DNA of 64,000 nucleotides. Origin: Candidatus Latescibacterota bacterium (GTDB lineage Bacteria > Latescibacterota > UBA2968 > UBA8231). The stretch covers positions 4,480,001 through 4,544,000 of the forward strand of contig CBDETK010000013.1 of the NCBI GenBank assembly GCA_965242865.1. Reading direction: 5' to 3'. Of this stretch, positions 1-64,000 are shown piece after piece (within the stretch, counting starts at the first letter, position 1; each line of letters opens with the position of its first letter). The position numbers were made by a program, and so were the translations under genes. Below the pieces are notes generated by a model. The model had not been told where the DNA came from and did no database searches. It was given only the letters and a program-made list of their open reading frames with translations.

Positions 1-518
1 CCAGCGGCCCGGCCGACGAGCTGCCGTCCAACCCATTCACTTACGGCAACTGGGTCGATCCGCGCACCGGCAAAGCACCGCAGCGCTTGTCCATCTTCAA
101 GATCACGGTCAAAAACTACGAATACCCCAAAGTCAAGTTCGATCCGCTGACGGTCACCATTGAGTCGGCCAACGGCCGCCGCTACTACCCTTGGGGCTCC
201 TACGACGCCGAGGAGTACTTTCGGCGGTTTCCACTGGCCTTCAATGGATTGGGCCGGATGCGCTACAAAGAGCGCATCGCGATTTACAACCAAGCCAAGT
301 ACCCGGACGACGAGTTTTGCTTCTCGGGGCAAGAGGTCGAGGGGTACGTGGCCTTCTCCAAAATTCACGACGACGTCGCCGAGATCGTCTTCGTGATTGC
401 CGAATTGGGGCTGCGCTACGACTTCCGCAACCAACCCATAGAGACCATCGACCTCCGCTTCCGCTTCAAGCGCGATCTCAAGAAGGTCAAAAACATCGAA
501 AAGCTGGCGGCCCACTAG
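1..518 (+). CDS. hypothetical protein, 5'-partial
   Basis: Frame of ORF 87..518 stays open to the window start (SGPADELPSNPFTYGNWVDP...). Codon usage is protein-like and it ends 28 nt before the next gene. Confidence 0.75.
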   Translation, partial: SGPADELPSNPFTYGNWVDPRTGKAPQRLSIFKITVKNYEYPKVKFDPLTVTIESANGRRYYPWGSYDAEEYFRRFPLAFNGLGRMRYKERIAIYNQAKYPDDEFCFSGQEVEGYVAFSKIHDDVAEIVFVIAELGLRYDFRNQPIETIDLRFRFKRDLKKVKNIEKLAAH

Positions 519-546
519 CCGCACCCGCCGGGCTGGTGGCCGTTCC

Positions 547-3500
547 ATGCTGACCAAATTCCTCCTAGCCGCCACCGCGGCCTTCTTTCTGCTATCGGTC
601 ACGGCCTTTGATCCGGCCACCATTTCGCGCTGGATGGAGCGGGCCATCGGCTGGGAGCCGTTGCGCGAATCTCCGCCCACGGCCGAAGCATCCTCCCTGC
701 GCGACGCGGTCGCGCAAATAAACGCGGCCGCGCTAGAACGCCACCTCCGCGTCCTCACCGCAGATTCGTCCCGCGTCACCGGCTATGCCGGGGCCGCCCG
801 CGCCGCTCGCTACATCGAAGGGGAATTCCGCCGCCTCGGCCTGCAAGTCACCCGCGAATTGTTCCCGGTTTCCGTGCCCCGCGATCGCGGCGGGCGCCTG
901 CGCGTGGTCGGCGCGGACAAAACCATCCCCATCTACGGATTGTGGCCCAACCACGTGCGGCCCCCCTCCCTGCCACCGGGCGGCATCTCCGGTCCCCTCA
1001 TTGACTTGGGGCGCGGTAGCTTAGCCGAGATGGATGGGAAGCGGTTGGCCGGCAGCATCGCGCTGATGGGCTTTGGCTCGGGCAACGCCCACGTCCAAGC
1101 GCGGGCCTTGGGCGCCCAAGCCATTTTGCTGTACGACGATGGCCGCGTCACGCGCAGCGAGGCCGCGGAAAAGTTCCTCCAAGTGCCTGTGGACATCCCG
1201 CGCTTTTGGCTGGCAGGGGCCGACGCAAAAGCCCTGCGGCCGCAAGCGCGCACCGGCGACGTTGAGGTGCATCTGCAAGCGCAGCTGGACTGGGAGCAGG
1301 TCCAAGCGAGCAACCTATTCGCCGTCCTGCCGGGCTTGGCCGAGGACATGCCGCGCGGTCAGCGCCGCGAAATCGAGCAGTGGAGCGACCAAATCATCGT
1401 CCTGCAAGCACACTACGACGCCATCTCGGTGGTCCCCGCGCTGGCCCCGGGCGCCGAGAGCGCGACCGGCATGGCTGCGTTGCTCGAAATCGCGCGGTTG
1501 CTCGTCGCCGAGGGCACCCGCTACACCGTGCTCTTTTTGGCCACCCCCGGGCACTTTCAGGGCTTGGCCGGCGTCAACGATTTCCTCTACCGCCACGCAC
1601 GCGAAAGCGCGCATTTCCGCGACCAAATCCCGCCGGCCGAGCGCATTGACTTCCGCCTCTTCGTGGGGCTCGACTTGGCCAGCCACAGCCCCCGGGTCGG
1701 CGCCTTCACCATGGGCACGTTCTACAACTCGGCGTGGCGCAACGACGACTATCAAAAGAACCTGATGGCGCACTATGCCGCGCGCTTTGGCCGCTACAAC
1801 CGCGAGATTTTTGCGGACTCCACGCGCTACCAAGACGCCATTGCCCCGCAGAAGCGGGTGTGGAAAAACTTCATGCCCGTGCGGCTGGCCCTCGACAGCG
1901 AGGCCGCGGCCTTTGTGGGCAAGGAAGCCCTCTCCTTTGTCACGCCCAACCAACTGCGCCAGCGCGTGGATACGCCCCTCGACCGGCTCGAATTCGTCGC
2001 GCTCGACAACCTCGCCGAACAGACCCGCACCATCGCCGGGCTGCTGCTCAAGGCCGCTTCCGACCCGGACTTTTTCAACGACACCAAGCTGACCCTGCGC
2101 GATTGGGGGCACCGCCTAGAGGGCCACATCTACTGGTTTGACCGCGACGTAAACTTTGCCGTGCCCAAAGCACCCGTGCCCAACGCGCTCGTCACCTATC
2201 TCCAGCCCGGCCCCAACTCGGTGGCCGGCGTCCGCACCCTGATGGTCGCGCACGGCGACGAAACCGGCTACTTCGAGTTCGACATCGTGCGCAACCGCTT
2301 TGCCAACCGGATTCAAGCCTTTGAACTCAACGAATACGGCCGCATCGTCTCCGCGCCCGACCTCGGGGAGGAAGGCGACAAAACCTACCCAAGCACCCAG
2401 CCTTATGGGTGGTGGGAAAACCGCATGTTGCAGGTCTTGTTTCGCTGCCGCGCCCTGAGCTTTCTCGAGGTGGTCGATCCGCGCTATTTATCGGCCATGG
2501 ACCGCGTCAATGTCCTCGGCCCCAACGACGCGCCCCCGCGCTCCTTTTCCCTCAACTACATCGAAAACCAGAGCGCGGCGCAGGACCGGGTGGTGCAGGC
2601 CGGCGTGGTGTTTGCCGAGCCGGGCACTCGCGTCAAAATCCTCGCCGGCGAGCGCGCCTTTGGCGGCGAGAGCGCGCTCGCCGGGGTGCGCTACCTGCTC
2701 ACCAACGCGGACTCCGCCCTGTTCGCCGACCTCGACCCGGCCGGCGTTGATCTGGCGACCATTGAGCGGGCGCAGGGCGCAGGCTTCCCGATCGAACAGG
2801 GCCTCATCCCCTACCCGGCCCTGCAGGCGGCCCGCGACCTCTGGATCATCGACGAGGCGCGGATCAAGCAGATGGTGCGCCACGGCATCGTCCTCGAACA
2901 ACTCCAAGCCATGCACGAGCAAGCGCGGGAGGCCCTGCTCGAAGCGAGCGACAAACTCGCGGCGTTTGACTACACAGGCTACCAACGCGCCGTGCGCCGC
3001 GCCCTCGGGCTAGAGGCCCGCATCTACCCGCAAGTCAAGGCCACCGCCAACGACGCCGTCCGCGCCGTCATTTTCTACTTCGCGCTCCTGTTGCCCTTTG
3101 CCTTCTTCTGCGAGCGGTTCTTCTTGGGCTTCCCGGATGTGCGGCGGCAAATCGCCGGCTTTGTCGGCATCTTCATCTTGGTGTTTTTGATCCTGCGCTT
3201 CGTCCATCCGGCCTTTAAGTTGAGCACCTCGCCGTACATCATCTTCCTCGCGTTTGTCATCCTCGCCTTGGGCGTCCTCGTAATTTTCATCGTCGTCTCG
3301 CGCTTCAAGGGGCTTTTGCAACGGCGCAAGGGCGCGGCCGCCGGCATGCACGAGACCGACGTGGGGCGCGTGGCCGCGGGGTTTGCGGCCGTGCTGCTGG
3401 GCATTTCCAACTTGAGCAAGCGCCGCCTGCGCACCGCGCTGACGGCCGCGACCCTGACCTTTTTGACCTTTACCGTCAATTCCTTTACCTCGGTCAAGTC

Positions 3501-5136
3501 CAGCCTCGACTTCTATCGCCTGCCGCGCGACACCGCTCCCCGGTACGAGGGGGGCCTCATCCGCGACCGCGCTTGGCGCGGCATGCAGGATTCCATCTTG
3601 GACTATGTGCAGAGTGCTTTCGGCGATCGCGCCTTGGTCGTGCCGCGCGCCTGGTACTTGTCGCCGGTCGAATCCGAACGGGCGTACATCGACTTTGCCG
3701 TGCCCGCGACCGGCGCGGCCAGTTTTGTCCACGGCTTGGTGGGCCTGCAGCCGGCCGAAGCCCGCGTGACGGGCCTCGACGCGCACGTCTCAGCCGGTCG
3801 CTTTTTTGCGGCCGGCGACGACAAGGTCGTCATCTTGCCCGACAGCCTCGCCGCGCTCGTCGGCATTGGGGCCGAGCAGGTGGGCACCGCAACCATCGCG
3901 CTCTACGGCGAGGAGTACCGAGTCATCGGCCTGTTCGACAGCGCGGCCCTGAAAGAAGTGGTCGATCTCGACGGCGAGCGGCTAACGCCCGTCGATACGG
4001 TCAAAGACGCTGGGCTGATCGCACGCGAGAGCACTGAAGACCCGCGCACCTTGGCCGCGACCGCGGTTGAGACCTTCAACCACCTCGACGTGGTCAACAC
4101 CCTCTTCTTGCCCTACCCGCGCGTCCGCGCCATGGAGGGCCGCTTGCGCTCCATCGCCATTGCCGCGGACGCGGACGACCCGCAATTCGTCCGGCGCGTG
4201 GAGTCCTTTATGTCGCGGGTGGCCCTGACCCTGTTCGTCGGCCAAGGCGACCGCGTCGTGGCGTACAGCTCAATCGGCTCCACCGAAATAAGCGGGGCCG
4301 GCCAGCTTTTGGTGCCCGTGATCATTGCCGCCCTGATCGTGCTCAATACCATGATGGGGGCCGTGTACGAGCGCGTGCGCGAAATCGGCATCTACAGCGT
4401 GGTCGGCTTGGCCCCCAGCCACATCGGCCTGCTGTTTTTGGCCGAGTCCACGGTCTTTGCCACCTTTGGCGCGGTGGTCGGGTACGCCTTGGGCCAAATC
4501 GCCCATCTGTTCATGCTACAATACGGGCTGCTCGCCGGCCTGACCCTCAACTACTCGTCGCTTTCGGCGGTGTGGGCTACGGTCGTGGTCATCGGCACGG
4601 TCTATTTATCGACCTTGTATCCAGCGCGCTTGGCCGCCAACCTAGCGGTCCCCGACGTGACGCGGCAATGGCAATTCCCCCCGCCGGTGGGCGATCACTG
4701 GCGCTTTGACTTTCCCTTTACGGTCGGCGGGGCCGAGGTGCCGAGCATGTACGCGTATCTCAAGTCGGTCTTTGCCGCGTACGGCGAAGGCTCCATCGGC
4801 GACTTCATCGCCCGCGACGTCGAGCTATCCATCGCCACCGACGGGCCGGAGCCATCCTACGCCATTGCCATGCGTACTTGGCTGGCCCCCTACGACCTAG
4901 GGATCAGCCAAAAGGTGCGCTTGCAGGCGACGCCCACCGGCGAGCACCGCATCTACAAGATCGAGACCCACATCGAGCGTCTCAGCGGGGATGTGGCCTC
5001 GTGGCAGCGCATGAATCGCAAATTCCTCAATGTGCTGCGCAAGCGATTCTTGGTGTGGCGCACCTTGTCGCCCGGGATCCGCCAAGGGTATCGGGACGCG
5101 GCCGAACAGGCGTTTGCCGAGGCGGGGCCGCCGTAG
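547..5136 (+). CDS. M28-peptidase-like (degenerate) / FtsX-MacB-like permease fusion protein
   Basis: N-terminal signal, PA-like region, M28-like QAHYD...APGAESATG segment. C-terminal NLSKRRLRTALT and LNTMMGAVYERVREIGIYSVVG FtsX motifs, with several TM blocks. Confidence 0.85.
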   Translation: MLTKFLLAATAAFFLLSVTAFDPATISRWMERAIGWEPLRESPPTAEASSLRDAVAQINAAALERHLRVLTADSSRVTGYAGAARAARYIEGEFRRLGLQVTRELFPVSVPRDRGGRLRVVGADKTIPIYGLWPNHVRPPSLPPGGISGPLIDLGRGSLAEMDGKRLAGSIALMGFGSGNAHVQARALGAQAILLYDDGRVTRSEAAEKFLQVPVDIPRFWLAGADAKALRPQARTGDVEVHLQAQLDWEQVQASNLFAVLPGLAEDMPRGQRREIEQWSDQIIVLQAHYDAISVVPALAPGAESATGMAALLEIARLLVAEGTRYTVLFLATPGHFQGLAGVNDFLYRHARESAHFRDQIPPAERIDFRLFVGLDLASHSPRVGAFTMGTFYNSAWRNDDYQKNLMAHYAARFGRYNREIFADSTRYQDAIAPQKRVWKNFMPVRLALDSEAAAFVGKEALSFVTPNQLRQRVDTPLDRLEFVALDNLAEQTRTIAGLLLKAASDPDFFNDTKLTLRDWGHRLEGHIYWFDRDVNFAVPKAPVPNALVTYLQPGPNSVAGVRTLMVAHGDETGYFEFDIVRNRFANRIQAFELNEYGRIVSAPDLGEEGDKTYPSTQPYGWWENRMLQVLFRCRALSFLEVVDPRYLSAMDRVNVLGPNDAPPRSFSLNYIENQSAAQDRVVQAGVVFAEPGTRVKILAGERAFGGESALAGVRYLLTNADSALFADLDPAGVDLATIERAQGAGFPIEQGLIPYPALQAARDLWIIDEARIKQMVRHGIVLEQLQAMHEQAREALLEASDKLAAFDYTGYQRAVRRALGLEARIYPQVKATANDAVRAVIFYFALLLPFAFFCERFFLGFPDVRRQIAGFVGIFILVFLILRFVHPAFKLSTSPYIIFLAFVILALGVLVIFIVVSRFKGLLQRRKGAAAGMHETDVGRVAAGFAAVLLGISNLSKRRLRTALTAATLTFLTFTVNSFTSVKSSLDFYRLPRDTAPRYEGGLIRDRAWRGMQDSILDYVQSAFGDRALVVPRAWYLSPVESERAYIDFAVPATGAASFVHGLVGLQPAEARVTGLDAHVSAGRFFAAGDDKVVILPDSLAALVGIGAEQVGTATIALYGEEYRVIGLFDSAALKEVVDLDGERLTPVDTVKDAGLIARESTEDPRTLAATAVETFNHLDVVNTLFLPYPRVRAMEGRLRSIAIAADADDPQFVRRVESFMSRVALTLFVGQGDRVVAYSSIGSTEISGAGQLLVPVIIAALIVLNTMMGAVYERVREIGIYSVVGLAPSHIGLLFLAESTVFATFGAVVGYALGQIAHLFMLQYGLLAGLTLNYSSLSAVWATVVVIGTVYLSTLYPARLAANLAVPDVTRQWQFPPPVGDHWRFDFPFTVGGAEVPSMYAYLKSVFAAYGEGSIGDFIARDVELSIATDGPEPSYAIAMRTWLAPYDLGISQKVRLQATPTGEHRIYKIETHIERLSGDVASWQRMNRKFLNVLRKRFLVWRTLSPGIRQGYRDAAEQAFAEAGPP

Positions 5137-5144
5137 GAAAAGCT

Positions 5145-6128
5145 GTGCGCGAAAAGCCGCCCTATACCATCTCATCCGATATTCTCTTTCGCATTGAACA
5201 AATCGGCGAAGCGATTGGCCGGGCCGAGGCCGCGGGCCTTGCGCAGGATTTGCGCTTGCGACGCATCAATCGCATCCGCACGATTTGTGGCTCGCTCGCC
5301 ATTGAAGGCAACATCCTCAGCGAGGAGCAAATCTCCACGATTCTCGACGGCAAGCCCGTCGTCGCCCCCCCGAGAGACATTCGGGAAGTCCGCAACGCCA
5401 TTGCGGCCTACGATCAATACCAGCAATGCAGCCCCGCCAGCGAGGCCGACCTGTTGCGCCTGCACGAAATTTTGCTGACCGGCCTATTGGACGCGCCCGG
5501 CCCATATCGCCGCACTGGCGTAGGCGTTATGGGCGGCGGCGAAATCCATCACGTCGGCCCGCCCGCCCAGCGCGTACCGCAACTCATGGCGAATTTGTTG
5601 GCGTGGCTGGGCAGCACCGATGAGCATCCGCTCATTGCCAGTTCGGTCTTCCATTACGAGCTCGAGTTCATTCACCCCTTTGAGGACGGCAACGGTCGGA
5701 TGGGGCGGCTCTGGCAGACTCTGATTCTGACCCGCTGGAAACCCCTGTTTGCCCACATCCCGGTGGAGAGTATGGTTCACATTCGCCAAGGCGACTACTA
5801 CGAAGCGATCAGGCAGAGTTCGACCGCCGGCGAGAGTACGCCGTTTATTGGGTTCATGCAGGACATTATTCTGGAGGCCCTCCAGTCTTCCGCAATAAGC
5901 GACCAAGTAAGCGACCAAGTAGCGCGGCTACTCAGGGCCCTGCGGACCGGCCCGAAAACCGCCGCCGAACTCATGGCGGCTCTGGGGCTGTCGCATCGTC
6001 CTACATTCCGCAAAAACTACATTCGCCCGGCCCTAGCCGCCGGGCTGGTGGAAATGACCCGCCCGGGATCGCCCACCGCGAAAAACCAAAAGTATCGGCT
6101 CACTACACGCGGACGGGAGCTGCGCTGA
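5145..6128 (+). CDS. Fic family protein with C-terminal HTH
   Basis: HPFEDGNGRMGR Fic motif and GSLAIEGN inhibitory motif. GTG start at 5145 follows AGGAA; the longer ORF track start overlaps the upstream gene. Confidence 0.9.
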   Translation: MREKPPYTISSDILFRIEQIGEAIGRAEAAGLAQDLRLRRINRIRTICGSLAIEGNILSEEQISTILDGKPVVAPPRDIREVRNAIAAYDQYQQCSPASEADLLRLHEILLTGLLDAPGPYRRTGVGVMGGGEIHHVGPPAQRVPQLMANLLAWLGSTDEHPLIASSVFHYELEFIHPFEDGNGRMGRLWQTLILTRWKPLFAHIPVESMVHIRQGDYYEAIRQSSTAGESTPFIGFMQDIILEALQSSAISDQVSDQVARLLRALRTGPKTAAELMAALGLSHRPTFRKNYIRPALAAGLVEMTRPGSPTAKNQKYRLTTRGRELR

Positions 6129-6143
6129 GATCTGTCTGCGCCC

Positions 6144-6196
6144 TTGACAAAGCCCCGCCACCAAAATAGGCTTAACTTAACTTAGCTATCGGAGAG
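6144..6196 (+). promoter_or_regulatory. sigma70-type promoter with AT-rich operator-like repeats and RBS
   Basis: TTGACA (6144-6149), 17 bp spacer, TAGGCT (6167-6172), then TAACTTAACTTAGCTA and GGAGAG RBS before ATG 6203. Confidence 0.65.
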
Positions 6197-6202
6197 TTCG
6201 CC

Positions 6203-6283
6203 ATGGTGAACATGCCCGAGGTCAAATCGCAGCTTTCGCGCCAAGGGAAGCTACTCGCCATAATTGCCGCCATCTCTCGTTAA
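6203..6283 (+). pseudogene. N-terminal stub of a Phd/YefM (VapB-type) antitoxin
   Basis: Translates MVNMPEVKSQLSRQGKLLAIIAAISR*, resembling the Phd N-terminus (VNxHEAKxxLSRL...GKPVAxL). Good RBS. Confidence 0.6.
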
Positions 6284-6358
6284 CGGAGCATCTCCGATTG
6301 ACCTGCCAAAGTGCCAATGGCATTTTAGGCTACAAATCCCTCACTCAATAGCGAAAGG

Positions 6359-7123
6359 ATGCTACTCATGCCAGCCACAGCACGTCAAATGGTTCAACCT
6401 ATCTCAGCCACAATGGACACCGTAACAGCAACAGTGTTTAGTGATCGTCGTACTATTCAAGCTCCCGACATCGCTTTGCCCAAAGCTCTAAAGCCCAACA
6501 CTCGTGTGAAGATGGACGGATTAAAGTTTCTCGGTTTACTACCCTTAGAAAGCATCCCAGTGGCTTTTTTCGATCCACAATATCGAGGAGTGCTTGATAA
6601 GCTGTCCTATGGAAATGAAGGCCAGCAACGTGGAAAACGGCGGTACGCGCTCATGCAAATGAGCGAGGCGGATATTACCAAATTCATACAGGGGATTGAC
6701 CGTGCGCTTATCCCATCCGGCCACTTGTTTTTGTGGATGGATAAATTTCACCTCTGTCAGGGTTTCAAGAATTGGATTGACTCGACGGACTTAGATGTTG
6801 TGGATCTAATCTCTTGGGACAAGGGCAAGCTCGGTATGGGCTACCGCTCGCGCCGAATTACGGAATACTGCGTCGTTCTGCAAAAGCAACCCCGTAAGGC
6901 AAAAGGGGTTTGGAAAGTTCACAACATTCCCGATACATGGCGCGAAAAAGTGGTTAAGACAGTGCATCCACACACAAAGCCCATAGACCTACAAGGCGAA
7001 TTAATTTGTGCGGTATCTAATGAGGGGGATTATGTGATTGACCCTGCGGCTGGTTCCTTCTCAGTAATGGAGGCAGCCCAGTTACGCGGCCGCAACTTCT
7101 TAGGGTGTGATTTGGAGGGATAA
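6359..7123 (+). CDS. site-specific DNA methyltransferase (amino-MTase, beta order)
   Basis: Catalytic-type FFDPQY motif near the N-terminus, HPHTKP, and SAM-binding VIDPAAGSFS near the C-terminus. Lower GC than the flanks. Confidence 0.9.
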   Translation: MLLMPATARQMVQPISATMDTVTATVFSDRRTIQAPDIALPKALKPNTRVKMDGLKFLGLLPLESIPVAFFDPQYRGVLDKLSYGNEGQQRGKRRYALMQMSEADITKFIQGIDRALIPSGHLFLWMDKFHLCQGFKNWIDSTDLDVVDLISWDKGKLGMGYRSRRITEYCVVLQKQPRKAKGVWKVHNIPDTWREKVVKTVHPHTKPIDLQGELICAVSNEGDYVIDPAAGSFSVMEAAQLRGRNFLGCDLEG

Positions 7124-7124
7124 T

Positions 7125-7910
7125 ATGGCACTTATCCGTAACGCCGCGCCCAAGAACGTCTCGGGGGCTTATGTGCGGCTGTTTGATAACCACGAACTAG
7201 GAACATTAGTCAGTAAGTTGCAGTCCACCGTCATCTCTTCAGGCAGCGAACTAGAAAAAATTATCACGAAGCAGGTGGAGAACATCCCCGATCTGGATGC
7301 GTTCCTAGAGCAAGAAATTATGCCTGAAGGAGTCTATATGGCCTGCAAGCAACAGATGAAGCAATCGAAGACCTTGGATTTCTCAGAGGCCGAGCCAGAC
7401 TTTATGATTTTCAAGCGGCGCGAAAATCGACAACGCTGCCATATCGTAGAGTTAAAGGATGGCCATGTCTTTGATACTAAAAAAGCCAGCGCGGAACGAC
7501 AAGCCATGCACGGCTTTACTGAGCGAAATGCTCTACATCTACCGTACGTGGTATCATGCCATTTCTGTGCATTCAATCAGGAAGACAAAGAGGCAATCCT
7601 AACAGGTTTCAAGAACAAGATAACCCGAGACGAAGTCATGACAGGCCGCGAGTTTTGTGAGTTGCTGGAAATTGACTACCACCAGATTGTCTCCAGCCGA
7701 TTAAGCGAGGGAGCAGCCAATCTTGACTATTTTTGCCGTGAGTTAGTCAAAATACCAGCCGTCCGAGAACGCTTGGGGCGGCTGATTAAAGAGGAACGTC
7801 AGCCTGGTGGGCTAGAGGGAAAAATTTGGCTGTCTCCAGACTTCGATGAGCCCGATGAAGAACTCATAGAACTGATTGAGAACTCGAAAATTTTCCCAGA
7901 TGAGGATTAG
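7125..7910 (+). CDS. putative type II restriction endonuclease (PD-(D/E)XK) with VapB-like C-terminal tail
   Basis: EPDFMIF...HIVELKDG motif, starting 1 nt after the MTase stop. The last ~39 aa (ERQPGGLEGKIWLSPDFDEPDEEL...) resemble an antitoxin C-terminus. Confidence 0.75.
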   Translation: MALIRNAAPKNVSGAYVRLFDNHELGTLVSKLQSTVISSGSELEKIITKQVENIPDLDAFLEQEIMPEGVYMACKQQMKQSKTLDFSEAEPDFMIFKRRENRQRCHIVELKDGHVFDTKKASAERQAMHGFTERNALHLPYVVSCHFCAFNQEDKEAILTGFKNKITRDEVMTGREFCELLEIDYHQIVSSRLSEGAANLDYFCRELVKIPAVRERLGRLIKEERQPGGLEGKIWLSPDFDEPDEELIELIENSKIFPDED

Positions 7911-7912
7911 CC

Positions 7913-8293
7913 ATGTCGCGGCTACTGTTGGATACCCACCCCCTTTTATGGTGGCTATCCGATGTGGAGCAACTGGCCGAAGATGCCCGGGCCGCAATTG
8001 CCGACCCGCACAATGACGTTTTCGTCAGTGCCATCACCGGGTGGGAAATCGCGGTCAAGCAAGCCAAGGGTCGCTTGGTCGCTCCAGACAATCTGTCGAT
8101 GTTGATTGAGCAAAAGGGCTTTACCCACCTTCCGCTGACGTTCCAGCACGCCGAGCAGGCCGGCCGCCTCCCGTTGCACCACCGGGATCCATTCGATCGG
8201 TTCCTGATTGCCCAAGCTCAGGCCGAAGGGCTGATCCTCGTGACTCGGGATGGCCTCATTCGGCGATACGACGTGGCCATCATGAAGGTTTGA
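7913..8293 (+). CDS. vapC: VapC family PIN-domain toxin
   Basis: LLLDTHPLLWW, SAITGWEIAVK, HRDPFDRFLIAQA and LVTRD: the conserved acidic PIN residues are intact. Confidence 0.92.
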   Translation: MSRLLLDTHPLLWWLSDVEQLAEDARAAIADPHNDVFVSAITGWEIAVKQAKGRLVAPDNLSMLIEQKGFTHLPLTFQHAEQAGRLPLHHRDPFDRFLIAQAQAEGLILVTRDGLIRRYDVAIMKV

Positions 8294-8370
8294 GCCCGTG
8301 AAGCGTCGCCAGCAGATCGAGGAGGCATGAGGCCAATCCTCAACGCGCTTCGCGCCAGCGCACCGCTAGC

Positions 8371-10281
8371 ATGACCGCACGCGCCTTCCTCATCGGCTTG
8401 GGCCTCGTGGTCCTGATCAACATTGGGGCCCCGTATAGCATGTTCATCCTCAAGTCCTCGCAATGGGCGATCAGCTACCTGCCCCTGAGCGTAGTCTTTC
8501 TCTTTACCGCCTTAGTCTTTCTCAACGCCACGGCCAAGTCGCTGCTCAAGGTGCGCGGCCTGAACACCAGCGAGCTCGGCCTCGTCTTTACCATGTCCTT
8601 GGTCGGGGCCTCGATTCCCACTTGGGGCACCTCCACGTACATGATCGCGGTCATCGCCGCCCCCCAGTACTTTGCCTCGCCCGAAAACCAGTGGCAGAGC
8701 AAGGTCGTGCAGTACATCGAGGAATGGCTCGTGCCCAACGACGCGATTGCCCTCAAGTGGTTTTACAACGGCCTGCCCGCCGGCGAATCCATCCCTTGGG
8801 GCGCGTGGATCGGGCCGCTTTTTTGGTGGACCAGCTTGGTCATGGCCATCTTCTTTTTGTGTCAGTGCATGGTCGCCGCCCTGCGCAAGCAGTGGGTCGA
8901 ATACGAGCGCCTGCCCTTCGCCCTGATGGCATTGCCCCAACAACTCATCGCCCCACCGCGCGGCTCCAACTGGCCCGGTTTTGTGCGCCAAAAGGCGTTC
9001 TGGTTCGGCTTTGCCCTGCCCTTCTGCATGGTTATGTGGAACGTGGTCACGTACTTTACCCCGGCCTTTCCGCCCATCCCCCGCGACCTGTCCGACCCCA
9101 TCCGCATTGGCCGCGAATTTCCCGCTATTCACACCAACGTCAACTGGGCCATCGTCGGCTTTGCGTACTTCGTCAACCTTGACGTGTCGTTCAGCTTGTG
9201 GTTCTTCACCGCGCTCACCATGCTGCAACAGGGCCTGTTCAATCGCTTCGGCTACACCTTGGCTGGCCGCGATGTGTACACCCTCGGGCATCCTGGGATC
9301 GGCTGGCAGTCTTTCGGTGCTCTAATCGCCCTCGTCGGCGGCATGCTGTGGATGGCGCGCGGGCACCTCGGCGCGATCTGGCGCAAAGCGGTGCATAACG
9401 ATGCGGCCATCGACGACGCCGACGAGCTGATGTCCTACCGGATGATCGTCTTTGGCGGCGGGCTGGCCCTGCTCTACATCGCCTTTTGGCTGTGGCGGGC
9501 CGGCATGAACCCGCCCACGGTCGCGCTCTTCATCTTAGCGACCTTGGTTCTCTACGTCGGCATTACGCGCATCATCATGGAGGGCGGCTTGCTCTTTAGC
9601 CGCGCCCCGCTCGTCGGCCAGACCTTTGTCGGCTACGCGCTCGGGCCGCACGCCACCGCGCAGAGCAACATCGCCCTGGGGCTGTCCTACGGCTGGCACC
9701 ACGAGCTCAAGGGCTTTTTCATGGTCGCCGCGGCCAACAGCGCCAAAGTGGCCGGCTCCATCCGCGGCAACCGCCGCTATCTGAGCTTCTACCTCCTCCT
9801 CTCGGCGCTGGTAGCCCTGGTCGTCTCCATGGCCTTCGCGCTCTACATGGGCTACTCCTTTGGCGCGTACAACTACGGGGGGTGGATCTTCGGCACCGGC
9901 TCGCAAGTGCCCTACGTGGAAAGCCTGCGGAAAATCGATCTCAAGGCCCCGGATTGGACGCGGTTGGGCCACCTCGTCAGCGGCGCGGGCGCGATGGGGT
10001 TGTTGACCTTTATGCGCTACCGCTTCTCGTGGTGGCCCCTGCACCCGATTGGCATGCCGGTCGGCATCTGCTCCTACCCCATGACCATTATCGTCTTTTC
10101 GATCTTCGTCTCTTGGCTGGCCAAATGGGCCATTATGCGGTCGGGCGGCATCGGCCTCTACCACCGCGCCCAACCCTTCTTCATCGGCCTCATCCTCGGG
10201 TACTTCACCGCGATTGGCCTGTCCTTTTGCATCGACATGATTTGGTTCCCCGGGCAAGGGCACCCCCTGTACGGAAACTAG
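8371..10281 (+). CDS. polytopic membrane protein, DUF6785/DUF6784-like (OPT-related putative transporter)
   Basis: Many TM helices. Motifs LRKQWVEYERLPFAL, NLDVSFSLWFF and RFSWWPLHPIG are typical of this family as I recall it. Confidence 0.7.
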   Translation: MTARAFLIGLGLVVLINIGAPYSMFILKSSQWAISYLPLSVVFLFTALVFLNATAKSLLKVRGLNTSELGLVFTMSLVGASIPTWGTSTYMIAVIAAPQYFASPENQWQSKVVQYIEEWLVPNDAIALKWFYNGLPAGESIPWGAWIGPLFWWTSLVMAIFFLCQCMVAALRKQWVEYERLPFALMALPQQLIAPPRGSNWPGFVRQKAFWFGFALPFCMVMWNVVTYFTPAFPPIPRDLSDPIRIGREFPAIHTNVNWAIVGFAYFVNLDVSFSLWFFTALTMLQQGLFNRFGYTLAGRDVYTLGHPGIGWQSFGALIALVGGMLWMARGHLGAIWRKAVHNDAAIDDADELMSYRMIVFGGGLALLYIAFWLWRAGMNPPTVALFILATLVLYVGITRIIMEGGLLFSRAPLVGQTFVGYALGPHATAQSNIALGLSYGWHHELKGFFMVAAANSAKVAGSIRGNRRYLSFYLLLSALVALVVSMAFALYMGYSFGAYNYGGWIFGTGSQVPYVESLRKIDLKAPDWTRLGHLVSGAGAMGLLTFMRYRFSWWPLHPIGMPVGICSYPMTIIVFSIFVSWLAKWAIMRSGGIGLYHRAQPFFIGLILGYFTAIGLSFCIDMIWFPGQGHPLYGN

Positions 10282-10284
10282 CCC

Positions 10285-12267
10285 ATGGCGCAAGACGACA
10301 AAAAATCGCCCGAGCTGATTCCCGCGGACCTCGAGTTTGAACCGGGGTTCAACGTCAAGACCTTGTGGGCCGCGCTCTTCGTCGGCTTCATCATGCTGCC
10401 CGGGGCCATCTACTTGGGGTTGGTCACCGGCCAAAGCATGGCCGGCGGCGCCGAGTGGGTGACGCTCATCCTCTTCATCGAAATCGCCAAGCGCTCGTTC
10501 GCCCGGCTGCGCACCCAAGAGGTGATCATTCTCTACTGGGTGGCCGGCGGCTTGGTCGTGATGGGCGGCAAGTTGGGCACGGGGGCCGAGTTGTTTGGCG
10601 GGCCGTTTGGCGGGCTGATCTGGGACCAATACTTGATCCAATCGCCCCAAGCCGACGGCTTGCACCAGTACATCCCCGATTGGGTGGTGCCGCCGCGCGG
10701 CTCGACGGCCCTCGCGGGACGCTCCTTTTTGCACCCGGACTGGATCAAGCCCATCGCCCTCCTGCTGACCGTCATCGTCATGCAGAAGGTCAACAGCCTG
10801 TCCTTGGGCTACGTGCTCTTCCGCGTCACCAACGACATCGAGCGCCTACCGTACCCGCTGGCCGCCGTGCAGGCCGGCGGCGCCACCGCCCTCGCCGAGA
10901 GCTCGGGGCCGAGCCAAGGCTGGCGGTGGGAAGTCTTTAGCGTCGGGGCCTTTATCGGCATTGTCTGGGGGCTGTTCTACGTGGTCATCCCCACGATTTC
11001 GGGCATTTTCTTCACCGAAACGGTGACCATCCTGCCGATTCCGTTCATCGACCTGACCGTTTCGATCAAGGAAATGCTGCCGGCGAGCATCATGGGCATT
11101 GGCACGGACTTGGGGCACGTCATGGTCGGCTTTGTCCTGCCCTTTTGGATCGTGGTCGGCTCCTTTGCCGCGGCCTTCCTCGTCAATCTCCTCGTCAATC
11201 CGTTGCTCTACGCGTACGATGTGCTGCACACTTGGGAGCCGGGCATGTCCGCGATCCCCACGCAGATCGCCAACTCCTTTGACTTCTGGCTCAGCTTCTC
11301 CATTGGCGGCGCGGTCGTCGTAGCCGTGATGGGTTTTGCCATGGTCGGCAAGACCCTGTGGACTTTGCGCGGCGTCAAGCGCGCCGAGGGCGACGAGCTC
11401 CGAACCGAGGGCCGCGGCGACATCCCCATCCCCCTCGCCTTGGGCCTCTGGGCGGTGAGTACGCTCGGCTTCGTGGTCTTGGTGTGGTATTTGGTGCCGG
11501 AATTTCCCTGGTGGATCAGCGCGTTCTTCGGCTTTGTGTGGACGCCGATTTACTCGTACATCGGAGCGCGCATGATCGGCCTAACCGGCTCGCCGCAAGG
11601 CGCGTCCTTTCCCTATCTGCGTGAAGGCTCCTTTTACCTGTCGGGCTATCAGGGCGCGGCCGTGTGGTTCGCGCCGATTCCGCTCTTCCAGTGGGGCTAC
11701 GAAGCGGCGGCCTTCAAGCAGCTAGAGCTGACCCGCACTCACTTCGGCAGCATCGTCAAGCTGGCCGGCGTAACCCTGCTGATCATGTTCGTCTGCTCGT
11801 TTGTGTTCTGGTCTTTTATTTGGCAGCTCGGGCCGATTCCCTCGGCCGCCTACCCCTACGTGCAAAAGTTTTGGCCCTTCCACGCCACCATGCAGGCGTT
11901 CTGGGCCAAGTCAACCCTCGCCGAAGGGGGCAACGAGCTGATCAAGACGATCATTCGCTGGGAATACGTGCTCACCGGCGCGTTGGGCAGCGCGGGCATT
12001 TTGGGCGCGTTGGCGCTGGTGCGCTGGCCGGTCGCCCTGTTCTACGGCTTCATCGGCGGCGTGGGCGCGTGGCCGCACTTTCTGCTGCCCAACTTCATCG
12101 GCGCGTTGCTGGGCCGCTATCACTTGCGGAAGCGTTTTGGCGCGGCGCGCTGGCGGGTGTATGCGCCGATTCTCTTGGCGGGGTATTCGTGCGGGATGGG
12201 ATTGGTCGGCATGTCGTCCATCGCGCTGGCGCTGATTTCTAAGGCCGTGTCGAGCATTGTGTTTTGA
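10285..12267 (+). CDS. OPT-like oligopeptide transporter-type membrane protein
   Basis: About 15 or more hydrophobic segments. DIERLPYPLAAVQAGGATALAES matches the OPT ExLxFP motif. Starts 3 nt after the previous gene. Confidence 0.7.
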   Translation: MAQDDKKSPELIPADLEFEPGFNVKTLWAALFVGFIMLPGAIYLGLVTGQSMAGGAEWVTLILFIEIAKRSFARLRTQEVIILYWVAGGLVVMGGKLGTGAELFGGPFGGLIWDQYLIQSPQADGLHQYIPDWVVPPRGSTALAGRSFLHPDWIKPIALLLTVIVMQKVNSLSLGYVLFRVTNDIERLPYPLAAVQAGGATALAESSGPSQGWRWEVFSVGAFIGIVWGLFYVVIPTISGIFFTETVTILPIPFIDLTVSIKEMLPASIMGIGTDLGHVMVGFVLPFWIVVGSFAAAFLVNLLVNPLLYAYDVLHTWEPGMSAIPTQIANSFDFWLSFSIGGAVVVAVMGFAMVGKTLWTLRGVKRAEGDELRTEGRGDIPIPLALGLWAVSTLGFVVLVWYLVPEFPWWISAFFGFVWTPIYSYIGARMIGLTGSPQGASFPYLREGSFYLSGYQGAAVWFAPIPLFQWGYEAAAFKQLELTRTHFGSIVKLAGVTLLIMFVCSFVFWSFIWQLGPIPSAAYPYVQKFWPFHATMQAFWAKSTLAEGGNELIKTIIRWEYVLTGALGSAGILGALALVRWPVALFYGFIGGVGAWPHFLLPNFIGALLGRYHLRKRFGAARWRVYAPILLAGYSCGMGLVGMSSIALALISKAVSSIVF

Positions 12268-12275
12268 GGGCGTCA

Positions 12276-12377
12276 TTAGCCACAGTCGCAAAAAGCTTCC
12301 GGGGCATTGGCAAATTAGCCACAAAAAGCACAAGCGTATTTTTATATTGGCCACAAAAAGCACAAAGGTCACAAAAT
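12276..12377 (+). repeat. clustered GCCACAAAAAGCACAAA-type short repeats
   Basis: ATTAGCCACAG, ATTAGCCACAAAAAGCACAAG and TTGGCCACAAAAAGCACAAAGGTCACAAAA. An inverted copy lies at about 12526-12556. Confidence 0.75.
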
Positions 12378-12500
12378 GAGTTTTTTGATTTCGAGCCTTG
12401 GTGATCCGAAGTTGATCAGCAAGGCGTCTCGTTGGCCGGATGCACGGAGATAGCCCAGCGTTTGGGCGGTATGTTCGGGAATCACACAAAGCCCGGATGC
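12369..12500 (-). pseudogene. C-terminal remnant of a GxxExxY family protein
   Basis: Minus strand reads PEHTAQTLGYLRASGQRDALLINFGSPRLEIKKLIL*, the characteristic GxxExxY C-terminus (AQxxxYL...LLINFG). Flanked by the CACAAA repeats. Confidence 0.75.
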
Positions 12501-12512
12501 GTTGCTCGTCTC

Positions 12513-12788
12513 TCACCACTGTACCCTCTTTGTGCTTTTTGTGCCTCTTGTGGCCATGTCTCTGCGGCGCGGTGGTATCGGAATATCGGCCTGCGGTTCG
12601 GGCGCGAGTAGCAACTGCTTCAACGTAGGTTGGCTCATTTGCTCCAATCGCCGCCATTGGTCAATGGACACCAGCACCGCCGTTTCTACGCCCCGTTTGG
12701 TCACGATTTGCGGCCCTTCGGCAAGGCTCGTCTCAAGGAGTTCGCTAAACCGAGCCTTCGCCTCTTGTACCTGCCATGATCTATTCAT
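12513..12788 (-). CDS. Phd/YefM family antitoxin (orphan; 3' end runs into repeat)
   Basis: WQVQEAKARFSELL...GPQIVTKRGVETAVLVS, with GGAGAGG RBS. No toxin gene downstream. Confidence 0.85.
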   Translation of the reverse strand: MNRSWQVQEAKARFSELLETSLAEGPQIVTKRGVETAVLVSIDQWRRLEQMSQPTLKQLLLAPEPQADIPIPPRRRDMATRGTKSTKRVQW

Positions 12789-12936
12789 AGTAACCTCTCC
12801 GGATTCAAAATTGTCCTGACTAGGAAGCCAACCAGTCCGTACCCTGAGATCAATTTATCATGGTGGCAAAAAAATTCCCCTATCAATGCCCTACTCAGCA
12901 ATCCGTCATGCTGCTCGCGCAGAAGTCATAGATTGT

Positions 12937-12984
12937 AAAATGCCCCCTTTTTGTACATTGTATGTACGAAAAAGGGGGCATTTT
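12937..12984. promoter_or_regulatory. long inverted repeat upstream of AAA/DUF4143 gene
   Basis: AAAATGCCCCCTTTTT-GTACAT tgt ATGTAC-G-AAAAAGGGGGCATTTT: 22-bp arms with one bulge. Confidence 0.7.
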
Positions 12985-12992
12985 TATTCATT

Positions 12993-14216
12993 ATGATGGA
13001 TAGAGCGTTGGAATCCGTCTTCCAGACCTTGGACCTGACGCACATCCGCCGGGAACTCGAAGGGCTGCTGGGCCAACCGCTGTTGGCAGCGGGCAGCATG
13101 CTCTTCCTCGACGAAATCCAAGCGACTCCCCACGCCCTGCCCGCCCTGCGCTACTTATGGGAAGACCACCCCGAACTGCCGGTTATCGCCGCGGGCTCCT
13201 TACTCGAATTCGTCCTCTCGCAACACGCCTTTACCATGCCGGTAGGGCGCATTCAATACTTCCATCTAGGGCCGATGAGCTTTGAAGAATTCCTCGTCGC
13301 ACTGGATCCGCCCCTGTTGGCCTATCTGCAAGACTACGCCCTTGAGCAGCCCCTGCCCCATATCGTCCACACCCGCCTGTTGGCCTATCAGCGGGAGTTC
13401 CTGTTGGTCGGTGGTATGCCCGAAGCCGTAGCTGCGTATCGCTCGACCCGCTGCTTTGCCGATGTGCAGCCCGTGCATCAGTCCATCGTCGATACCTACC
13501 AAGACGATTTTGCCAAGTACGCGTCCGCCCAAGTCCGGTTGCGCTTGCAGCGAGTTTTCAACTACGTCCCCCGAGCCGTGGGCCGCAAAGTCAAGTACAC
13601 CGAGATCCACCGCGAGGAGACCGCCCGCGAACTGCGCACCGCCATTGACTTGCTAACCAAGGCCCGGGTCATTGCACCCGTCTTCCACAACACCTGTTCC
13701 GGGGTGCCCCTCCACGCCGAGGTCAATTGGAAGACCTACAAACTCCTCTTTTTGGACATCGGCCTGATGAACCGTCTGTGCGGCCTAGACTGGCTGGCTC
13801 TGAAAGACTTGGACGACCGCCGACTGGTCAATGAAGGCGCCTTGGCCGAACAGTTCGTCGGACAACACCTACTCTACTTGGAAGAGGGCCGGGAGACGCC
13901 CCGGCTACACTACTGGCTGCGGGAAGGAAAAAGTGCCAACGCCGAAGTGGACTACGCGCTGGCTCGGGGGACTTGGGTCGTGCCGGTCGAAGTCAAGGCG
14001 GGCACCAGCGGCACCCTGCGCTCGCTGCATCAGTTCGCCTTGGCCAAAGGGACGCGCCTCGCGGTGCGCTTCGATCTCAATCCGCCCACCGTCCAGTCCA
14101 TCCGGCACCGAGTAAGCGGAACGCGGCAGACCGTGGAAATGACCTTGCTCTCCCTGCCGCTTTACTTGGTGGGACAACTCGGCCGCCTGCTGGATCGGCT
14201 CAGGCAGGCGCCCTAA
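12993..14216 (+). pseudogene. AAA+ ATPase / DUF4143 protein lacking Walker A
   Basis: Walker B LFLDEIQ, AAGSLL, LVGGMPEAV and C-terminal EVDY...PVEVKAG are present. There is no GxRxxGKS/T at the N-terminus. Confidence 0.7.
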
Positions 14217-14602
14217 CCTCAACCCCCACCTTTGCCGCACTCGCCGCAATCTGCGCCTGGCGCGGCGGACAGCGACCGCGGCCATGCCGGTGGCCCGCGC
14301 CTTCTCCAAGCCCAGCTCCACGCCGCGGCTCATCGCCACCTGCCCAAAGCCCCAATGCGCGTCAAGCACGGCGAGGGTCGGGGCCTCGTGAACGACTTCG
14401 ATGGCTGCGTCTGGCATCATGTCGCCGGCTTCGACTTGGCCCAAGTACTGGGGGATGCGGACCACGCCGTGTGAGTCGTGGCCGACGAGATTGGCTCGAC
14501 CAGCAATTCGGCGACGATGCGGGCCAGCTCGGGCCGCATCCCGGCCGCGGCAAAAATGGCGGTGCTGGTCTCGAGCAAGGACGACGGAGAAAAGACGGGC
14601 AT
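14200..14602 (-). pseudogene. Ldh family (malate/L-sulfolactate dehydrogenase-type) oxidoreductase remnant
   Basis: MPVFSPSSLLETSTAIFAAAG..., frameshift, then GHDSHGVVRIPQY...LDAHWGFGQV...GMAAVAVRR. It then jumps to a C-terminal-like QIAASAAKVGVEV. Confidence 0.8.
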
Positions 14603-15018
14603 TACTCTTTGGCCCCGGCCGCGATCCACGCGCGGATTATCTCCACCTGCTCGGCGGACAGAGCCGCGCCCGGCGGCATTTGCTGGAGGACGATCTCGTC
14701 GTCGCCGCGCACCTTGAGCAGCAGGTACGAGTCGTCGGGATTCCCCGGATCGACCAGCTTGCGATCCGGCCGCTGAGCGCTGGCGACGCCGACGATGCGC
14801 GCGGCAAAGTCGCCCTCCAGCGACAAATCGGCGGCGGGCCGCCCGCCGCGGTGGCAGCCCGAAATGGCGCAACCCACCGCAAAGACTTCGCCGACCTGCG
14901 CTAGGGTCGCTTCGGGCCGCGCTTCCGCGCCATCCGACCCGTCCGGCCCCACCGTCGAGTCATCGCCCGCGCAACCAGCCCACGACAGGGCCGCGACCAA
15001 CAGCATACAGGGTATCAA
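14602..15018 (-). CDS. lipoprotein with c-type cytochrome-like domain (CX4CH)
   Basis: Lipobox SWAGC, CAISGCH, then LVDPGNPDDSYLLLKV and QMPP. TTG start follows AGGAGG. Confidence 0.7.
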   Translation of the reverse strand: MIPCMLLVAALSWAGCAGDDSTVGPDGSDGAEARPEATLAQVGEVFAVGCAISGCHRGGRPAADLSLEGDFAARIVGVASAQRPDRKLVDPGNPDDSYLLLKVRGDDEIVLQQMPPGAALSAEQVEIIRAWIAAGAKE

Positions 15019-15038
15019 GTTCGCATTCCTCCTAAAGC

Positions 15039-16055
15039 CTAGTGCCGCTCGCGCACCCGCCGCAGCAACTCGTCGCTCGTGCATTCAAATATCCAGTCGC
15101 CCACGTCTGCTAAGTCCTCGCTCGCCAAGCCGGCCAACAGCCCCCCCAAGCTCGCAGCCGCCTCGTCGCCGAACCGCCGAGCAGCTAGGCGGCACAACAA
15201 CGCTCGCTCGCCTTCGGCGCGCCCCTGCTGCCGACCTTCGGCGCGACCTTCGGCGCGGTGCCGCCACAGCCGCGGGGTTCCCGCTGGGCCGGCCGTGCCC
15301 AACTGCGCCGTCAGGGCCTGCCCCACCCGCACCAGGGCCGCGGTCGTCGCGGCCGACCAGCCCGTCCGCTCGTTCAGGGCCGCGTGAATCTCGGCCGCTG
15401 TCCAGCCGGCAAACGCCCGGCTCGCAGCCACCTCCCGATAGCGTCCCTCCTCCAACACGCGAATCGTCAGTCCCGGCAAACCCGCCCGCCGATTCGGCGT
15501 GTACGCCTCCGGCACCTCTACCCACAACTCCGGGAACCCCCACGCCTCATACAGCCACAGTTTCCCCCGCCGAATGTCCGTGGTGTGATCGACTTCCAAC
15601 ACCACGTCCGGCAGGGCGTGAACGCCCAGTTTCAGCCCTTGGCGATCGGGCAACACGGCCTCCTGCGGACGCAGGTAGATGCACTGATCGGGCCGCATGA
15701 TCCCCTCGTAGTGGCCTTGGGCGTCTAGCCGCCAGATGCTCGTCGTGCCAAACGCGGCAAAGTGCGCTCCGCACTCATCGGCGAACTGCTGGGCGAGCTG
15801 CGCCAGATACTGGCTGGGCAATTCGTGATCGCCGCTGACGATGCGGGCGTCCGCGTCGGACACGATCAAGGTCTCGGTCGGCCCGTGCCAATACTCAAAG
15901 CGGCCTTCGTACATCTCGATCTCGGCCGCCGACACGTGTTTGGCGTGGCAACCGGGGAACACCAGCCGCTGGCCATCGGGCAGGTAGAGTACCGGCGCGC
16001 CCTCCTCTTCCGCATTTAATACCGCAGCGGCGACATTGCTCTCAGTCATTGCCAT
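15039..16055 (-). CDS. Uma2 family endonuclease with EGR-repeat/DUF4351-like tail
   Basis: RPDQCIY...PDVVLEVD...KLWLYEAWGFPELW, with C-terminal EGRAEGRQQGRAEGERALLCRLAARRFG. Confidence 0.85.
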   Translation of the reverse strand: MAMTESNVAAAVLNAEEEGAPVLYLPDGQRLVFPGCHAKHVSAAEIEMYEGRFEYWHGPTETLIVSDADARIVSGDHELPSQYLAQLAQQFADECGAHFAAFGTTSIWRLDAQGHYEGIMRPDQCIYLRPQEAVLPDRQGLKLGVHALPDVVLEVDHTTDIRRGKLWLYEAWGFPELWVEVPEAYTPNRRAGLPGLTIRVLEEGRYREVAASRAFAGWTAAEIHAALNERTGWSAATTAALVRVGQALTAQLGTAGPAGTPRLWRHRAEGRAEGRQQGRAEGERALLCRLAARRFGDEAAASLGGLLAGLASEDLADVGDWIFECTSDELLRRVRERH

Positions 16056-16143
16056 GCTCCTCCATAGAACTACCGGCTGAATTACCCAAATTACCCAAAC
16101 GAGGAAATGCGCCAGAGCCTGAATGAAAGTTTACTGAACCACT

Positions 16144-16269
16144 TCAATCCCCGTCGCGCACATACCAGTGGCGCTTCCCCAGCCAGCGCGAGCCAAAGGC
16201 GAGCGACTCGCAGTGGACGCCGACGGCGATCAGGGTTAGTAAAATTGAAACAGGTAGTATGGTAGCCAT
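16144..16269 (-). pseudogene. short hydrophobic ORF, possible N-terminal remnant of a small K+ channel-family protein
   Basis: MATILPVSILLTLIAVGVHCESLAFGSRWL...; the VHxE pattern after a TM helix is only suggestive. Confidence 0.3.
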
Positions 16270-16390
16270 CGCGACGAGGATTTGTCCTCTAGATCGTCTT
16301 CAGCCGCCTTGTAGGTCGTTTGTCGAGTCGGTATCTTGGGCGACCAAAATGCGGCGGTACTTGCCTTCGGCTAGCATGGGAGAAAAGCGA

Positions 16391-16422
16391 ATCGCCGTCG
16401 TCCGATTGGCAACGACGGCGAT
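16391..16422. terminator. hairpin downstream of coiled-coil gene
   Basis: ATCGCCGTCGT-N10-ACGACGGCGAT perfect 11-bp stem. Confidence 0.45.
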
Positions 16423-16491
16423 CCAACTCAGGTTATAGCTTGTATAGATTGTATAGGACGAGCACGGGGATCTATTCCTGCGGGGTTGGCG

Positions 16492-16845
16492 TTACGGGAG
16501 CTTATACAAAATCACGCCGATGGTCGATAGCCAACTGGTAAACAACAGGCCGAGAAACCAATTCATGCGCCGGTCTAGGCTCTCGATCTTGCGCTCAACA
16601 GCGTCAAAGCGAGCGGCGGTGTTTTTCTCCGAGTTTTCGATTCGAGCGGTCATGCTCTTCTCCGAGCTTTCGATTCGAGCGGTCATGTTCCTCTCCGAGC
16701 TTTCGATCAGAGCGGTCATGTTCCTCTCCGAGCTTTCGATCTGGCGTTCAACGATGTCAAAGTGGTGGCCATTCTGCTCAATGAGCGTCTCCAAGCGGGC
16801 CAAGGTGATGTCGTGTTGGTGAACTTTGGTTTCAACTTCGTTCAT
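16492..16845 (-). CDS. coiled-coil protein with 11-aa tandem repeats and C-terminal TM (CCDC90/DUF1640-like)
   Basis: IESSERNMTA[L/R] x4 (33-bp repeats), hydrophobic C-terminus, AGGAGAAG RBS. Confidence 0.75.
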   Translation of the reverse strand: MNEVETKVHQHDITLARLETLIEQNGHHFDIVERQIESSERNMTALIESSERNMTARIESSEKSMTARIENSEKNTAARFDAVERKIESLDRRMNWFLGLLFTSWLSTIGVILYKLP

Positions 16846-16947
16846 AAGACTTCTCCTTTCGCATTCGCGGGTGGGCCGTGCTCGTCCATTACCAAGAAAA
16901 TAGCGGCTGTGCTCCTAATTGCAAAATTTCAAGCGGCGCGGAGTGCA

Positions 16948-18543
16948 ATGCACTCGGTTTTGGTGCTGCTCTGTCTGTGGGGCGCGGCCGCGGTCGCCCA
17001 ACCTCGGTACGTGGATGTGGCGGCCGCGGCTGGCATTGAATTCGAGCATCGCAATGGGGCGCGGGGACAGAAGCAATTGCCCGAGACTATGGGGTCGGGC
17101 GTGGCCTTTTTCGACTACGATGGCGACGGCTGGCTCGACCTGTATTGGGTCAATGTCGCAGGCCCGGCCGCGCTCTACCACAACGAGGGAAAGGGCCGTT
17201 TTGCCGAGCGGACGCAAGCGGCCAGCGTGGGGAATTCCGGGTGCGGCATGGGCGCGGTGGCCGCTGACTACGACAACGACGGCAATGTAGATCTGTACGT
17301 CACCTGCTACGGCGCGAACATCCTCTACCGGAACCTCGGCGCTGGCCGCTTTGCCGACGCCACGGCGGTCGCTGGCGTCGGCGATGAGGGCTTCGGCACG
17401 GGCGCGGCCTTTGGCGATTGGGATCTCGACGGCGACTTAGACTTGTACGTAGCCAATTATCTGGACTTCCGCGCCGACCCAGACCGCGCTTGTTTTCGCC
17501 AAGACAGCGTCCGGGTCTATTGCGCCCCGTGGACCTACGCGCCCCAAGCGGATGCGTTCTATCGCAACGATGGCGGCCGCTTTGCCGAAATCGGCGCAAC
17601 CGTGGGGCTTGCTGCAGGGCGAGCGCGGGAGCTCGGCGCGGTCTTTTCCGATTGGGATCTCGATGGCGACTTAGACTTGTTCATCGCGGGCGATGGTACG
17701 CCCAATTTGCTCTACCAAAACGAGGGCGGCCATTTCGCGGAAATGGGGTTGATCGCCGGGGTTTCCCACAATCGGCAGGGCCAATCCGAAGCCGGCATGG
17801 GCGTGGCCGCCGGCGACTACGACAACGACGGGGCCTTTGATTTCTTCGTGACTAATTTTTACTTGGAGACCAATACCTTGTACCGAAACGAGGGCGAGGG
17901 GTTTTTCCGCGACCGGACGACGAGCGCCAAATTGGGCAAGCCCTCGCTGGCATACTTGGCTTGGGGCACGGCTTTCTTCGACTGGGATCTCGACGGCGAC
18001 GAGGACCTGTTCGTGGCGAATGGGCACATCGACGACAACGTAGAACTTTTCGCCGAGACCGCGTACGCGCAGCCCAATCAGTTGTTCCGAAACGACGGCG
18101 TTGCGGGATTTGCCGAGGTCAGCGCCGCAGCCGGGCTTGGAGCGGTACAGTCGAGCCGAGGGGTGGCCTTGGGCGATTGCGACAACGACGGCGACCTCGA
18201 TATTGCAGTGGCCCACATCAATGCGCGGCCCTCGCTCCTGCGCAACGACTTGGGCGGCCAGCGCAACTACTTGGCTGTCCGCACGGTAGGCGTGGATAGC
18301 AACCGCGACGGCGTCGGTGCTCGCATCCGCGTCCGCACCGGGCCTCGCGTCCAAGTGCGCGAAGTGCGCCGCGGCGGCAGCTATCTGTCGAGCCACGACC
18401 CGCGCGTCTTTTTTAGCCTCGGCACCAGCGCGCAAGCCGACGAGGTGGAGATCCGCTGGCCCAGCGGCAAGGTGCAGCGGCTCAACCGAGTGCGGGCCGG
18501 ACAAGTGTTGACCGCAACAGAGCCTTTATGCGCTGGCTGCTAG
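16948..18543 (+). CDS. CRTAC1 family protein (FG-GAP repeats + ASPIC/UnbV)
   Basis: Repeated DYDxDGxLDL motifs, C-terminal SNRDGVGAR...GGSYLS...VEIRWPSG, signal peptide. Confidence 0.92.
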   Translation: MHSVLVLLCLWGAAAVAQPRYVDVAAAAGIEFEHRNGARGQKQLPETMGSGVAFFDYDGDGWLDLYWVNVAGPAALYHNEGKGRFAERTQAASVGNSGCGMGAVAADYDNDGNVDLYVTCYGANILYRNLGAGRFADATAVAGVGDEGFGTGAAFGDWDLDGDLDLYVANYLDFRADPDRACFRQDSVRVYCAPWTYAPQADAFYRNDGGRFAEIGATVGLAAGRARELGAVFSDWDLDGDLDLFIAGDGTPNLLYQNEGGHFAEMGLIAGVSHNRQGQSEAGMGVAAGDYDNDGAFDFFVTNFYLETNTLYRNEGEGFFRDRTTSAKLGKPSLAYLAWGTAFFDWDLDGDEDLFVANGHIDDNVELFAETAYAQPNQLFRNDGVAGFAEVSAAAGLGAVQSSRGVALGDCDNDGDLDIAVAHINARPSLLRNDLGGQRNYLAVRTVGVDSNRDGVGARIRVRTGPRVQVREVRRGGSYLSSHDPRVFFSLGTSAQADEVEIRWPSGKVQRLNRVRAGQVLTATEPLCAGC

Positions 18544-19721
18544 CGATTCTGCTCATCGGCTGCCAAGCACCGGAGCCGCCCCCGGTCGCGGGGCGGGCGT
18601 ACTTTGAGCAGGGGCTTGAACACGCCCAACGCGGGCGTTTCCACGCAGCCATTGCCGCGTACCAGCAAGCGGCCCTGCAGCTGCCGGACGCGCCCCAAAT
18701 CTACTACAACTTGGCCAACGCCTATTTTTCGACCGATGCCCTCGACCGAGCCGAGGCCGCGTACCAAAAAGCCATCGCACTCAAGCCCGACTACGCGGAC
18801 GCGCACTACCAACTCGGCGGCGTGTACATTCGGCAAAAAAAGTACGAGGCGGCCTACGCGCCGCTCCGCGAGGCATTGGCCAGCGATCCCGCGCACCTTG
18901 CCGCGTACCATGCCTTGGGCCTGCTGCACATCCGGCAGGGCGCATACCCAGAGGCCATCGCCCTGTACGAGCGTGCCTTGCAGGTGGATTCGACGCGCTC
19001 GGAGCTCTGGTATCAGCTCGGCCAAGCCCAAGTCAAGCGCGGCGAGCACGAAGCAGCGAAAACGGCCTTTGCCCGTGCGATTGACGCGGACACGACTCAA
19101 GCGGGTGCGTACGCGGGCTTGGGGTCCCTGTACGCGGAGGAGCAGCGCTACGCGGAGGCCGAAGAGCTTTTGCTGCGGGCCGTTGCGCTGCGTCCGTTTT
19201 GGGCGCGTCCTCACTACGACTTGGGGCAGGTGTATATGCGCTTGGGCGAGCGGGAACGGGGCCGTGCGGTGTTGGAGCGATTTGCGCGCCTCGAAGAAGA
19301 GGAAAAGATGATCAGAAGCTTAGAGTTTACGCTCTTGAGCGAGGCCGAGGACGCCCGCCGCCACTACGACTTGGGCGTGCTCTACGGCCAGCGTCGCCAA
19401 TTCGCCAAGGCCACGGCGCGCTACCGCCGCGCACTCGCCCTCGATTCGACCTTTGCCGAGGCGGCCGTGAACTTGGGCAACCTGTACTTGCGCGAGGAGC
19501 GATTCGACGCGGCCCAGCGGCTTTTTGCCCAAGCCCTCGCCGCGGATTCGACCCACGCCACCGCGTACAACAGCCTCGGCAACCTGCACCTGATGCGCCG
19601 GGACTTTGCGGCCGCCCAAGCAGCGTTTGCCAGCGCGGTGCGCTTGGCCCCAGCGGACCGAGGATTCCGCGAAAATTTAGCCATCGCCCAAGGGCTGGCG
19701 GCGGGGGAAGGCAAAAATTAA
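18528..19721 (+). CDS. tetratricopeptide repeat lipoprotein
   Basis: Lipobox LIGC and many TPR units (YNLANAY..AEAAYQKAIALKP). Confidence 0.9.
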   Translation: MRWLLAILLIGCQAPEPPPVAGRAYFEQGLEHAQRGRFHAAIAAYQQAALQLPDAPQIYYNLANAYFSTDALDRAEAAYQKAIALKPDYADAHYQLGGVYIRQKKYEAAYAPLREALASDPAHLAAYHALGLLHIRQGAYPEAIALYERALQVDSTRSELWYQLGQAQVKRGEHEAAKTAFARAIDADTTQAGAYAGLGSLYAEEQRYAEAEELLLRAVALRPFWARPHYDLGQVYMRLGERERGRAVLERFARLEEEEKMIRSLEFTLLSEAEDARRHYDLGVLYGQRRQFAKATARYRRALALDSTFAEAAVNLGNLYLREERFDAAQRLFAQALAADSTHATAYNSLGNLHLMRRDFAAAQAAFASAVRLAPADRGFRENLAIAQGLAAGEGKN

Positions 19722-19729
19722 GGGGCTGT

Positions 19730-19750
19730 TACTATAAATTATTTATAGTA
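19730..19750. promoter_or_regulatory. perfect AT-rich palindrome (operator-like)
   Basis: TACTATAAAT-T-ATTTATAGTA, about 30 nt upstream of ATG 19783. Confidence 0.65.
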
Positions 19751-19782
19751 TGATATAGTAAAAGCGATGGGGACTCCGAGTT

Positions 19783-21283
19783 ATGCTGCCGCCGATTGAG
19801 AATCTATTAACGCTGCCGCCGGATGCAGCCACCGAGCGGCTGTTGGCCGAGCCGGAAGGGCAATGGTTTGACCGCAAAAGTGCGCGTATTTCAGCCCGCA
19901 GCTTGGCTGAAACCTTGGTCGCACTGGCGAATGCCGAGGGGGGAGTTATTGCCGTCGGCTTTCGCGCCGGTGCTTGCGAGGGGATCGACGACCGCCCCCA
20001 GGCGCAGAATGAGTGGCGACAGGCCGGGGTTAATTTGACGCTGCCGCCGGTGCGCTTTGAGCCGATTCTGTTGCCGTGCATCAATGCCAAGGGCGCGCCG
20101 GACCACGCGCTGTTGTTAGCCATACCTCCGAGCAGTCAGGTGCATAGCACGACCCGCGACGAGGTTTTCCTGCGCACCGGCGATGAAAACCGCCGGTTGT
20201 CCTTTGAGCAGCGCATTGAATTTCAATACGACCGCGGGGATACTAGTTTTGAAATCACGCCCGCAAGCATCTACGGGCCTTGTTCGCTCGACTTAGACAG
20301 CGTAGCCGCCTACGCCGAACAGCTGGGGCATCCAGACCCGCAGCGGCTATTGCAAGCACGCGACTTGGTCGGCCTCGATGGAGAAACGCACACCGCGGGG
20401 GCATTGCTGTTTGCGACCGAGCCGCAAAGGGCGTTTCCCCAAGCCTTTGTCAGGGTACTGAAATACGCCGGGCGCGAGCGGCGCACGGGCCACGAGCAGA
20501 ACCTAATCAGCGACACCCGCTGCGTGGGACGGTTGCCGCAGCAGATCGACGCGGCGCGTCAGGCCATGCGCGAGGCCGTGCCCAAGCGCAAGTCTTTGGG
20601 GCCGGATGGACGTTTTGGCTGGTTTGGCATCGTGCCAGAAGAGGTTTGGCTAGAAGCGCTCGTGAACGCAGTCATTCATCGCGCGTACAGCAACTTCGGC
20701 GACCACATCCGATTGGCCGTGTTCGACGATAGGGTCGAGGTGTCTAGTCCGGGCCGATTCCCCGGAATAACGCCCCTAGGCGACTTGCTAAAGGTGCGGC
20801 GGTTTGCGCGCAATCCCCGCATTGCGCGGGTAATGACGGACTTGTCGTATCGTCAGGAATTGGGAGAAGGGTTGCGCCGCATGGTGGCCGTGATGGAAGC
20901 AAGTGGGCGGCAGCGGCCGGTGGTCAGGCAGTTGGCGGGCGGCGTCGAGATAGCGCTGTCCGGTGCGCTAATCCAGCCGGATGAACTGCGCGGGATGCCC
21001 GAGGCAGCGCGCCATTTATTTGAACAGATCGCGCTGGCTGGCCGGTTGCGGACCGGCGAGCCAGCCGGATGAACTGCGCGGGATGCCCGAGGCAGCGCGC
21101 CATTTATTTGAACAGATCGCGCTGGCTGGCCGGTTGCGGACCGGCGAGTTGGTGGCGTTGACTGGCTACTCGCGTCCGGTGGTATTGAGGAATTTGTCCG
21201 CCTTGACCGCTCGGGGCTTGGTGCGGCACGTGGGCCACAGCGCGACAGACCCGCAGGCGTATTGGACGGCAGCACTCATGTAG
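19783..21283 (+). pseudogene. AlbA_2/Schlafen + HATPase_c_4 + wHTH protein, frameshifted by an 88-bp tandem duplication
   Basis: EGQWFDRKS...ALANAEGG, EALVNAVIHRAY and RNPRIAR motifs. The C-terminal HTH is in another frame after the duplication. Confidence 0.8.
20973..21148 (+). repeat. perfect 88-bp tandem duplication
   Basis: 20973-21060 is identical to 21061-21148. Confidence 0.95.
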
Positions 21284-21296
21284 TACAGAAAGAGGA

Positions 21297-22583
21297 TCAG
21301 GCCGCGGCCAGTTCTTTCATCGCGGCGACGAATTGATCCAATTCATAAGGCGTCGTGTATATGTTCGGGCAAATGCGGACCGCCCCGAGATACCCCGGCG
21401 GCACGGTGAAAATTTTGTAGGTGTCGTATAGGGCGTTGGTAATAGCGGCGGGATCGCGTCCTTGGATGCCAACGGTGGCAATGGCACACGAGCGATGGGC
21501 CTCGCGGGGCGTGTAGAAGACGACATTGGGCACGTCGAGCAGGCGATCGACCCAGTAGTTTTTGATGTAGCGCAAGCGCGCTTCTTTGCGCTCCAAGCCG
21601 ATGGTTTGGTTGAAGCGGATGGCCTCGGCCAAGGCCCGTTGCAAGTAGGCCGGGTACGTGCCGATGTGGGCAAACTTGCGGATCGAGTCCGAGGCGTACC
21701 CAGCGTCGCCGAACAGCGGCCACACGTTGGCGATCTTTTCCTTTTTAATGTACAGTACGCCCGTGCCCAGCGGTGCCAACATCCACTTGTGCAAACTGGC
21801 TCCGTAGTAATCGCAGTGTAGATCGGGGATTTTGGCGGCCAAATGGGCAAAGGCATGGGCGCCATCGACGATGACTTCCACTCCGTGCTCGTGGGCCATG
21901 TCGCAGATTGTGCGCACGGGCAGCACTTGGCCGGTTAAATAGACGATGTGGGAGACGAGGATCACTTTGGTGCGCGGCGTAATGGCCCTTTTGTAGGCCG
22001 CGACGATCGCGGCATCGTCCATAGAAGTGATGGGCAGGTCGAGCACTTTGTTGACGATGCCTTCGCGGGCGGCGCGTTGCTCAAACGCGACCTTCATGCT
22101 GCCGTATTCGTAGGTTCCCCACAAGGCTTCGTCGCCGGGTTGCAGCTTCAGCCCCATGATGACGATGTTGAGCGATTCGGTCGTGTTGCGCGTCAGGAGG
22201 ATTTCTTCATCCGAACAACCGGCAAAGCGCGCTAGCAATTGATGGCTCGCACGGGTGTCGTCCGCCAGTTTGCGCCGCATGTAAAACGAGGGAATCTCAT
22301 TGATAGCGCGGGCATTTTTGCACACCTCATCAATCCCGGCTTCTGGTTGCGGACTGAAATAGCCGTTCTCAAAGTTGATAAACTGGGGCGACAAATTGAA
22401 CGCGCCGCGCACGCTGTACCAAAAAGATTCGTCCAATGCACTGGCTTCGGGCGAGGCTGGGCCGAGGCGTTCGGTGGCCGCGTGGACCTTTTGCTGGCTG
22501 TCGGCGGCCCATAAGGACGCCGTGGTCGCGCCGAGAGTGAGGGTGCCGGCCTTTCTAAAAAAGTCCCTTCGCGAATCGGTCAT
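21297..22583 (-). CDS. class V aminotransferase-fold PLP enzyme (isopenicillin-N-epimerase-like) with Tat signal
   Basis: SRRDFFRK Tat motif, VDGAHAFAH, SLHKWMLAPLGTG. Confidence 0.9.
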   Translation of the reverse strand: MTDSRRDFFRKAGTLTLGATTASLWAADSQQKVHAATERLGPASPEASALDESFWYSVRGAFNLSPQFINFENGYFSPQPEAGIDEVCKNARAINEIPSFYMRRKLADDTRASHQLLARFAGCSDEEILLTRNTTESLNIVIMGLKLQPGDEALWGTYEYGSMKVAFEQRAAREGIVNKVLDLPITSMDDAAIVAAYKRAITPRTKVILVSHIVYLTGQVLPVRTICDMAHEHGVEVIVDGAHAFAHLAAKIPDLHCDYYGASLHKWMLAPLGTGVLYIKKEKIANVWPLFGDAGYASDSIRKFAHIGTYPAYLQRALAEAIRFNQTIGLERKEARLRYIKNYWVDRLLDVPNVVFYTPREAHRSCAIATVGIQGRDPAAITNALYDTYKIFTVPPGYLGAVRICPNIYTTPYELDQFVAAMKELAAA

Positions 22584-22753
22584 TTTCGTGCTCCGTGCGT
22601 TGTGATAGGTGGTGGATCAACCAGCTAAAAGCCGCGTGGCTTTCTTCCCCGAACCTAGCACAAGCGTCCTGCATGTCAAGCACTCGTCGTCCGGTCCGGT
22701 CCATTGTAACATTCCATATCTTTGCTACTCAACCTCTCAGAAAGGAACGCATC

Positions 22754-23716
22754 ATGTCTGACTTGAAAGTAGCGGTCATCGGCTGCGGCGGCCACGCCCA
22801 GTCTCACTTCCGCATGATTGCCGACGAGCCGCGGCTGCGCTTGGTGGGCATTGCCGAGCTAGACGAGGAGCGGCGGCGCAAAAACCAAGCCGACTGGGGG
22901 CCGCAACACGCCTTTGCCGACTATCGGGAGCTGCTCGATGTCTGTCGGCCGGAGGTCGTGCATGTAGTCACCATGCCCGGCCACTTGCTGCCCATTGTGC
23001 TCGATTGCTTGGAGCGCGGGCTGCACACCTCTGTGGAGAAAGCACCGGGGATGACCTCGGCCGAGACCGCGCAAATGGCCGAAGCGGCCCGGCAAAGCGC
23101 GGGCAAGGCCCTCGTATCCTTTAACCGGCGTTACTTTCCCCAAGTGCTAGCCGTGCGGCAGCGCGTCCGGGCGGCCGGGGGTGCCGTGCATTGCGCCGCC
23201 ACGTACAACAAGCCGGTGACCCTGTTGGGGCCGGCGACGCCCGATCCGGTGATCTGCGACGCCATTCACCACGTCGATCTGCTGCGCTGGCTAGCGGGTC
23301 GCAGCGCGGTGGAAGCGGCCATGCCGGTGGAGGTGCTGGGGATGGTGCAAGACGGCGTGCGGCCCGGATGCCATCGGCACAACGCGGTCGTGCGTTTCGA
23401 CACGGGCACCTTTGGCACCATGATGAGCCACTACGGCGTGGGCTATCGCATTCAGCGGGCCGAAGTACACGGCGAGGATTTGTCGATCTATTTGGATATG
23501 ACCCGGGGGCCGCAGGTGGAGGGGTATGACGCGGGGCGGGCCTTTACCGTAGAGGCCGAGGAGATGGAGGCGGTGGGCGGGGCGGGCTTCAACGAGGTCG
23601 TCCACTTTGTCGATTGCATTTTGGAGGATCGCACACCGTGGTCGAGCTTGGACGACGCCGTGCATACCATGCGCTTGTGCGAGGCCATTCGCCGAGGGCA
23701 TCGGGGGGCGTTGTAG
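22754..23716 (+). CDS. Gfo/Idh/MocA family oxidoreductase
   Basis: VAVIGCGGHA, VEKAPG, FNRRY, IHHVDLLRWL. AAAGGA RBS. Confidence 0.9.
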   Translation: MSDLKVAVIGCGGHAQSHFRMIADEPRLRLVGIAELDEERRRKNQADWGPQHAFADYRELLDVCRPEVVHVVTMPGHLLPIVLDCLERGLHTSVEKAPGMTSAETAQMAEAARQSAGKALVSFNRRYFPQVLAVRQRVRAAGGAVHCAATYNKPVTLLGPATPDPVICDAIHHVDLLRWLAGRSAVEAAMPVEVLGMVQDGVRPGCHRHNAVVRFDTGTFGTMMSHYGVGYRIQRAEVHGEDLSIYLDMTRGPQVEGYDAGRAFTVEAEEMEAVGGAGFNEVVHFVDCILEDRTPWSSLDDAVHTMRLCEAIRRGHRGAL

Positions 23717-23770
23717 GACCGGCGTGGGTTAGTCGCGCCCCGTAATTTTCCCGATGCTTTGCAATGCTTA

Positions 23771-24319
23771 TTAAGCAAATATATCGCGCACCGGCAGGGT
23801 CCAGTTCGGCACGACTTCGCCGCTGTCGAGTACGTCGTCCATGGTCAAGATGCGGATGTCGCTCCGCGAGCGGTACAGATCGACCGTTTGGGTGCTTGGA
23901 TTGACGACCACGACCAAGCGGGTGCCCGCATCGAGCCAATCGGCGATTTTGTCTTGGACCTCGGCGTAGGTATCACCCGGTGAGACGACCTCGGCCGCCA
24001 AGTCGGGGGCACCGGGCCAAAAGCCCGCGGTTCGGCCCACCTCTTCAACCCGTTCGCGCCGGATGAAGGCCGCGTCTGGAGCGCGCACTACATCGGGATT
24101 CACGGCCAGTTTGAAGCCGGTTCCGGCCGCATAGACCGCACCCAGGTTATGCGTCTTTACGTGTTGGAAAAGCGGCCCGGTCAAATTGAGCGCGATTCTG
24201 CCGTGTTGGTGGCCGGCTGGACTCATCTTTATCAATTCTCCTTGGACCAGTTCATAGCGGAAGCCATCGTCCTTCCTCTGCAACAACTCGTTGGCGGTGA
24301 TCAAATCGGTAATCGTCAT
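23771..24319 (-). CDS. Uma2 family endonuclease
   Basis: RYELVQGEL, VRAPDAAF, APDLAAEVVSP, GTRLVVVVNP. Confidence 0.9.
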   Translation of the reverse strand: MTITDLITANELLQRKDDGFRYELVQGELIKMSPAGHQHGRIALNLTGPLFQHVKTHNLGAVYAAGTGFKLAVNPDVVRAPDAAFIRRERVEEVGRTAGFWPGAPDLAAEVVSPGDTYAEVQDKIADWLDAGTRLVVVVNPSTQTVDLYRSRSDIRILTMDDVLDSGEVVPNWTLPVRDIFA

Positions 24320-24568
24320 GGGAATCTCCACAAAGACAGTGGGAAGGAACCCCCCCGGAAAAAGCAAAAGCCACTCCAAAGAGCGGTCCTTGCGCCGACA
24401 GCACGCGGCCGACGGGCATCTGCATATAGCTTACGGCGAGGGCGATCCACTTACAAGAATTTGTTGATTTCCCGCCCATTAGGCCACTAACTGAACGCAC
24501 AGAGTGCCCTCCGGTTGGTTGGCCGAAATAAATCCAAATCCTTCATTGCCCCCCGCGAAGTATTCCTA

Positions 24569-24917
24569 TATAGCAATTCTAAATTATTTAAGAGCGGCTG
24601 ACAAATAGGACGGCGAGCCTTTATAGCCTAAGCGCAAGCATTCGACCCCCTCAGATAGATACCGCTTCTTCCACGTACGGATGAACCCCGACGGAACGCC
24701 GAGCACCGCTTGAATCATACCTTGTTTGACCCCCAACAGAGTCATCTGAACCGCGACTGCACGTTTGAGTTCGCGAACATCGGGGTTGCTGGCGATAAAA
24801 TCGGATAAAGAACGATCAGAAACTAGCTGAAAACACTCCTGAAAAAGGGACGATAGAAAACGAAACGACAACATAAAAAGAAAACCTTAACCTTTCAAGG
24901 CATTTCGGATTGCTATA
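24569..24917 (-). mobile_element. internally deleted IS630-family element with terminal inverted repeats
   Basis: TIRs TATAGCAATTCTAAAT (24569-24584) and reverse complement TATAGCAATCCGAAAT (24902-24917). It encloses a transposase N-terminal HTH fragment (NPDVRELKRAVAVQM...WKKRYLSEGVECL). Confidence 0.8.
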
Positions 24918-24918
24918 A

Positions 24919-25478
24919 CTGTTTGGCTAGTGCTAATCTTTCGTGTGCAATTAGGGGGTCATCTGGTTTTTGTTTAGGTTATTTATGAGGGCGAGAGCTT
25001 TATGTAGGGGTTTGGGACTTATGGAATTTTTGATAAGCAGGGCCTCTAATTCAGGTTCTAGTCGCTTTAGATCTATTTTTTTGCCGTTGGTACAAGGCTT
25101 AAAAAGAGGGTAATCTTCGATCCCTTCTCTTTTTAATTGAACCTCTACCTCTTCGGCAACGCTCTTGGCATGTCTAACAAGATTATCGGGATCTATATCC
25201 CACCGGACCTTAGTTTGCGCGGCGAACTGTACCACGGGATTGGCTTCTAAGCCAGTGCTCGGAATGCCATTCTTCTTGCATTCAACCAACGTTGTTCCCG
25301 TGCCGCAAAATGGGTCCAGCACCCAGTGGCGTCTTGTCAGGCCAAACGTATCAATATAACGACGAACTAAGTGCGGCGGATAGGAAAGAACAAATCGATA
25401 CCATTCGTGGATAGACAAATCTTCCGCGTAAATCCGGTTTAACTCCTCCCCGGCTTTAGCTTGTACTGCATATACCAT
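24919..25478 (-). pseudogene. truncated, frameshifted copy of the DNA methyltransferase at 27477..28793
   Basis: First ~170 aa nearly identical. One-base loss in a T run, and cut off beside the IS630 end. Confidence 0.92.
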
Positions 25479-25634
25479 TTCTTTATCTTTCCTACTCTTC
25501 GACAGAAGACTCTATTGTCTCGCCGAGACTGTAAACAGGGGATAATTCGCCAATCATATCGCTCATCTTCTGTCTGTCAGACGAGTTTTCCAACAACTGG
25601 CTAAAATCCGCCAAACTCATTATAATTGCCTGCG
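24919..25634. repeat. ~715-bp direct repeat of 28233..28949
   Basis: Near-identical sequence covering the MTase 5' half and the 3' part of the Phd gene, offset about 3315 bp. Confidence 0.95.
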
Positions 25635-25666
25635 GTACGATTGACAAATAAATCAACGAGGTCGCC

Positions 25667-26485
25667 TTGAACTCACTATTTCGCCATCTAGCCCCGTCCG
25701 CAGCCGACTTGGACTCCTTCCACCGAGATGGCTACATCTTCTACCCAGACGTACTCAAGGACGAGGCTCGGCGCAGCCTAACCAACGAAATCCTCGGCCT
25801 CGAATCGGTGCATCGCTACCTCAGCGTCTTGAGCGAAAAACCCGCCGCGCCCCAATCCTACTTCGTCCGCCCTTGGAACGACCGCGGCCCATGCGGCGAC
25901 CGCCTCATTGACGATCCCTTTGTCACTGCGCTGCTGCAAGCCACCATCGGCCCAAGCTACCACTTCTGCCACTCCGCCCTCAACCTCGCCCCGCGCAGCA
26001 TAGGCCCCATTCCCTATCACCAAGACCACCACCACTGGAAGCACGAAAACCCCCTCAACCTCGCCGAACGCGACAAGTACTACATCCAAATTCTCTACTA
26101 TCCCAATGGCTTCGCGCTCGGCGACCGCAACCTCAAGATCATTCCCGGCAGCCACCGCGTCGCCCCGACCGCAGAGGCCACGCCTGAGCGCATGCTAGCC
26201 GGGGCATACGACGCAGAGGCTGGGCGCGAACTAAAGGAAGTGCGGCTTGCAGTGCCGCCAGGCAGCATGGTCTATATCAACGCCCGGATCTTCCACGCGG
26301 TTGAAGCTAAACCCGCAGACTCCCCCCAGCTCTATCGCATCTTCAACATCGACATCTTCAAAGAAGCCGGGCCGCCGCATCGCTATACGCAGGCCATCCC
26401 GCCCGAGTGGATTGCACGCGCCAGTCCTCAACGCAAAAAACTCTTTCTCCGCGAGCCTTATACCGAGGGATGCTGGGCGGCCTGA
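25667..26485 (+). CDS. phytanoyl-CoA dioxygenase (PhyH) family protein
   Basis: FHRDGY, YHQD, LKIIPGSH, PGSMVYINARIFHA. Confidence 0.9.
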   Translation: MNSLFRHLAPSAADLDSFHRDGYIFYPDVLKDEARRSLTNEILGLESVHRYLSVLSEKPAAPQSYFVRPWNDRGPCGDRLIDDPFVTALLQATIGPSYHFCHSALNLAPRSIGPIPYHQDHHHWKHENPLNLAERDKYYIQILYYPNGFALGDRNLKIIPGSHRVAPTAEATPERMLAGAYDAEAGRELKEVRLAVPPGSMVYINARIFHAVEAKPADSPQLYRIFNIDIFKEAGPPHRYTQAIPPEWIARASPQRKKLFLREPYTEGCWAA

Positions 26486-26660
26486 GCACTTAGGCCAGTA
26501 CCTCGACCCAAGCCACTATAGGAGCCTTACCATGAGCACGGCGACTACCCTTGGAATGAGCGGGGCCGCCATTAACCACACTTTGCTTTACTGCCTCGTC
26601 TTGGGGGCCTTCCTGTTGCTGACGGCTCCCGCGACCACCCGCATGAAGGAGGTATAATCT

Positions 26661-27476
26661 ATGAGGAGCAATTACAATAAACCCGCAGCACTTGAACATA
26701 TATTTAACCGGAAATACGACCCCGGCAATCCGCAACCGGAAATACTGTTTACGCACGACGACGTGAGAGATGCGATTGTGGCGACAGGCGGTCGAGTTCC
26801 GTCGAACTTAAACAATTTTGTGAAAGACCTTACTCGGTCGGGGAATTCAGACGCGAGAAGTCCTGCTGCTAGGCAAGCAGGTTATTTTTTACGGGAGGCA
26901 GTTCACAGTGGTTCAATCGGTGTCTTCTTCAGAGATAGCGGCCCTGCTAGAGGCGCAATTTCTATATCTTGTCCCAAGGACTTAGCAGCCAAACCCATTC
27001 ACGTTGAGATTCCGCCTGATATACTCGACCTCCTGCGTCCCGATGAAGGCGGCTTGTTAGCCTCTATAGAATACGGATGCATTCTCGATGATTTTTTTGC
27101 TGTCCCCAAAGGAACGATAAGGCGCGTTCAAGCCCCAGTAAAAGTGCAGCCCCATGAATTAGATAGCCTTTTCGTAAGAAAAAAAGGAAATCGTCGTATC
27201 CTGATTCCCTGTGAAGCAAAATCCAAAGGAAACGATGTAATTACCCTAAATCAGATAGTGGGCATAGCCGCGGCAACCTTGCAACGACTTATGGAAGACG
27301 ACATGGATTTCATAGTTCCACTAGGGATAAAACTCGAGAGCAACGGGGACCTCTTTCTCGCAGAATTTCCCGAGTGCAACTCAAGCGATCTATTGGAGCT
27401 AAACTCAAAACTCGTCGCCTCTTCCGTTGTAAGACAGGCCCGTTACACGCTGGTTCCTAAGCCGCCAAAGTGGTAA
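26661..27476 (+). CDS. putative restriction endonuclease (PD-(D/E)XK-like)
   Basis: HELDSLF...IPCEAKSK motif, lower GC, convergent with an MTase. Confidence 0.65.
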   Translation: MRSNYNKPAALEHIFNRKYDPGNPQPEILFTHDDVRDAIVATGGRVPSNLNNFVKDLTRSGNSDARSPAARQAGYFLREAVHSGSIGVFFRDSGPARGAISISCPKDLAAKPIHVEIPPDILDLLRPDEGGLLASIEYGCILDDFFAVPKGTIRRVQAPVKVQPHELDSLFVRKKGNRRILIPCEAKSKGNDVITLNQIVGIAAATLQRLMEDDMDFIVPLGIKLESNGDLFLAEFPECNSSDLLELNSKLVASSVVRQARYTLVPKPPKW

Positions 27477-28793
27477 CTAACTGTTCCAGCGCAAGAGAAC
27501 GACCTCTTCGCGTAAATGTTCTCGCGTCGCCGTAGAAAATCGCGTCCGAAACAAATCAATACCTGTTACTTCGTAGCCAAGATCTTCTGCGATATTAGAC
27601 AAAAGTTCTCCTGTGCGGATTAAAATCCGAAAGAAAGACGCTTGGTCACCGACGACATAAGCAAGTTGAGCTCCCGGAGCCAAAACCTGTTTTAACTCTT
27701 CTAGGTGCCGCGCCATTCCTCCAAAATACAACCTTACTACGCGAGCATAGAGTTTCTCAAACCCCGACGTCTTTTCCAGTTCTAGCCGACGCGTCTCTAT
27801 CCGATCTGCCAGCTCTTGTATGCGTTCGTTATCTTTAATCCAGCATTCATCCGCGTCTGCTTTATACACTCCCCTGCTATTAGATCGCAGCAAGTTTTGT
27901 TTTTGTCGTCGTAGATCGTCGCGGTTGTTTAGGTAGCCAAGCAAAACAGCCTCAAGACGAGTCGTTCTCGTATAATCCTTTTCGTTGGGGTATGGCGGCG
28001 AGGTTATAACCGCGTCGAACGCCAAAGGTTCTAAGCAGGAATCTATACTGCGCGAGTCTGTGAGTTTTACTAGCGATGGTACGGCCTTGTGGCTCTTGAC
28101 TTGGAGACAGCACAAATCATTAGCCATGTCTTTTACTCCCTTTAACCAAGGTGCAATAACCGGGGCATCTTCTTTGGGCTTCCCGACTCCTACTTCTGGT
28201 CCAAAGCGCAAATTACTGATACTGTACACTAGCTGTTTTGCGAGTGCTAATCTTTCGTATGCAATTAGGGGGTCATCTGGTTTTTTGTTTAGGCTATTTA
28301 TGAGGGCGAGAGCTTTATGTAAGGGTTTGGGACTTATGGAATTTTTGATAAGCAGGGCCTCTAATTCAGGTTCTAGTCGCTTTAGATCTATTTTTTTGCC
28401 GTTGGTACAAGGCTTAAAAAGAGGGTAATCTTCGATCCCTTCTCTTTTTAATTGAACCTCTACCTCTTCGGCAACGCTCTTGGCATGTCTAACAAGATTA
28501 TCGGGATCTATATCCCACCGGACCTTAGTTTGCGCGGCGAACTGTACCACGGGATTGGCCTCTAAGCCAGTGCTCGGAATGCCATTCTTCTTGCACTCAA
28601 CCAACGTTGTTCCCGTACCGCAGAATGGGTCCAGCACCCAGTGGCGTCTTGTCAGGCCAAACGTATCAATATAACGACGAACTAAGTGCGGCGGATAGGA
28701 AAGGACAAACCGATACCATTCGTGGATAGACAAATCTTCCGCGTAAATCCGGTTTAACTCCTCCCCGGCTTTAGCTTGTACTGCATATACCAT
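27477..28793 (-). CDS. N4-cytosine-type DNA methyltransferase (alpha order)
   Basis: VLDPFCGTGTT motif I followed by VITSPPY motif IV, and YVVGD. Confidence 0.92.
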   Translation of the reverse strand: MVYAVQAKAGEELNRIYAEDLSIHEWYRFVLSYPPHLVRRYIDTFGLTRRHWVLDPFCGTGTTLVECKKNGIPSTGLEANPVVQFAAQTKVRWDIDPDNLVRHAKSVAEEVEVQLKREGIEDYPLFKPCTNGKKIDLKRLEPELEALLIKNSISPKPLHKALALINSLNKKPDDPLIAYERLALAKQLVYSISNLRFGPEVGVGKPKEDAPVIAPWLKGVKDMANDLCCLQVKSHKAVPSLVKLTDSRSIDSCLEPLAFDAVITSPPYPNEKDYTRTTRLEAVLLGYLNNRDDLRRQKQNLLRSNSRGVYKADADECWIKDNERIQELADRIETRRLELEKTSGFEKLYARVVRLYFGGMARHLEELKQVLAPGAQLAYVVGDQASFFRILIRTGELLSNIAEDLGYEVTGIDLFRTRFSTATREHLREEVVLLRWNS

Positions 28794-28806
28794 TTCTTTA
28801 TCTTTC

Positions 28807-29058
28807 CTACTCTTCGACAGAAGACTCTATTGTCTCGCCGAGACTGTAAACAGGGGATAATTCGCCAATCATATCGCTCATCTTCTGTCTGTCAGACGAG
28901 TTTTCCAACAACTGGCTAAAATCCGCCAAACTCATTATGATTGCCTGCGATACATTGCGTCGCTTGACAACGTACCGAGTTCGATCTTGAACGACCGAGT
29001 CTATTATCTGGCCAAAGTTATTTTGCGCCTTAGTCGATGTTATGACTTTTGTTTCCAT
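28807..29058 (-). CDS. Phd/YefM family protein co-oriented upstream of MTase
   Basis: VITSTKAQNNFGQIIDSV...YVVKRR...AIIMSLADF. AGGAGG RBS, 13 nt before the MTase start. Confidence 0.8.
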   Translation of the reverse strand: METKVITSTKAQNNFGQIIDSVVQDRTRYVVKRRNVSQAIIMSLADFSQLLENSSDRQKMSDMIGELSPVYSLGETIESSVEE

Positions 29059-29082
29059 GCGGGTGTACCTCCTAATTTATCC

Positions 29083-29096
29083 ATATTAGCTAATAT
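29083..29096. promoter_or_regulatory. perfect palindrome upstream of phd-MTase operon
   Basis: ATATTAGCTAATAT lies between a minus-strand TTGACA (29133-29138) and the RBS. Confidence 0.55.
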
Positions 29097-29209
29097 AGCC
29101 TTTGTCCCTAAACTGAACGAAGAATGCACCTCTGTCAAGGCTTTAACGAAGATTCCTCGCCGCACGAGGATAGGTTGCGGGAGCCTGCACAGTTTGCTAG
29201 AATTCACTC

Positions 29210-29423
29210 TAAATCAACGAGACTGGAAGCACGAAAACCCCATCAACCTCGCCGAGCGCGACAAGTACTACATACGCAGGCCATCCCGCCCGAGTGGATT
29301 GCACGCGCTAGTCCTCAACGCAAAAAACTCTTTCTCCGCGAGCCTTATACCGAGGGATGCTGGGCGGCCTGAGCACTTAGGCCAATATCGCGACCCAAGC
29401 CACTATAGGAGCCTTACCATGAG
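29210..29423 (+). pseudogene. collapsed second copy of phyH gene (two internal deletions)
   Basis: Three joined pieces match about 25649-25659, 26035-26085 and 26387-26536. Confidence 0.9.
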
Positions 29424-30597
29424 AGTAGCCGCCATCGCCACCATCTACTATCCCAAGTCACATGCCGACGTCATTGCCACCAAGTTTATGAAGGGCATGT
29501 CCACGGACGAGGGCCTAATGCCCCCCGAAGTGGAGCTCGTGTCCTTGTACATCGACCACGTGCTGGAAAACGACATCGGCGTGAGCTTGGCCCAAGAGTA
29601 CGGGGTACCCATTTATCCCAGCATCCGCCGCGCCCTGCATGCAGGGGCCGACCGGCTCAACGTAGATGCGGTGCTGCTCATCGGCGAGCACGGCGACTAC
29701 CCTTGGAACGAGCGGGGCCGCCATTTGTACCCGCGCCGCCATTTCTTTGAGCAAATCGCTGGAGTCTTTGCCGAGAGCGACCGCTCGGTGCCCGTATTTT
29801 CAGATAAACATTTAGCGTACGACTTTAGGGACGCCCAGTGGATGTGGGATCGGGCTGGAGAACTGGGCATCCCGCTGATGGCCGGGTCGTCGCTGCCCTT
29901 GGCTTGGCGCAGCCCTTGGCTGGAGCACCCCAAGGAGACGCCCATTGAGGAAGCTCTGTCCATCGGCTACGGCGGTATCGAGGCGTATGGGTATCATGCC
30001 TTAGAGACTTTGCAGTGCATGGTTGAGCGCCGCCGCGGCGGCGAACAGGGGGTGGCGTGGGTGCAGTGCCTCGAAGGGGACGATGTGTGGCGTGCCCGCG
30101 ACGAGGGATTGTGGTCTGGGGAGTTGGCCGAGGCTGCTTGCGCTGCCATTGCCAAAAAGAAGGATGGCCCCATGGAGAAACGCACCAAAGAGCCGGCTGT
30201 CTTCCTCATGGAACACCGCGATGGCTTGCGCACGGCGACCTTGATGCTCAACGGCTATGTCAGCGACTTCGCCTATGCCGCACGGATAGGAGGGCAGGTG
30301 CAGGCCACGGAGTTCTACCTGCAAAACAGAGGGCCGTTTGCCCATTTCGGCTATCTATGCCGCAACATCCAGCAGTTTTTCAAAACGGGTCAGGCCCCGT
30401 ATCCGCCCGAGCGCACCCTGCTGACGACCGGGGTTATCGACGCGGTGATGAACTCGCGCTACGAAGAGCACCGCCGCGTCGAGACGCCTTACTTAAACAT
30501 CGCCTACCAGTCTTACGACCAGATGCCGCAGCGACCACAGGGGCCGCGGCCTAGGGGAGCCTGCGTCGATCCGCAGTCGCCCGACATTCTGGGCTAA
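29419..30597 (+). CDS. conserved hypothetical protein, distantly Gfo/Idh/MocA-like
   Basis: DAVLLIGEHGDYP, VFSDKHL, LMAGSSLP, YGYHALE, PPERTLLTTG. AGGAG RBS. Confidence 0.8.
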   Translation: MRVAAIATIYYPKSHADVIATKFMKGMSTDEGLMPPEVELVSLYIDHVLENDIGVSLAQEYGVPIYPSIRRALHAGADRLNVDAVLLIGEHGDYPWNERGRHLYPRRHFFEQIAGVFAESDRSVPVFSDKHLAYDFRDAQWMWDRAGELGIPLMAGSSLPLAWRSPWLEHPKETPIEEALSIGYGGIEAYGYHALETLQCMVERRRGGEQGVAWVQCLEGDDVWRARDEGLWSGELAEAACAAIAKKKDGPMEKRTKEPAVFLMEHRDGLRTATLMLNGYVSDFAYAARIGGQVQATEFYLQNRGPFAHFGYLCRNIQQFFKTGQAPYPPERTLLTTGVIDAVMNSRYEEHRRVETPYLNIAYQSYDQMPQRPQGPRPRGACVDPQSPDILG

Positions 30598-30622
30598 CGC
30601 GCCTCGCGCCGAAGTGTCGGCT

Positions 30623-30937
30623 TCAGCTCTTCAATTCGACGATGACATTCCGCCACGGCCCTGCACCGGCGTTAAACGCTTCGTGTACCGCCTCCCCCTC
30701 AATTGCATTGAACCGCACCTCCCCGTCCTTCATGTCCCTCGGCGCCCCGCGGTTTCCCTCTGCATCGGCCGCCTGCAACCGACCATCGCCAATAACTACG
30801 TATAGATAGTCGTGCTCGTGCCGGTGCAAACCCGTGCTCTCGCCTGGTGCCAACCGCAGGTCCCAAACCCGCACTCGCTCATTCTCAAAAAGCAATTGCG
30901 TTCCCACTGCCGGTGAAACAGTACTGGCTTTGTTCAT
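30623..30937 (-). CDS. cupin domain protein
   Basis: FENERVRVW, PGESTGLHRHEHDY, HEAFN...VELK. AGGAGGAGG RBS. Confidence 0.88.
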   Translation of the reverse strand: MNKASTVSPAVGTQLLFENERVRVWDLRLAPGESTGLHRHEHDYLYVVIGDGRLQAADAEGNRGAPRDMKDGEVRFNAIEGEAVHEAFNAGAGPWRNVIVELKS

Positions 30938-31107
30938 AAGTCCCTCCTCCTTTCGCGCCCAAGATATACGTAGGGGGACCCACTCACAACCCCACTTGCG
31001 CTGGCCGAGGCCCCTGTCCTTGAGACGAGGCGCAAGTTGCGTTTTATTGTTGAACGACACCGAATAAGTTGCCGCTTTTAACCAAGCGACCATCTCAAGG
31101 GACTCCA

Positions 31108-32595
31108 ATGGCAAACGACAGACCTCACGTCCTCCTGATTACGACCGATCATTGGTCCGCTTCCCTTTTGGGCGAAGCCAACCATTCCGCCATTCTCACC
31201 CCCACGCTCGACTCCTTAGCCCGCAGCGGCACTCGCTTCTCCAACGCCTATAGCGAATGCCCGGTCTGCATCCCCGCTCGCCGTACCCTGATGACGGGCA
31301 CTGCGCCGCGCACCCACGGCGACCGGGTCTTCAAAACAACCGCTCCCATGCCCGAGCTGCCGACTGTGGCGCAGACCTTCCGCAACGCCGGCTACCAAGC
31401 TTATGCCGTTGGCAAGCTCCACGTCTATCCCCAGCGCGACCGCATTGGTTTCGACGATGTGCTCCTCGACGAAGAGGGCCGGCCGCACTTGGGTGCTGTT
31501 GACGACTACGATCTCTTCCTCGCCGACAAAGGCCATGCGGGCTTGGGATTCGCCCACGGCATGAGCAACAATGAATACTCCTTCCGCCCCTATCACTTGC
31601 CCGAGGACTGCCACCCCACCACTTGGGCGGCGCGCCAGATGAGCCGGATGATCCAACGGCGCAACCCGGCCAAGCCCGGCTTCTGGTATCTGTCTTTCCG
31701 CCATCCGCACCCACCGCTGGTCCCCTTGCAGAGCTATCTCGATCTGTACCGCGACATCGACATGGACGCACCCCACCACGGCACTTGGGCACGCTCCTTC
31801 GACGCTCTGCCTTACGCACTCAAAGTCATTCAGGGGGCCAACGCCCACCTCAAGGGGCTGGAAGTTCTCCGCATTCGCCGGGCCTTCTACGCGCTCTGCA
31901 CCCAGATTGACCACCAACTTCGCGTAGTCCTTGGCACCCTGCGCGAGGAGGGGCTGCTCGACAATACCATTATTTGCTTCACGGCCGATCACGGCGACAT
32001 GCTCGGCAACCACGGTCTCTGGGCCAAGCGGCTCTACTACGAGCAGGCGGCCAATGTGCCCATGATCTTGCTCGGCGGCCGCCGCGGCCGAGTGCCACAC
32101 CATGCTGTCGATGACCGCCTCGTCGGCTGGCAGGACGTCATGCCGACGTTACTCGACCTAGCGGACATCGACATCCCCGGCACCGTCGAGGGCCTGTCGA
32201 TGGTCGGCGAGGAACGACGGCCGCACCTCTATGGAGAATGCAGCGAAGGGCCGCAGGCCACCCGCATGATCCGCATGGGGCGACACAAGCTGATTTACTA
32301 TCCGGTGGGCAACCGCGTCCAGTTCTTCGATCTTGAAAGCGATCCCCGCGAACTGAACGACCTAGCCGATTCACCCGACCACTCTGCAACGCGGGGCCAG
32401 CTCAGCGGGCTCCTCATCGACGAGCTCTACGGTGGCGACGAAGCCTGGGTCCAAGGCGGTCAACTCGTCGGCCTGCCCGACCAGCAATGGACCTCCCAGC
32501 CCAACCGCAACCTCTCCGGTCAACGCGGCCTGCACTATCCCGTTCCGCCCTCGACCGGCACCAGTGAAGGCGTCCAACGCAAGCCGCAGCGGTGA
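31108..32595 (+). CDS. sulfatase (Cys-type, formylglycine dependent)
   Basis: CPVCIPARRTLMTG, GKLH, PHPP, FTADHGDMLG. Confidence 0.93.
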   Translation: MANDRPHVLLITTDHWSASLLGEANHSAILTPTLDSLARSGTRFSNAYSECPVCIPARRTLMTGTAPRTHGDRVFKTTAPMPELPTVAQTFRNAGYQAYAVGKLHVYPQRDRIGFDDVLLDEEGRPHLGAVDDYDLFLADKGHAGLGFAHGMSNNEYSFRPYHLPEDCHPTTWAARQMSRMIQRRNPAKPGFWYLSFRHPHPPLVPLQSYLDLYRDIDMDAPHHGTWARSFDALPYALKVIQGANAHLKGLEVLRIRRAFYALCTQIDHQLRVVLGTLREEGLLDNTIICFTADHGDMLGNHGLWAKRLYYEQAANVPMILLGGRRGRVPHHAVDDRLVGWQDVMPTLLDLADIDIPGTVEGLSMVGEERRPHLYGECSEGPQATRMIRMGRHKLIYYPVGNRVQFFDLESDPRELNDLADSPDHSATRGQLSGLLIDELYGGDEAWVQGGQLVGLPDQQWTSQPNRNLSGQRGLHYPVPPSTGTSEGVQRKPQR

Positions 32596-32643
32596 GTACG
32601 CGGGCCAATTTGCCCAGAGGGGCTGTCGGCCTTTTCTTTTTTT

Positions 32644-33942
32644 ATGCCCGACACCCCAGCCACGGCCCATCCCGACCACAGAATTTCCCCAGCCACTCGT
32701 CGCCGCAGCCAGTCGCGGCTGATCGGCAGTGCCGTTAGCGGCTCGATCAACAACGCCCTGCTCACTTCTCTCGTCCCGCTCTTTCTCCTGTCCCTGAACG
32801 CTTCGCCTTTTCTCATCGGCTTAGTCGCCACCAGCGAATACCTCCAGAAGATGGGGCGCGTCGTTGGGTTGCAACTAATGCACCGCACCGGGAAGGCCGG
32901 GCTTTTCTTTTGGGGCCGACTCTGCTCGGTGCCGGCGGGGCTGGCCTTGGCGTTGTTGGCGTTCTACGGCGCGGACGGGGCTTGGGCCGCTTGGATCGGC
33001 CTAGCCCTGTTTAGCACCCGCGGCCTCATCCAACAAGGGGGCAACACCGCTTGGTGGCCCCTTGTCCAAGACAACACCTCTAGCGGCGGGGTCGGAGCCT
33101 TTCTCACGCGCATGCGCCTTCAGCAGCGTCTCCTCGAACTCGTCTTGCCGATCTCGATCGGCTGGTATCTCGGCTCGCAGCCCAAGGCCGGCGATTTCGG
33201 CCCGCTCTTTGCGCTCGCGGTCTTTTCCACCTGCGGCGGGGCCTTGTTGGTGCGCGGAGTCGCTGAGCGATCCCTGGCGCCGCCGAAAGAGGGCCTATTC
33301 CGCCGCTTGCGCCAAGCGCTGGCCGCGCCCCCGATGCGCGCCTACGCGCTTTTTGTCATGGCCCGCACGGCCGTACTCGCTGCGACCTTTCCGCTGTGGG
33401 TCGTGGCACTGATCGACTGGGGGCTGCCCGTTAGCTATTTCGTCTGGATGACGCCAGTCCAAGCCCTCGGCTATGTGGCCGGCCTGCATGGCTGGGGCCG
33501 GATGGTGGACCGGCACGGCAGCCGCGGGGCGCTGACCATCACCCTGTTGCTGCAAGCGGCCATGGCCCCCGCTTGGCTCTTCCTGCCGGCCGAACTCCCG
33601 TGGATCGCGCTTTGGGCGGGGGGCGTCTATTTGCTCTGGGGAGCACTCGATGGCGGCCACCAGATGGGCCAGTCGCGGGCGATGCTCAACGCCGTTTCCA
33701 AGGAGTACCAAGCAGAGGGATTCTCTCTTGCGATGTACGCCTCGGCACTGGGCGGTTTTGTGGGCGGCATCGCCGGTGGGGCTTGTTTCCAGTGGTCTGC
33801 GGCACTGGCTGGGCCGCGGGGGCCGCTCTTTTATTTGTGTGCGGTCCAGCTCGCGTTTGCTGCGGCTTGGCTGCTCAGTACTCGGCTGGCCGGCTACCAA
33901 AAGCAAACCCCGGTGCGCCGCTTCTGGGCCTTGTCGTCTTAA
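32644..33942 (+). CDS. MFS transporter
   Basis: About 12 TM segments and WGRMVDRHGSR motif A. Confidence 0.82.
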   Translation: MPDTPATAHPDHRISPATRRRSQSRLIGSAVSGSINNALLTSLVPLFLLSLNASPFLIGLVATSEYLQKMGRVVGLQLMHRTGKAGLFFWGRLCSVPAGLALALLAFYGADGAWAAWIGLALFSTRGLIQQGGNTAWWPLVQDNTSSGGVGAFLTRMRLQQRLLELVLPISIGWYLGSQPKAGDFGPLFALAVFSTCGGALLVRGVAERSLAPPKEGLFRRLRQALAAPPMRAYALFVMARTAVLAATFPLWVVALIDWGLPVSYFVWMTPVQALGYVAGLHGWGRMVDRHGSRGALTITLLLQAAMAPAWLFLPAELPWIALWAGGVYLLWGALDGGHQMGQSRAMLNAVSKEYQAEGFSLAMYASALGGFVGGIAGGACFQWSAALAGPRGPLFYLCAVQLAFAAAWLLSTRLAGYQKQTPVRRFWALSS

Positions 33943-34012
33943 TGCCCTCGTCTTATCGTTTTGCGTTGCTAATTTCGCGTTGATTCTCACTTCCCCCAAT
34001 GCCCTCAGACCG

Positions 34013-35122
34013 ATGATCCACACCGCACAGATGCTTGCCGAACTCGTCGAGCGCGCCTTAGACTGCGAGCGCGTTGCCTTAGACACTGAATTCGTCTGGA
34101 ACCGCACCTATTATCCCAAGTTAGGCGTGATCCAATTGGCCCTCGCTGGCGACAGTTGCCACCTGATTGACCCGGTGGCAATTGCGGATCTGTCGCCCCT
34201 CGGTGCCCTGCTAGAACACGCAGAGGTTGAGTTGATTCTCCACGACGCCCAACAAGACTTGGCGATTCTGCGCCGGGTCACGGGCGCTTTTCCGCGCAAC
34301 GTCTTCGACACCCGCTGCGCGGCCGGGCTTGCCAATATGAGTTCCACCACTTCGCTGGCCGAGCTCTTGGAGCAGACCCTCGGCGTGGTGCTCGACAAGA
34401 CCGAGACGCTCACCAACTGGGTCCGCCGCCCGCTCTCTGAGGATCAACTGGCCTACGCCATTGAGGATGTGCGCTACCTGCACGAGGTGCGCGAGGTGTT
34501 GCAGGGGCGTCTCAAGGCCATTGGTCGCAGCGCTTGGCTCGCAGAGGAGCTGGCCGCGTATGACGATCCGCGGCTATACGAGGAGCGAGTTCCGCGCGAG
34601 CAATTCACGCGGATCAAGGGCACAGGCCGAGCTTCCCCGCGCGAGTTGGCCATCCTCCGCGAATTGGCCGCTTGGCGCGAGGAGGAAGCCCGGCGATGCG
34701 ACCGGCCGCGCAATCGCGTCCTGACGGACGAAACCCTCGTGTTACTAGCGCGGCGCAAGCCCCGGTCGCTCAAGGAACTGAGCCGGGTCCACGCGCTCCG
34801 CAGTCGCCGCTACAACCGCTGCATCCTCGAGCAAATTCACCGCGGCTTGGCCGTCCCCGACGAGGAGTGCCCGCGCCGGCCGCGCCCGCCGGACCTCGAT
34901 AAGGAAATCGTCGAGCGCAAACTCGCTCAGTCCATGAAGTACCTGCGCCAGCAGAGCGACGCCGCGCAAATTGACCCGCCCTTTGTCGCGGCCCGCGCTG
35001 AAGTGCGCAACCTAGTCATCGACGCGGTCGCTGCCACGCCCGCGGATCATCGCCTCCTGCGCGGGTGGCGGCGCGACTTCATCGGCGAAGCCCTATACGG
35101 CATCGCCACGTGCCCCGAGTAG
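34013..35122 (+). CDS. rnd: ribonuclease D
   Basis: VALDTEF, HDAQQDL, FDTR, NWVRRPLSEDQLAYAIEDV, HRDC domain. Confidence 0.92.
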   Translation: MIHTAQMLAELVERALDCERVALDTEFVWNRTYYPKLGVIQLALAGDSCHLIDPVAIADLSPLGALLEHAEVELILHDAQQDLAILRRVTGAFPRNVFDTRCAAGLANMSSTTSLAELLEQTLGVVLDKTETLTNWVRRPLSEDQLAYAIEDVRYLHEVREVLQGRLKAIGRSAWLAEELAAYDDPRLYEERVPREQFTRIKGTGRASPRELAILRELAAWREEEARRCDRPRNRVLTDETLVLLARRKPRSLKELSRVHALRSRRYNRCILEQIHRGLAVPDEECPRRPRPPDLDKEIVERKLAQSMKYLRQQSDAAQIDPPFVAARAEVRNLVIDAVAATPADHRLLRGWRRDFIGEALYGIATCPE

Positions 35123-35161
35123 GCCGCGCCCGATTATACATAGAGGGAGTCGCCTACGCAC

Positions 35162-36475
35162 CTAGTCGTAGTACTCTTGCCCCAAGTGGGTAATCAGCTC
35201 TTCGCCCCGCAGGAAGCGCAGCGTGTTCTTGAGCTTCATTAGCTGAATGAAGAGATCGTGTTCGGGGTAGAGGTCGGGCGCGGTCATCGGGCTTTTGAAG
35301 TAAAACGAGAGCCACTCTTGGATCCCCGCCATCTGCGCCCGCTGCGCCAAATCGGCAAACAGCACCAAGTCCAAGACCAGCGGCGCGGCGAGAACCGAAT
35401 CGCGGCAGAGGAAATCGACCTTGATCTGCATGGGCATGCCCAGCCAGCCGAAGATGTCGATGTTGTCCCAACCCTCTTTCTCGTCGCCGCGCGGAGGATA
35501 GTAGTTGATGCGCACTTTGTGGTAAATATCGCCGTAGAGCTGGGGGTAGAGGTTGGGCTGCAAGATAAATTCCAGCACATCGAGCTTGCTGACTTCCTTG
35601 GTCTTGAATGAGTCGGGGTCGTCGAGCACCTCGCCGTCGCGATTGCCCAAAATGTTAGTCGAAAACCAGCCCTGTACCCCGAGCATCCGCGCCTTGAGAC
35701 CAGGGGCGAGCAAGGTCTTCATCAGGGTTTGGCCGGTCTTGAAGTCCTTGCCGCCAATGGGCACGCCCTTTTGCCGCGCCAATTCGACCATGGCTGGGAC
35801 ATCCACGGTCAAGTTCGGCGCACCGTTTAGAAAGGGCACACCTTCCTGTAGCGCGGCGTAGGCGTAAATCATGCTCGGGGAAATGGCCGGGTGGTTTTCC
35901 TTAATGGCTTTTTCGAGGCTCTCGATCTCGTTGTGTACTTCGTGGTGCTCCATGAAAACCTCAGTGCTGCCACACCAGATCATCACCAGCCGCTCCACGC
36001 GGTTGTCGGCCTTGAAACGCTGGATGTCTTCGCGCACTTCGAGCACGGCGTCCCACTTGCTCTTGGTGCTTTTGACGTTGGAGCCTTCGAGGCGGCGCAC
36101 ATAGCTGCGGTCGAAAATTGCCGACATTGGTTTGACGGCTTTGAGCGGGTCCTTGAGCGGGTCGAGCAGCCTTTGGTCCAAGACGCCGGCGTGGACAGCC
36201 GAGTCATAGGCGTCCTCTGGAAAGACGTCCCAGCCGCCAAAGACTAGACTGTCGAGACCGGCCAGCGGCACAAAGTCCTTGATCAGCGGCGAGCGGCCCG
36301 CAGTGCGCTTGCCTAGGCGGATGGTGCCCATCTGGGTCAGCGAGCCAATGGGCTGGCCGGTGCCGGCTTTGATGGCTTCGACGCCGGCGATAACCGTGGT
36401 GGCCACAGCACCCATGCCGGGAATTAGGACGCCGAGTTTGCCCGTGGCTGGGGCGATGGATTTGGGTTGGTTCAC
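35162..36475 (-). CDS. ino1: myo-inositol-1-phosphate synthase
   Basis: GKDFKTGQTLMK, NILGNRDG, DFLCRDSVLAAPL, SFYFKSP. Confidence 0.95.
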   Translation of the reverse strand: MNQPKSIAPATGKLGVLIPGMGAVATTVIAGVEAIKAGTGQPIGSLTQMGTIRLGKRTAGRSPLIKDFVPLAGLDSLVFGGWDVFPEDAYDSAVHAGVLDQRLLDPLKDPLKAVKPMSAIFDRSYVRRLEGSNVKSTKSKWDAVLEVREDIQRFKADNRVERLVMIWCGSTEVFMEHHEVHNEIESLEKAIKENHPAISPSMIYAYAALQEGVPFLNGAPNLTVDVPAMVELARQKGVPIGGKDFKTGQTLMKTLLAPGLKARMLGVQGWFSTNILGNRDGEVLDDPDSFKTKEVSKLDVLEFILQPNLYPQLYGDIYHKVRINYYPPRGDEKEGWDNIDIFGWLGMPMQIKVDFLCRDSVLAAPLVLDLVLFADLAQRAQMAGIQEWLSFYFKSPMTAPDLYPEHDLFIQLMKLKNTLRFLRGEELITHLGQEYYD

Positions 36476-36660
36476 GGGAGTCTCCTTTTGCTTTGCTTTG
36501 AAAGGTTTATGTGGTTCGCTGCTAAGACGAGATAAAAAAGTAGAGTATTCTACTTATTGGGCAAATTGATTATTGCTATGTAACTAATAGAAAAAATCAA
36601 TATATCTTATATAGCGACAGCACAAACGCGGCGGGGTCAGAAACTACAAAAAGACGGGGA

Positions 36661-37656
36661 TTAGGCGGCGAGGCGTTCTGGGTCGGTGTCGCGCAGTTCC
36701 GCGAGGCGATCGAACAAAGGAGTTAGCTCCTTGTAGCTGGCCAGTTCGGCCCTGAGCCGCGCCGCGCCGCGCAAACCGCGAAAGTACCCGGCGTAGTGGC
36801 GGCGCATGCTGACCAGTGCTTCTTGCGGGCCGCCGTGCTCAACGGCCAGTCGCAGGTGCTTGAGGCACAGCTCGGCGCACTCCTGCCAGCTTGGTTCGGG
36901 CAAGAGCGCACCCGTCTCCAGATAGTACCGGGACTCGCGAAAAATCCACGGATGGCGGATGGCGCCGCGGCCGATCATCACTCCGTCGCATCCCGTGCGG
37001 TCGAAGGCGCGTTTGACCAGCTGCGGCGAGGTCACATCGCCGTTGAGAACGATCGGGACCGAGACCGCGGCCTTGACCTTGGGTATCCACTCGTAGGCCA
37101 CCGCGCCCTTGTGCCCTTGCGCCCGAGTGCGGCAGTGAATGGCCAGTGCTTGGACGCCCAGATCCTCGAGCATCTGGGCTACTTCAACGATGCGGATGCT
37201 CTGCTGGTCCCAGCCGAGGCGCGTCTTTACGGTCACCGGCAAGTGCGTCGCGCCAATGACGCGCGAGACGACCTCCTTCATCTGCGGCAAATCGCGCAAC
37301 AGCCCGGCCCCAGCGCCGCGCAACGCCACATTGCTCACCCAGCAGCCGCAGTTGATGTCGATGAAGTCTGGATTCTGCGCGCTGGCAATCTCAGCGGCTT
37401 TCTCCATCGACAGCGAGGCCGCGCCGTAAATCTGGATCGCCAAAGGCCGCTCCGCTGCTGAAAAACGCAACTTGCGAAAAGCGCGGCGCGGCCCATTGGG
37501 ATCTTCGCGCAACAGCCCCTCGGCATTGACGAATTCAGTGTACGCGATGTCGGCACCCAGCTCCCGGCAAATCAGGCGGAAGGGCTGCTGGGAGACCGCC
37601 TCCATGGGCGCAAGCAGGATGCCGGGATCCGCGGTTATTGGGCCGATGCGGAACAT
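36661..37656 (-). CDS. dusB: tRNA-dihydrouridine synthase B
   Basis: LAPME, IDINCGC, GAGAGLL, VTVKTRLGW, GVMIGRGA. TAATG overlap with the upstream gene. Confidence 0.92.
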   Translation of the reverse strand: MFRIGPITADPGILLAPMEAVSQQPFRLICRELGADIAYTEFVNAEGLLREDPNGPRRAFRKLRFSAAERPLAIQIYGAASLSMEKAAEIASAQNPDFIDINCGCWVSNVALRGAGAGLLRDLPQMKEVVSRVIGATHLPVTVKTRLGWDQQSIRIVEVAQMLEDLGVQALAIHCRTRAQGHKGAVAYEWIPKVKAAVSVPIVLNGDVTSPQLVKRAFDRTGCDGVMIGRGAIRHPWIFRESRYYLETGALLPEPSWQECAELCLKHLRLAVEHGGPQEALVSMRRHYAGYFRGLRGAARLRAELASYKELTPLFDRLAELRDTDPERLAA

Positions 37657-37970
37657 TATTTTAGGGTCGAGTAGGGCAACGCTTTCATCACGCGCACCTC
37701 CCGGCGGCGGATTAGCGGCCGGATCTGATCGACGATTTTGGCCCATTCCGGGCTGGCGTAGTACTCGTCAATGGCCTTGGCGCGGGCCTTGGCGTTGGGG
37801 AAGGCGCGAATCCATATAAACTCGTCGTCGCGGTCGGGGTTTTCCCACGCGGCGACAAACGTCACGCCGTACTGGGCCATAAAGCGGCGCGCCTTGGCAA
37901 AGCCGGCGAGGAACTTCTTCTTGTTGTCGGCTCCCTTGTGGAAGCGGTAGATGCGCAATTCGTAGATCAT
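37656..37970 (-). CDS. NIPSNAP family protein
   Basis: MIYELRIY...FIWIRAF...YASPEW...LPYSTLK. Confidence 0.85.
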   Translation of the reverse strand: MIYELRIYRFHKGADNKKKFLAGFAKARRFMAQYGVTFVAAWENPDRDDEFIWIRAFPNAKARAKAIDEYYASPEWAKIVDQIRPLIRRREVRVMKALPYSTLK

Positions 37971-38575
37971 GCTCTCTCTTCCTGATAAATGGAGGTTTCG
38001 GCGACGACCATGTCCACGGGCACATCGTGCGGCTCGCCGGGAATGCGGTCTAGGACTAGCGCGTCGTAGCACAGCCCTATTTTGACCGTTTGCACTTGCG
38101 CTAGAAAGCGGTCGTAGTAGCCTCGGCCGCGGCCGAGGCGGTGGCCGCGCCGGTCAAAGGCAAGGCCCGGTACGACGACCAAATCGATCCGGGCTTTTGC
38201 GGGCAGCCAACGGGCCGTGGCCGGGTCGGGCTGCGCCAGCCCCCAAGGGCCAGCGACGAGCTGATCTAGGCCGTCAATTAGCGCGTGGCCCATCGTCTTC
38301 GCGCTCGGCATCACCACCGGCACGGCCACGCGCTTGCCCTGCGCTAGGCAGGTGCGGATCAAGGCACGGGTATTGACCTCGTTTTCCTTGCTGGAGACAT
38401 AGGTGTGGACGAGCTGCGCTCGGCGGTACGCCTCCAGCCCCAAGACCTTCTCTAGTATCGCCTGCCCGCCGACTTCCACTTGGGCGCGATCTAAACAGAG
38501 GTACGCCGCGAGGACGCGCTTCCTGAGCCGTTTTTTGTGGACGCACGTCGCCTCCTTCTTCGCAAGTGGCATCAT
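37967..38575 (-). CDS. 5-formyltetrahydrofolate cyclo-ligase
   Basis: DLVVVPGLAFDRRGHRLGRGRGYYDR and EPHDVPVD. Confidence 0.95.
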   Translation of the reverse strand: MMPLAKKEATCVHKKRLRKRVLAAYLCLDRAQVEVGGQAILEKVLGLEAYRRAQLVHTYVSSKENEVNTRALIRTCLAQGKRVAVPVVMPSAKTMGHALIDGLDQLVAGPWGLAQPDPATARWLPAKARIDLVVVPGLAFDRRGHRLGRGRGYYDRFLAQVQTVKIGLCYDALVLDRIPGEPHDVPVDMVVAETSIYQEERA

Positions 38576-38593
38576 ACTGGCCTCTAGGGTTGC

Positions 38594-38622
38594 TTGACGA
38601 ATATGAGCCTTTCCCCTAAACT
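38594..38622 (+). promoter_or_regulatory. sigma70-type promoter for uppS operon
   Basis: TTGACG, 17 bp spacer, TAAACT. Confidence 0.6.
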
Positions 38623-38723
38623 AATCAAGTTGAACGCAGCCTTGTTTTTTTAAGGCGAGACGCACCCGAATGGCCGTGGATCGCTGCCGCAGCAACCCAC
38701 CGAATCATCCTTATCATCTTATT

Positions 38724-39530
38724 ATGAGTGCTCAGGATCTGCCGCTAGAAATTTCTCCCCGCGAATACCACCCAGTAAAACCCCTCAATCCCGAAGAGGA
38801 CTTCCGCATCCAGCAGTGCCTCAAGGAGGATGGGAACCTGCCTCAACACATTGCCATCATCATGGACGGCGATCGGCGCTGGGCGGTCGAGCGCAACTTG
38901 CCCAAAACCGAAGGGCATCGCTTTGGCCGCGAGTCTGTGCGCGACATTGTCCGCGCCTGCGGCCAGTTGCAAATCGAGGCTCTGACCCTGTACACCTTCT
39001 CGACCGAGAACTGGTCTCGGCCCGAAGCAGAAGTAGCAGAGCTGATGCAGTGGCTGCACGAGTCGTTGCGCGACGAAGTGTCCGAACTCCACGAAAACAA
39101 CGTATCTCTCAACGCCATAGGTCGCACCGATGCGTTGTCGCCAACCATCCAATTGGCTCTAGAGCACGCCCTCGCTCAGACCAAGGACAACACCGGCCTC
39201 AAGCTCAACTTGGCCCTCAACTACGGGGGCCGCAGCGAGCTGGTAGATGCCTTCCGCAAGCTGGCGGCCGAAGTGGTGGCCGGCCGGCTCGCCCTAGACG
39301 ACATCGACGAGGACCAAATCAGCGGTGCCCTCTATACGGCGAACTTGCCCGACCCGGATTTGTTAATCCGCACCAGCGGCGAAATGCGGCTGAGCAACTT
39401 CCTCCCGTGGCAAATGGTCTATACCGAAATTTGCTTTGTCGGCGATGTGCATTGGCCCGATTTTCGCCGCCAGCACCTCTACCAAGCCATTGCCGCTTAT
39501 CAACAACGCCAGAGGCGCTTTGGCGGCTGA
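38724..39530 (+). CDS. uppS: undecaprenyl diphosphate synthase
   Basis: HIAIIMDG, FSTENWSRP, NYGGR, DLLIRTSGEMRLSNF. Confidence 0.95.
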   Translation: MSAQDLPLEISPREYHPVKPLNPEEDFRIQQCLKEDGNLPQHIAIIMDGDRRWAVERNLPKTEGHRFGRESVRDIVRACGQLQIEALTLYTFSTENWSRPEAEVAELMQWLHESLRDEVSELHENNVSLNAIGRTDALSPTIQLALEHALAQTKDNTGLKLNLALNYGGRSELVDAFRKLAAEVVAGRLALDDIDEDQISGALYTANLPDPDLLIRTSGEMRLSNFLPWQMVYTEICFVGDVHWPDFRRQHLYQAIAAYQQRQRRFGG

Positions 39531-40356
39531 CGCAGCAGCAGAGGCTTCCGGCCTGCGAAAGCGCGTCCTCGCAGCGGCCGTATTCGTGCCGGTGATCCTA
39601 CTGCTGGTTGAAGGGGCAAGCTGGGCACTCTTCCTCTTGGTGTTGGCCGTGGCAGCGCGCTGCTCATGGGAATACCACCACATCCTAGAGGCGGCTGGCT
39701 ACCGACCCATCCGCCTGCCCGGCAGCTTGTTGGCCTTGGGTCTGTGCAGCTACTTCTGGCGACAGGGCGCGGGCGACGACCTCGCGGCGTTGCTGATGGC
39801 AGCCATCTTGCTGATTGTGGTGTGGGCCTTGTTCAAGGGCCCGGAGCGTTATGCGGCCAACGCCTTTCTGACGTTGGGTGGGGTGCTCTTCTTCGGGGTC
39901 TTGGGCAGCGTACCGTTGCTGCTTTTTCAAGTGGCTGGGGCCGGCGAGGAAGCTCGCCGCTTGGTGGCCGTGCTCTTTCTCTGCATCTGGCTGACGGACT
40001 CCGGGGCGTACTTCAGCGGTCGGTTTTGGGGCCGAGCCAAGCTGGCACCGGCGATCAGCCCCAAGAAGACGAGGGTCGGGTGCATCGGCGGCGTAGTTGG
40101 CAGCACCCTTCCCATGCCCTTGGGCTTTCTGCTGCCCTCCTTTTCTACGGCGTCGCTGCTGGGGCTTTTGCTCGTCGCGGGCATTGGGGCGCAGGTGGGC
40201 GACTTGGTGGAATCGGCCTTTAAGCGCGACATGGGCGTCAAGGACGCCCCGGTGCTAATCCCAGGCCACGGCGGCCTACTCGACCGCTTTGATTCCTATT
40301 TTTTGGCCTTTCCGCTGGCGTATCTCTACGTAGATGTGCTGGCTGTTTTTTCTTGA
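39520..40356 (+). CDS. cdsA: phosphatidate cytidylyltransferase
   Basis: DSGAYFSG, ISPKKT, GDLVESAFKRDMGVKD...IPGHGGLLDRFDS. Confidence 0.95.
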   Translation: MAADAAAEASGLRKRVLAAAVFVPVILLLVEGASWALFLLVLAVAARCSWEYHHILEAAGYRPIRLPGSLLALGLCSYFWRQGAGDDLAALLMAAILLIVVWALFKGPERYAANAFLTLGGVLFFGVLGSVPLLLFQVAGAGEEARRLVAVLFLCIWLTDSGAYFSGRFWGRAKLAPAISPKKTRVGCIGGVVGSTLPMPLGFLLPSFSTASLLGLLLVAGIGAQVGDLVESAFKRDMGVKDAPVLIPGHGGLLDRFDSYFLAFPLAYLYVDVLAVFS

Positions 40357-40367
40357 GGTGAATTAGA

Positions 40368-41678
40368 ATGCTCGATACCCTCACTACCATTGCCTCGTTT
40401 CTCATTGCCCTAGGCGTCTTGGTTTTCGTCCACGAACTAGGGCACTTCCTAGTCGCCAAGTGGGCGGGCATTCGCGTCGAGCGGTTCTCCTTGGGCTTCC
40501 CTCCCAAAATGATCGGCTTTACCTACGGCGAAACCGAGTACTGCATCTCTTGGGTCCCCTTTGGCGGGTACGTCAAGGTCGCTGGCATGGCCGATGTAGG
40601 CTCCGAGGAAACCACCGGCGCACCTTGGGAATATCCCTCTAAGTCGGTGGGGATCCGCATGGCGGTCATTGCGGCCGGCCCGGCCATGAACTTCCTCTTC
40701 GCCTTCGCGGCCTTAGTTTTCCTCTTCAGCTTTTATGGAATTGACACCTTCGACAGCACCCGCGTCTCCCCCCAAGAGAATTCGCTCGCCGCAGAGGTCG
40801 GTCTGGCGCATGGCGATCGCGTCCGCACTGTAGGGGGTACGCCCGTCGGCAATGCCTACGAGTTGGCCAGTGCCTTGGACGAGAGCGCCAGCCGCGGCGT
40901 CGCCCTTGAAGTCGAGCGCGACGGCGTCCTCTTCGCGTTCAACCTGCCGCCCGCGGGCGACGAAGGCTACGGCGTCCAACTAATGCGCCCCACCACGGTG
41001 GGGCAGGTCGTCCCCGGGATGCCGGCCGACAGCCTCGGCTTGCGCCCCGGGGACATCATCCTCGCCGTCGGCCCAGCTCCGGTGGTGAGCTGGGCGGAGA
41101 TGAGCGAGGAAATCCGTCGCTATCCGGGCGAGGCGATCCCGTTGGTTTGGGAACGCGACAGCCAGCGCATGGAGCAGCTCATCACCCCAGCGGCCCACGC
41201 CGAAGGCGACGCGCTGGTGGGCCGCATCGGCATCAACCCTGAGTCCTCGCGCCACACCGTCGGGCTGGGCCGAGCGGTCGTGCTAGGAGGGCTGGGCGTG
41301 TACAATTCCTCTTGGCTGATCCTCGACTTCTTGGGTGAGCTTTTCCAAGGCGACCGCTCAACCGACGAATTGGGCGGCCCGTTGCGCATTGCCCAGCTCG
41401 CCGGGCAGACCGCCCAGCAGGGCTTGCACTCCTTCGTCCACTTCCTCGCCATACTCAGCGTCAACTTGGCGATTATCAACCTCCTGCCCATCCCCGTGCT
41501 CGACGGCGGCCACCTGACCTTCCTCACGCTAGAGGCCGTCATGCGTCGCCCGCTCTCGTCGCGCCAGCGCGAAGTCTTTCAGCAGATCGGCTTGGCCATC
41601 ATGCTGTTGATCATGGTGCTGGTCACGTTCAACGACCTCAATCAGATGGTCTTCCGCCACATCGCGGAGATGTTCTAG
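40368..41678 (+). CDS. rseP: RIP metalloprotease RseP
   Basis: HELGH, AGPAMN, two PDZ-like domains, NLLPIPVLDGGH. Confidence 0.95.
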   Translation: MLDTLTTIASFLIALGVLVFVHELGHFLVAKWAGIRVERFSLGFPPKMIGFTYGETEYCISWVPFGGYVKVAGMADVGSEETTGAPWEYPSKSVGIRMAVIAAGPAMNFLFAFAALVFLFSFYGIDTFDSTRVSPQENSLAAEVGLAHGDRVRTVGGTPVGNAYELASALDESASRGVALEVERDGVLFAFNLPPAGDEGYGVQLMRPTTVGQVVPGMPADSLGLRPGDIILAVGPAPVVSWAEMSEEIRRYPGEAIPLVWERDSQRMEQLITPAAHAEGDALVGRIGINPESSRHTVGLGRAVVLGGLGVYNSSWLILDFLGELFQGDRSTDELGGPLRIAQLAGQTAQQGLHSFVHFLAILSVNLAIINLLPIPVLDGGHLTFLTLEAVMRRPLSSRQREVFQQIGLAIMLLIMVLVTFNDLNQMVFRHIAEMF

Positions 41679-41707
41679 TCGCTTGGTAGCTGCTTGGGCG
41701 GCCCGGC

Positions 41708-42820
41708 ATGTCGCTGACCGAACAAATCCGCCAGAAGGCCCGCGCCCTGGGCTTTACCGCGGTCGGCTTTGCCCCGGCCGACCCGTTAGAAGGGGCCGAG
41801 TTTTACGCCCGCTGGGTGGCCTTGGGCTACGCTGGCCAGATGCACTACCTCAAACGCCACCTCGACAAACGCGCGGATCCGCGCCGCATGGTCCCCGGCG
41901 CCCAGACCGCCATCTGCCTCGGCATGGATTACTACCAGCCCACGCCGGCCGCCTCCGATCCCCTGCGCGGTCAAATCGCTTGTTACGCCCGCGGCGACGA
42001 CTACCACGACCTCGTCAAAAAGCGCTTGGCGGCTCTGTGGGATTTCGTGCTCGCCGAAGCTGGAGCGCAGACGCAAGGCCGCTATTTTGTCGATACGGCC
42101 CCCGTCCTAGAGCGCGAACTCGCCCAGCGGGCGGGCTTGGGTTGGTGGGGTAAAAACACCTGCCTGATCGACAAGCGCCGCGGTTCTTACTTCTTCTTGG
42201 CCGAAATCATCACCGACCTCAAGCTCGACTACGACGAACCCGCCCCAGACCACTGCGGCACCTGCACGCGCTGCTTGGACGCCTGCCCCACCGACGCCTT
42301 TCCCGCGCCCTACGTGCTCGACGCCCAGCGCTGTATCTCCTATCTCAACATCGAGCTCAAGGGGCCGATTCCCCGCGACCTGCGCCCAAGCATGGGTCAA
42401 TGGATTTTTGGCTGCGACGTCTGTCAAGAGGTGTGCCCTTGGAACCGCAAGGCCGAGCCGGCGTCAGAGCCAGCGTACCAGAGCCGAACCGGCCTCAGCA
42501 GCCCGGCGCTCCTCGACCTGATCCAACTCGACCGCGAAGCCTTCAACGCCCTGTTTCGCCGCAGCCCGGTCAAGCGCCCCAAACGCCGCGGCTTTTTACG
42601 CAACGTCGCCGTGGCCTTGGGCAATTCGGGCACACCGGCCGCCGTGCCAGCCTTGATCAGAGCACTCGACGATGAAGAGCCGCTAGTGCGCGGCCACGTG
42701 GCTTGGGCGCTGGGTCAACTCGGGGGCGATGCGGCAAAAGGGGCGTTGGAACGACGCTTGGAAATAGAAGAAGATGCGGAAGTAATAGGGGAGCTAAAAG
42801 ACGCGCTGGCCGCGCAGTAA
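41708..42820 (+). CDS. queG: tRNA epoxyqueuosine reductase
   Basis: YARGDDYH, VDTAPVLER, CGTCTRCLDACPT, FGCDVCQEVCPWN, HEAT tail. Confidence 0.95.
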   Translation: MSLTEQIRQKARALGFTAVGFAPADPLEGAEFYARWVALGYAGQMHYLKRHLDKRADPRRMVPGAQTAICLGMDYYQPTPAASDPLRGQIACYARGDDYHDLVKKRLAALWDFVLAEAGAQTQGRYFVDTAPVLERELAQRAGLGWWGKNTCLIDKRRGSYFFLAEIITDLKLDYDEPAPDHCGTCTRCLDACPTDAFPAPYVLDAQRCISYLNIELKGPIPRDLRPSMGQWIFGCDVCQEVCPWNRKAEPASEPAYQSRTGLSSPALLDLIQLDREAFNALFRRSPVKRPKRRGFLRNVAVALGNSGTPAAVPALIRALDDEEPLVRGHVAWALGQLGGDAAKGALERRLEIEEDAEVIGELKDALAAQ

Positions 42821-42824
42821 TCCC

Positions 42825-43748
42825 TCACTCGGCGAACAGGGCGCGGGCAAACGCCGCCCCGTCAAACGGCTGCAAATCGTCCACGCCTTCGCCCACTCCA
42901 ATCAGCTTCACCGGCAGGTTCATCTGACGCCGCAGCGCGACGACGATCCCGCCCTTAGCTGTCCCGTCTAGCTTGGTCAGCACGAGCCCGGTCAGTTCGG
43001 TGGCTTGGTTGAATGCGGTCGCCTGCGACAGGGCGTTTTGGCCGCTGGTCCCGTCGAGCACCAGCAAGGTTTCGTGCGGGGCCGCTGGGTCTTGCTTGGC
43101 CAGCGAGCGGCGGATCTTTTTGAGTTCCTCCATCAAGTTGACCTTGTTGTGCAAGCGGCCGGCCGTATCGACCAACAGCACGTCGGCCCCGCGCGACTTG
43201 GCCGCAGCGAGCGCGTCAAAGGCCACAGCGGCCGGGTCGGCCCCGCGCTGCGTCCGTACCAGGTCGGCCCCAGCGCGTTCCGCCCAGATGGCGAGCTGTG
43301 GAATGGCCGCGGCCCGGAACGTGTCGCCAGCCGCGAGCACCACCTTCTTGCCAGCATCGGCATAGCGTTTGGCCAGCTTGCCGGCCGTCGTCGTCTTGCC
43401 GCTGCCATTGACGCCGACGATCAGCACGACAAACGGCTTGCCCGGCAGCTCGCCGGCTAGGGGCAGGGCCGCGCCGTTGCCGAGGGCCATCATCGCGGCT
43501 ACTTGCTCCTCCAACACCTGCATCACCTCGGCTGGCCCGCCTGCCACCTGCCCGCGCCGGAGCCGCTCGCGCAGCGAATCGACGAGTTCGGTGGCCGTCT
43601 CCAGCCCCATATCAGCGCCGATCAGCGCGGCCTCAATATCGTCAATCGCATCGTCGTCCAAGCGAGGGTTGCCCGTGATCGCATCGGTCATTGCCTGCCG
43701 CGTCCGCGCCAACCCCTGCTTTACTTTATCAAAAAATTTGCCCAGCAT
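42825..43748 (-). CDS. ftsY: signal recognition particle receptor
   Basis: [33 protein letters not shown]. Confidence 0.97.
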
Positions 43749-43778
43749 GGCTTTTGTCCTTCGGGTTGAATAAACCCC

Positions 43779-43900
43779 CTGTCTGAAAACCCACCGCGCA
43801 TCATGTTGAACAAACCGTACTGTCTGAAAACCCACCGCGCATCATGTTGAACAAACCGCGACTGTCTGAAAACCCACCGCGCATCATGTTGAACAAACCG
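43779..43900 (+). repeat. three tandem 41-42 bp repeats
   Basis: CTGTCTGAAAACCCACCGCGCATCATGTTGAACAAACCG at 43779, 43820 and 43862. Confidence 0.95.
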
Positions 43901-44004
43901 TAGGGGGCCAGCCCCCGTGCTGGCCCCGTCCTCCGTGCTGGCCCCCGTCCTCCGTGCTGGCCCCCGTCCTCCGTGCTGGCCCCCGTCCTCCGTGCTGGCC
44001 CCCG
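43900..44004 (+). repeat. GTAG-type REP-like hairpin with 19-bp tandem expansion
   Basis: GTAG-GGGGCCAGC-ccccgt-GCTGGCCCC, followed by CCGTGCTGGCCCCCGTCCT about five times. Confidence 0.85.
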
Positions 44005-44253
44005 CCCCCCATCTCGCCCTCCGTCCCAGCCTCCATCATTCGCAAATAATTTTAAGGCGTAAAGAATATAAATTCATTCCGACTGCGAGATCGTCGCGCC
44101 CCGAATAGTTACATAATTGTAGTATATCATATCGCCAATTCTGAGAATGAATGATTGACCAAAAAGTAATTCATCTATACCTTATATGCTTTCACTGGCG
44201 CAAGGAAGTTAAATAATTATAACCCATTTTTCCCTAAGAAGGAGAAAAATTCC

Positions 44254-46833
44254 ATGAAAAAGCTCCTATCTGCCTTTGGCCTTTCGGCGCTGCTCTCTGT
44301 GATCTGGGCGGCTGAGGCCATGGCCCAAGGTGCAATGGAGGAGGAAGAGACCGCCGCCGAAGAGATGGCCTCGGCCGAAGCGGGAATGCTCGAAGGGGTC
44401 GTAGAGCTCGAAGAGCAGGTGGTGACCGGGGCTCGGCAACCGCGCTCGGTAACGGATTCGGCCGTGCCGGTCGACGTCGTCCGCGGCGAAGATTTCATCA
44501 AGCAAGGCGGCACAGACCTGCCCGACCTGCTGAGAAATATCGCGCCCTCCTTCAACGTCAACACCCAGCCGATCAGCGATGCGGCCACTGTCGTCCGGCC
44601 AGCGAGTCTGCGCAACCTTGCGCCCGACCATACGCTGGTGCTGGTCAATGGCAAGCGTCGCCATCGCTCTGCGGTAATCACTTGGCTCGGCAACGGGATC
44701 GCCGATGGCTCACAGGGGCCGGACATTTCCCCGATCCCGGCTATCGCGCTCAAGCGGGTGGAAGTGCTGCGCGACGGAGCCTCGGCTCAGTACGGGTCCG
44801 ACGCCATTGCCGGGGTGATGAACTTCCAACTGAAAGACAGTTACCGGGGCGGGTCTATCGAGATCAAGCCCGGCATTTTCCAAGAAGGCGATGGGTTCAC
44901 GTACAGTGCCGCCGGCAATCTCGGCTTGGGCACTGAGCAGTACTGGGCCAACCTCAGCTTGGAGTACGGCAACGCCGACGAGACCGTCCGCTCCTACCAG
45001 CGGCAAGACGCCATTGACCTGATCGAAGCGGGCAATACCGATGTGGCCGATCCCGCTCAACGCTGGGGGCAACCCTTCATCAGAAACGATGTCAAGTTCT
45101 TCGCCAACTACGGCGCCGGCCTGACCGACAACATTAAGCTCTACGGCCACGCCAACTACGCCAGCAAGGAAGTGGAAGGCGGGTTCTACTTCCGCAATCC
45201 AAACACGCGGGGTTCCGTGTTCAGTGCGGACGGCGGCCAGACCTTGCTTATTGGCGATCTGGACGGCGTGGGTGTCGGCGAAGAGTGCCCCACGGTGACG
45301 GTCACCGACGCTAAGCCAGACCAAGATGCTTTGGCCGAGGTTTTTAGCGACGACAATTGCTTCACCTTCCAAGAATCCCAAGACGGCCAATGGCCGGGCC
45401 GGCCGGGTGGCTTTACGCCCCGCTTTGGTGCCGACACGGTCGATCGCTCGGTTTTGTTGGGCATTAAGGGAACGATCGCCGACCCGACGATCACTTGGGA
45501 CCTCAGCGCTTCCAACGGTCGCCATCACGCCGACTTCTTCATCTTTAATACGGTGAACGCCTCGTTGGGGCCTGACTCGCCGACTTCGTTCAATCCGGGC
45601 GACTACATCCAGTTGGACACTAATTTGAACCTCGACCTTACCTTCCCGGTCAACGACCAGTTGTTCCTCGCGGCCGGTGCTGAGTATCGCACCGAAGAGT
45701 TTGAAATCGTGGCGGGCGACCAAGCGTCTTGGGAAATCGGCCCGTTGGCCGAGCAGGGGTTTAGCTCGGGGTCCAATGGTTTTTCTGGATTCCCCGACAT
45801 TGCTGCCGGCACTTGGAGCCGCTCCAATTCTGCCTTTTATGTCGAGGCCGAGCTCGATGCACTTGAAAACTGGTTGCTCGTCGGTGCAGTGCGCTACGAA
45901 AACTTCGACGATTTCGGCAGCACCACCAATTACAAGCTGGCGACCAACTACGGCCTCAGCGACGACCTGAAACTGCGCGGCAGTTATAGCACCGGCTTCA
46001 GAGCACCGACGCCTGGGCAGCAGAATGCCTTCAACGTATCGACGCAGTTCGATCTGGTCCTGAACGACTTGGTAAACAACGGCACCATTCCTTCGACCAA
46101 CCCGGTCGCCGAATTGGTGGGCGGCAAGCCGCTCGAAGCTGAAAAATCGACCAACTTTACGGCGGGCATTGTCGCCGACATGTCTGAGGCCAACCTCACA
46201 GTGGACTACTTCGACATCCGGGTCAAAGATCGCCTCACCCTCTCTCAGGACTTCGATCTTACAAGCAACCTGACAGAGGCAGAGATCGCAGAGCTCGAGA
46301 ATGGAGAAGTGCCTTACGTGCGCAACTTGGCGAACTTCCGCTACTTCATCAACGATTTCGAGACGGAAACGAAAGGTCTGGACATCGTCCTTACGGTTCC
46401 GGCGGGCAATGGGGAGCTGATCTTCGCCAACAACTTCACGGAAACCGAGGTTACGGACTACAACCCCGAAACCCTTAGTGAAGGCCGCATCAGGGAATTG
46501 GAGGGAAGCCTGCCCACTTACCGCGCCAGTCTAACTCTGACTCAAGCCGTCTCTCCCGAGTTGAATCTCCTCGGGCGCTGGCATTATTACTCCTCTTGGT
46601 TTGATGACGATGATACGGCAACGTACCGGACCGACGGCCATCTGATCGATCTAGAGGCGAGCTATTCACTCGGCAACGGGTTAATGGTCAGTGTCGGCGG
46701 GCAGAATGTCCTCAATACCTATTCGGATGAAAATCCGAACGCCCCCGGAGGCACGGGCAATAAGTACAGCCAGTTTAGCCCCTTCGGGTACAGCGGCGGG
46801 TTCTTGTACGGGAAACTCGGGTACAGCTTCTAG
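44254..46833 (+). CDS. TonB-dependent receptor
   Basis: Signal peptide, VVTGAR, plug motifs (LVLVNGKRR; RVEVLRDGASAQYGSDAIAGVMN), terminal Phe. Confidence 0.95.
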   Translation: MKKLLSAFGLSALLSVIWAAEAMAQGAMEEEETAAEEMASAEAGMLEGVVELEEQVVTGARQPRSVTDSAVPVDVVRGEDFIKQGGTDLPDLLRNIAPSFNVNTQPISDAATVVRPASLRNLAPDHTLVLVNGKRRHRSAVITWLGNGIADGSQGPDISPIPAIALKRVEVLRDGASAQYGSDAIAGVMNFQLKDSYRGGSIEIKPGIFQEGDGFTYSAAGNLGLGTEQYWANLSLEYGNADETVRSYQRQDAIDLIEAGNTDVADPAQRWGQPFIRNDVKFFANYGAGLTDNIKLYGHANYASKEVEGGFYFRNPNTRGSVFSADGGQTLLIGDLDGVGVGEECPTVTVTDAKPDQDALAEVFSDDNCFTFQESQDGQWPGRPGGFTPRFGADTVDRSVLLGIKGTIADPTITWDLSASNGRHHADFFIFNTVNASLGPDSPTSFNPGDYIQLDTNLNLDLTFPVNDQLFLAAGAEYRTEEFEIVAGDQASWEIGPLAEQGFSSGSNGFSGFPDIAAGTWSRSNSAFYVEAELDALENWLLVGAVRYENFDDFGSTTNYKLATNYGLSDDLKLRGSYSTGFRAPTPGQQNAFNVSTQFDLVLNDLVNNGTIPSTNPVAELVGGKPLEAEKSTNFTAGIVADMSEANLTVDYFDIRVKDRLTLSQDFDLTSNLTEAEIAELENGEVPYVRNLANFRYFINDFETETKGLDIVLTVPAGNGELIFANNFTETEVTDYNPETLSEGRIRELEGSLPTYRASLTLTQAVSPELNLLGRWHYYSSWFDDDDTATYRTDGHLIDLEASYSLGNGLMVSVGGQNVLNTYSDENPNAPGGTGNKYSQFSPFGYSGGFLYGKLGYSF

Positions 46834-46865
46834 AAACGCCGAGCAGTCACCCTAGACGTTTTACA

Positions 46866-46910
46866 CAAAAGGTCGAGTGCCTCTCTTTTGGCACTCGGCC
46901 TTTTGCATTT
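46866..46910 (+). terminator. rho-independent (bidirectional-type) terminator
   Basis: CAAAAGGTCGAGTGCC-loop-GGCACTCGGCCTTTTG. Confidence 0.8.
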
Positions 46911-46929
46911 TAACCAGAGGTGAGCAGCG

Positions 46930-48567
46930 ATGACCCCATCATACCGCGACGCCCTAGAACACATCCGCCGCGCCTTCCCTCAGCCAGTATCCGACCCCAT
47001 CCACGATTCGTATTTCGTCCATTCCATCATGCGCGCCCTAGACCAAGTCGATGCGCTGAAAACCCACTTGCCCACGCTCGGCCCGGTCGTCTCGGGCGAC
47101 TTTGCTGAAGCGCGAAATGCCGAGCTTCCCGCTGAGATGTCTTCGGTCGAGGCGGTCACCGCAGAGTTGGTGGATTATTTGCGCGGCACAAACATCTCCA
47201 GCCATCCCGAGAACCAACAAAACGTCATCCCGCCCCCGACCATTCCCAGCCTCATCGGCGTCCTCCTCGCCTCGCTGCACAACTCCAACATCGTTTGGGA
47301 CGAATTCAGCCGCCTCGTCGCCTTGGCCGAAGTCGAAGCGGTCAGCATGACCGCCCGGTTGGTTGGCTACGACCCCCACCAAGCCAGCGGCACCTTCACT
47401 TTTGGCGGGACCGGAACCACGCTCTATGGAGTAAAGATCGGCTTGGAAAAAGCCTGTCCGCAGGCCATGCAAACGGGCGTCTCCGACGACGTGGTCGTAT
47501 TCGTATCCGACGCCGGGCACTACTGCGCCCACAACATCGTCGGGTGGCTCGGCATCGGCACCGATCAGCTAATCACCGTTCCGACGATTGCTGAAAACGA
47601 AATGGACCTCGCCCAGCTAGCGGATGCCGCGCGAACGGCCTTAGACCGCGGCAAACAGATCGCCGCCATAATTGCGACCATGGGGACTACGGATGCGTTC
47701 GGATTGGACGACCTGCCGGCGATTGTGGCCTTGCGCGACTCGCTAGTGGACGAGTTCCAACTGTCCTATCGCCCCCACATCCACGCGGACGCGGTCATCG
47801 GCTGGGCGTGGTCGGTCTTCAACGAATACGACTTTGAGGACAACCCCCTAGCGTTTCGACCGCGAACCCTCCGCGCACTCGCCGGCGTGTGCCGACGCAT
47901 TCGCCATCTGGCGTTGGCCGATTCCATGGGCATCGACTTCCACAAGACCGGCTTTGCCCCGTATATCTCCAGCCTCGTCCTCGTCAAAGAGCGGGCGGAT
48001 TTGCAACTCCTAATGCGCGACCCGCGACAGATGCCATACCTCTATCACTTTGGCGACCATCGCCCCGGCATGTACACCCTCGAAACGTCCAGAGCCGGCA
48101 CCGGCCCGCTGGCCGCGCTGGCCAATTTTCGCTTCTTAGGCAAGCAAGGGTTGCGCGTCGCCCTCGGGCACCTCGTCGAGATGACCCAGCTTTTGCGCGA
48201 GCACCTCGAAGGACACGAAGCCATCACCGTGCTCAACCGAGACAACTTTGGCGCGGTAACGCTCTTCCGCGTATATCCTCCCGACGTGGATACTTTTGCG
48301 ATCAAACGCCAAGAATTTGACGACCCGGCCTATCGAGAAACGCTGCTCGCCCACAACGACTACAACCGAAAAATTTTCGACTACGTCCACGCCGAGGCCA
48401 TGGCCGGCCGCGGAGTCGTCATTTCCTCAACCGACTGCTACCGCCACACCCAATACCAAGAACCCATTGTCGCGCTAAAATCCTTTATCGTGTCGCCGTT
48501 CGTAGATGCAGGAGATGTGGAAGTCGTAGTCGCAAAAGTCTTGGAAGCGAGAGAAAAATTCGTCTGA
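46930..48567 (+). CDS. group II PLP-dependent decarboxylase
   Basis: TFGGTG, ATMGTTDAFGLD, HIHADAVIG, DSMGIDFHK. Confidence 0.9.
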   Translation: MTPSYRDALEHIRRAFPQPVSDPIHDSYFVHSIMRALDQVDALKTHLPTLGPVVSGDFAEARNAELPAEMSSVEAVTAELVDYLRGTNISSHPENQQNVIPPPTIPSLIGVLLASLHNSNIVWDEFSRLVALAEVEAVSMTARLVGYDPHQASGTFTFGGTGTTLYGVKIGLEKACPQAMQTGVSDDVVVFVSDAGHYCAHNIVGWLGIGTDQLITVPTIAENEMDLAQLADAARTALDRGKQIAAIIATMGTTDAFGLDDLPAIVALRDSLVDEFQLSYRPHIHADAVIGWAWSVFNEYDFEDNPLAFRPRTLRALAGVCRRIRHLALADSMGIDFHKTGFAPYISSLVLVKERADLQLLMRDPRQMPYLYHFGDHRPGMYTLETSRAGTGPLAALANFRFLGKQGLRVALGHLVEMTQLLREHLEGHEAITVLNRDNFGAVTLFRVYPPDVDTFAIKRQEFDDPAYRETLLAHNDYNRKIFDYVHAEAMAGRGVVISSTDCYRHTQYQEPIVALKSFIVSPFVDAGDVEVVVAKVLEAREKFV

Positions 48568-48615
48568 AGTCGCCGCTACTGCTTCTGTGTCTTTACCGCG
48601 GGGGTGTCGAGAGGA

Positions 48616-48631
48616 TATAGCAGTCCTAAAT
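48616..48631 (+). mobile_element. solo IS630-type terminal repeat
   Basis: TATAGCAGTCCTAAAT matches the TIRs at 24569 and 24917 with two mismatches each. Confidence 0.55.
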
Positions 48632-48680
48632 GACTCGAAAGCATGGAATGTTGATCGGCACGGTCTTTTTGCATAGAGTC

Positions 48681-48712
48681 GTCATTCCCGCGAACGCGGG
48701 AATCCAGTCTTG
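48681..48712 (+). repeat. dRS3-like palindromic repeat (ATTCCC-N8-GGGAAT), copy 1
   Basis: GTCATTCCCGCGAACGCGGGAATCCAGTCTTG; a second copy is at 54238. Confidence 0.85.
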
Positions 48713-48750
48713 GCGGTCCGTGAGTTTCTGAATCAATTGGAGATTAAACA

Positions 48751-49083
48751 ATGAAGCCTATGCGCTACAAGGGATATTCGGCCCGGATTGAATACAGCGA
48801 CGAAGACGGATGCTTCGTCGGTCGCGTGGCTGGTATCCGCGACATACTTACGTTCCACGGCGAGAGCGTGGCTGAAGTTCGGCAGGCGTTCGAGGAGGCA
48901 TTGGATTTCTACTTGGAAACCTGTGCCAAACGCGGCGAGACGCCGAATAAACCCTACTCGGGCAAACTCCTGTTGCGCGTCGCCCCCGAAGTACACGCTG
49001 CGGTAGCCACCGCGGCAAAAGTCAGCGACCAGAGCATCAATCAATGGGCTGCCGAGCGGTTGTCAGAGGCCGTTGACGACTAA
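48751..49083 (+). CDS. hicB: HicB family antitoxin (hicA reduced to 3' remnant)
   Basis: MRYKGYSARIEYS...FHGESV...KPYSGKLLLRV...SINQW. The upstream AVREFLNQLEIKQ* overlaps the start (ATGA). Confidence 0.9.
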   Translation: MKPMRYKGYSARIEYSDEDGCFVGRVAGIRDILTFHGESVAEVRQAFEEALDFYLETCAKRGETPNKPYSGKLLLRVAPEVHAAVATAAKVSDQSINQWAAERLSEAVDD

Positions 49084-50453
49084 CTGGCTCGATTGCTTCT
49101 GTTTAGCGCGTCCCGGATTTCGCCGATGGCCTGTTCCAGCCGGTCTAGACGCCCGTTGATGTCTTGTACGTCCTCTTGAATTTTTGTCACAATCTCGACC
49201 TGCTCTTCAAGCTCCTCGACCTTCAAGGAATCCTCATCGCTGACGAGAATGCTCGTCAGCGTAGCCGTAAAAACACCCACCAAAACCATACCCGTAATCA
49301 CCAGAAACACGGTGAGGATTTTGCCCGACGCCGTCTGGGGATTGTGGATGTCGGCGTACCCGCCGGTGACCAGCGTCGTAAAGCTCCACCAAAGACTCTC
49401 CCAGAATCCCGAACCAGACTCCATGCGCTCCAAGCCCATGAAAATGCAGGCGCCAAACACGAGCGATAACAAGCCGTACAGCAGAGACCGCTTGAGCAGC
49501 CGCACGTCTAATGTGGTGCTCAAGTGATCCATGCCCCGCCAAAAAAAGAGCGCGATGCGGAACAACCTCAGCGCCCTTAAAATTCGCACGGCCCCCAGCA
49601 GACGGCCTAGGCGAACGACCCCCATATCGCCGGACGCGGCAATGACCTGCACTGGGGGAAGCGGAATGGACGTTATGAAGTCTATCCAATTGTTTTTCCA
49701 ATACCACTTTTTGGAATCGGCCAGCCGGTGCTCAAAGAAGAAGTTGGCCATGAAAATGGCACAGCATATCAAGTCTATGATCCAGAATATCCACAACGTG
49801 CCAACGGCAAAGTGGGGCACTATCTCCACAACGGGGTTCGCATAGTGCTCGCCGCCCTCGATAACCTCTACTTGCGGCGACAGTTTGCCACCGACGACCT
49901 GTCCCGAAATGAGCGCACCAGACCCAACCGCATCCGCTACGTGAATGTTCACCCGCTCATACCCTTCGCCCCCGTTCAGAACGACGATTCGATCTATCCG
50001 GCCCTCTACCACTTCGGCCTTTGCAACCGCACCGCGGCCGGTGGCCCCGACGCCGAGCAAGTCAACGACCAGAATTGCGACGAGAAAGAGAATGAGAAAA
50101 AAGATGAACAAGTCTTTGGCTCTCACCCAACCGACGCTCCCCAGTACCCTGGCTTGCTCGTCCATCAGATGTTTCTTTTGCCGCGCCTGCTCAATGACCC
50201 GGACCTTGTCCAACAACTTCTCTTTTTCGGCGTTCAACCTCGCAATCTGCGCTTCCGCTTTATCCAGATTCAGCTCGTATTGGCCGTGCCGTTTGCTCAA
50301 ACGGACCGTTTCCACCTTTTCGATCATTTCGTCGAGTTCTTTTTCTTGCTCGGCTAGCTGGCGGTCAATCCTATCAACCTCCTGCATTACCACCTCCTTC
50401 ATTTTGGTAATGCGTTCAAGCGAGCACGATTCCAGTCGCCTTGATAATGACAT
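49080..50453 (-). CDS. voltage-gated-type cation channel (6TM/ion transport family)
   Basis: NWIDFITSIP, S4 RLGRLLGAVRILRALRLFR, pore WWSFTTLVTGGYAD, C-terminal coiled coil. Confidence 0.85.
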   Translation of the reverse strand: MSLSRRLESCSLERITKMKEVVMQEVDRIDRQLAEQEKELDEMIEKVETVRLSKRHGQYELNLDKAEAQIARLNAEKEKLLDKVRVIEQARQKKHLMDEQARVLGSVGWVRAKDLFIFFLILFLVAILVVDLLGVGATGRGAVAKAEVVEGRIDRIVVLNGGEGYERVNIHVADAVGSGALISGQVVGGKLSPQVEVIEGGEHYANPVVEIVPHFAVGTLWIFWIIDLICCAIFMANFFFEHRLADSKKWYWKNNWIDFITSIPLPPVQVIAASGDMGVVRLGRLLGAVRILRALRLFRIALFFWRGMDHLSTTLDVRLLKRSLLYGLLSLVFGACIFMGLERMESGSGFWESLWWSFTTLVTGGYADIHNPQTASGKILTVFLVITGMVLVGVFTATLTSILVSDEDSLKVEELEEQVEIVTKIQEDVQDINGRLDRLEQAIGEIRDALNRSNRAS

Positions 50454-50492
50454 AGTACGTCGTCCTGTATGGTTGCGGGTTCTCGATCCCTC

Positions 50493-52166
50493 TCAGAACA
50501 ACCCCTTGATCTGTCCTGCGTCGTCGAGGTCAATTGACTCGGCTGAAGGCTTCTTAGGTAAGCCGGGCATCGTCATAATATCGCCGGTCAGCACCACCAC
50601 AAAGCCGGCCCCGGCCGAGACCTTGACGTCGCGGATCGGCACGTCAAAGCCGCGCGGTCGCCCCTTGAGCGCAGGATTGGCCGATAGCGAGTACTGGGTC
50701 TTGGCGATGCAGACGGGCAAGCGGCCGTAGCCTTCGTCCTCCAGCCGCCTGAACTTGCGCCGCAGGACCTTGTCCCCGGTGATGTCGTCGGCTCCGTAGA
50801 TCGCTTGGGCGACGGTGCGGACCTTGTCCCAAAGCCGCATGTCGTCTGGATAGAGCAGCTTGAAGTGGCTCGGCGCGTTTTCGGCTACCTGCACCACGGT
50901 GCGGGCGAGGTCTTCGGCCCCAGCACCGCCGCGGGCGTGGTGATCCGCGGGCACGACCTCAACCCCGAGGGGAGCGCACTTGTCGCGGATGCACTGGACC
51001 TCGGCGTCGGTATCCGCGGCAAAAACGTTGACCGCGACGACGACGGGCAGGCCGAAGAGGCGGATGTTTTCGATGTGCTTCTCGAGGTTTTCGACGCCCC
51101 GGACAACCGCCTCGACATTGGGTTTGGCAATGCTTTTGAGCGGGGTGCCGCCGTGAAATTTGAGGGCGCGCACCGTGGCGACTACCACCACGAGATCGGG
51201 CACTAGGCCGTGCTGGCGGCACTTGATGTTGACGAACTTCTCGGCCCCCAAGTCTGCGCCAAAGCCGGCCTCGGTGACGGTGTATTCGGAGAGCCGCATA
51301 CTCAGGCGGGTGGCGGCAATGGAGTTGCAGCCGTGCGCGATATTGGCAAAAGGGCCGCCGTGGACTAACGCCGGGTTGCCCTCCAAGGTCTGCACCACGT
51401 TGGGTTGACAGGCGTCCTTGAGCAGCACCGCCATGGCACCGTGGACCCCTAGGTCCGCAGCGCGCATGGTCTCGCGGGCGCGAGTTTGGGCAACGACGAT
51501 TCGGCCCAGCCGTTCTCTGAGCTCGGCCCGCGATTCGGACAGGCAGAGAATGGCCATGACCTCCGAGGCGACGGCAATGTCAAACCCCGACTGGCGCGGC
51601 AAGGAGTTGGCCGTCCCCCCTAGTCCAACGACAATGTCGCGCAAGGCCCGGTCGTTTATGTCGAGGACGCGGTTCCAGACGATGCGGCGGGGATCAATGC
51701 GGCGCGCATTGCCGTGGTGCATGTAATTGTCGAGGGCCGCGGCGAGTAGGTTGTGGGCGGCAGAGACCGCGTGGATGTCGCCGGTAAAGTGCAAGTTGAT
51801 GTCCTCCATCGGCGCGACCTGAGCGTACCCACCGCCCGCGCCCCCGCCCTTTAGGCCGAAGCAAGGCCCCAGCGAAGGTTCCCGCAAGCAGACGGTGGTG
51901 CGCTTGCCAATGCGATTGAGCGCGTCGCCCAAGCCGATGGTGGTGGTCGTTTTGCCCTCGCCGGCTGGAGTCGGGTTGATGGCCGAGACGAGGATCAGCT
52001 TGCCGGCAGCAGGTGCGTTTTCGCACGGCTGGCAGAAATCCGGCGCGATCTTGGCCTTGACGCGGCCATAGTGTTCGAGGTGTTCGGCACCGATCCCGAG
52101 CTGGGCGGCCACATCGTCAATGGGGCGGAGCGAGGTTTGACGAGCGATTTCAATATCCGGTAACAA
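50493..52166 (-). CDS. fhs: formate--tetrahydrofolate ligase
   Basis: [45 protein letters not shown] start follows AGGAG. Confidence 0.97.
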
Positions 52167-52194
52167 AGTGAACTCCTGATTTGAATGAATTGGT

Positions 52195-53013
52195 TTATAC
52201 GCCGCAAAACGCGGAAAAGCCGCCGTCAATGGGCACGATGGCCCCGGTGACAAACGCGGCGGTGTCCGAAAAGAGCCACAGGGCCGCGCCGACGACTTCA
52301 CGCGGGTCGCCAAAGCGGGCCATGGGGACGTTTTTGAGGATCGTCTGGCCGCGGTCGGTCAGTTCGCCGCTCGTTTCGTCGAGGAGCAGGAAGCGGTTTT
52401 GCGCGGTGATCATAAAGCCGGGGGCCACGGCATTGACGCGGATTTTGGGGGCATAGGTCGCGGCCAGATGCACGGCGAGCCAGCGGGTGAAGCTATCGGC
52501 GGCCGCCTTGCCGTTGGAATACGCCAAAGCCCGCGACAGCGGCAGCCCGCCGCCAATGGAGGTGATGTTGACGACCGCGCCCGCGCCGTTGGCAGCGAAG
52601 ACGCGACCCACGGCCTGCGAGGGCAGGACGGCACTTAGATAGTTGAGGTCCATCACCATCTTGACCGCCTCTGGATCAATGTCGAAGAATTCAAGGTCCG
52701 GGGAGGTGGTGGTATCCTTGTGGCTGCCGCCCGCGCCGTTGAGCAGAAAGTCAACCGTGCCAAAGCACTCAATCGTCTCGGCGAGCGCGGCCTCAACGCT
52801 GTCTTTGTTGACGACGTTGCACTCGACCGGGAGGGCCTTGTTGGGGAAATCGCGGTTGATCGCGTCGGCCTTGGCGCGGGCCGCTTCTGGCGCGATGTCC
52901 CAGATCGCCACTTCTGCGCCCGCTCGGGCAAGGCCACGGGCGATCTCGCCGCCAATGGCCCCGCCGGCCCCGGTCGCTACGGCCTTTTTGCCGCGAAAGT
53001 CAAAGGTAGTCAA
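52195..53013 (-). CDS. SDR family oxidoreductase (D-mannonate oxidoreductase-like)
   Basis: [34 protein letters not shown]. Confidence 0.9.
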
Positions 53014-53099
53014 GGGGATGCCTCTCCTTTTGTAAAATCAGAAACTTATTCTATTTAATCGGCCCCCTTTTTGCAATTTCACCTCAGAGGAGACGCAAC

Positions 53100-54182
53100 A
53101 TGGCACAACCGTTGGGCACAGCGTACAAACAGATCGCGGCGACGAGGCCGCGGGGAACGTATCGCGGGGCAGTGGTCGGCTGCGGGCGGATGGGCAGCAC
53201 CATCGACGACGAGCACATTGGGATGCCGCACTATCCTTGGCCGTGGGCACACGCTCCGGCCATGATCGAAGCGCGGGGCATTGAGCTGGTCGGAGCGGCA
53301 GACGTGGACCGGGCCAAGTTGGACGACTTTGCCCGGCGCTGGGGCGTACAAGCCCTGTACGAAGACTACCGCGAGTTGGTCGCTCAAGAGCGGCCCGATG
53401 TGGTCGCGGTGACGACCCGACCCGACGAGCGGGCCGAAGTGGTCATCGGCCTAGCCGAGGCCGGGGTGCGGGCGATTTTTGCCACCAAGCCCATGTGCCG
53501 CACCTTGGCCGAGGCCGATGCCATGATCGCGGCCTGCAAGGCGAGCGGGACTATTCTTTCCATGGCCTGTCATCTCAACTGGTATAGCTGGTACACTCAG
53601 GCGCGTCAGGCCATGGCCGAAGGGGCGATTGGCCGGTTGCGCTCCATGGTCTGCCACAGCCCGCACAGCCTGTCGAATCTGCAAAGCCATACGCTGGCCC
53701 TGTTTCGGCTGTTTGCCGGCGCACCGGCTGAATGGGTGGTGGGCGAGATGGACGACGACGCGCAGGCCGCGGCCGACCGGGATTTGTCCGGCTCGGGCTA
53801 CATTGCCTACGCCAATGGGGTGCGCGGCTTGCTGAACTCCCGCGCCGACCGCTCGGGGCATGGGTGGCGTCTGGAGTTTATCGGCGAGCGCGGGATGATC
53901 GTCTCGCGCAACGCCCACGCGCAATTCGAGCTGTGGGGAGCGCATCCAGCGACCGGCGAGCCGATCCAGCGGCCATTCCCCAACCCGTGGCACCCGCGCT
54001 CGTCCATGGTCGACGCGATTGAAGGCGTCTGTCGGGCGATTGAGGAGGGGGAAGAGCGGATTTGCCCGGGGGAATTTGGGCGCGAAGCCTTGGAGATCGC
54101 CATTGGCTTGCGCGAGTCGCATCGGCAGGGCAACGGGCGAGTGGAACTGCCGCTGGCGAATCGGGCGTTGCGGATGGGCTAA
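53100..54182 (+). CDS. Gfo/Idh/MocA family oxidoreductase
   Basis: VVGCGRMG, PDVVAVTT, ATKPMC. Confidence 0.88.
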   Translation: MAQPLGTAYKQIAATRPRGTYRGAVVGCGRMGSTIDDEHIGMPHYPWPWAHAPAMIEARGIELVGAADVDRAKLDDFARRWGVQALYEDYRELVAQERPDVVAVTTRPDERAEVVIGLAEAGVRAIFATKPMCRTLAEADAMIAACKASGTILSMACHLNWYSWYTQARQAMAEGAIGRLRSMVCHSPHSLSNLQSHTLALFRLFAGAPAEWVVGEMDDDAQAAADRDLSGSGYIAYANGVRGLLNSRADRSGHGWRLEFIGERGMIVSRNAHAQFELWGAHPATGEPIQRPFPNPWHPRSSMVDAIEGVCRAIEEGEERICPGEFGREALEIAIGLRESHRQGNGRVELPLANRALRMG

Positions 54183-54237
54183 GAAGCGTTCTTAACACTC
54201 GTGTTGCTTTTGGTGCCTCTTGCCTGACGCTCTAGGC

Positions 54238-54269
54238 GTCATTCCCGTGAAAACGGGAATCCAGTCTTG
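54238..54269 (+). repeat. dRS3-like palindromic repeat, copy 2
   Basis: GTCATTCCCGTGAAAACGGGAATCCAGTCTTG. Confidence 0.85.
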
Positions 54270-54355
54270 AAGAATGTAGGATTGGTGATAACCGCCAAGG
54301 CCCCCTGAAGGTCGGTGCTGCCAAGAGGGCTGGAAGTGGCCGGCACTATGTTCGT

Positions 54356-54994
54356 CTAAATGGGGCCTTCTTCGCGTCGCCCGGTGTGCCCGTTGGAGGA
54401 TGCCAAGCGATGGAGCTGACGCCCTGCCTTTAGCTGGGCAAAGTACTCGCAGAGCGCGTGTAGGCGGCCATTTTCGGTCGTCATTTCGAGCAGTTGCTGC
54501 CTAATTCCCAAGTCGAGGCCCTGGGCGATTTGAAAGGCGGTTTGCAGATCTCCCGCTTCGGCCCGGGTCCGGGTCCCTTCCTCGAGCTGCTTCACCAAGT
54601 CTTCTAAGGCCGCAACGGCCTCGGCCAAAAGCACGGGGTCCGTCGGCTCCTCAGCGTCATCTACGTACTCGACCCACGCCTCTAAGTAGGGCTTGTGCTC
54701 GTCAATGCGTGCGATGCGAAAGCGCCGCCCGCCGCGGACGATGATGTTGAGCCGGCCATCGTCGAACTCGTCGAGCACTCGGGCCAACAGCATGGCGCAG
54801 CCCACCTCGCCCTGCACCTCGCAGTCCTGCCCCAGAATCATGCCAATGGGCAAGATCTCGCCGCGCTCGTCAGCCGCCCGCACATCGGCGAGCATGCGCT
54901 GGTAGCGCGGCTCAAATATGTGCAGGGGCACGAGTTGGCCGGGAAAGACGACCACCGGCAGGGGAAAGAGCGGAATCGGATTGCGATCTAACAT
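54356..54994 (-). CDS. LON peptidase substrate-binding domain protein
   Basis: IPLFPLPVVVFPG...PLHIFEPRYQRM, DGRLNIIVRG. Confidence 0.9.
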   Translation of the reverse strand: MLDRNPIPLFPLPVVVFPGQLVPLHIFEPRYQRMLADVRAADERGEILPIGMILGQDCEVQGEVGCAMLLARVLDEFDDGRLNIIVRGGRRFRIARIDEHKPYLEAWVEYVDDAEEPTDPVLLAEAVAALEDLVKQLEEGTRTRAEAGDLQTAFQIAQGLDLGIRQQLLEMTTENGRLHALCEYFAQLKAGRQLHRLASSNGHTGRREEGPI

Positions 54995-55061
54995 GGCATT
55001 GCCCAGAGCAAATTAAACCGCCGATACCAGCGAGGGCAAGCGACGCCCCGGCTTTTCGCCC

Positions 55062-55967
55062 TTACTGCAACGCTTCCTGCAATCGCGCAAACAGGCGGTC
55101 TAGTTCGGTGCGCGTTTCCGCATCGAGGACGTAGCTCAGGGGGCCGCGGTGAACTTGGTTGGGAAAGAGGCCGCGCTTGTGCATTAGGTAGCGCTCGATC
55201 ACGATGAAGCCGTCCAAGCCCCCTTGGATTTGCACCGTACACAAGGCGCATATCGGGAAGTAAATCCGGTACGCACGCGCTTCGTCGCCGGCGGCGAGGG
55301 CGCGCCACAACGCGACCGTGCCGTCGAGCAGCTCGACGCCGGGAATGGTCCCGCGAATGCCGCGGCGGAAGGAGTCGATCAGCAGCAAGCCGCCGCTGCC
55401 TTCAAAGATGCCGGCCCGCCCCTCGGTGTGGTCGCGCAGGGCCGAGATGCAAGGCCCCAACGGCGTGGCCTCGGGTTTGAAGAGGACGCGGTCGCCGTAG
55501 TCGCGAAAGAGCGACGCTTGAAATTCAATGCTCATCGGGTTGCCGACGTACGAGCTGGCATCTTGGATCATGACCGGGATGGCCACCTCGGCGAGCAGGG
55601 CGGCAAAGTACGCGCGCAACTCGCTTTCGCTCAAGGAGCGAGAAATCGGCGGAATGGCCATGACCGCGGCCGCGCCGCCGTCTTCGGCCGCCCGGGCGTA
55701 GAGCCGGGCTTGGGCCGTGCCCTCGGCCCCGACGCCGATGATGACCGGGCCGCGCCCGCCGGCAAACTCCACCAACCGGGCCGGCAGCGCGAGCCGCTCG
55801 GCCGCGGTCAGGCGCAACAGGTCGGACACCAAGGCGAGGCAAAATCCGTGGGCCCCGGTTGCAAAAAGATAATCGACCTCGGCGCGTAATACGGCGTAGT
55901 CAATGGCGTGGTCGTCGGTGTACGGCATGTGGACGACCGGCAGAACGTCTTTGATTTGATAGGTCAT
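55062..55967 (-). CDS. dihydrodipicolinate synthase family protein
   Basis: TIM-barrel DHDPS-like pattern (LTAAER, VMAIPP, IQDA, FKPE). Confidence 0.85.
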   Translation of the reverse strand: MTYQIKDVLPVVHMPYTDDHAIDYAVLRAEVDYLFATGAHGFCLALVSDLLRLTAAERLALPARLVEFAGGRGPVIIGVGAEGTAQARLYARAAEDGGAAAVMAIPPISRSLSESELRAYFAALLAEVAIPVMIQDASSYVGNPMSIEFQASLFRDYGDRVLFKPEATPLGPCISALRDHTEGRAGIFEGSGGLLLIDSFRRGIRGTIPGVELLDGTVALWRALAAGDEARAYRIYFPICALCTVQIQGGLDGFIVIERYLMHKRGLFPNQVHRGPLSYVLDAETRTELDRLFARLQEALQ

Positions 55968-56818
55968 CGTGGTTGTCCTCGGCGCCCGCGGCGCAGGATG
56001 GCAAAGAGGTGCTCGGCCGTCTCGTCGTTGGCCGCGGCCAAGAAGTGCCCGAATTTGCGGCGCTGGGTATAGGCCGGGCGGCCGCGGTCCCCGGTGTAGC
56101 AACGCGCCCCGGCCTCTTCGGCAATGAGCGACGGCGGGCCGACGTCATAGACTTCGACTTGGCGCGTCAGATAAGCGCACAGCACCCCCTCGGCGATCTC
56201 GGTGAGGACCAAGGCCGCCCCAATCGGGCTTTCGCGCGGGGCCAACGCCGGGCGGGCGAGGGCCTGATAGGAGCGGGCCTTGGAGGAAATGAAGGCTTGG
56301 TTGGTGCGCGGCTTAGCGGGCAACTGCAGGCGGCGCGGGCGGCCATGGCCCACGCGCACGAACGCACCTTGCCCTTGGAGGGCGGTGAACATTTTGTCCT
56401 CGGAGGGCCGTGCGACCATCGCGGCGAGCATCAGGCCGTCGTGCGCTAAACCCAAAGAGATGTGATACGGAGCGTCGCCTCGCTTGAAGTGCAAGGTGCC
56501 GTCGATGGGATCGAGAATGACTGCGTAGGGCGAGGTATGGCCGGCAAAGCGCTTTTTGAGCGGGGTGCGCTCCTCGGCGATGCAGCGCACAAACGGGAAG
56601 TGCTGGAGCACAGCCGCGAGGAGGATGTCCTGCACGGCCGCGTCGAGGACCGTGAAGGCCGTGGAAGCGGCCTGCGCCTTGCGGCCGGTGAGACCCTGGT
56701 CCGCGGCCTTGCCAATGTCGGCGACTTGGCCGTAGAAAATCAGGGAGGCGCGGGCACACTGGTCGACGACCGGGAGCAGCGCGTCGATAAAGTCGTCGGG
56801 GGCGATGTGTTCGGCCAT
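55964..56818 (-). CDS. inositol monophosphatase family protein
   Basis: AEE, ILDPIDGTLHF, YDVGPPSLIAEEAG. Confidence 0.88.
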   Translation of the reverse strand: MAEHIAPDDFIDALLPVVDQCARASLIFYGQVADIGKAADQGLTGRKAQAASTAFTVLDAAVQDILLAAVLQHFPFVRCIAEERTPLKKRFAGHTSPYAVILDPIDGTLHFKRGDAPYHISLGLAHDGLMLAAMVARPSEDKMFTALQGQGAFVRVGHGRPRRLQLPAKPRTNQAFISSKARSYQALARPALAPRESPIGAALVLTEIAEGVLCAYLTRQVEVYDVGPPSLIAEEAGARCYTGDRGRPAYTQRRKFGHFLAAANDETAEHLFAILRRGRRGQPR

Positions 56819-56840
56819 AGGATTAAAAGGAAATAATAAA

Positions 56841-56873
56841 GCGCCCGGTTCCTCTCGCGAGGAAGCCGGGCGC
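56841..56873. terminator. hairpin downstream of Mo-hydroxylase gene
   Basis: GCGCCCGGTTCCTC...GAGGAAGCCGGGCGC next to an A-rich tract (U-tract on the minus strand). Confidence 0.6.
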
Positions 56874-56899
56874 GAGCGAGCGGGCGGCCCAACGGCTTT

Positions 56900-59209
56900 T
56901 CAGCCGGCCGCCTCCACGAGTTGGTTTTCCTGCAAGGCGGCGACGACCCGGTCGGGACTCATGGGCAACTCGCCCAAGCGGCACCCCAAGGCGTCGTACA
57001 GGGCGTTGGCAATGGCGGCCATCGGCGGCACCAAGGGCACTTCGCCGACGCCGCGGATTCCGTGCGGGCTGGCCGGATTGGGCACTTCGACCAAAATCGT
57101 CTCGATCAAGGGAATGTCAAAGGTGGTCGGCATCCGATAATCGAGGAAGGTCGGGTTGGCCAACTGCCCATCGGCCGTGTAGAAGTAGCCCTCCGACAGC
57201 GCCCAGCCAATCCCCTGCACGGCCCCGCCTTGAATCTGGCCCTCGACATAGGACGGATGAACGGCCTTGCCCACGTCTTGGACCGCGGTGTAGCGCAAAA
57301 TTTTGACCTTGCCGGTGTCTGGATCGACCTCCACATCGACGATGTGAACGGCGAATGCGTTGCCCGGGCCGCTGGCGTTGATCGCTCCCTTGCCGGTGAT
57401 CGGGCCGCCGGTGCTGCCTTGGCTGGCGGCGACCTCCGCAAAGGTGAGCCGCTGCGTGGGATCGGATTTGCAGACAAAGCTACCCTCCTGAAACTCAATG
57501 TCGTCGTCGTCAACCTCTAGCTGCTGCGCCGCGCGCCGGCTCATCTCGGCCTTGACGTCCTCGGCCGCGTTGTAGCAGGCGTGGCCGGTGGCATAGCACA
57601 CGCGGCTGCCGCCGGTGCCGCCGGTAAAGCCAATTGAGCTGGTGTCCGGGATGGAGGGGTTGATGTCTTCGGCCCGCAGCCCCAAGGTCTCGGCGACGAT
57701 CATAGCCATGGCGGCGCGGCTGCCGCCGATGTCAACCGAGCCTTCCGTGAGGTTGATCGTGCCGTTGTCGTTGACGGCAATGGCGGCCGAAGACATGCCG
57801 CCGCCGTTGAACCAAAAGCCCCCGGCCACGCCGCGCCCCCGATAGGGGCCTTTGAGCGGGCTGTGATAGTGCTCCGAGTCCTTGGCGGCCTGCACGGTCT
57901 CTTCGCAGCCGATCTGCCGGTACACCGTGCCGTCGGCGCGGCGCGTCCCCTCTTTGGCCGCGTTCTTGAGCCGCATCTCCAGCGGGTCCATGTCGATCTT
58001 TTCGGCGAGCTCGTCGATGACGCTCTCCGAGGCAAAAGCCGCGTTGGGCGCTCCGGGTGCGCGGTAAGCCGAGGACTTGGGCTTGTTGACGACCACGTCG
58101 TACGCGTCAATGGTGACGTTGGCGATGTTATACGGCGCGAGGATGCACTGCGCTCCGGCCCCCACGGCCGAGCCGGGATAAGCCCCGGCCTCGTAGGCCA
58201 TGTAGCAGTGGGCGGCCGTGATGGTGCCGTCGCTTTTGGCCCCCATCTTGACCTTGATGTACGAGCCGGGGGCCGGGCCAGTCCCCTGAAAGACTTCGGT
58301 GCGGCTCATGATCATTTTGACCGGCTGCCCGGTTTTGTGCGACATAATGGCCGCGGCCGGCTCCATGTAAATGGGGAATTTGCCGCCAAAGCCGCCGCCG
58401 ATTTCGCAGGGAATAACCTTGACCTTGGAGACCGGCACGTTGAGGACTTCCGCCACCTGCGAGCGGATCTCAAACGGCCCCTGCGTGCTCACCCACACGG
58501 TGACGCTGCCGTCTTTTTTCCACCAGACGGTCGTGTTGTGCGGCTCGATGTAGCCTTGGTGAATGGTGGCCGTGTGAAATTCGCGCTCGACGATCGCGTC
58601 GGCTTCGGCCCAGCCCGCTGCGAGGTCGCCCATGGCGTGCTGATTGTGGGAGGCGATATTGCTCTGCTGGCCCGTATCCTCGCCGAGGGCGCGCGTGGTG
58701 CGCTCTTCGTCGAGCAGCGGGGCGTCGGCGCGCATGGCTTCGCGGACATCGACGACCGGCTCCAAGACCTTGTATTCGACCTCGATGAGGTCGAGGGCCT
58801 CTTCGGCGATGTGGGGGCTGACCGCGCAGACCGCTGCGACCGCGTGGCCCGCATAGAGCACCTTGCCCGAGGCCAGCGAGTTTTTGGCGATCTCGCGCAC
58901 GTTGACCATGGTTTCGCCAATGTGCGACAGGTTATCTACGGTCTCGACCAAGTCGTCGGCCGTGGCCACGGCCCGCACTCCGTCGAGCGCGAGGGCCTTG
59001 GCGGTGTCGATCGAGAGAATTTCGGCGTGGGGATGCGGGCTGCGGAGGACTTTGCCGTAGAGCAGGCCCGGCAGGCGCACATCGGCCCCGTACACGGCTG
59101 CGCCCGTGACCTTATCGACGCCGTCGTGGCGGATGGGACGGGTGCCGATGACCTTGTATTTGCCGTCGGCGGTGTAATTGGGATAATCTTTGCTGGAAAA
59201 GGCAGCCAT
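56900..59209 (-). CDS. xanthine dehydrogenase family molybdopterin-binding subunit
   Basis: DKVTGAAVY, IGGGFGGK, AYRAPG, GQIQGGAVQGIG, RGVGE. Confidence 0.93.
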   Translation of the reverse strand: MAAFSSKDYPNYTADGKYKVIGTRPIRHDGVDKVTGAAVYGADVRLPGLLYGKVLRSPHPHAEILSIDTAKALALDGVRAVATADDLVETVDNLSHIGETMVNVREIAKNSLASGKVLYAGHAVAAVCAVSPHIAEEALDLIEVEYKVLEPVVDVREAMRADAPLLDEERTTRALGEDTGQQSNIASHNQHAMGDLAAGWAEADAIVEREFHTATIHQGYIEPHNTTVWWKKDGSVTVWVSTQGPFEIRSQVAEVLNVPVSKVKVIPCEIGGGFGGKFPIYMEPAAAIMSHKTGQPVKMIMSRTEVFQGTGPAPGSYIKVKMGAKSDGTITAAHCYMAYEAGAYPGSAVGAGAQCILAPYNIANVTIDAYDVVVNKPKSSAYRAPGAPNAAFASESVIDELAEKIDMDPLEMRLKNAAKEGTRRADGTVYRQIGCEETVQAAKDSEHYHSPLKGPYRGRGVAGGFWFNGGGMSSAAIAVNDNGTINLTEGSVDIGGSRAAMAMIVAETLGLRAEDINPSIPDTSSIGFTGGTGGSRVCYATGHACYNAAEDVKAEMSRRAAQQLEVDDDDIEFQEGSFVCKSDPTQRLTFAEVAASQGSTGGPITGKGAINASGPGNAFAVHIVDVEVDPDTGKVKILRYTAVQDVGKAVHPSYVEGQIQGGAVQGIGWALSEGYFYTADGQLANPTFLDYRMPTTFDIPLIETILVEVPNPASPHGIRGVGEVPLVPPMAAIANALYDALGCRLGELPMSPDRVVAALQENQLVEAAG

Positions 59210-59298
59210 GAGGCCCTCCTTACATGGATTGAATGTTTTGGGACTTCTAATTCGCCTTAATCTGAGGGCGATACCCTGCGGCGTCAAGTGAACGTTCT

Positions 59299-60003
59299 AT
59301 GACCATTGCTTGGGAAACCCCGTCGAGCTGGCCTCGGCTGAGGGACGATGAAATCCACGTCTGGTGCGTCGAATTGGACGAGGCCGTGGATGCGGCCGCG
59401 CTCGCGGCTTGTCTCAGCGCGGACGAGCGCGCCCGAGCGAGCGGGTTGCCCTCCAGTGCCCATCAGCGGCGCTTTGTGGCAACGCGGGCCACGCTGCGCC
59501 AACTCTTGGGGCACTACCTCGGCCAAGCACCCGGCGCGCTCGTTTTTGCGCACGGCGCACACGGCAAGCCCTTTCTGTTAGAAGGGGGGCTGCATTTCAA
59601 CGTGTCCCATACGCACGGGTTGGCTCTGTACGCGGTGGCATCTGCCTGCGAGGTCGGCGTGGACGTGGAGTGGATGCGGCCCCAAGTCGCGCACGAGCAA
59701 ATTGCGGCGCGCTTCTTTTCGCGAGAAGAGCAAGAGGCACTGGCGCGGGTGCCGGCCGAGGAGCGGCGGGTGGCTTTTTACCATATCTGGACGTGCAAGG
59801 AAGCCTATCTCAAGGCGCGCGGCGACGGTATAGCCGCGGGGCTCGGCTCCTTTGCGGTATCGCTGAAAGCGGAGACACTTTTGCGCTCGGACGAGGGGGC
59901 GTACTGGAAGTTGATCGCTTGGGAACCGGCGGCCGGATACGCGGCGGCGTTGTGCGGGGCTGGCGTGGATTGGCAAATGCGGGGCTGGCACTGGCGGCCT
60001 TAA
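59299..60003 (+). CDS. Sfp-type 4'-phosphopantetheinyl transferase
   Basis: HGKP, FNVSHT, VGVDVE, WTCKEAYLKARG. Confidence 0.93.
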   Translation: MTIAWETPSSWPRLRDDEIHVWCVELDEAVDAAALAACLSADERARASGLPSSAHQRRFVATRATLRQLLGHYLGQAPGALVFAHGAHGKPFLLEGGLHFNVSHTHGLALYAVASACEVGVDVEWMRPQVAHEQIAARFFSREEQEALARVPAEERRVAFYHIWTCKEAYLKARGDGIAAGLGSFAVSLKAETLLRSDEGAYWKLIAWEPAAGYAAALCGAGVDWQMRGWHWRP

Positions 60004-60094
60004 AGCGGCTCGCCTTCGTGAGCGATCTCGTATCCTAGGCGTTAATGCGAAAAGATCGGCAACCTAAGCGGGTGGTTCGTGTACCCTCACCTTC

Positions 60095-61060
60095 TCAATC
60101 CCCTCGCCCGGCCCGGCGTCGCCCGGCTAGGCGGCGGATCAATTCGTCGGCGATGACCCCGGCCAAAATCACCGCCCCGATAATGGCAAATTCGAGTTGG
60201 GTGGGGATGCCGGAGACATTGATGGCATTGTAGAGCAACCGCATGACGGCCGCGCCAATGACGACTCCCAAAATCGATCCCTCGCCGCCGCGCAGGGAAC
60301 AGCCCCCCAACACGGCCGCGGCAATCGCGTACAGCTCGTAGAAATTGCCGTGGGCGGCTGGCTGCACCGAGTTGACGTCGAGGGCAAAGAGGATGCCCCC
60401 CAAGCCAGCCGTGCCCGAGCACAAGACGTAAGCCAAAACCTTCATCCGCTCAATTTGGATGCCGCTGTACCGCGCCGCTGTCTCGTTGCGGCCCAGCGCC
60501 AACAGGTAGCGGCCCCATATCGTGCGGTTGAGGAACAGGGCGGCGAGCGCCCCGGCAAGCACCAAGAGGAAAAACGGAATCGGCAGCGCAAAGCCGCCCA
60601 GGGCGACCTTGCCAATCGCCAGTTGGCGCAGCCCCTCGTAGGACGAGCCAAACCCTTGGACTTGGTCGTGGGTGAGCCAGCGGGCAAAGCCGCGGTAGAA
60701 CAGCAAGCCACACAGCGTGACCACAAACGGCTGCAACCCCAAGCGCGTGATCAGCAAGCCGTGCAGCAAGCCAACGGCCAGCGACAAAACCACCACGGCC
60801 ACCAGCGCTAGGGCCGGCGCGTACCCAGCGGCCAAGAGCATGGGCAACAAACACCCCACCAAGCCGATCAACGAGCCAATCGACAAGTCGATGCCGCCGG
60901 TGATGATGACAAAGGCCACGCCAATGGAAATGATGCCAAACAGCGCGGTCCAGCGGATGATGTTTTGCAGGTTATAGGCGCTGGCAAACTTGGGTTCGAC
61001 GATCCAAGTGACCACAAAAATCGCCACCAACAAGCCGAGAATACCCAGTATCTTCTTCAC
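60095..61060 (-). CDS. sugar ABC transporter permease (RbsC-like)
   Basis: GGIDLSIG, GRNETAARYSG, YELYAIAAAVLGGCSLRGG. Confidence 0.93.
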   Translation of the reverse strand: MKKILGILGLLVAIFVVTWIVEPKFASAYNLQNIIRWTALFGIISIGVAFVIITGGIDLSIGSLIGLVGCLLPMLLAAGYAPALALVAVVVLSLAVGLLHGLLITRLGLQPFVVTLCGLLFYRGFARWLTHDQVQGFGSSYEGLRQLAIGKVALGGFALPIPFFLLVLAGALAALFLNRTIWGRYLLALGRNETAARYSGIQIERMKVLAYVLCSGTAGLGGILFALDVNSVQPAAHGNFYELYAIAAAVLGGCSLRGGEGSILGVVIGAAVMRLLYNAINVSGIPTQLEFAIIGAVILAGVIADELIRRLAGRRRAGRGD

Positions 61061-61063
61061 CGG

Positions 61064-62554
61064 TTAAGCCGCCTTCCCGGTCGCCAAGTGCATAATCGCC
61101 TCCTCGCTGAGCGCGTCTCGCTGGAGTTGGCCGGTGATGCGGCCCTCGTGCATGACCAAGACCGCATCGGCCATCCCCAGAATTTCCTCCAACTCGCTCG
61201 ACGCAAACAGCACGGCCACGCCGCTGGCGGCCAACTCTTCCATCAGGCGGTAAATCGCTTGTTTGGCGCCCACGTCAATGCCCCGGGTGGGTTCGTCGAG
61301 CAGCAACACCCGGGGCGCGAGGGCCAGCCACTTGCCCAGCACCACCTTTTGCTGGTTGCCCCCGGATAGGTACTGGACGATTTGGCCCGGGCCGGGGGTG
61401 CGGATGGCGAGGCGCTCTATCATAAGATCCGCGTCCTCAGCTTGGCGGCCAAAGTTGGCCCACCCGGCCAAGCCCCGGTAGCGCCCCAAGCCGGGCAAGC
61501 CAATGTTGTCGCGCAGAGCCATTTCGAGGATTAGGCCCTGTTGTTTGCGGTCTTCGGGCACGAGGGCCAAACCGGCGCGAATGGCGTCGGCGGGCGAGCG
61601 AATCGCGTGCGGGGTGCCGTCGAGGAGCACGCGCCCTCCGAGCGCGGGAACCAAGCCGAAGAGCACCTGCAATAGCTCGGTGCGCCCCGCGCCGACGAGC
61701 CCGGCGAGGCCGACGAGCTGACCGCGCCGCACCGCAAAATTGAGCCGGTGCTCGGGCCACGCCGGCAGGACCAAGTCCTCGGCTTGGAGGGCGATGGCAC
61801 CGGCCGGCTGGGCTTGGTGCGCGTAGTACTGGGCGATGTCGCGGCCCACCATCTTGGTCACCATGGCGTCGTGGCTGATTTCCGCGCGGGCGAGCTCGCC
61901 GGCGTTTTGCCCGTCGCACAGGACCAAGACGCGGTCCGCCAAGGCTTGGACCTCGCCGAGGCGGTGGGAGATATAGACGATGGCCACGCCGCGCTCGCGC
62001 AGTTCGCCGATGACCGCGAACAGGGCTTCGGCCTCTTGGCTGGTGAGGCTGGAGGTCGGCTCGTCCATGATCAGCACCCGCGCTTCGGTCGAAAGGGCCT
62101 TGGCGATTTCGACGAGTTGCTGGTGGCCGATGGGCAAGTCGCCCATCCGAGCGGACGGTGCCACCGCGAGCCCGAGTTGCGCGAGGGCTTGCACGGCCCC
62201 GCGGTGGATGGCGGCGCGGTCGATCAGCCCCCACTGCTGAGGCTCGCGCCCGAGGTAGAGGTTGGCGGCCACCGAGAGGTTGGCGCAAAAGTTGAGTTCT
62301 TGGTGGATCAGGGCAATGCCGAGTGCCGCAGCGCGGCGCGGCGAGTCCATGATCACAGGCTCGCCATCGCGCAAAATCTGGCCGCTATCGGGCGTCTCAA
62401 TGCCGGCGAGAATTTTCATCAGGGTGGATTTGCCGGCCCCGTTTTCCCCGATGACGGCGAGGACTTCGCCGGCCTCCACCGCCATATCCACCGCGTCGAG
62501 CGCGCGGACCCCGGGGAACCGCTTGCTAATGCCGCGTGCGGCCAACAGCGCCAT
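61064..62554 (-). CDS. sugar ABC transporter ATP-binding protein (RbsA-like)
   Basis: GENGAGKST, MDEPT, LSGGNQQK, LDEPTRGIDVGAK. Confidence 0.95.
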   Translation of the reverse strand: MALLAARGISKRFPGVRALDAVDMAVEAGEVLAVIGENGAGKSTLMKILAGIETPDSGQILRDGEPVIMDSPRRAAALGIALIHQELNFCANLSVAANLYLGREPQQWGLIDRAAIHRGAVQALAQLGLAVAPSARMGDLPIGHQQLVEIAKALSTEARVLIMDEPTSSLTSQEAEALFAVIGELRERGVAIVYISHRLGEVQALADRVLVLCDGQNAGELARAEISHDAMVTKMVGRDIAQYYAHQAQPAGAIALQAEDLVLPAWPEHRLNFAVRRGQLVGLAGLVGAGRTELLQVLFGLVPALGGRVLLDGTPHAIRSPADAIRAGLALVPEDRKQQGLILEMALRDNIGLPGLGRYRGLAGWANFGRQAEDADLMIERLAIRTPGPGQIVQYLSGGNQQKVVLGKWLALAPRVLLLDEPTRGIDVGAKQAIYRLMEELAASGVAVLFASSELEEILGMADAVLVMHEGRITGQLQRDALSEEAIMHLATGKAA

Positions 62555-63546
62555 TAGCGAGCACCGGTCAGGGTTTTTAGCTCGGCCCAAAAGGCTTCGA
62601 CATTGTCGCGGCGAATGGCCCGCGCCGGCACGTCAAGCACCCCCCCAGCGGGCAAAACCGAGCGGTCGCCGCGGGCTAAGGCCGCGAGGATGCGCACGGA
62701 CTCGTACCCGTAGCGGTAGGGGTTTTGCACCACCGTGCCGTAGATGTGGCCATCGACGATGCCTTGGAGGGTGGGGGCTTCCTCGTCAAAGGCAATGATT
62801 TGGATCTGCCCGGTCTTGCCGGCTTCTTTGATGGCTTCGAGGCACATCGGCGGATTGTACGCAAACAGGCCGACGACGCCGTGCAGGTCCGGGTATTTGG
62901 CAATGGCATCCTCGACTTGGGCCTTGGCTTTGGCGTAGTCAAACTGGTCGGTGCGGGTGTCGAGAATGGTGTATTGGTCGCCGGCGATCGGGCCGCTGTT
63001 GGGGTCGTGGCGCGTTGGGTCCAAGGAGCGATTGAGCAACTCGTCGATCAGACCTTGGCGGCGCTGGCGGGCGTTGAGTTGTTCGAGGCGGCCGACGAAG
63101 ATCATGATGTTGCCGCCGTTGGGCAGGGCTTCTTTGACCAGCGCCCCGCAGGCGCGACCGGCCGAGTAGTTGTCAATGCCAATAAAGCAAAGGCGGTTGC
63201 TTTTGGGGGCGTCCGAGTCGTGGGTGAGCAGGTGGGTGTGGGCTGCGGCCTCGTTGAGCAGGTCGGTCTGATTGTCCGGGTCGATGGGGCTTATGGCCAT
63301 GCCGTCGATGCCGCGGGCCAGCAGGGCTTGGACGATGCGCTTCTGATCGGCCACCCCTTCGCCGGGCATCTGCACCTCGGCGTCGGCGGCAAATTCGGCG
63401 GCCGCGGCCTCAACGCCCTTGGTGGCAATGGTCCAAAACGGGCCAACGCCGTTGGTGACAAAGGCGAGTTGGGGCTTGGCCGCGGGTTGCGGTGCGTCGC
63501 TGCAGGCGGCCACGATCAAGGCGAGGAACAAAAGGGGCGTTTTCAT
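62554..63546 (-). CDS. sugar ABC transporter substrate-binding lipoprotein
   Basis: Lipobox VAAC, DSDAP...[18 protein letters not shown]. Confidence 0.93.
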
Positions 63547-63657
63547 AGCGGTCTCGCTCGGAGGTTTGGGGAGGGACGCGGTTGCCCCCGCGAATGCGGA
63601 ATGCCTATGTTACGTCCGGCAACAGGGAAGCGCAAGCGCAACAACGGAGGAGGGGCC

Positions 63658-64000
63658 ATGTACAAGCCCAGCGCCGTACTACTGGCGGTCGCCTTGGCCG
63701 CAACCGCTGGAGAGGCAGGAGAAGCCCACGTGAGCAAAGACCGCTTTGGAACGACCGCGACCGGCCAACCCGTCGATCGCTACACCCTCACCAACGACCG
63801 CGGTGCGCTGGCCCGCGTCATTACTTACGGGGGGATCATCACCGAGCTCCTCGTGCGCGACCGCGCTGGAATGCTGGGCGATGTCGTGCTAGGCTTTGAC
63901 CGGTTGGCGCAGTACGAGCGGGAAAATCCGTACTTCGGCTGCATCACCGGGCGCGTCGCCAACCGCATTGCCGGCGGCACATTCTCCCTAGACGGCCGAG
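63658..64000 (+). CDS. galM: aldose 1-epimerase (galactose mutarotase) with signal peptide, 3'-partial
   Basis: MYKPSAVLLAVALAA...FGTTATGQPVDRYTLTN...DVVLGFD...YFGCITGRVANRIAGG. Absent from the ORF track because it has no stop in the window. Confidence 0.9.
   Translation, partial: MYKPSAVLLAVALAATAGEAGEAHVSKDRFGTTATGQPVDRYTLTNDRGALARVITYGGIITELLVRDRAGMLGDVVLGFDRLAQYERENPYFGCITGRVANRIAGGTFSLDGR

Follow-up and report, generated by a model that had tools for sequence, protein, structure and literature searches.

How can a seemingly intact VapC toxin gene persist behind a vapB antitoxin gene that has been broken open by a restriction-modification (RM) pair? This question is raised by positions 6144-8293 of the window, the stretch of 64,000 nucleotides from a Candidatus Latescibacterota genome that was analysed here. 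An earlier reading of the same letters (the original prediction) had listed a promoter, a vapB stub, a methyltransferase, a nuclease ending in an antitoxin-like tail and an intact vapC within this interval, and all of these parts are present as window open reading frames or elements on the same (plus) strand. The structure of the locus, in which an RM pair lies inside vapB, the nuclease is fused to the VapB tail and vapC follows behind, is near certain; what the fusion does is graded below.

The native upstream neighbour, which lies outside the insert, is a Fic-domain gene (5130..6128, +; Pfam Fic 3.7e-21 and Fic-like_C 9.1e-28; PADLOC SoFic 7.4e-41), and its synteny is kept in relatives. It is followed by the promoter-like region of the native vapBC operon with a GGAG ribosome-binding site (6144..6202, +), which is near-identical in relative G019, and by the 5' stub of vapB (6203..6252, +), corresponding to VapB codons 1 and 4-19 by comparison with six relatives. 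The insert begins at its left end with a remnant of an IS1595-family transposase (6250..6351, +; the last ~33 codons, with TAG at 6349-6351), detected by tblastn, and continues with a type II DNA methyltransferase of the N6_N4 family (6359..7123, +) and with the core of a type II restriction nuclease (7125..7790, +; residues 1-222), assigned by a PADLOC REase_II match, alignment and a structural model. The 3' part of vapB then supplies the end of the nuclease up to its TAG codon (7791..7910, +), as recognized by homology to relatives, and an intact gene for a PIN-domain toxin of 126 amino acids, vapC, completes the locus (7913..8293, +). The methyltransferase, the nuclease and the intact vapC 2 nt further on had been named correctly in the original prediction, as the family matches and the coordinates demonstrate.

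The position of the RM pair within vapB is confirmed by related genomes without the insert. Of 24 same-genus genomes, at least 14 match the two flanks and have an uninterrupted vapB-vapC, with 80-82 nt between the flanks against ~1,539 nt in the window, and VapB is intact (83-85 amino acids) in all six relatives that were read, with an intact VapC in five. In the window, ~1.54 kb of low-GC DNA (about 6251-7789; GC 0.483 versus 0.59-0.62 in the flanking genes) stands in place of vapB codons about 20-45, with junctions at 6250-6253 on the left and at 7789-7791 on the right; DNA homology to the relatives (87-94%) restarts at 7790. Among the matches listed from 41 genomes, the insert DNA was found in the window's own genome only, and the nuclease gene is present there as a single copy. 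An assembly chimera, which the original prediction had raised as a possible source of the junction, was ruled out by contigs from two further studies: those of run X3 (0 differences) and those of run X6 (~1.7% divergent, with vapC intact) cover both the left junction and the nuclease-tail-vapC junction. Run X5 gave no cover over 7640-8236.

The two inserted genes have the make-up of a type II RM system, namely co-oriented neighbouring genes (6359-7123 and 7125-7910), a DNA methyltransferase family and a nuclease family with its catalytic motif. The methyltransferase METHYLTRANSFERASE (open reading frame 6359-7123, with a likelier start at 6368) matches Pfam PF01555 at 52.5 bits (cutoff 26.7; 8.2e-14) and PADLOC MTase_II at 1.9e-79, and its gene adjoins the nuclease gene in 65 of the 67 related loci. 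The nuclease open reading frame spans 7107-7910, and the ATG at 7125 gives a product of 261 amino acids. Residues 5-217 of this product match positions 5-223 of the 227 in the PADLOC REase_II profile (1e-46), and the PD...(D/E)xK residues P91-D92 and E109-L110-K111 are invariant in 26 homologues. The model of the nuclease has high pLDDT at residues 1-225, and its best fold match was a middling one to EcoO109I (Z 7.8, rmsd 6.5, 190 aligned). A Foldseek search against the PDB returned nothing at E <=0.001, the best hit being EcoO109I at 3.8e-3, and sequence searches of the PDB gave no useful match with the nuclease (best E of 1) or with VapC as query.

The insert holds the last ~33 codons of a transposase, the methyltransferase gene and the nuclease gene minus its last 4-5 codons and stop. 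The IS1595 family has members that carry passenger genes. When transposases upstream of homologous RM pairs were used as tblastn queries, window 6250-6351 matched the C-terminus of the L033 transposase (45% identity over 40 amino acids; E 3.4e-9 in a tiny database), as well as four further transposases. The L016 transposase is intact and matches Pfam DDE_Tnp_IS1595 at 5.1e-42, and L016 has perfect 26-nt inverted repeats. Furthermore, among the 67 loci examined, an IS1595 transposase or its remnant immediately precedes this methyltransferase-nuclease pair at 9 loci of other genomes and at 13 loci of one Ruegeria genome, where a 2.75-kb unit with perfect 26-nt inverted repeats is found in full at 8 of the 13. 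In these passenger-carrying elements the pair sits between the transposase and the right inverted repeat, whereas the window holds a truncated internal fragment with no ends: the intact DDE_Tnp_IS1595 transposase is absent from it, the remnant alone being present, and neither terminal inverted repeats nor a target duplication flank the insert. Transposition of an intact element is ruled out by these absences and by the truncation of the transposase, and the missing repeats and duplication suggest entry by illegitimate recombination or later trimming. The resemblance of 'RLGRL' at the nuclease end to 'RLGKL' in the VapB N-terminus was considered as a target duplication and rejected by eye, since the DNA is only ~11/18 alike; nuclease homologues carry RLxxL natively. 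The insert is a truncated fragment of an IS1595-borne RM transposon, and it seems to have arrived by a recombination accident rather than as a designed module.

The insertion has destroyed the DNA-binding N-terminal domain of VapB, which is cut after ~17 codons. A small upstream antitoxin gene encoding a DNA-binding N-terminus and a toxin-binding C-terminus, as expected of VapBC, is found in the relatives and is missing from the window. The stub had been described as Phd-like and 26 amino acids long; an open reading frame of that length exists (6203-6283), but only its first 16-17 codons, matching residues 1 and 4-19 of intact VapB in relatives, derive from vapB, and the rest runs out of frame through the transposase remnant. 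The 17-codon stub carries a two-codon deletion and three replacements (H>P, A>V and L>Q) at positions that are invariant in six relatives. The predicted promoter and ribosome-binding site hold in part: GGAG is present and TTGACA at 6144-6149 is perfect, with the promoter conserved in relatives, but the -10 element is weak, and a consensus promoter scan of 5900-8500 called neither the vapBC promoter nor a terminator.

The antitoxin-like end of the nuclease is a genuine piece of VapB. Residues 223-261 (7791-7907) are the 3' part of vapB in frame, equivalent to VapB residues 46-84; having lost its last 4-5 codons and stop, the nuclease reads directly into them. The tail is homologous to the C-terminus with which DUF2281/VapB antitoxins bind their toxin and shares 79% identity with VapB 42-83 of a relative (E 1.4e-17), in agreement with the original prediction of a VapB-type tail of ~39 residues. 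Profile searches against antitoxin families agreed in part, with matches to DUF2281 (4.9e-4) and NCBIfam TA_VapB (1.4e-4), although all family-model matches to the tail were below threshold. Ordinary homologues of the nuclease end without it: 116 of the 120 listed are 219-240 amino acids long, and an antitoxin-like tail was found at 0 of 63 loci from species-representative genomes. The homologue lengths, the alignment, the 63 loci and the PADLOC profile of only 227 positions rule out a tail native to the nuclease family. Just two of the tail columns that are invariant in six relatives are altered, both conservatively (M>I and D>E), and in this the tail looks better conserved than the stub. Compared with L005, a relative, the tail shows 6 non-synonymous and 0 synonymous differences; compared with the other five relatives it shows 6-8 synonymous and 5-9 non-synonymous, which is similar to the spread among the relatives. 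By these counts, no constraint is apparent in the tail since the fusion, and the dN/dS values computed for the tail and the stub rest on too few sites to decide.

The putative partner of the tail appears to be in good order. The vapC gene starts 2 nt past the TAG at 7908-7910 and has kept its native ribosome-binding site, GAGGA, 7 nt upstream; VapC (PF01850 PIN, 5.1e-19) is 84-90% identical to the VapC of five relatives. Across 66 sequences, D7, E45 and D95 never vary, and D92 and D113 hardly do. In the nuclease model the tail has pLDDT <50 at residues 230-243 and 253-261, flanking a short helix at 245-252. Modelling of the tail-VapC complex, proposed with the original prediction, placed a 47-amino-acid tail with VapC at a score of 0.42, above the best of three controls (0.00), but this support is weak. 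The runs agreed in at least 91% of contacts, with a partner pLDDT of at least 65. In the calibration of the tool the mark was reached by 58 of 80 solved complexes and by 2 of 110 mismatched pairs, and at <=0.60 by only 7 of the 80 solved complexes and by both mismatches; solved structures of VapBC-like complexes exist, and the pass of the tail-VapC pair may therefore reflect likeness.

The reading that we prefer, at a probability of roughly 0.55, is that a fragment of an RM transposon was captured in vapB and that the nuclease-tail hybrid neutralises VapC, having survived since loss of the tail would free the toxin. In such a course of events, an IS1595-family fragment with its type II RM pair would have replaced the middle of vapB in a chromosomal vapBC operon, and the native promoter, its repressor domain gone, would transcribe the stub, the methyltransferase, the nuclease-tail fusion and vapC as one operon. 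The disordered tail would bind and neutralise VapC, making the chimera the antitoxin of the cell. Any recombinant without a translated tail would have been killed by its released VapC, and the in-frame fusion would remain through survivorship, not design. The arrangement would be transitional, because nothing holds the tail once the toxin is lost, and one sampled population is already without vapC. That the fusion itself acts as an antitoxin is somewhat favoured by the tail homology, the complex prediction and the chimeras that occur elsewhere.

Such chimeras were found as protein sequences. The nuclease cores of P0003, P0004 and P0005 share 82% identity with that of the window, and these proteins end with the C-terminal 36 amino acids of FitA-like ribbon-helix-helix antitoxins. 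Between P0003 and P0004, 206 of 220 core residues, 4 of 20 linker residues and 36 of 36 tail residues are identical. In P0185 and P0186, Fic proteins, the type encoded by the upstream neighbour gene, are fused to VapB residues ~38 to the end. This recurrence is biased, as a protein search can detect in-frame chimeras only. G076 was rejected as a further Fic-tail fusion because the sequence beyond its stop codon is unrelated. A metagenome scan with P0004 gave 4 loci, none of them fused, and a class-wide search of 132 genomes with P0185 found no Fic-tail fusion.

The chimeras also bear on a different account, in which the locus is simply decaying: VapC would have been harmless or silent already when the RM fragment broke vapB, the in-frame join would be a matter of chance (1 in 3) and the tail would have no function. 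In the majority allele of run X4, from another sample, 7899 is joined to 8282, so that vapC (7900-8281) is precisely deleted and the nuclease-tail fusion is kept; the toxin is thus dispensable there, and the tail persists without it, which also weighs against the preferred reading. The contig of the deleted allele has a depth of 343 versus ~5 for the contigs that keep vapC, and the deletion occurred at a 4-nt microhomology, the shorter side of the joint being 26 nt, where the tool advises caution under 30. The product predicted from this allele (264 amino acids, ending ...FPDEGLSP) is as long as P0001 and agrees with it at every one of the last residues but one. P0001 is thus the protein of this vapC-less allele at the same locus, and it was rejected as an independent tail-bearing homologue. 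Loss is also seen in relatives: vapBC is missing from the site in G023, where the Fic gene and the downstream gene lie only ~90 nt apart, and vapC is truncated in G007 and G020. The decaying stub and the tail substitution counts, which are not clearly constrained, point the same way. However, the VapC of the window is full length with all of its conserved acidic residues, and its dN/dS against the five relatives is 0.16-0.37, although most of that divergence predates the insertion. The divergent X6 strain shares the fusion with vapC still intact, and the independent nuclease-FitA chimeras, with their identical tails behind diverged linkers, are hard to explain without selection on the tail. 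We regard decay as unlikely, but it is the foremost of the alternatives.

The original prediction went further and proposed a guard or addiction system, in which selection keeps the fusion together with VapC, and the RNase is set free once the restriction enzyme is lost, proteolysed or inhibited by phage, which would stabilise the RM genes or abort infection. Everything that supports the fusion as an antitoxin supports this proposal too; in addition, a SoFic-like defence gene adjoins the locus, and the FitA-tailed proteins constitute a second nuclease-antitoxin-tail chimera within the same nuclease lineage. The proposal did not fare well, however. The fused architecture is absent from the 63 loci of species-representative genomes, the insert is a truncated IS1595-borne fragment, the allele with vapC precisely deleted and the fusion kept dominates one sample, and phage inhibition has no evident mechanism for freeing a covalently attached tail. 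An adaptive device of this kind is judged improbable.

Least likely of all, and very doubtful, is that an active VapC is kept in check by a paralogue of the antitoxin from another place in the genome, the nuclease tail being irrelevant. A VapB-like open reading frame does exist on contig 13 (2,320,169-2,320,381; 44% identity by tblastn and 46% in a second comparison), and as a point against the preferred reading, this paralogue might cross-neutralise VapC. It adjoins a truncated vapC remnant and is thus effectively an orphan antitoxin. In the alignment, many tail positions that are conserved in the VapB of six relatives carry other residues in the paralogue, and cross-talk between VapBC paralogues has generally been reported as rare, which counts against such an arrangement.

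Among known systems, canonical VapBC modules, whose antitoxin pairs a Phd/YefM-like N-terminus with a DUF2281/VapB C-terminus, are among the closest, and the promoter, tail, PIN toxin and 2-nt spacing of the window are shared with the intact modules of relatives. Unlike these, the window locus lacks the DNA-binding domain of the antitoxin, carries the tail on a 222-residue nuclease and has two additional genes within the antitoxin gene. The PrrC anticodon nuclease of the EcoprrI type I RM locus is reportedly a latent RNase held inactive by the restriction proteins and released by a phage factor. The likeness to the window is one of logic only, a latent RNase encoded in an RM locus; homology is not expected, and the link in the window is a covalently fused type II antitoxin tail with a PIN toxin, born of insertion into a toxin-antitoxin (TA) operon. 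DUF2281-PIN pairs have been tabulated for Synechocystis (PMC4963859). Mobile RM units are described as inserting into genes and operon-like clusters and creating gene fusions (Furuta et al., 2010, PMC2853133), including a transposase-linked RM pair in the coding region of an operon-like cluster; in the window, unlike in the cases of that article, the available text of which does not contain the word 'toxin', the target is an antitoxin gene and the neutralising part is kept in the fusion. Modular antitoxins that swap neutralising and DNA-binding parts, as outlined by Ernits et al. (2023, PMC10440598), similarly join a neutralising element to an unrelated domain. The partner in the window differs from those outlined there in being an active-looking defence enzyme that was recently captured, with the ancestral state visible in sister genomes. 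Among the titles and abstract openings screened, no description of a restriction enzyme fused to an antitoxin tail was found.

The intact vapBC of sister species, the chimera and the vapC-deleted next step are visible together and form a rare natural record of the possible origin of a multi-domain antitoxin, illustrating how a TA locus could turn an invading gene into a hybrid antitoxin. Should the nuclease-tail fusion neutralise VapC, a VapB tail of ~39 residues would be sufficient and portable, and an RM system would be in physical linkage with an RNase toxin. That a Fic protein and another antitoxin family show the same pattern may reflect a general rule on the damage that TA loci tolerate. 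More tentatively, TA operons may trap invading or neighbouring genes as chimeric antitoxins, as loss of the front half would be survivable only with the tail translated and welded to an upstream open reading frame. Such chimeras would link a latent RNase to the dose and integrity of a defence enzyme, and a number of them may be retained as devices for fail-safe or addiction that serve the captured genes. Of the cases encountered here, two involve a restriction nuclease, each with an antitoxin tail unrelated to the other, and one a Fic protein.

Four ORFs on the + strand are flanked by a Fic-domain gene (5130-6128) on one side and by a membrane-protein gene (8371-10281) on the other: a 26-codon ORF (6203-6283), hereafter the stub, a methyltransferase gene (6359-7123, with 6368 as the likelier start), a nuclease ORF of 261 codons (ATG at 7125, stop at 7908-7910) and a PIN gene of 126 codons, vapC (7913-8293). 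The methyltransferase was assigned by Pfam N6_N4_Mtase (52.5 bits against a cutoff of 26.7) and by PADLOC MTase_II (1.9e-79), and VapC was assigned by Pfam PIN (5.1e-19); vapC is full length, and all of the conserved acidic residues and a ribosome-binding site are present. A Pfam search of the nuclease core returned no domain. PADLOC REase_II matched the nuclease at 1e-46 (residues 5-217 aligned with positions 5-223 of the 227-position profile), and the residues P91-D92 and E109-L110-K111, invariant in an alignment of 26 homologues, are kept. The predicted model of the nuclease is confident at residues 1-225 (mean pLDDT 83.9), and the structure it matches best is that of EcoO109I, a type II enzyme (Z 7.8, rmsd 6.5, 190 aligned; a middling value). 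For the Fic gene upstream, PADLOC gives a match to its SoFic defence model (7.4e-41), so that Fic, vapBC and the restriction-modification (RM) pair make a small defence-type gene cluster. Upstream of these, the end of a 1,529-aa ORF with many predicted membrane-spanning stretches (547-5136) overlaps the start region of the Fic gene.

The arrangement of the locus was clarified by comparison with its relatives, using positions 5600-8900 as a query against 40 related genomes and the window's own. Of the 24 genomes from the same genus, at least 14 have listed matches to 5600-6250 and to 7790-8900 that are only 80-82 nt apart, whereas the window holds approximately 1,539 nt between the same two flanks; among the matches listed, no relative matched the intervening DNA. 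At this site, the related genome G019 encodes an 84-aa VapB, followed after 2 nt by VapC. This VapB resembles PhdYeFM in its N-terminal part and both DUF2281 and NCBIfam TA_VapB in its C-terminal part, all at sub-threshold scores; besides G019, VapB is intact in five relatives and VapC in four. The stub corresponds to VapB residue 1 together with residues 4-19, and VapB residues 46-84 are the last 39 residues of the nuclease ORF. The GC content of the insert (~6251-7789) is 0.483, compared with 0.59-0.62 in neighbouring genes; that of the tail is 0.463, but the tail is equally AT-rich in relatives and its composition is therefore uninformative on origin. The original prediction that an RM cassette sits within vapB is thus borne out by the close spacing of the flanks in same-genus genomes and the intact VapB-VapC pair of G019, and we place the probability that an RM fragment entered vapB, leaving the nuclease fused to the VapB tail, at about 97%. 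At the syntenic site of another genome, G023 (locus L083), vapBC is absent, with ~90 nt between the Fic gene and the downstream gene, and G004, G011 and G022, in which only the downstream flank was matched among the matches listed, may also be without it; the presence of the toxin-antitoxin module varies across the genus.

Contigs from four sequencing runs were placed on positions 5900-8500. Contigs of run X3, identical to the window, span 5900-7241 and 7212-8500, and those of run X6, which comes from a different study and is ~1.7% divergent, cover 5904-6309 with the left junction, 6300-7117, and 7112-8178 with the nuclease, the tail and most of vapC. Since these independent contigs cross both junctions, an assembly artefact, which had been raised as a doubt over the fusion, is ruled out and the fusion is real. 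In run X4, the majority contig (depth 343) joins 7899 to 8282, skipping 382 nt that are almost exactly vapC (7900-8281), and contigs retaining vapC have a depth of ~5. The joint lies at a 4-nt microhomology; its own shorter side measures only 26 nt, and it is to be read with some caution. The predicted product of this allele has 264 aa and ends in FPDEGLSP; a database protein, P0001, also has 264 aa, is 98% identical to the window's chimera and ends in FPDEGLNP. This agreement indicates that the vapC-deleted form truly exists and has been assembled more than once.

At E <= 0.001, 690 relatives of the nuclease were found, and a scan of species-representative genomes gave 63 loci, mostly in sponge-associated metagenome-assembled genomes; the runs containing the window's sequence likewise include sponge metagenomes. 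The methyltransferase and nuclease genes form a conserved unit in related loci. One Ruegeria genome carries the pair, along with an 81-aa ORF, as cargo of a 2.75-kb element (L016:2227-4974) with perfect 26-nt terminal inverted repeats and a 341-aa transposase, which matches DDE_Tnp_IS1595 (5.1e-42) and has the IS1595 zinc ribbon. Twelve further loci belong to the same genome (L018-L025, L052, L054, L060 and L068), and the whole unit is found in 8 of the 13 loci compared at an identity of at least 99.8%; such multiplication of an RM system by a transposase within one genome is unusual. Across the 67 loci examined, an IS1595 transposase or remnant lies directly upstream of the methyltransferase in nine loci from other genomes. 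In the window, the 100 nt from the left junction to the methyltransferase encode, in a third frame, the last ~33 codons of such a transposase, with 45% identity over 40 aa to that of locus L033 (E 3.4e-9 in a very small database) and matches to four further transposases. The left cut therefore lies inside the transposase gene, and the right cut is 4-5 codons short of the nuclease stop; native homologues of the nuclease, checked for the tail, have 219-240 aa and end without it shortly past a conserved RLxxL(L/I) motif. The insert is bounded by neither inverted repeats nor a target duplication, which, together with the transposase remnant and the presence of the RM pair in IS1595 elements, indicates that the insert is an internal fragment of an RM-carrying IS1595-family element.

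As to whether the chimera works as an antitoxin, we lean slightly towards such a function. The tail is homologous to the terminal part of the native antitoxin that binds the toxin. The completeness of vapC, with its acidic residues and ribosome-binding site, also counts in favour. Of the columns invariant in six relatives, only two are changed in the tail, both conservatively (M>I and D>E), and the useless stub has a two-codon deletion and three replacements where these relatives show no variation. Substitution counts do not demonstrate constraint on the tail after fusion. In the model, the tail lies on the surface of the nuclease and is predicted to be disordered apart from one short helix, as is usual for antitoxin tails. 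Complex prediction for the 47-residue C-terminal piece with VapC gave 0.42, against 0.00 for the best of three controls, with at least 91% of contacts agreeing between runs and a partner pLDDT of at least 65. The support was rated weak. In the calibration of the method, the mark was reached by 58 out of 80 solved complexes and by 2 out of 110 mismatched pairs; among scores no higher than 0.60, it was reached by only 7 of the solved complexes and by both mismatches. The pass may be explained by likeness to solved VapBC complexes. The loss of vapC in one population and the existence of a VapB-like paralogue elsewhere in the genome are counted against an antitoxin role or as neutral to it. This paralogue (L076:1501-1894; contig 13, near 2,320,169) is followed by a vapC-like gene reduced to its C-terminal 68 codons, and a 364-aa ORF on the other strand (2011-3105) contains, by eye, a methyltransferase-like SPPY motif.

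Most likely, the locus arose when part of the RM transposon entered vapB by recombination at two nonhomologous or microhomologous joints. With VapC active alongside, survival would have required that the toxin-binding tail continue to be translated, and the surviving form would thus be the nuclease welded to the tail. The operon would now be driven by the vapBC promoter without its repressor domain, producing the methyltransferase, the chimera and VapC, which the chimera would restrain. The RM genes would thereby be coupled to the toxin, with loss of the nuclease gene freeing VapC. The coupling would be a side effect rather than a selected design, and deletion of vapC, as happened in the X4 population, would dissolve it. 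An adaptive guard or addiction role, as originally proposed, is considered unlikely.

The components are ordinary, namely a type II RM pair, a VapBC module and an IS1595-family element, and the main value of the locus is as a caught-in-the-act case of antitoxin domain capture. PrrC with EcoprrI is an RM-linked system of similar logic, although its proteins and origin are unrelated. Insertion of RM units into genes and operon-like clusters, producing fusions, has been described in a text that makes no mention of toxins (PMC2853133), whereas in the window the target is an antitoxin gene. A search of titles and the beginnings of abstracts turned up no paper on a restriction enzyme joined to the tail of an antitoxin.

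Similar chimeras occur among database proteins. In P0003, P0004 and P0005 (272-277 aa), the nuclease core shares 82% identity with that of the window, and the C-terminal extension is a different one. A search with this extension found 59 short proteins (~80-95 aa) sharing the ending, several of which carry Pfam FitA-like_RHH and one of which is annotated by one source as a plasmid stability protein; they are FitA-type antitoxins, the partners of PIN toxins. The three proteins are nucleases whose last 36 aa are the C-terminus of FitA-like ribbon-helix-helix antitoxins. P0003 and P0004 are identical at 206 of 220 positions in the core, 4 of 20 in the linker and 36 of 36 in the tail. The linkers could differ because a helix that once bound DNA diverged fast, because a frameshift was compensated or because two junctions arose separately; under all three possibilities, the tail stayed in frame and unchanged. 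Two Fic proteins came from a search for long VapB-containing proteins, P0185 (378 aa) and P0186 (370 aa; 20 member sequences); they are of the same type as the Fic gene of the window and continue into VapB at about its residue 38 and through to its end, which implies deletions of the intergenic region and the VapB DNA-binding domain. Because protein searches detect in-frame fusions only, the recurrence of chimeras by itself is no proof of selection. In other assemblies, VapB and VapC are read together as one ORF with a garbled middle, of 211 and 230 aa in P0184 and P0187, probably as frameshifted or decaying versions of this VapBC module.
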